Positions 1 through 25,177 of a stretch of 25,177 nucleotides of DNA are shown here, one piece after another. The translations under genes and the position numbers were made by a program. The notes beneath the pieces are model-generated. The model did no database searches, had not been told where the DNA came from, and worked only from the letters and a program-made list of their open reading frames with translations. The first letter of the stretch is position 1. Each line of letters begins with the position of its first letter. This DNA comes from Zygophlyctis sp. KS116 (lineage: Eukaryota > Fungi > Chytridiomycota). The stretch spans positions 1 to 25,177 of the forward strand of contig BAAFSQ010000139.1 in NCBI GenBank assembly GCA_054661495.1, read 5' to 3'.

Positions 1-110
1 ATAGCCAAATCAGCAGATTTTGATCTATTAATAGCATTTTCAATGATGCATCTGACTCATTTGATGCATTTACAATCAAGTGACTCAACTGCCTCATACC
101 AATACCGACG

Positions 111-153
111 ATGGCAGACATGGCAGACGATGACCGCCAATGCCACCGCCAAT
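111..153 (+). repeat. Short GC-rich direct repeats upstream of the first gene
   Basis: ATGGCAGAC at 111-119 and 120-128; ACCGCCAAT at 133-141 and 145-153. Confidence 0.6.
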
Positions 154-206
154 AAGTCTCTCGGGAAGAATGGCTTCGGGATTTTAAAGCTTTCTGTAAT
201 TCTGTA

Positions 207-860
207 ATGGGAATAGACGATGAATATATTTCAGAGGATGATCTAGCCCAATCTTATACTGATAATGTAAAATTACTGATTTCAGCAATAATCAATTTAC
301 CAGTTTGGACTAGAGTTTTCTACACAGCTCAAATTGTAAATATTAATACTATAATTCTAGATTCTAGGAATAATATTATCTATTCTATCAAAAGATGTAG
401 TAATTTGGGTTTTTGGACTTAAAATCGTGTTGGATTTACTATTTATAATTTTAGAACTTTATCAAAAAGAATTTACACAAAGGAAATGGATAAAGTTGAC
501 TGTAAGACTTAAGAATTTATAAATTTAGGCATTCTTATCAACTGCATCTACTACAATAATGATTGGAGTATTTTATCTATATTATGGATATGGATCTTTT
601 GGAAATACTCATCATTGTGCCATGGCGTGTAATATTAATTATCCATCTTCAAGAATTTGTGAAAATAGTAATAACTGTACTATACAACAATTTAATGATT
701 TTATAAATACTCAAACTAAACTAGACTTGAATACATGGTATTGTATGGGATTTTTATTGTCAGATGTAAGTTTGTAAAGTAATTTTAGGTGATTTTGTTG
801 CATTTACAAACAGGAGAATTAGTAGAATATATTTCTCTTGGATATTTTTCAGGAATCTAA
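207..860 (+). CDS. Hypothetical multi-pass membrane protein with Cys-rich loop (about 192 aa, 4 exons; true start may be further upstream)
   Basis: Exons 207-335, 361-501, 529-765 and 789-860 join in frame through GT-AG introns 336-360 (25 nt), 502-528 (27 nt) and 766-788 (23 nt). The product has several hydrophobic segments (ILGIILSILS, VVIWVFGLKIVLDLLFIIL, IMIGVFYLYYG, WYCMGFLLSDVILL) and a loop HHCAMAC...RICENSNNC. The frame is open back to 156. No family recognised. Confidence 0.6.
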
Positions 861-1299
861 TGCCCAACTATTCTCTTTAAGAATGGCAGCTTGTTCTTCA
901 TTTGTAAAATCGTTTTCTAATTGAAGCATTTCTCTAATTTGAGAAGAGGTTTTTCCACTAATACGATGAGCGATTTCAAGTGTTCCGGCTTCTAATAAAG
1001 ATTTAATATCTAAATAGTTGGCTGCTAGAATTAAATCCATGAGATCAAGAGATTCAATCTTGACAAGGAAATCCTAAAATTATTATAATAAATTATACTT
1101 GTTTGCATGGAGTAGAACAATACTCTAAAACAAGAGATAATACAGATGATTTTACATTATGAAGTGGAATAATGGAATTTGAGGTTTCATTTAAATCATT
1201 ACACATTGTTTTTAATAGATCGGACTGAAAGGCAATACATTTCTCAACTTCAAAAGAAATAGAATCACTAGAAAGTAGAGTGATCTTTTCACCATTCAT
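849..1299 (-). CDS. SKP1: SKP1-family SCF adaptor, divergent (141 aa, 2 exons)
   Basis: One intron, 1074-1098 (25 nt). BTB/POZ N-terminus KITLLSSDSISFEVE...IPLHNVKSSVLSLVLEYC, and C-terminal LILAANYLDIKSLL...GKT...IRE...NDFT.EE...KENSW, which are SKP1 hallmarks. Confidence 0.9.
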
Positions 1300-1328
1300 T
1301 ATTGACAGTTTACAAGGCTTAAGACGAG

Positions 1329-3430
1329 TTATTGACCATCATAAGCCTCAAACGTAGAAATTGCAATGGCAAAGGCTTCAAGTGGGGTCATTGGCCATCG
1401 GACATCCAATGAAAATTCATCAGGTCCACATCTTCCAAATTGCATAAAAATAAAATCATCTATTTAATTAAATGGAGTTTAAAATACCTTGGGTTTCAGC
1501 AGAAATTAACTGAAGATTCTTGACTGATGGTTGAGTTACTCTACCACCAAAATTTAAACAATGAGATTGTGTTGTTTCATTCCATCTAGGATTCTTATTA
1601 CGAAGTTGAGCCCATTTAACCGTGTTTTTTGATTTCATATCAAACAGTATATCAGAAGGTTCAAATGTTCCCTACAAAAATTAAATTATTGAGATTACTT
1701 CATTTTCAGGTAAATCAGAATTAGGTATAGCTACAGATAAAACTCTCGGTAATACATTTTTAGTCTAAAAGTTAAAATTTAGAAAATATACATATTGAAC
1801 ACATGCCAACTCTTTCATTGGAGCATCAGGGTTAGATGATGTATAACTTCTTGCATCACAGAGAATAAAAGTATTTCTTCCAAAATTTCCTTTAAGTCGT
1901 CCAAGATAGTGATTTGAATTTTTAGAGGTTTCTTCAATAGAGTCGCTAATCACATAAGTTGCTAAAGCAGACTTTTTGCGTTTTCTAGCAGATAAAATAA
2001 AAGAATTATCTATATCATTATGCATGTAGAATGTAGGATAAGCTTTTTCTAATAGTGTTGATTGTCTAAAGATGCGACATCTTAAAACTTGATCTTTTGG
2101 GATTCGGCTAATTATTAAGTTAAAGATAGAATACTAGAAAACAGAGTCAACATTTAAAATTGGCTTAATTGATGATGAGGAAATTTGATCAACATTTGTT
2201 AAAGGGCCTTCATCATTAGAAGATTCAGCAATATCAGTAGGGATATGTTTAATTAATTCATCAGAAGAGGCTCTAGGTGGAAGAGGAGGAGCGTCTGTAT
2301 TTTCCAATTCGTTTGTAATAATGTCTGTTTCTCTATATTCAATATTAGATTCTTGTGTGATTTCTTTTTGAGGAAGTTGCGGTAAAGTTTTAATGTTCGT
2401 ATTTGGTGTCTCTGTTTTTTGAATGACTGGAGCTTCTCTAGTCTTTTTGCTTGCAGCCGTCCGAATAATGTCTTGTTCATTTTTCTTTGAAGATTGATGC
2501 AATGAGTCTACTAATCCATTACATAAAATTAGATATTACATTTGGGCTTTTCACTAACTTGAATATTATCTTTATCTGTTTTTGAATCACTAAAAGACTT
2601 TGAATCTTTAGCTTTTTCTATTTCCCCTGACCATCCAGATTTTAGAGGCGATGGCCGTTTCTGAGATTCAACATTTGTTTTTAATCTTGTTTCCACTTCA
2701 GTTGGTTTATTTGCAGTTGAATCAAATCTAACTTCCTTTTTAGGACTTGATGATCCTTTAAAAGTAACCTTTTCTTGAATTTCTGACTCTATAGTATTCG
2801 CTTCTTGGTATATTGGAGCCACTTCAACTTTGATACACGTTTCTTTGAATGGTAACTTTCTTGGACTTAGATCTTGTATTTCTTTTTTCTTTGAGATGAA
2901 ATCTTGATATCCAGCACTTTCTAAAGATGTATTCCAATCAAGAATTCCATCATTGAAAGTTGCATATTCTTCAACCTTTGAATCCATCATTCCAACATTT
3001 TTGGCAAGTTCCTTTTTTGGAGTTATTGGTCTCAATTTTGGCGCTTCATTTGACATGATTCCAGTAGCGATCCTACTTTTAGGCCTTGATTTAACTTTAA
3101 TAGGAGTTTGAGTCGCCAATTGCTCTATAATAGAGTCTGATCTATCCATTCCAGTATCTGTTGAAGAACAGAGATCATCATTTGCCTCCATTTCAAGACT
3201 CTTTCTTAGTCTATTATAAATCTTGTATTGTGATGCTATTATAAATTTAATATTATAAATACCAATTTCAGGATTTTCACTTATATCGGCTTTTCCAGGC
3301 TTCCGTCCGGTCGCAGAGAAAAATCCATGTTCATATTCCTTGATGATCTTTTTTATGACTATCAGTTGCTGTTTTGTATTATCCAGTTGATTCTCTACAG
3401 ATTAGATTATAAATTACCTGATTTCATCAT
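1329..3430 (-). CDS. Tubby-domain protein with N-terminal Sld2/RecQ4-N-like domain and long disordered linker (about 636 aa, 8 exons)
   Basis: Introns (plus-strand coordinates) 3395-3417, 3236-3262, 2508(or 2511)-2539, 2108-2134, 1765-1791, 1672-1698 and 1460-1487 give one continuous frame. Tubby motifs: [72 protein letters not shown]...[13 protein letters not shown]-terminus: [43 protein letters not shown]. Confidence 0.88.
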
Positions 3431-3431
3431 C

Positions 3432-3439
3432 GCGGCAAA
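3432..3439 (-). promoter_or_regulatory. E2F-consensus-like octamer TTTGCCGC
   Basis: Matches TTTSSCGC and lies 1 nt upstream of the ATG of the Sld2N-Tubby gene. The same octamer also occurs upstream of oxidase copy 3 (7757-7764), so specificity is uncertain. Confidence 0.3.
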
Positions 3440-3942
3440 TGTTTAGTGTGGCCCGAGTAGATCTCTGATGTCATGAGTGCATTACTCATTCCGCTCACGA
3501 CGACTTATAAGCATTTCTAGCAGTAAATCGTTGGATATAAGATATTTTGATGACGCTCTAGTATTGATTTTATTATGAAAACTATACAATATTTCTTAAG
3601 TTTCGAATTTCACAGAGTATTTGTCGAGAGTTCCATTCTCTTTTCTTACACCAGAGACATATCTACATGGAAAAATAACTAATCATAATACAACGCATTA
3701 ATGAGAAACATAGTAATCACAGTGGAAACTAGAGATGTGACAAGACTGTTTAATGGGCTTCAGTGTAACTATGATGCTCTGCATTTTCAGAGTACGATTA
3801 AGACTGGAGGATCCTGTCCCAATTGTGAAATATAAATGGCCTTGATATTTATTATCTTGTAATTTCAGATAACCAATAATGCTTATAGCACAGAAGCAGA
3901 TCTGATCAATAATGAGTCAAAAAGTCTGAAAATTCTTCTAAA

Positions 3943-5775
3943 ATGTTTCTGATTGGATTGATTCTTCCTATTGCTCTATCGCAAGGAATCATTGGTAGTT
4001 GGGATGTTATCGGTACTTCTGGAGTAGTTTGCATTCATACGATGCTATTGCCAAATTCTAAACTGTTGTGTATGGAAAGACCTCACATGCCTCCTTATTC
4101 TATAAACTCTCAAACAAATGGAAATACTGTCGTTGAGATTGATCTGAAAGGAGGGCAGCCAATTGATGGATCTTGGCAGGCAATATGGCAACAAAAGCCA
4201 ACAATCTATAATACATTTTGTGCAGGGGTAAGTCAATTATTACTAAATATAGCATGTTCAATTGGGTAATGGATCTATACTTGTTATCGGCGGAGATAAT
4301 CAGTCAATGTCAATGAATGGGGTTGATTATATAGTGGATGGAAGAGCTACACGTCAAATATATGATCCGGTTACTGGATCTTGGAATTACTTGCCTCATA
4401 TGACTACAAATAGATGGTATCCAACTGTAGTGACAATGAAGGATGGAAAGTAACTTTTTTCCTTGACGAGAATAGTGCAATTATTTTTTCAGGTACAACA
4501 GCTAATTTGGACTTTGATTTGGTTGCTAAAGGAGAAAATAATAATAATCCTACATATGAATATTGGCCTGCAAAATCAGGGAATTGGCCTATGGAATTAG
4601 ACATCCTCAAATGGGCTTATCCACATGTTTTATATCCAATGGCTTTTCAACTTCCTTCTGGAGGAATATTCTTATTGGTGTCAAATAAAACAATCATTAT
4701 TGATCCAGAAACTGATCGGATTTCTTATTCTGTGCCTGATATGCCTGAAATGGATCATTCTCCTTGGATTTATCCTCATTCACCGCATATGATTATGTTG
4801 CCTCTGTCAAAGGATACAGGTTATAAGGCTATTTTACAGATTTGTGGTGGTTCTACTCTAGCTGTGACTCAAGATATATCTGATAAACCTGCTTCACCGA
4901 TGTGCTGGAGAATAAATCCAGATGATAGTAATCCTACTTGGACAAGAGTAGATGACATGCCTCATGCTAGAGTTATGCTTGATGGTGTATTACTTCCAGG
5001 TATTTTATTTTAATTGAATTCAGATGGGAAAATTCTGTATCTTAATGGTGCTGCATTTGGTGTAGCTGGAGGAAACCAAGGTCAAGTTATGTACGCTCGT
5101 GACCCTGTTTTTGCTGTAGACTTGCATGATCCTTTTGCTCCATCTGGTTCACAATGGACTAGTCTTGCAAATGCATCTATAGCTCGTTTATATCACGACG
5201 GAGCTCTTCTTTTAGAGACTGGACATGTTATTACTTTTGGAAGTGAAATGAAGAATTACATGGATTATTACCCATTTAGAAAATCTTCCTTGTGTTTCCC
5301 AGCTACAGAAACTGTTTGTTCAGATGCTTTTGAATATCGAATTGAACGATTTACTCCTCCATATTTACTCACTGGGAAGCCAAGACCTGTGATAAAGGAG
5401 GCCCCTTCATTTTTGACTCATGACTCAACCTTTAAAATAACTATGGAATCTCCTGATAAAGTTGATCGTGTTACATTTATACGATACAGCACTACTACTC
5501 ATAATCTAAATACTGATCAACGTTTTATTGAATTAGAGATCTTGGGTAAATTAGGATCAACAGTATATCTCCAAATGCCTCCTAATTCAGCGATTGCTCC
5601 TCCTGGAAACTGGCATTTATTTGCATTATCTCAGGGTGTTCCTTCGGTTTCTAAAACCGTGAATCTACAAATTGGGGACTCAACACGCATTGAAATTCCA
5701 AAGAAGGCAAGGAATGGATCAATGTCATTAGTAAATTGTCTTTGGATTTTGTCCTTGTTAGTGGCAATTTTATAA
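3943..5775 (+). CDS. Copper radical oxidase, glyoxal oxidase-like (CAZy AA5_1), copy 1; signal peptide plus GPI-like tail (585 aa)
   Basis: Introns 4228-4252, 4450-4475 and 5000-5023. Cofactor/ligand motifs FCAGH (Cys), RWYPT (Tyr), RLYHD (Tyr-His) and STTTH (His). C-terminal Ig-like domain with APPGNW. N-terminal MFLIGLILPIALS-QG. Hydrophobic C-terminus LVNCLWILSLLVAIL. Confidence 0.92.
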
Positions 5776-5965
5776 TACTTTATTCATAATTTTTAAAGTT
5801 GACTCTCTTGTACTTTAATGGCTTTAGTCATCATGGATAAACATGATTCATTGATTCGATCGAAAAGCCCACAAAATTTTCCCTTGTTCATGAAAATTCT
5901 CGATCCCGCCGCATTCATAGATTGACGACTGAAAATTTTGCTGTGGCACTTTAGCGGCTTTAAAA

Positions 5966-7711
5966 ATGTCTCTGGGTTCATGGAATGTGATAGGAATGAG
6001 TGGAGCTGTATGCTTACATTCGATCCTCTTGCCAAACAATAAAATACTCTGTATGGAGCGGCCAAGACCATCGCCGTATCCAATGAATCCATATACGAAT
6101 GGTATACTTTTTTCTTTAATATTTAGGATCAATGGTTACAGAAATCAGTCTTATGGACGGAAGTGGAAATTATAATCCAACTTACAAAAGTGTTCCTTAC
6201 CCAACATCTGCATTCTGTGGAGGACATGCTCAAATGGCTAATGGTTCAATTTTAATGTTTGGGGGGGATGTAACCTCAATTCCAAACATTGTATCAGATG
6301 GAACTAAAAGTCGGCGTATATATACTCCTTGCGATGGAAAGGATTGTACAGGGAGATGGAGTACTCTTCCTGATATGGCTCATGGGAGATGGTATCCAAC
6401 AGTTGTGACTTTGGCTGATGGTACAAACATAATTTTTACTGGTGTATATGATTACTTGGATGATAAAAGAACTGATAATAATAATCCCACTTATGAATAT
6501 TGGCCTCCAAAAGAAGGAAAAGGAGAAATTGAAATGGAAATTTTTAAATGGGCGTTTCCTTTTCATCTCTATCCTCCAGCTTTTCAATTACCTGGTGGAG
6601 ATGTCTATCTTTTTGTAGCAAATAAATCAGTTCTTCTGGATACTAAAACGGAGCAGGTTAAAAATAGTATACCAGATTTATTGGCTGATGATCATCAACC
6701 TTGGATTTATCCTTTTTCTGCAAATATGGTGATGTTACCTCTATCTCCGGCTAATAATTATAAGGCCACTTTACAAATTTGTGGTGGATCTAAACGTTCA
6801 AGTGAAATTGCATCGTCAGATTGTTATCAAATAACCCCTGAGGATCCAGTTTCTAAATGGAAAAAAGTTGACAGTATGCCACATGGTCGTGTGATGATTG
6901 ACGGTGTTTTAGTATTTTTTAATCTTTTTTTAATATTTAGCTCCCTGATGGAACTTACTTGGTTGTAAATGGTGTTGGATGGGGGCGCGCAGGTGGTTTG
7001 TATGCTGCTGATTCACGATGGGCGAAGGATCCAGTTTTCCATGCTGATTTATTTGATCCTAAAGCTCCTTCAGGACAACAATGGCTAACTTTGGCTAAAG
7101 CATCAGTCTCTCGCCTATATCATTCAACTGCTATTCTTCTTGAAACAGGTGAAGTACTTACTGCAGGAACTGAATTTCAAAATTATGTGGATATGGATGG
7201 GCCTCGTGCTGCAGCTTGCTTTCCTAATGTCAATGTTATGTGTACTAATCCTTTTGAATATCGCTTAGAAGTTTTTACTCCGCCATATCTACAAACTGGA
7301 AAACCGAGACCGACTATTTTATATGCTCCAAAAAATTTAACATACAAGTCTTCCTTTATGATTAAACTTAAATCATCAGGGACTATCAGTAAAATTTCTT
7401 TTGTTAGATATGGCAGTAGCACACATAACATCAATACAGATCAACGATTAGTGGAATTGCAAAATTTAGGCCAGAAACAAGATGAATTATATCTAAGAGC
7501 TCCTCCTTCTGGATCTATTGCACCGCCGGGTAATTGGATGCTATTTGTATTTCAGGATGGTGTGCCATCAATTGCAAAGACTATAAGACTTGAAAATGGT
7601 CCAGAAACTTTTGTTAATGTTCCAGTAGACGCTAGAATTTCTCACGCCTACAAAGTAGATATTGCATTTCAAGTATTAATGATTTTGATCGCTGCATTTT
7701 TCCTGTTGTAA
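5966..7711 (+). CDS. Copper radical oxidase, glyoxal oxidase-like (AA5_1), copy 2; no visible signal peptide (563 aa)
   Basis: Introns 6102-6126 and 6912-6940. Motifs FCGGH, RWYPT, RLYHS, SSTH and APPGNW. Hydrophobic C-terminus IAFQVLMILIAAFFLL. The ATG is in AAAATG context, as in copy 1. Confidence 0.9.
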
Positions 7712-7816
7712 TAAAATTCATTATGACATATGATTTGCGTTTTTATCATCTGATCGGCGGCAAAATTTATGGCGTGGAAACGCCACGATCTATTCCAAAA
7801 TTAACTCCTGCTGAAA

Positions 7817-9563
7817 ATGTCAACAATGGGATCTTGGGATGTAATTGGAACATCTGGAGCTGTTTGCATTCATACATTCTATCTTCCTTTAAACCGCATT
7901 GCATGCATTGAGCGCCCGCATGAAGCACCTTTTCCTCCGAACAGCAATACTAATGGAAATCCTGCTACTGAAGTTAGACTCACCAATGCTGATGGGGCTT
8001 GGGATGCAAAATGGAATTCTGTGCCAATTGCCTCCAATGCTTTTTGTGGAGGCCATGCACAAATGGGTGACGGATCAATCTTATTTGTGGGTGGAGATGC
8101 TAGAATTGACACTGGACTTCAAGATGGTAGACGATCAGTTAGACTTTACACTCCTTGCAACACTACAGAATGTGTATCTGGAAGTTATAGTGAATTGTAT
8201 CAAATGACATCCGAAAGATGGTATCCGACTGTAGTCACACTCAAGGATGGAACAGCTATCATTATTTCAGGAACAAAGGATAACTTGGACTTGAATAATA
8301 TGAAGCCAATTTCAAATCCTACATATGAGTATTATCCTCCAAAAACTGTTGGTGAATGGCCTAAAAAGCTTGATATATTGGAGTGGGCTTTCCCATTTGT
8401 TCTTTATCCTATGGCTTTTCAATTGCCTTCTGGAAATCTTTTCTTATTTGTCTCTAACAAGTCCATTATTCTGGATACTAAAACAGATGAAGTCTTCAAT
8501 ACAATTCCAGATCTAGTTGTGCCGAATCACTGGCCATTCATTTATCCTGCATCTCCTCACATGGTAATGCTTCCTCTAACAAAGAAAAACAATTATGTTG
8601 CAACATTTTTGTTGTGCGGTGGAAGTGAAATTGGAAGTCAAGGTGAAGTTTATAGTTCAAAGAAATGTTTTAAAATTACTCCAGAAAGTCAGAATCCAAC
8701 ATGGTCCCAAGAAGATGATATGCCTGCCCAACGAGTCATGCTTGATGGAGTTATTCTACCAGGTATGAAGTAAATTTTTAATAATAGATGGAAAAATTCT
8801 TTACGTAAATGGTGCAGGCTATGGTTTAGCCGGAGGATCTCAAGGTGGGGATACATCAATCGCAGGAGATCCAGTCTTTGAATCTTCGCTTTATGATCCT
8901 GAAGCTCCTTCTGGATCCAAGTGGTCTAATTTGCCAAAGTCAACCGTAGCAAGGCTCTATCATTCCGGGGCAATCTTGACAACTGAAGGATTTGTCGTTA
9001 CAACCGGATCTGAAATGCAAAATTATCTCGATGCTGACCCAAATTGTTTCCCAAAAGGTCTTAAAAACATATGTACTTCCCCATATGAATATAGAATCGA
9101 GAGATACACACCATACTATTTGACAACTGGAAAGCCCCGACCCGCTATAATTTCTGCGCCATCAGAATTGACATTTAATTCCTCATTCTTAATTGAAATT
9201 AAAACCGGTACTGGTATAGATAAAGCCACTTTGATTAGATATTCTACAACTACTCATTACACAAATACAGATCAGAGATATGTTGAGCTGGATGTCATTG
9301 GATTATCAGATAGTAAAGTAGGACTTAGAATGCCAGCAAATGGTGCTATTGCCCCTCCTGGAAACTGGATGCTTTTTGTTCTTAAAGAAGGAGTCCCTTC
9401 AGTTGCCAAAACAATACGTTTGCAAGATGGACCCCAACAAGATATTGCTGAAGCTGACATGAAGTCTCTACGTCCTCTTAAAAACTCTGCCAAGGATCTT
9501 AAAATAGAAAGATCACTTTGGATTACTATTTTCTCTCTATGTATGCTCACCTGGATTTTTTAG
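7817..9563 (+). CDS. Copper radical oxidase, glyoxal oxidase-like (AA5_1), copy 3; no visible signal peptide (573 aa)
   Basis: One intron, 8763-8787. Motifs FCGGH, RWYPT, RLYHS, STTTH and APPGNW. Hydrophobic C-terminus LWITIFSLCMLTWIF. Confidence 0.92.
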
Positions 9564-9614
9564 AACTTGCTACAATGAATAAATTAGGTTTGCAATGACC
9601 CTAAGCGATTGGCA

Positions 9615-12281
9615 ATGATTTCAAAGTTGCTGAAAAGTGCCACAGTTCCCCTGGGTCTTAATAAGCCTGATCTAGGCAGATATTTCTTTCCTGAATCCCT
9701 CCTTAAGTCGATCGAATATACTACACTGTCCGGATTTTACAATGGCAAACATTTGCTTTTAGCATCTCCACATCCTGGGGCTGGTGTTTCAATTAAGAAG
9801 CTATCATTATTTATGGCTCAAAAGAGCTCAAGCGATCATTTTTCTCTTGACTATCATTGGTTTGTTCATGCATCAAAGTTGTTATCTAAGCAGTCATCGC
9901 CTCGTCCTCAGATAAAGGATTCTAAACCGTTTTCTCCAAGTGCCTATGAGGCTTTTGATGAGAATGATCAATCAGAACAGGAAATGGATGAGGATAAATT
10001 TCGCAAGGTTTTAATTAGTTTTGATGGGGAAAAAGGATTTATTGTTCCTCCCAATATTAAAGGAGCATTAGAAGAAGAATGCAGTTCTGGGACTCATTAT
10101 GATACACATATTTCAAAAGATGATTTAGATGCTATTTTGAATGGACTAAAGGAAATTATAAGGGAAAATAGATCTAGAGCGATTATAAGTATCCCTGATG
10201 TGACTGATATGAGTAAGTATTCTTCAAATTGGGCTGGATAGCCCTCAATTTATATAATGTCTAAATATTTTAGTTATTTCGACTCCAAAAGGTTGTGGTT
10301 CGAGGCTAGTGTTAGGGCTAATGGAAATGGTCAATGATCTTAATAGTGAAGGTGTTGAAGCATTACTTTTTGCTCATTCAACACCTTCATTGATTGATAG
10401 TGATAACTTGTCCAAGACATCTACTTTTTATAGTGATTTGTTTGATGGTCATGTATCATTGTCTGATACAGGTGAAGTTGAAGATTCATTGTGGGCAGAT
10501 GGTGTATTCTTTAAGACGGTTCTCGATGGAATGAAGCCAAACAAATTTACAAAAATCCCAATTGCTCCTCCGACACCTGCTTTTGCATCGAATCAGGAAG
10601 ATTATGATCCTTTTGAGGCTGAAGCAACATTTGAAAAATGGCTGAAAATTATGGAAGAAGATAAACGCCTAGGTAAAGTTTTAATTATTAATTTATAGGA
10701 ATAAAGGAGATAAATTGGAAAAATTTAATGTCTTGTTTACATTCTCGCCAAATTAAACTGACTGGGTTAAAATTGGATGATATAATTACTAAATCAGAAA
10801 AGATTTCAGAAAGTTTGAATAACTTACTAAAGAATTGGGAGACGCGGATCTGCACTCTAGATGATTTGGATCATATTGCATCATTGATGGCTGGTCAGCG
10901 GTTAGCAATAGAGAAGAATAAGAAAACTGCAAAGCCTTTAGAAGTCAATATAGATCAATTAGAATGCGCTCTTAAATTGGCTTCGGAAATGAATTATTCC
11001 ACGCTCGTTCCAAGTAAAGATCTAATCACTCCAAATTCAGAAATTCTCAATGAGGAAACCGGAAATAATAGTGATATTAATCGATCTAAAACATCCGTAA
11101 GTCTATGCTGATTTATCTGTAGGAAAATGCAAATGATAGCCGATCAAAAACATCAGAGGTTTCAAATGTTCAGGAAATCCTCAAATCTGCAAAGATTCCT
11201 CTTTCACTACTAAATACATATGAGAAAAGGGTTATGACAACTGTCATTAATCCTTCAAGCATAACGGTAGGTTTTAAGGATCTGATCCTTCCAAGCTCAA
11301 CCAAGCTAATGTTACAAACGTTAGTTACTCTTCCATTACTTAGACCTGCATACTTTTCAGAAGGAATTTTGTCAAGACACTCTATAAGTGGAGTTTTATT
11401 ATTTGGACCACCTGGAACTGGTAAAACTCTTCTTGCTAAAGCCATTGCAAAATCGTCTGGTGCCAGATTCATGAATGTCTCATTAAGGTATAAATACTTT
11501 TTTTCTCATTATTAGTTCTGTATTTGATAAATACGTGGGCGAAGGTGAAAAAAATGTAAAAGCTATTTTCACATTGGCAAGAAAACTATCACCTTGTGTA
11601 ATATTCCTTGACGAAATGGTAATTTTTATATTTGAATTTACAAAATAGGATGCTCTCTTTGGAGCACGTAGAAATGATTTACATTCTAGTAAAAGAGAAA
11701 TCATTAATGAATTTATGTCTGAATGGGATGGCCTCATATCTGCAAATAAAGGTATTATCATTCTTGGAGCTACCAATCGTCCTTTTGATTTGGATGATGC
11801 AGTTCTTAGAAGACTTCCTAGAAGGGTATTGATTGACCTACCAACCGAAGAACAAAGACTTTTAATACTTCAAGTTCATCTTAAAGGAGAAAATTTAAAT
11901 TCTAATGTCAGCCTATCCAAACTAGCAAGCCTTACTGCATCATATTCTGGAAGTGATTTGAAGAATCTTTGCGTATCTGCCGCATTATCTCGCATTAAAG
12001 AAGTCATTTACAAAGAAGAGTCATCCAAATCCTTGGATTTATGTACAACATCTAAATTGGAAGACTTGGACGATTGGAATACATTGATCGTTTCAAAAAA
12101 ATCAGAACCTCTCTCAACACCATTAAGTCCCTTATCAATGCGACATTTTGAAAATGCATTAAAAGAAGTACCCCCATCTTTGACAGATGAAATGCAGACA
12201 TTGATTGAACTACGGAAATGGGATAATCAGTTTGGAGAAAAATCTAGTTTATCAACAAAGAAACAAGGCTGGGGATTTTAA
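9615..12281 (+). CDS. AAA+ ATPase of the meiotic clade (Msp1/ATAD1/spastin-related) with long N-terminal region (about 831 aa)
   Basis: Introns 10213-10273 (61 nt), 10673-10698, 11097-11122, 11488-11515 and 11619-11648. Walker A GPPGTGKT, pore loop DKYVGEGE, Walker [35 protein letters not shown]-terminal WDNQFGE...GWGF. The start codon is the least certain part. Confidence 0.88.
10213..10273 (+). other. Outlier 61-nt intron containing a stem-loop (10226-10251)
   Basis: The GTAAGT donor at 10213 and TTTAG acceptor at 10273 restore the frame. Inside, AAATTGGGCT-ggat-AGCCC(tc)AATTT can form a 10-bp stem with a 2-nt bulge. Confidence 0.65.
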
Positions 12282-12291
12282 TAGAAAATTT

Positions 12292-13359
12292 ATGTGTTCT
12301 GAGTGTGGAGATGAGGATAAATGTGTCCGCAAGTATGGTAGAGTATTCGTCCTATTAACCATTATACTAATTACATTTGTCCCCATCACTAGCAATTATT
12401 TTATATTCTTCCCTTGGTTAACGATAACTGGACGCAACTTATGGATTTGGCTCGCACCTTATAATTTGGCATGTGTCTCCATATGGATAAATTATTATTT
12501 AGGATGTGTGACTTTACCTGGTTGCATCCCTTTGAAATATTCTCCAAAATCACCAGGCCGATGGTGTAAAGTATGTAATTCTCAAAAACCCCCACGATCA
12601 CATCATTGTTCTATTTGTAAAACATGCGTCCTAAAAATGGACCATCATTGTAACTTTTTTACATTGTATTAAACTCAAGGCCCATGGCTTAACAATTGTA
12701 TTGGTGCTTTTAATCATGCACACTTTATTAGATTCACTGTATCAGTTACGATTGGAGTCTTGATTGCATTATTTCTCATTGGAATACGGATCTATGAATT
12801 TATTCTATTTCAATCATATCTTACACGGAGCTATTCTCCAGACTTTACTTTTGAAGATGTAGCGTATAGTCCAAATCCAGATTTGACTGAACTCATTTTT
12901 ATCGCTATTAATTTTGTGATTCTAGTAGTTTTATTAATAGCTGTTGGATCTTTATCTGCATATCAATTATATCTTGCATTATACAATATGACTACGATTG
13001 AATCATATGAATGGGATAGGTTAAATAATATGCATATTGAAGCGGAATTTCCTTGGAATATTGGAGCCTATAAAAACTATCAGAGTTTATTTGGAAAATT
13101 ATGGTTATTTTGGTGGATTCCAAAATCAGCACTTATAGATGGTATCAATTGGGAAAAAAACAAGACTTCTGAATTTGAATGGCCTCCAAAAGAATATTAC
13201 CTAATTAAAAAGGGACATATGTCAAGTGATGGTGAATTGTTAATCAAGGAAATTACTCCAGAGGAGCGTGAAGCCATGATTTATGATTCAGATGTATCAT
13301 ATGCATCTAGTGATGATGAACCATTGGAATTATTACAAAATAAATTCAAATCACAATAA
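12292..13359 (+). CDS. PFA4: DHHC palmitoyltransferase, Pfa4-like (345 aa)
   Basis: One intron, 12650-12679, splits the catalytic Cys codon (T|GC). The spliced Cys-rich domain reads [38 protein letters not shown]. TTxE motif (NMTTIES), FPWNIG...N...FG, WPP, and four TM segments. The subfamily call is less sure than the family call. Confidence 0.85.
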
Positions 13360-13392
13360 TACCTCTAGTATCCATAGTGGATGTGGGAACTA

Positions 13393-13420
13393 AATGACGT
13401 GAATCAACGTGAATGACGTT
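13393..13420 (+). promoter_or_regulatory. Triple ACGT-core (CRE/bZIP-like) tandem repeat
   Basis: AATGACGTG-AATCAACGTG-AATGACGTT in the 78-bp spacer, ending 17 bp before the ATG at 13438. Confidence 0.4.
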
Positions 13421-13437
13421 TACCAATTAGAAATTGT

Positions 13438-14997
13438 ATGGAGAGTTGCTGGTCATATCCCGATTCCGAAGAATATAAGAGATCAAAAGAAGCAAAGGCA
13501 TTATGTTTTGAATTAGTAAAGACTGTACAGTCAAACCATTTAGATGAAGAAATACAAGCAATGGTTGCAGATGTTAAAAGCGGACAGCAAAAACAAGTCT
13601 ATTATTCTAAAGGGAAAATAAGATCAGACCAGGAAGTAATGACTGAACCGATTGCTGCAGAGTTTGATGTTATCAGTAGGATTAAAAAGACTTTGGTCGA
13701 TGACTATAATATTTCGTCAAGAATTTCTGATGTAATGCAGAAACAAAAATTGGAAGAGATTAATGCCGAATTAAAATATCAAGAAAAGGAAAAGGCAAAC
13801 AAGATCGCTAATAATTTTTCTGTAGTATTAGATGATATTCGTGAACAATGCGAGGAACAGCTATGGGAGACAATTCAGGATATCGCAATTGAGCATGAAA
13901 ATGATAATAATCGTATTATTCAAGATATGAAGAATAAATTAGAATCGGAATTGGTGCCACTTGAAGAAAGTTATCAGGAAGTTCAAGCTAGCTTTGATCA
14001 GATTTCTTTAGAGCATGAAAAAGTAAAGTTTGCTGCTCTTCAATCTTATACAATCTTAAAAAAGTATAATCTTTTACCAGAAAATATGCGATTCACATTT
14101 ACAAAGGAGGATGAAGCCAACTTAATGGAAATTCTAAATGAATACAAAAAGGCTATAAATGAAAAAGATGAAGCTATTCTCAATCTTAAAAGACAAATCG
14201 CCAAATTAGATTATAGATCAGAGCCACACTCATCCCCTAAACGAAATTCTATTACTGGTAGGCCGTCAATGATTGGTCGATCTTCAATTTCGTCTAATGA
14301 GCGACAATCTTTTTTGCATAAGCCATCAATGGCGGAATATACCTCTGGAGAAGATGGTGACGATTTTCAAGTACTAGACGCTCCTCCGGTGCCACATGAG
14401 CCTGATTTCTCTGAGGCAGACATATTAGAAAAAAAATACATTCAGGAGCTGCAGAGTTTACGAGAATTACATGAAAAAGTATTATTGGGCCTGCAAGAAA
14501 AAAGGAACAAACAAAAGAAACAGTGGGATATTAAATCTCATTCTATTTCAAATTTAAGAATCAATTCAAAATTACAAAAAATTGTTAAAAGGCAGAATCT
14601 TTTACTAAACTTGGCAACAAAATCTAGGCCTCAGCCAGACTGCCATAAAGAGGTTACAGCACATCTATCAGGAATATCTCTGCGTCAGATGAACATATTT
14701 CAGCTTAAAACCGTGATAAGCAATATACCCACATCGATAGAAGCACAGGCATCTGTCAATGATGCACTACAATATACATTTTCAAATGCCAACTTGGATG
14801 ATGATAATGATTATTTACCTCCTCAAAGAGATTTTCTATCTATTAGTGTCAGCAAAGGCTTCTCAGGTTTAAAAAAAACACCAGATAAGACATTACGGAG
14901 AAGATCGTCCAGTTTTGGACCAAAAATAGATCAAGAGTCATCTTTGCAAAAGCTTGCCAAATCGTCATCTTTTAATTTGGATAAACACCCCCAGTAA
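13438..14997 (+). CDS. Hypothetical coiled-coil protein (519 aa, apparently intronless)
   Basis: Long uninterrupted ORF with E/K/Q/L-rich heptad-like segments separated by Ser/Arg-rich disordered stretches. No family recognised. Confidence 0.75.
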   Translation: MESCWSYPDSEEYKRSKEAKALCFELVKTVQSNHLDEEIQAMVADVKSGQQKQVYYSKGKIRSDQEVMTEPIAAEFDVISRIKKTLVDDYNISSRISDVMQKQKLEEINAELKYQEKEKANKIANNFSVVLDDIREQCEEQLWETIQDIAIEHENDNNRIIQDMKNKLESELVPLEESYQEVQASFDQISLEHEKVKFAALQSYTILKKYNLLPENMRFTFTKEDEANLMEILNEYKKAINEKDEAILNLKRQIAKLDYRSEPHSSPKRNSITGRPSMIGRSSISSNERQSFLHKPSMAEYTSGEDGDDFQVLDAPPVPHEPDFSEADILEKKYIQELQSLRELHEKVLLGLQEKRNKQKKQWDIKSHSISNLRINSKLQKIVKRQNLLLNLATKSRPQPDCHKEVTAHLSGISLRQMNIFQLKTVISNIPTSIEAQASVNDALQYTFSNANLDDDNDYLPPQRDFLSISVSKGFSGLKKTPDKTLRRRSSSFGPKIDQESSLQKLAKSSSFNLDKHPQ

Positions 14998-15034
14998 ACA
15001 CAGCCTATAGACTTCCATACAAAATATATTTTAT

Positions 15035-16667
15035 TCAATCATCTAATTGATAGCATTTCCCTGTTTTTGGATCCGTAAATGAGCTTCCACGAGTATCAAA
15101 TATAAGTTCCAGCTTTCCCTCGTTTTCCTCGTCTGATGACAAGTACATTGAATCGTCCACTTCATTTAATGATGCTTTAACTGTTTTAGATATGCGAATA
15201 TCTTCATCATCTTTTTCAGTACTATGATGCAATGTAATTTCAGAATCATGCCTTAAATCCACTAGTAAATTATTTAAAGATTGAGCAACTAATTCAAGTT
15301 CTTCTTCACTAGTATCCGGATTTGATTTTGAAATATTTAAAGAATCACTGAAAAGAGAAGGCTCTTTGGCAGACAAAATGAGATACGGCTTCTTAAATGG
15401 TGTAAAAAGTTCTTCGTTTGTCTCCACTTTAGAATCCTTAATATTCCCATTATTATCATCAATTATATTCGCATGTTCTTTTTCCTCATTTTCTTGACAG
15501 TTTCTAAAAAATTCATGAATTTCGTTTTGAAGCTGATCAGAAGACGAGATTTCATTTTGAAGATGATCAGAAGATGACTTTTCAATCTCTTCATTTTTAT
15601 GTACATAATCCTGATTGCAATATAGTGCAGGATCATAAGTTTTTATATCTTGCTCAACTTGTCCAGACAAATAATCAACTCCATCTTCTTTATGCAAATC
15701 TTTTGTAAGACTTTGATTATTTAAGTTAGATATAGGAGGCAGTTTAGAAAATTTCCCGCAATTATTTAGATTGTTTTGAGAGTTATCCTCAACTTTATTG
15801 CTAGGATTATCTTCCAAATCCTTTTTAGCTGGTCTTTCAGTAGCATGTTTTCTCGTGATGATCCTCTTATCCGATAACAAATGTTTAACATTCTATAATC
15901 AATTATTGACAAAATTACTTTTTGTTTGTAGACTTGGTCTTTAGATGTAATATTTGCTGTAGAAACTGGAATTAAAATCCTATTCATATTAAAAATCTGC
16001 ACAATATTTTCCACTCCAATTGGAAAAGACACTGCTCTTGGCAGACCTTCAATATGTCTATTAGCATAATCATAATCCAGAACTTGACCACCTGACGAAT
16101 CCGGCGGCCTGTATTTAAGAGTAAACACTTTTCTTAATTTAAAGTTTCCAGATAATGTTAAACCATTCAAACATTTAAAAGTTTGATTCCTAAAGTTTTG
16201 ATTCATGAGCGATGCTAAATCAAATACAATATTAACCTTTTGAATTATAGATTTTATATTACCCATTTCCCTCTAATCAATCCCGGCATTGGAAGATTGA
16301 CATGCAGAGCATTAATTTTAGTCTCTATCTGTGCTGTAGATAAGAAAAAACGCCGTCTATCACCAGACAGATCGGACATGAGCAATTCCAAAGAAAAGTT
16401 TGCCCCTTGTGGTATATAAATTTGTAGATTAAGATATGGTTGAATGAGATAAATAATGGATTTATCCTTTGGAAGTGATAGTCTTCCAATCTTATCACAA
16501 GAATAACAATATCCTTTAACCTGTTTATCATACATTTTTCCAATAAACGTCTTATTTACAATCTTCCAGTTCTTTGCCAGTGTGCCATTAGAAGAGAATA
16601 TTTCAAAGAATGGAGTTCCCTATAATTTTATGAATCGTCAGAATACCTGGAAATCATTTTTGAACAT
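15035..16667 (-). CDS. CFAP20DC: CFAP20 domain-containing protein (C3orf67-like, 517 aa)
   Basis: Introns 16620-16646, 16237-16262 and 15893-15918. N-terminus MFKNDFQGTPFFEIFS...YDKQVKG...LIQPYLNLQIYIPQGANFSLELLMSD...RRRFFLST...KLRKVFTLK (CFA20/DUF667 domain). The C-terminal LELIFD...FTDPKTGKCYQL motif separates CFAP20DC from CFAP20. Confidence 0.88.
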
Positions 16668-16748
16668 TATCAGACTAATAAACACAAAAACTACCAAACG
16701 ATGATACAACGGGCCGACGGAAGATTAAACCGGACATTTTCACTAGAA
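16668..16748. promoter_or_regulatory. Putative bidirectional promoter between CFAP20DC and CFAP44
   Basis: Only 81 bp separate the divergent ATGs, with a short GC-rich core (ACGGGCCGACGG, CCGG). Inferred from gene geometry. Confidence 0.6.
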
Positions 16749-19700
16749 ATGGAAGATATATCACCTTCTTCATCACAAGGTAATTCTGAATACAATGATA
16801 GCAAGCGGTACTAACAAACAAACCTTTTTCCAAGAAGCAGGAACTACAGGGTCTGGATGAATCGTTTTATTATAATGCTGAAGATATCGTACAATATTCA
16901 AACCCATCAAAGAGATTATCAGATACTTTAAAAATTCATCACTCTTTTGGACTCTCTACAAAACGACATAATGTACATTTGATAGATTCGGACACGCTTT
17001 TAACTGCCGTTGGAAATGTTTTGATAACAGTTTCTCTAAAGACTCGTGAATCTAATATGATTATGGGATTAAGAGAAGGATCTATTGGATCCATTGCTAT
17101 TCATCCTTCTGGAAAGTTTTTTGCGGTAGGAGAAGTTCATAGAGAATCGCCAAATATTTATATATTTGAGTATCCTTCCCTTAAAGTTTATAGAATTTTA
17201 AGAAATGGAGCAGAAAAGGTAATACATGTATGTTAATATTAGGGATATGCAGATCTTTCTTTTAATTGTCAAGGATCCAAATTAGCATCAGTTGGAATGA
17301 GTTCAGATTATATGTTGACTATTTGGAATTGGAAGCAAGAAAGAGTTTTATTAAGAAGTAAAGCATTTTCACAAGATATATACAAGGTTAATTTTGCTTC
17401 AGAAGATGATGGAATTTTGACAACGTCTGGAATGGGGCACATTAAATTTTGGAGGATTTCTTCTACATTTACAGGGCTAAAGCTTCAAGGTGTTATCGGG
17501 AAATTTGGCGCTAGTGAGCTATCAGATATTTCAGCATTTGCTCAACTTCCTGACGGAAAAGTTTTAAGTAGTACAGAGACTGGAAATTTATTAATGTGGG
17601 ACGGAGGAATGATTAAATGTGAAATTTCAATGAAGAATAAAAAACCTTGCCATCAGGGTAGAATTGAAGTTGTGATGTTGAATGATCTAGGATTTATTAC
17701 TGCAGGAGAAGATGGATATGTCAGAGTCTGGGATTTTGAAAGCATTGATAATGCCGATGTTGTTAGTGAGGCTGATTCGGGGAATGCAAAAGGATCTTTT
17801 ATTCAATCTAGAGTTTTTGAAATTGATCCAGTTGATGAAGTATTCGTTGGTGTGGGTGTGAAGGTATTTAAATAATGCTAAATCAAAGATTATTTCATTA
17901 GTTCGTATTCCTCAGCTACCAAATGAATATATTATTCAAGACGAAAATGGACACATTTTTCGCTTAGATTTGGATCAGAAGACGACTGAAGAAATCCTAA
18001 ATTACCATGCTGGAAGTATTGTTTCAACAGATACAAGTCCACTGCTTCATAGTGTAGCAAGTTTAGGAGAGGATGGATCTTTAAGGCTCTTTGAATATAG
18101 CTCTAAACGCTGCATAGGCAACTTCAAATACCCATGTGGTGGATCTTACTTGTGCTATCTACCAGAGGTATTAAACTGTTTTTTGTAATGATAAGAATCT
18201 TGATTGTAAAGGGACTACAGTGGCAGCCGGGTTTTCCGATGGTGTTATCAGACTACTGACCCATTCTTATATTGATTCAGACTCAACTTCAGCTAGAATT
18301 GATATAGATCACGTCATAAAACCGCACACCAAGGGGGTCACAGCGATTGCTTTTTCTCCTGACGGTAGTTTTATGGCTACTGGATCGCATGATCAAACTG
18401 TTTTTCTGTTTAAAATCAAATATGAAATAATCACTCATAATGGTCATCCAGTTGTAAATTTTAGTCGAAAAACGGTCGGATTTATTCCGATTGGTTTTCT
18501 CAATATGGGATCTAGTATTAATGCGATATCATTTTCTCCAGATAATCATCGAAATGTGAATGAGCTGGAGAAAAATGAGCGGTTTAGCAGACAATACTCT
18601 GATTACAGCAAGTTAGATACCGGAAGAAAAATGCTCATACTACTGAATAATGGTGGTATTTATAGTGCAAATATCTTTTTTGATGCAAAATATGACAACT
18701 CGGTGACTTTTGAACTTAACACTGCTGATTTTAATGTTCAAAGATGGATTCCAAAAATCGATGCTGCTCTTCAGCCCGGGACAGAAGCCAGTTTAGCCCC
18801 AGGCACAGCAGAACCGAACTTAGGTGCAGATGAATCTCAAGAAAATCAGCCAGCCGAAAAAGTTTTAGCAGTCAAGATTGAAGATTTGCCAGAGGATATG
18901 CGAGAATCTGTTATTAGAAGAAAAAATGGCCTGTCAATCACTGCTGATTCAAATTTCACAAACGTAATGTATCTTGAAGGTGGATATTTTCTTGGATCCT
19001 TGGTGAATTCATTTGGGGAGGGGGAATTGAGGGTTTTTAAGCTTGAAAGTCCTGAATTAAGTCGATTACTATTGGTTCATCATGCTCCATTTTCTCAAAT
19101 CCGCATTTCAAGATCATTGAGGTATCTCCTAGCTGGTACCAATGACGGGGTATTATGTGTGAAGGAAATAAGTGTTGGAAATATGATTCTGAATAAATGG
19201 AAGAATGGTCATGAAACATATGAAAATTACTCAAATCAAATCAATCTTGAAATTCAAAATGCTCGCCTAGCAAATAATTTGGAATATGGCGTATCTGAAA
19301 GTGGTAAAAGTATTATTCGGACACCAAGTCAATTTTGGATGGGATACGCCCATGAGAGTGTGGATGGAAAGATTACTGGCTTCCAATCGTCATTTGATGA
19401 TTCTTATTTTGTTTCGTCCGGTCGTGATGGATCACTATTTGTATGGAGATGTCCGGAATTATCACCTAGGAAGAATTTAGGTATTTTTCAATATTGTTTA
19501 ATTACAGTCGTTGAGGATGACTTGTTTGAAAAAGCCGACAAACTTGAGCAAGTTCAAGACATATCAGATCCGGCGGCTTACAGTATTCAGGAGGTAAAGA
19601 TCAAATCGGAAAGAGATAGAGAAGTTGAAGAAGCTGAAAAGAAGAAAATGGTAATTTATAATTTAACTGATTTCAATTACAGAGTATTCGAAATTTTATT

Positions 19701-22687
19701 CAAGATTTAAGAAATGAATATGTTCGTATATTAAATGAAAGTGAAAGATACACAAGTCAAAAGAAAATTCCTAAATTGGTATTTTCAGTCGATCCTTCCC
19801 TTAAGGATGATATAGATAAAGAAACATCTGTAAAGATGGAAGTCATCAAGAAAGAATTGGCTTGGATATCAGCAAAAGAGCAGCTTGCAAAAGATAAGCT
19901 ACAAAAAAAGTTTCTAGACTATATAAGTACTGAAAGAATCGAGGTGAATGCTTTCAAGGTAAGCCTTTATATGAATTAATTTTTGAAGACTGACCAAAGA
20001 GTGTCAACTTTCAGAACACGACATCTGCCATTGAAACAAGAATCATTCAGTGCACATACTGAATTTAATAATTCAAAACAAAAATGTTCGACATCTCCAA
20101 GCCGTTCCAACTCAGTGGGAACGCAAGGAGACTCACGAAAATCATTTAAAAGATCTTCAATCATGTCAAACGGAGCATCCAAAAGGCGAATATCATCTAT
20201 GTCTAATGCTGCAAACAAACTTGATGAACGGAAAGCACAAAGAAATGAAAGAATGAGCGTTTTTAAAGATTTGATGAAAAACAAGCCAGACAATAAATAT
20301 GAAGACCCGAGGGATGTAGCCGCCATTAACTATGCTCATAATAATATGGGGGATTATAAGTTAAAAACTAACGAAGACTATATTGTGCCAGAAAATGAAA
20401 GAATTGACACAGATAAAAAAAAGCGTCAGATTACTCTTCTTACCGAAGGGGCACATATGCTAAAACAGGTAGAAAATAATGAATTCATTCTTAGCAATTC
20501 AATTATCAAGTCTTGAAAGTTCGAGATTTCAAACGCACATTGATTGACTCGATAAATGTTAAAAATGGAAAAATTAGAGAAATTAATCAAGAGTTGGGGA
20601 TTGTAGATGATCCAGTTTGGTCCCCGGTCATGTCTGTAAGAAATATATGCTATTAACATTTTTAGAATGAATGCTATCCTGAACAGCGGAACATAATAAC
20701 CGAGAATGATTTGATACAATTAAAAAATGAGGATGCTCTCAATTCAGTCCGTAAGGCTGATGATGGAATGGGATTCGGGAATGGAATGGATTCCTCGCCA
20801 AAACATTCTGCTGATGCTCCAATTTCTGAGCTAACTCCCTCTACAACCAATCCTGCAATTCCCGTATCAATCCCTGCTGCGCAGAATTCTCAGGATGAAT
20901 TAAGATCGCCACTTGAAAGGAAAGAGATTGAATTTAAAAATCGAGAGCTTAGTTATCAAAAGAAAAAGCTTCTTAAAGTAATTATCTTCTATTAATGTAT
21001 TAGTCTATTGAAGATGATGTTAACATGTTTGACGAAGTTTTGGAGCAAATTTACAAGGAAAAATCAATATTAGAAGCAGGTATTTGATTATGAATGATAT
21101 TTTAGATCTAAAATTTGCAGACATCAAGCTTTTAGTACTTTATAAAGAATGGATCCTTCTCAAAGAGTTTGAAAAGTTTGACAATGCGTTGGCGCAAAAA
21201 CTGCAAGGAAAGCAAAATGAGCAGCTTGAAATAACAGAAAAGGTTTATTTCATCTGAATAAAGTTTTTAGATTCAGGATTGTCAGGATAAACTGAACCAG
21301 AAAAAGATTTCGATGGAGGCAATAGTTAGTCGTGAAAAAGATATACAAGCCGAGTTTTTGGCTTTAGCAGAAATGGGAAACAAGCATGAAAGCTATTTGA
21401 ATAAAGTTTTTAAGCGAAAAGTGAAAAGAACAAAGGTACGTGTAAATTTCCCCCTAAAAAAAGAAAAAGGTGAAAACGGACGATCAAGTTGATGACACTG
21501 AAGATAGTGAAGATAGCTTTGATGAGGATTTCGATAGTAATGATGAGGATGAAACAGAGGAAGCTTATGAAGAGAAATGTCCAGCTGATTTTGATCAAAA
21601 TTTATGGGAAAGAATATTAGACTTGAGGTATCAAAAGCTTGATGAAGAGGAAAAGATTACAGAAATACAAAAAGCTGTAGATGTAAGTTTTGTATTTTTG
21701 ACATAAGCTGTTGAAAAAAGAGAATGATGCACTCTTAAAGAAGGAAAAAATTATTGATGCTGCCTTAAAAAATACAGAAAATGAAATCCAGGATTTCCAA
21801 ACTCAAAAACAAAGAAAGCTAAATGAATTGAATGTTGTTGTTCCCTTGCGGCTGCATCAAATACAAAATTTGGTAAAGAATCAGATTCCTTCAGATTTTT
21901 CTTCATCATTAGTATTTTCTAATGATGGACTTATTAAGCTTAAAGCCAGAATAAAGGAAATTGAGCAGGTATTGAAAATATAAATATTAATATTAGGAAC
22001 GTATCAATGTCAAAAAGCAGCATAAGGGACTACGATTGAGTCATGTAACACTGAACAATAGTAAAAAGGAAAAACAAGAAAAGGTAAACAAACACATTTA
22101 AAACTATAGCTGTCTGGATTAAATAATAAGGCTCATGAAATTCAAATGTTGAAGTTTGGAAGACTTGTTGATCTAGAGAAACTGGAGAAAATTGGCATAA
22201 ATAGGAGCGCAGATGAATTTAGAGAGAAAATGGCCAGAGAAGAGTCAAAACGGTTAAAAGAAGCATTCAAGATTGATGTAATTCCTGTTTATATTTACTC
22301 AAGGCTCAAATTTCTTTACTTAAACAAGAATTAACTGGCCTTATCAAGGAAAATACTACTAGATTAGAAGCTCTTGGAGATTTAACGGAATCTAAGAAGC
22401 GATTAGAAGATGCATTAAATTATACTCAATCTAACGTTGCTGCTGAATATTCTGGCCCTCACAAAAAAGACGCTTTAGAGCATAATCGTCTCATTCAGCT
22501 TGTACAAACCCAAAGTGCTGAAATTGAAGAGCTCAAGAAAGAAATTGAATTGCTTATACGGAAACCAACTGATTCATCACGACTGCCATTCAAACGACCT
22601 AAAGCAAGATCCGCAGCTCCTGCGATTGATAATCTTAATGCACCGATGGATTTGTTAGATTCTCAAGTGCATGTTGAAAATATTTAA
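16749..22687 (+). CDS. CFAP44: Cilia- and flagella-associated protein 44 (WDR52); WD40 repeats plus coiled coils (about 1825 aa, 18 exons)
   Basis: 17 introns start at 16780, 17219, 17864, 18168, 19481, 19651, 19959, 20469, 20636, 20978, 21080, 21243, 21436, 21683, 21969, 22084 and 22278 (24-32 nt each) and give one frame. Diagnostic motifs: IFEYPSLKVYRILRNG, TIWNWKQE...KAFSQD, TTSGMGHIKFW...TFTGLKLQG..GKFG, LPDGKVLS, MGDYKLKT, FQTQKQRKLNEL, MLKFGRLVDLEKLE. An in-frame upstream ATG exists at 16701. Confidence 0.93.
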
Positions 22688-22751
22688 CATTGATATAATT
22701 GTTGTTTGAGCGCTAAAGTCCATTCTTCTGGTTGCCACGAACCTAGATCCA

Positions 22752-24513
22752 ATGAAATCGTTTGAGGAACTAAAGACTTGCATTAAACAAAAGGCTTTTG
22801 ATGATCTGCCAGGGGTATATCCGATCTGTTAATGTTTATAGGTTTTACTAGAGATGATGGCTGAAAATCGGGACTTGATGATTGCTACAAGAGGAATTAA
22901 GAGGAATTTGGAAGGATTTAAAAAGGAATTGGATGCAAAACAGCTAATCTATACAAATTTACAGTATGAAAAAGTATATTATCAGGGGGAAATAGCTGCT
23001 GTTGAAGCGTATGAATCAATCTATCAAAATATTCCCTTGATACCAAAAGAAGAATATCTAGCGTCGCATACCGATGCCAGCAAAGACGATCACTCGCTTA
23101 CTTTGGATAGATTGAATTTTGAATTGACTGAACGGAAGAGGTTGGTGTCATTGGTACAGGAATTGACGACTGTAAAGGAGAAGTTGGAAAAAATTAATGC
23201 AATTAAGCAGCAGGAACTAAAAAAGATGGATACTGATTTTGATTCTTTAATCACAGTAAGCAAGATATTGCATAATGATTAGTATACGATGCCTCTTCAG
23301 GAACAACTTGGAAGTAGGTTAACTAAAAGGCGAAGAGAAGATGTTCAGGCTAGTTTTTTGCCCGAATGCTTAATTGGAATTTATGAAAAAATACAAGAAT
23401 ATAACACTGGAGGTGAATATTTTTAATTTAATTTTATAGATCATAAAATAGAATGGGAAATAACTGGTGATAAGGATTCGGCTAAATCCTGGAAGCCTCA
23501 ACTTATAGAGTATAGTTTGAATACAGATACAAGACTTAATGAGATAATAACTTCTGGGCAATCTATTGAAGAGGATGAAACAGTAGCCAAATCTACCCGT
23601 TACTCGTCTAAAACTACAAATTTCTATTCTAGGCACCCCTTAGAATTGATTATGAAACTTGAACAAAAGAATTTGGCTATTTTAAAACTTTCATGGGTTT
23701 ATTTTGATAAGTTGGATGTCATTGGAGTTAGTTTATCTGGAGAGAAAAATGCCTCTTTACAGGATTTGCCTCCAAGTTTTGTACTTTGTGATTTGTTTTC
23801 AAAAGAAGATGACGGATCTAGTTTTCCTTACCAGGATCGTATTATTGAAGGGTAATTAGTTAACATTTTTTTAATTCGTAGATTTTCATTTGATTTTAAA
23901 GGATTTGGTATTTCACGACCTTTTGTTTGGGCTCAAGAATTTTGTGGAATCTTGACTACCCCTGCTCCATCATCGATACAGGATATTATTTCGGCCATAT
24001 CTAGAAGATGGGAATCTTTAAAGCTTTTGGACATGTGCATTGACAATTTGAAGCAAGGAAAACTTGTACCGGCTGATTTAGATCTTTTTGGAGGATCTGT
24101 CACTTCTTTTAAGTTGGCTCCTGATGCGGTAATATATAATCTGACTAATTATAGACAAAGATATTAAATAAAAGGGTTTTTCTTATCTCTCTGTCATTAG
24201 CTGGAAATAATCATGAATTTTGCATTGAAATTTCCGCCTCTTACCCACAAAATTCTCCAGTTTGGACTTGTGTTGAAGGCGAAACATCAGATCCAGCAAA
24301 CGAAAAAAAGAAAAATATGTCAGCAAAACTTCAGGTATCTTGAAATTTCATAATATATAGGAAGAAACAGTTTTATTGAGTAAAATCGTTCATCAACCGG
24401 AGCCCTGCTACACATTATGTTTGCAAGTATCGAAAATTTTGCAATTTTTACAATTAATTTCATCTAACAATACAGACACTGAAATGATCCACGAAGAAGT
24501 TGCCGATCGATGA
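22752..24513 (+). CDS. THOC5: THO complex subunit 5 (FMIP) homolog (532 aa, 7 exons)
   Basis: Introns 22815-22841, 23256-23282, 23413-23439, 23852-23881, 24129-24154 and 24335-24360. Motifs L..NLQYEK.Y...EI, IPLIPKEEY, H.LTLDRLNFELTERKRL, HPL.L, LF..DDGSSFP, RPFVWAQEFCG and I...YP..SP. Confidence 0.85.
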
Positions 24514-24635
24514 TTGTTTAAAAGATTGTATAGATTGCAAGCCAGCAACGAACAGACGCGAGACACGAAAAATTTGCTGGCGTTTCAGTTCAGTTTGAAA
24601 CGGAAAAAATTCTACTGTTTTGGAGTCTTCTAAAA

Positions 24636-25177
24636 ATGAATAAATCAGGCTTGTTATCATCATTAGTTTGGATGTCATTAGTCCCACACTTATTTGCATT
24701 TTGTGATCAGACTGGGCGATTCTGCGTTTATGGAACAACCAGTGAATCAGGGCATAACGTTTTGACGATTCATTCCGCTGCTACAGGCTGGGCAGCAATA
24801 GGAATCGGATCTTCAATGACAAGCTGTACAGAAATGTATCTGATTTGGAAAAACTCTAAAGGAGAACTGATTCTCTCTCCCAGAAACTCATCGTCTCAAG
24901 CGATGCCAATCTATAATCACGTTTCAAGATCTTATTTAACAGATCTTCAATACCAGGCTCCAACCTGGGCAACTCTTGCCGCCTCAATTGTATCTCCGTA
25001 CAGATTGGATAAAAATACACTGCTGATTTATGCATTATCAAACGAGCTAGTTGTGTCACCCGAAATCAAAAATTCAAACTTTAATCAACATGACTCTCAT
25101 GGACAAATTACTGGTATTGATTACCCACAATCAAAGGTAAATTCGATCAAGGCTGTTTCTAAAGCTGAGACATTACC
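24636..25177 (+). CDS. Secreted DOMON / cellobiose-dehydrogenase-type cytochrome b domain protein (AA8-like), truncated by window end
   Basis: Not in the ORF track because it has no stop in the window. It reads MNKSGLLSSLVWMSLVPHLFA-FCDQTGRFCVYG...TIHSAATGWAAIGIGSSM...LSPRNSSSQAMP...IYALS...FNQHDSHG. This gives a signal peptide, GW.A.G.GSSM (heme Met) and QH (heme His). Confidence 0.8.
   Translation, partial: MNKSGLLSSLVWMSLVPHLFAFCDQTGRFCVYGTTSESGHNVLTIHSAATGWAAIGIGSSMTSCTEMYLIWKNSKGELILSPRNSSSQAMPIYNHVSRSYLTDLQYQAPTWATLAASIVSPYRLDKNTLLIYALSNELVVSPEIKNSNFNQHDSHGQITGIDYPQSKVNSIKAVSKAETL

Follow-up and report, generated by a model that had tools for sequence, protein, structure and literature searches.

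Analysis of a 25,177-nt stretch of DNA from the chytrid Zygophlyctis sp. KS116 (contig BAAFSQ010000139.1, positions 1 to 25,177), from now on referred to as the window, revealed a gene in which a Sld2/RecQ4-N-type domain, a linker and a Tubby domain are joined. The fusion is real and, by architecture and orthology, the gene represents in this genome a Tubby subfamily that extends across the chytrids, with about 35 orthologues showing the Sld2N + Tubby architecture in seven chytrid orders, including a Polychytriales fragment. Tubby proteins thereby gain a third kind of N-terminus, in addition to the IFT-A helix of animals and the F-box of plants, and it is conserved throughout a fungal phylum. 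The same architecture is an instance of the Sld2-N/FAM13 fold in use outside RecQ4.

The gene occupies 3430-1329 on the minus strand, where eight exons form a single frame of 637 amino acids (1914-nt CDS, one terminal stop). All seven introns are bounded by GT..AG and are 23-29 nt long, the joined frame contains no internal stop, and the two small 5' exons splice onto exon 3 in frame as originally predicted. Introns of chytrid orthologues measure 59-255 nt, marking the present organism as a strongly compacted flagellated fungus. Intron 1 is in phase 1 with a counterpart after codon 5-7 in Spizellomyces and Batrachochytrium, while intron 2, if read as coding, would add a 9-residue insertion relative to all aligned orthologues. 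The acceptor of intron 3 lies at 2511 or 2508 (tandem TAGTAG) and the frame stays intact with either. Profile and similarity searches were made per exon, with the joined model translated solely as a frame check, and structure predictions were carried out on natural orthologues (P0016 and P0005:22-75).

Coordinates of the Sld2N-Tubby gene and its sequence features in the window.
Feature	Position	Strand	Evidence
Exon 1 with start codon	3418..3430	-	In-frame splice
Exon 2, helices 1-2 of the Sld2/RecQ4-N-type domain	3263..3394	-	PF11719 (E 7e-8) and alignment
Intron 2, 27 nt, stop-free, in frame	3236..3262	-	Position and phase shared with two chytrids
Exon 3, N-domain helix 3 and first part of disordered linker	2540..3235	-	Frame and RNA
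Five full CDK consensus sites (starts 3107, 3023, 2867, 2747, 2651)	2640..3107	-	Lineage-specific
Family linker helix M2, aa 158-172	2865..2909	-	Family HMM, E 6e-5 over six exons
Intron 3, joining both halves	2511..2539	-	GT..AG also present in relative L007
Exon 4, disordered linker lacking an in-frame ATG	2135..2510	-	Linked to exon 5 by an RNA contig
Exons 5-8 (2107-1792, 1764-1699, 1671-1488, 1459-1329), Tubby domain and stop	1329..2107	-	PF01167
RKRKK basic patch, aa 447-451	1972..1986	-	Alignment to TULP1/TULP3

Transcript evidence consists of short pieces from three lake/estuary metatranscriptomes. Contigs 100% identical to exon 3 cover 3065-3215 and 2859-3003, and in one contig the intron at 2134-2108 has been removed, which connects exon 4 with the Tubby exons. 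None of the three metatranscriptomes yielded a contig across the 2539-2511 junction (2508-2539 in the original prediction) and intron 3 lacks a positional match in Spizellomyces and Batrachochytrium, both of which would agree with two separate genes, namely a short Sld2 gene with its stop codon (TAA) at 2531-2529, followed by an independent Tubby gene. Such a split is very improbable. About 20 nt separate the upstream stop from exon 4, the first in-frame ATG does not occur before aa 434, and the competing out-of-frame ORF starting at ATG 2480 is interrupted by a stop codon in L007, a relative from a lake metagenome that is about 95% identical. In L007, all seven splice pairs are kept and the exon-4 frame stays open via balanced 3-nt indels. 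Exon 3 moreover holds the M2 motif typical of fused orthologues, and the introns of exons 1-2 agree with those of fused genes. In four orthologues (P0016, P0031, P0110 and P0034), single uninterrupted ORFs in their contigs run across the fusion, which is thus independent of gene prediction. The one-gene fusion proposed from the DNA alone is supported by orthologue architecture, shared introns and the absence of an in-frame start in exon 4.

When the Tubby sequence of exon 5 was searched against 1.8 billion representatives, the best matches were proteins of 650-990 aa, nearly all of which have PF11719 N-terminally and Tub C-terminally. Named members belong to Spizellomycetales, Rhizophlyctidales, Chytridiales, Cladochytriales, Synchytriales and Rhizophydiales, the Polychytriales member being a Tubby-only fragment. 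In an exon-5 tree, the window sequence falls inside a family clade with support of 100/99, apart from animal and protist TULPs; the tree comprises 105 columns and leaves the place of the window sequence within the clade unsettled. Six of the seven intron positions and phases are matched in Spizellomyces and Batrachochytrium, two upstream and four downstream of intron 3. The window gene thus has the Sld2-N domain, M2 helix, clade-specific Tubby domain and shared introns of the subfamily. Its tree orthologues in Batrachochytrium (BATDEDRAFT_90997 / F4P937) and Spizellomyces (SPPG_03586) have the same domain order and M2, whereas the window protein differs from them by a Trp-to-Tyr replacement, five CDK sites and the lack of a detectable M1 motif. 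A further fragment encoding Tubby and M2, with its N-terminus cut by the contig end, is present in an Olpidium bornovanus assembly that is non-axenic. All named hosts found so far, in searches of limited reach, are flagellated fungi. Dinochytrium (P0023) encodes two Sld2N-Tubby paralogues, the divergent one grouping with a Phlyctochytrium planicorne protein (P0015) and weakly with the window protein.

Several family members are labelled 'DNA replication regulator SLD2' in UniProt, and Pfam/UniProt annotations display the architecture in many chytrids. In addition, Gaggioli et al. 2014 mention, without giving a function, an Sld2-like protein of Batrachochytrium that has a 'tubulin-like domain', in a fungus that keeps a separate Sld2-RecQ helicase (PMC3926958). 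The protein with the 'tubulin-like domain' probably belongs to the chytrid Sld2N-Tubby family, Pfam 'Tub' having been misread. The earlier statement that no such architecture was known to be described consequently holds in part only. No functional study of a chytrid Sld2N-Tubby protein was found in the literature. Likewise, no paper joining Sld2 and tubby or naming family gene identifiers was found, and the accessible parts of the literature on tubby in chytrids contain nothing on the family. These results suggest that both the UniProt labels and the 2014 wording need revisiting.

The N-terminus of the window protein matches the PF11719 Drc1-Sld2 profile with an E-value of 7e-8 (33 bits, cut-off 28) at model positions 4-48 of 416. 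The PF11719 match stays within positions 4-105 of the model and there is no helicase domain; some true Sld2 proteins lack region II. Using a family profile, the RecQ4-N structure 2KMU was the sole significant match in the PDB (E 5.5e-8), which, together with PF11719, bears out the predicted Sld2/RecQ4-N-like N-terminus. The conserved Trp of the signature is replaced by Tyr, as originally noted. As a single-sequence query, the window N-domain returned nothing from the PDB, and Foldseek plus VIA-align with a 54-aa model gave generic helical matches only, 2KMU not being among the matches listed; word-seeded N-domain searches are insensitive. The model (P0005:22-75) consists of three helices with a pLDDT of 95. 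In the ESM Atlas, its TM values are 0.89 for Sld2, 0.89 for FAM13A, 0.87 for FAM13C and 0.83 for a RecQ4-like helicase and, being about equal, cannot separate Sld2 from FAM13. Precomputed matches to PF26116 (FAM13) overlap PF11719 on many orthologues, those to PF26116 being mostly weak and those to PF11719 strong, and the sequence favours Sld2 over FAM13. The caution that FAM13-type repeats resemble this motif is thus justified for the fold and less so for the sequence. Compared with FAM13A/B/C, whose C-terminal helical domain (PF26116) has the same predicted fold, the chytrid domain is present in single copy, is N-terminal and is not accompanied by RhoGAP. With fungal Sld2/Drc1 and RecQ4-N it shares the region I signature, the three-helix fold and the basic residues of helix 3, but the family lacks the helicase, a T84-type motif and a conserved CDK cluster and is fused to Tubby.

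The PF01167 Tub profile is matched by exon 5 (E 3e-18), exon 7 (E 7e-17) and exon 8 (E 2e-12), and the Tubby exons match TULP1/TULP3/tubby structures with E-values of 8e-11 to 3e-9. Profiles and the orthologue model agree on a C-terminal Tubby barrel with a buried terminal helix. Judging from the alignment, the RKRKK patch is the probable equivalent of the second PI(4,5)P2 site of tubby (tubby 301-305; PMC9451155), so that a complete Tubby domain retaining its basic patch was correctly recognized at the outset. Animal TUB/TULP1-3 similarly combine a Tubby domain with RKRKK, a long disordered linker and a host with IFT-A. In contrast to them, and to TULP3 as IFT-A cargo adaptor, no IFT-A helix-loop is detectable in the window protein, which has a folded Sld2-N-type domain in its place and belongs to a separate clade. 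A second, short Tubby gene in the assembly (C447:4227-4846) is divergent, lacks RKRKK, has no evident N-terminal extension and sits on a very long branch in the tree.

Apart from one helix, M2, the linker is predicted to be disordered. The five full CDK sites noticed originally (aa 92, 120, 172, 212 and 244) are present and exceed the 0.4-0.7 found in shuffled sequences (P 1e-4 to 5e-4). CDK control as a general trait was not upheld: 34 orthologue linkers contain 32 full sites where 31.6 are expected (median 1), and L007, while keeping four of the five, has lost one. By sequence, the cluster is a property of the window's own lineage and not of the family. Conserved across the family are two linker motifs, new here, termed M1 (L-P-x-N-F-K-L-R-K-S-T-I-A-A-G-P-I-x-T) and M2 (E-F-x-D-F-M-x-R-R-K-Q-L-E, a helix with pLDDT of about 80 in the orthologue model). 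A family HMM detected M2 and not M1 in the window protein. S/T-P sites beside M2 (13/33 against 8.1 expected) are not convincing. Using a profile of the TULP IFT-A helix built from 17 non-chytrid Tubby proteins, which recovered held-out TULPs with up to 21 bits, no family member was found (<3 bits), and hhalign of this helix to M1, M2 or the N-domain was null. At its end, M2 has a run of basic residues and then Leu-Glu, a loose resemblance to K41-K42-R43 of TULP3 and nothing more.

Everything beyond architecture and conservation in the following functional reading we infer. With a little less than even confidence, we favour an adaptor of the flagellum or of membranes that is anchored by PI(4,5)P2 and has co-opted an Sld2-N module, over both other membrane readings considered below. 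The Tubby barrel would dock on PI(4,5)P2 membranes and collect membrane cargo by analogy with TULP3, M1 and M2 in the long linker could act as docking motifs, and the basic-ended M2 helix is a candidate IFT-A contact. The three-helix N-domain may derive from a duplicated Sld2/RecQ4 gene and would now serve as an interaction module rather than a CDK-switched replication initiator. By this analogy, the likely job of the protein would be membrane-protein delivery at the zoospore flagellum. Adaptor function is suggested by the flagellated hosts, although that restriction rests on searches of limited reach, by orthologue linkers without CDK enrichment, by the separate Sld2-RecQ helicase of Batrachochytrium and by FAM13, which has the same fold and whose long isoform is reported to regulate cilia. 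The assembly further encodes IFT57 and IFT122, in line with the zoosporic fungus originally proposed. TULP3-docking positions on human IFT122 include the acidic E1052, E1217 and D1218 (PMC11346432), at which the assembly IFT122 has E, E and E, while two of the five docking positions have F for Y1058 and G for S1061, which weakens the adaptor reading.

The adaptor reading is also weakened by two observations that bear on replication. Sld2 equivalents of RecQ4 R43/K49 are needed for origin binding (PMC3458545), and the R43 position is K in 37/37 scored orthologues and the K49 position K/R in 37/37 (K and R in the window protein), an invariance of helix 3 that a purely membrane role would not need. 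Secondly, no other Sld2-N or RecQ4 was found in the assembly, whose RecQ genes (Sgs1-like, RecQ1/5-like and Hrq1) lack Sld2-N and which contains a Sld3-like gene. Given 12.7 Mb in 1175 contigs, searched exon-wise, RecQ4 may have been missed and this lack is weak evidence, reflecting either true loss or an assembly gap. The genome's second PF11719 match (C25) comes from an acidic stretch of a splicing-factor-like gene and was rejected, and a PF25143 match on C314 is false. Together with the five CDK sites, the helix-3 invariance, the single Sld2-N found and the Sld3-like gene would suit a membrane-tethered replication or nuclear factor whose N-domain would still bind DNA or Dpb11/TopBP1 and whose Tubby domain would hold it on PI(4,5)P2 until lipid hydrolysis, for instance at encystment, lets it go to the nucleus. 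Tubby is reported to be released to the nucleus when PIP2 is hydrolysed (Santagata 2001). The window protein may be the only Sld2 of its lineage, with CDK sites perhaps regained. This alternative is rather unlikely, however, with a family devoid of a CDK cluster and T84-type motif, a Pfam match mostly limited to region I and a proper Sld2-RecQ in Batrachochytrium. A bolder and quite improbable version is a PI(4,5)P2-gated Sld2, in which Tubby would keep a working DNA-/Dpb11-binding Sld2 domain at the flagellum or membrane of the zoospore until encystment sets it free, making the protein the lineage's only and again CDK-controlled Sld2. If true, flagellum loss would be linked to S-phase entry.

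The undetected IFT-A helix, which counts against the flagellar adaptor, would be natural for a PI(4,5)P2 adaptor acting at the plasma membrane or in endocytosis, with no role in the flagellum or in replication. Plant Tubby-like proteins function without cilia and likewise join Tubby to an unrelated N-terminal module, and exon 4 contains a proline-rich PPLPPR motif. Their F-box was not matched in the window exons or orthologues, however. A SKP1 gene (849-1299, minus strand) begins 30 nt past the Tubby stop, an adjacency kept in L007 but absent in Spizellomyces and Batrachochytrium, hence local only and probably reflecting genome compaction. As the hosts found so far are moreover all flagellated, this third possibility appears distinctly unlikely. 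Both Spizellomyces and Batrachochytrium are transformable, making a move of a replication-initiation domain to the flagellum, or its gating by a membrane lipid, directly testable.

Elsewhere in the window, a tandem array of at least three glyoxal/galactose-oxidase-like genes (3919-9563, plus strand) is arranged divergently from the Tubby gene. On another contig of the assembly (C148), an ORF of 640 codons that encodes a P-loop domain (L013:3508-5427) and looks Crinkler-like by eye is located directly upstream of a RecQ gene.
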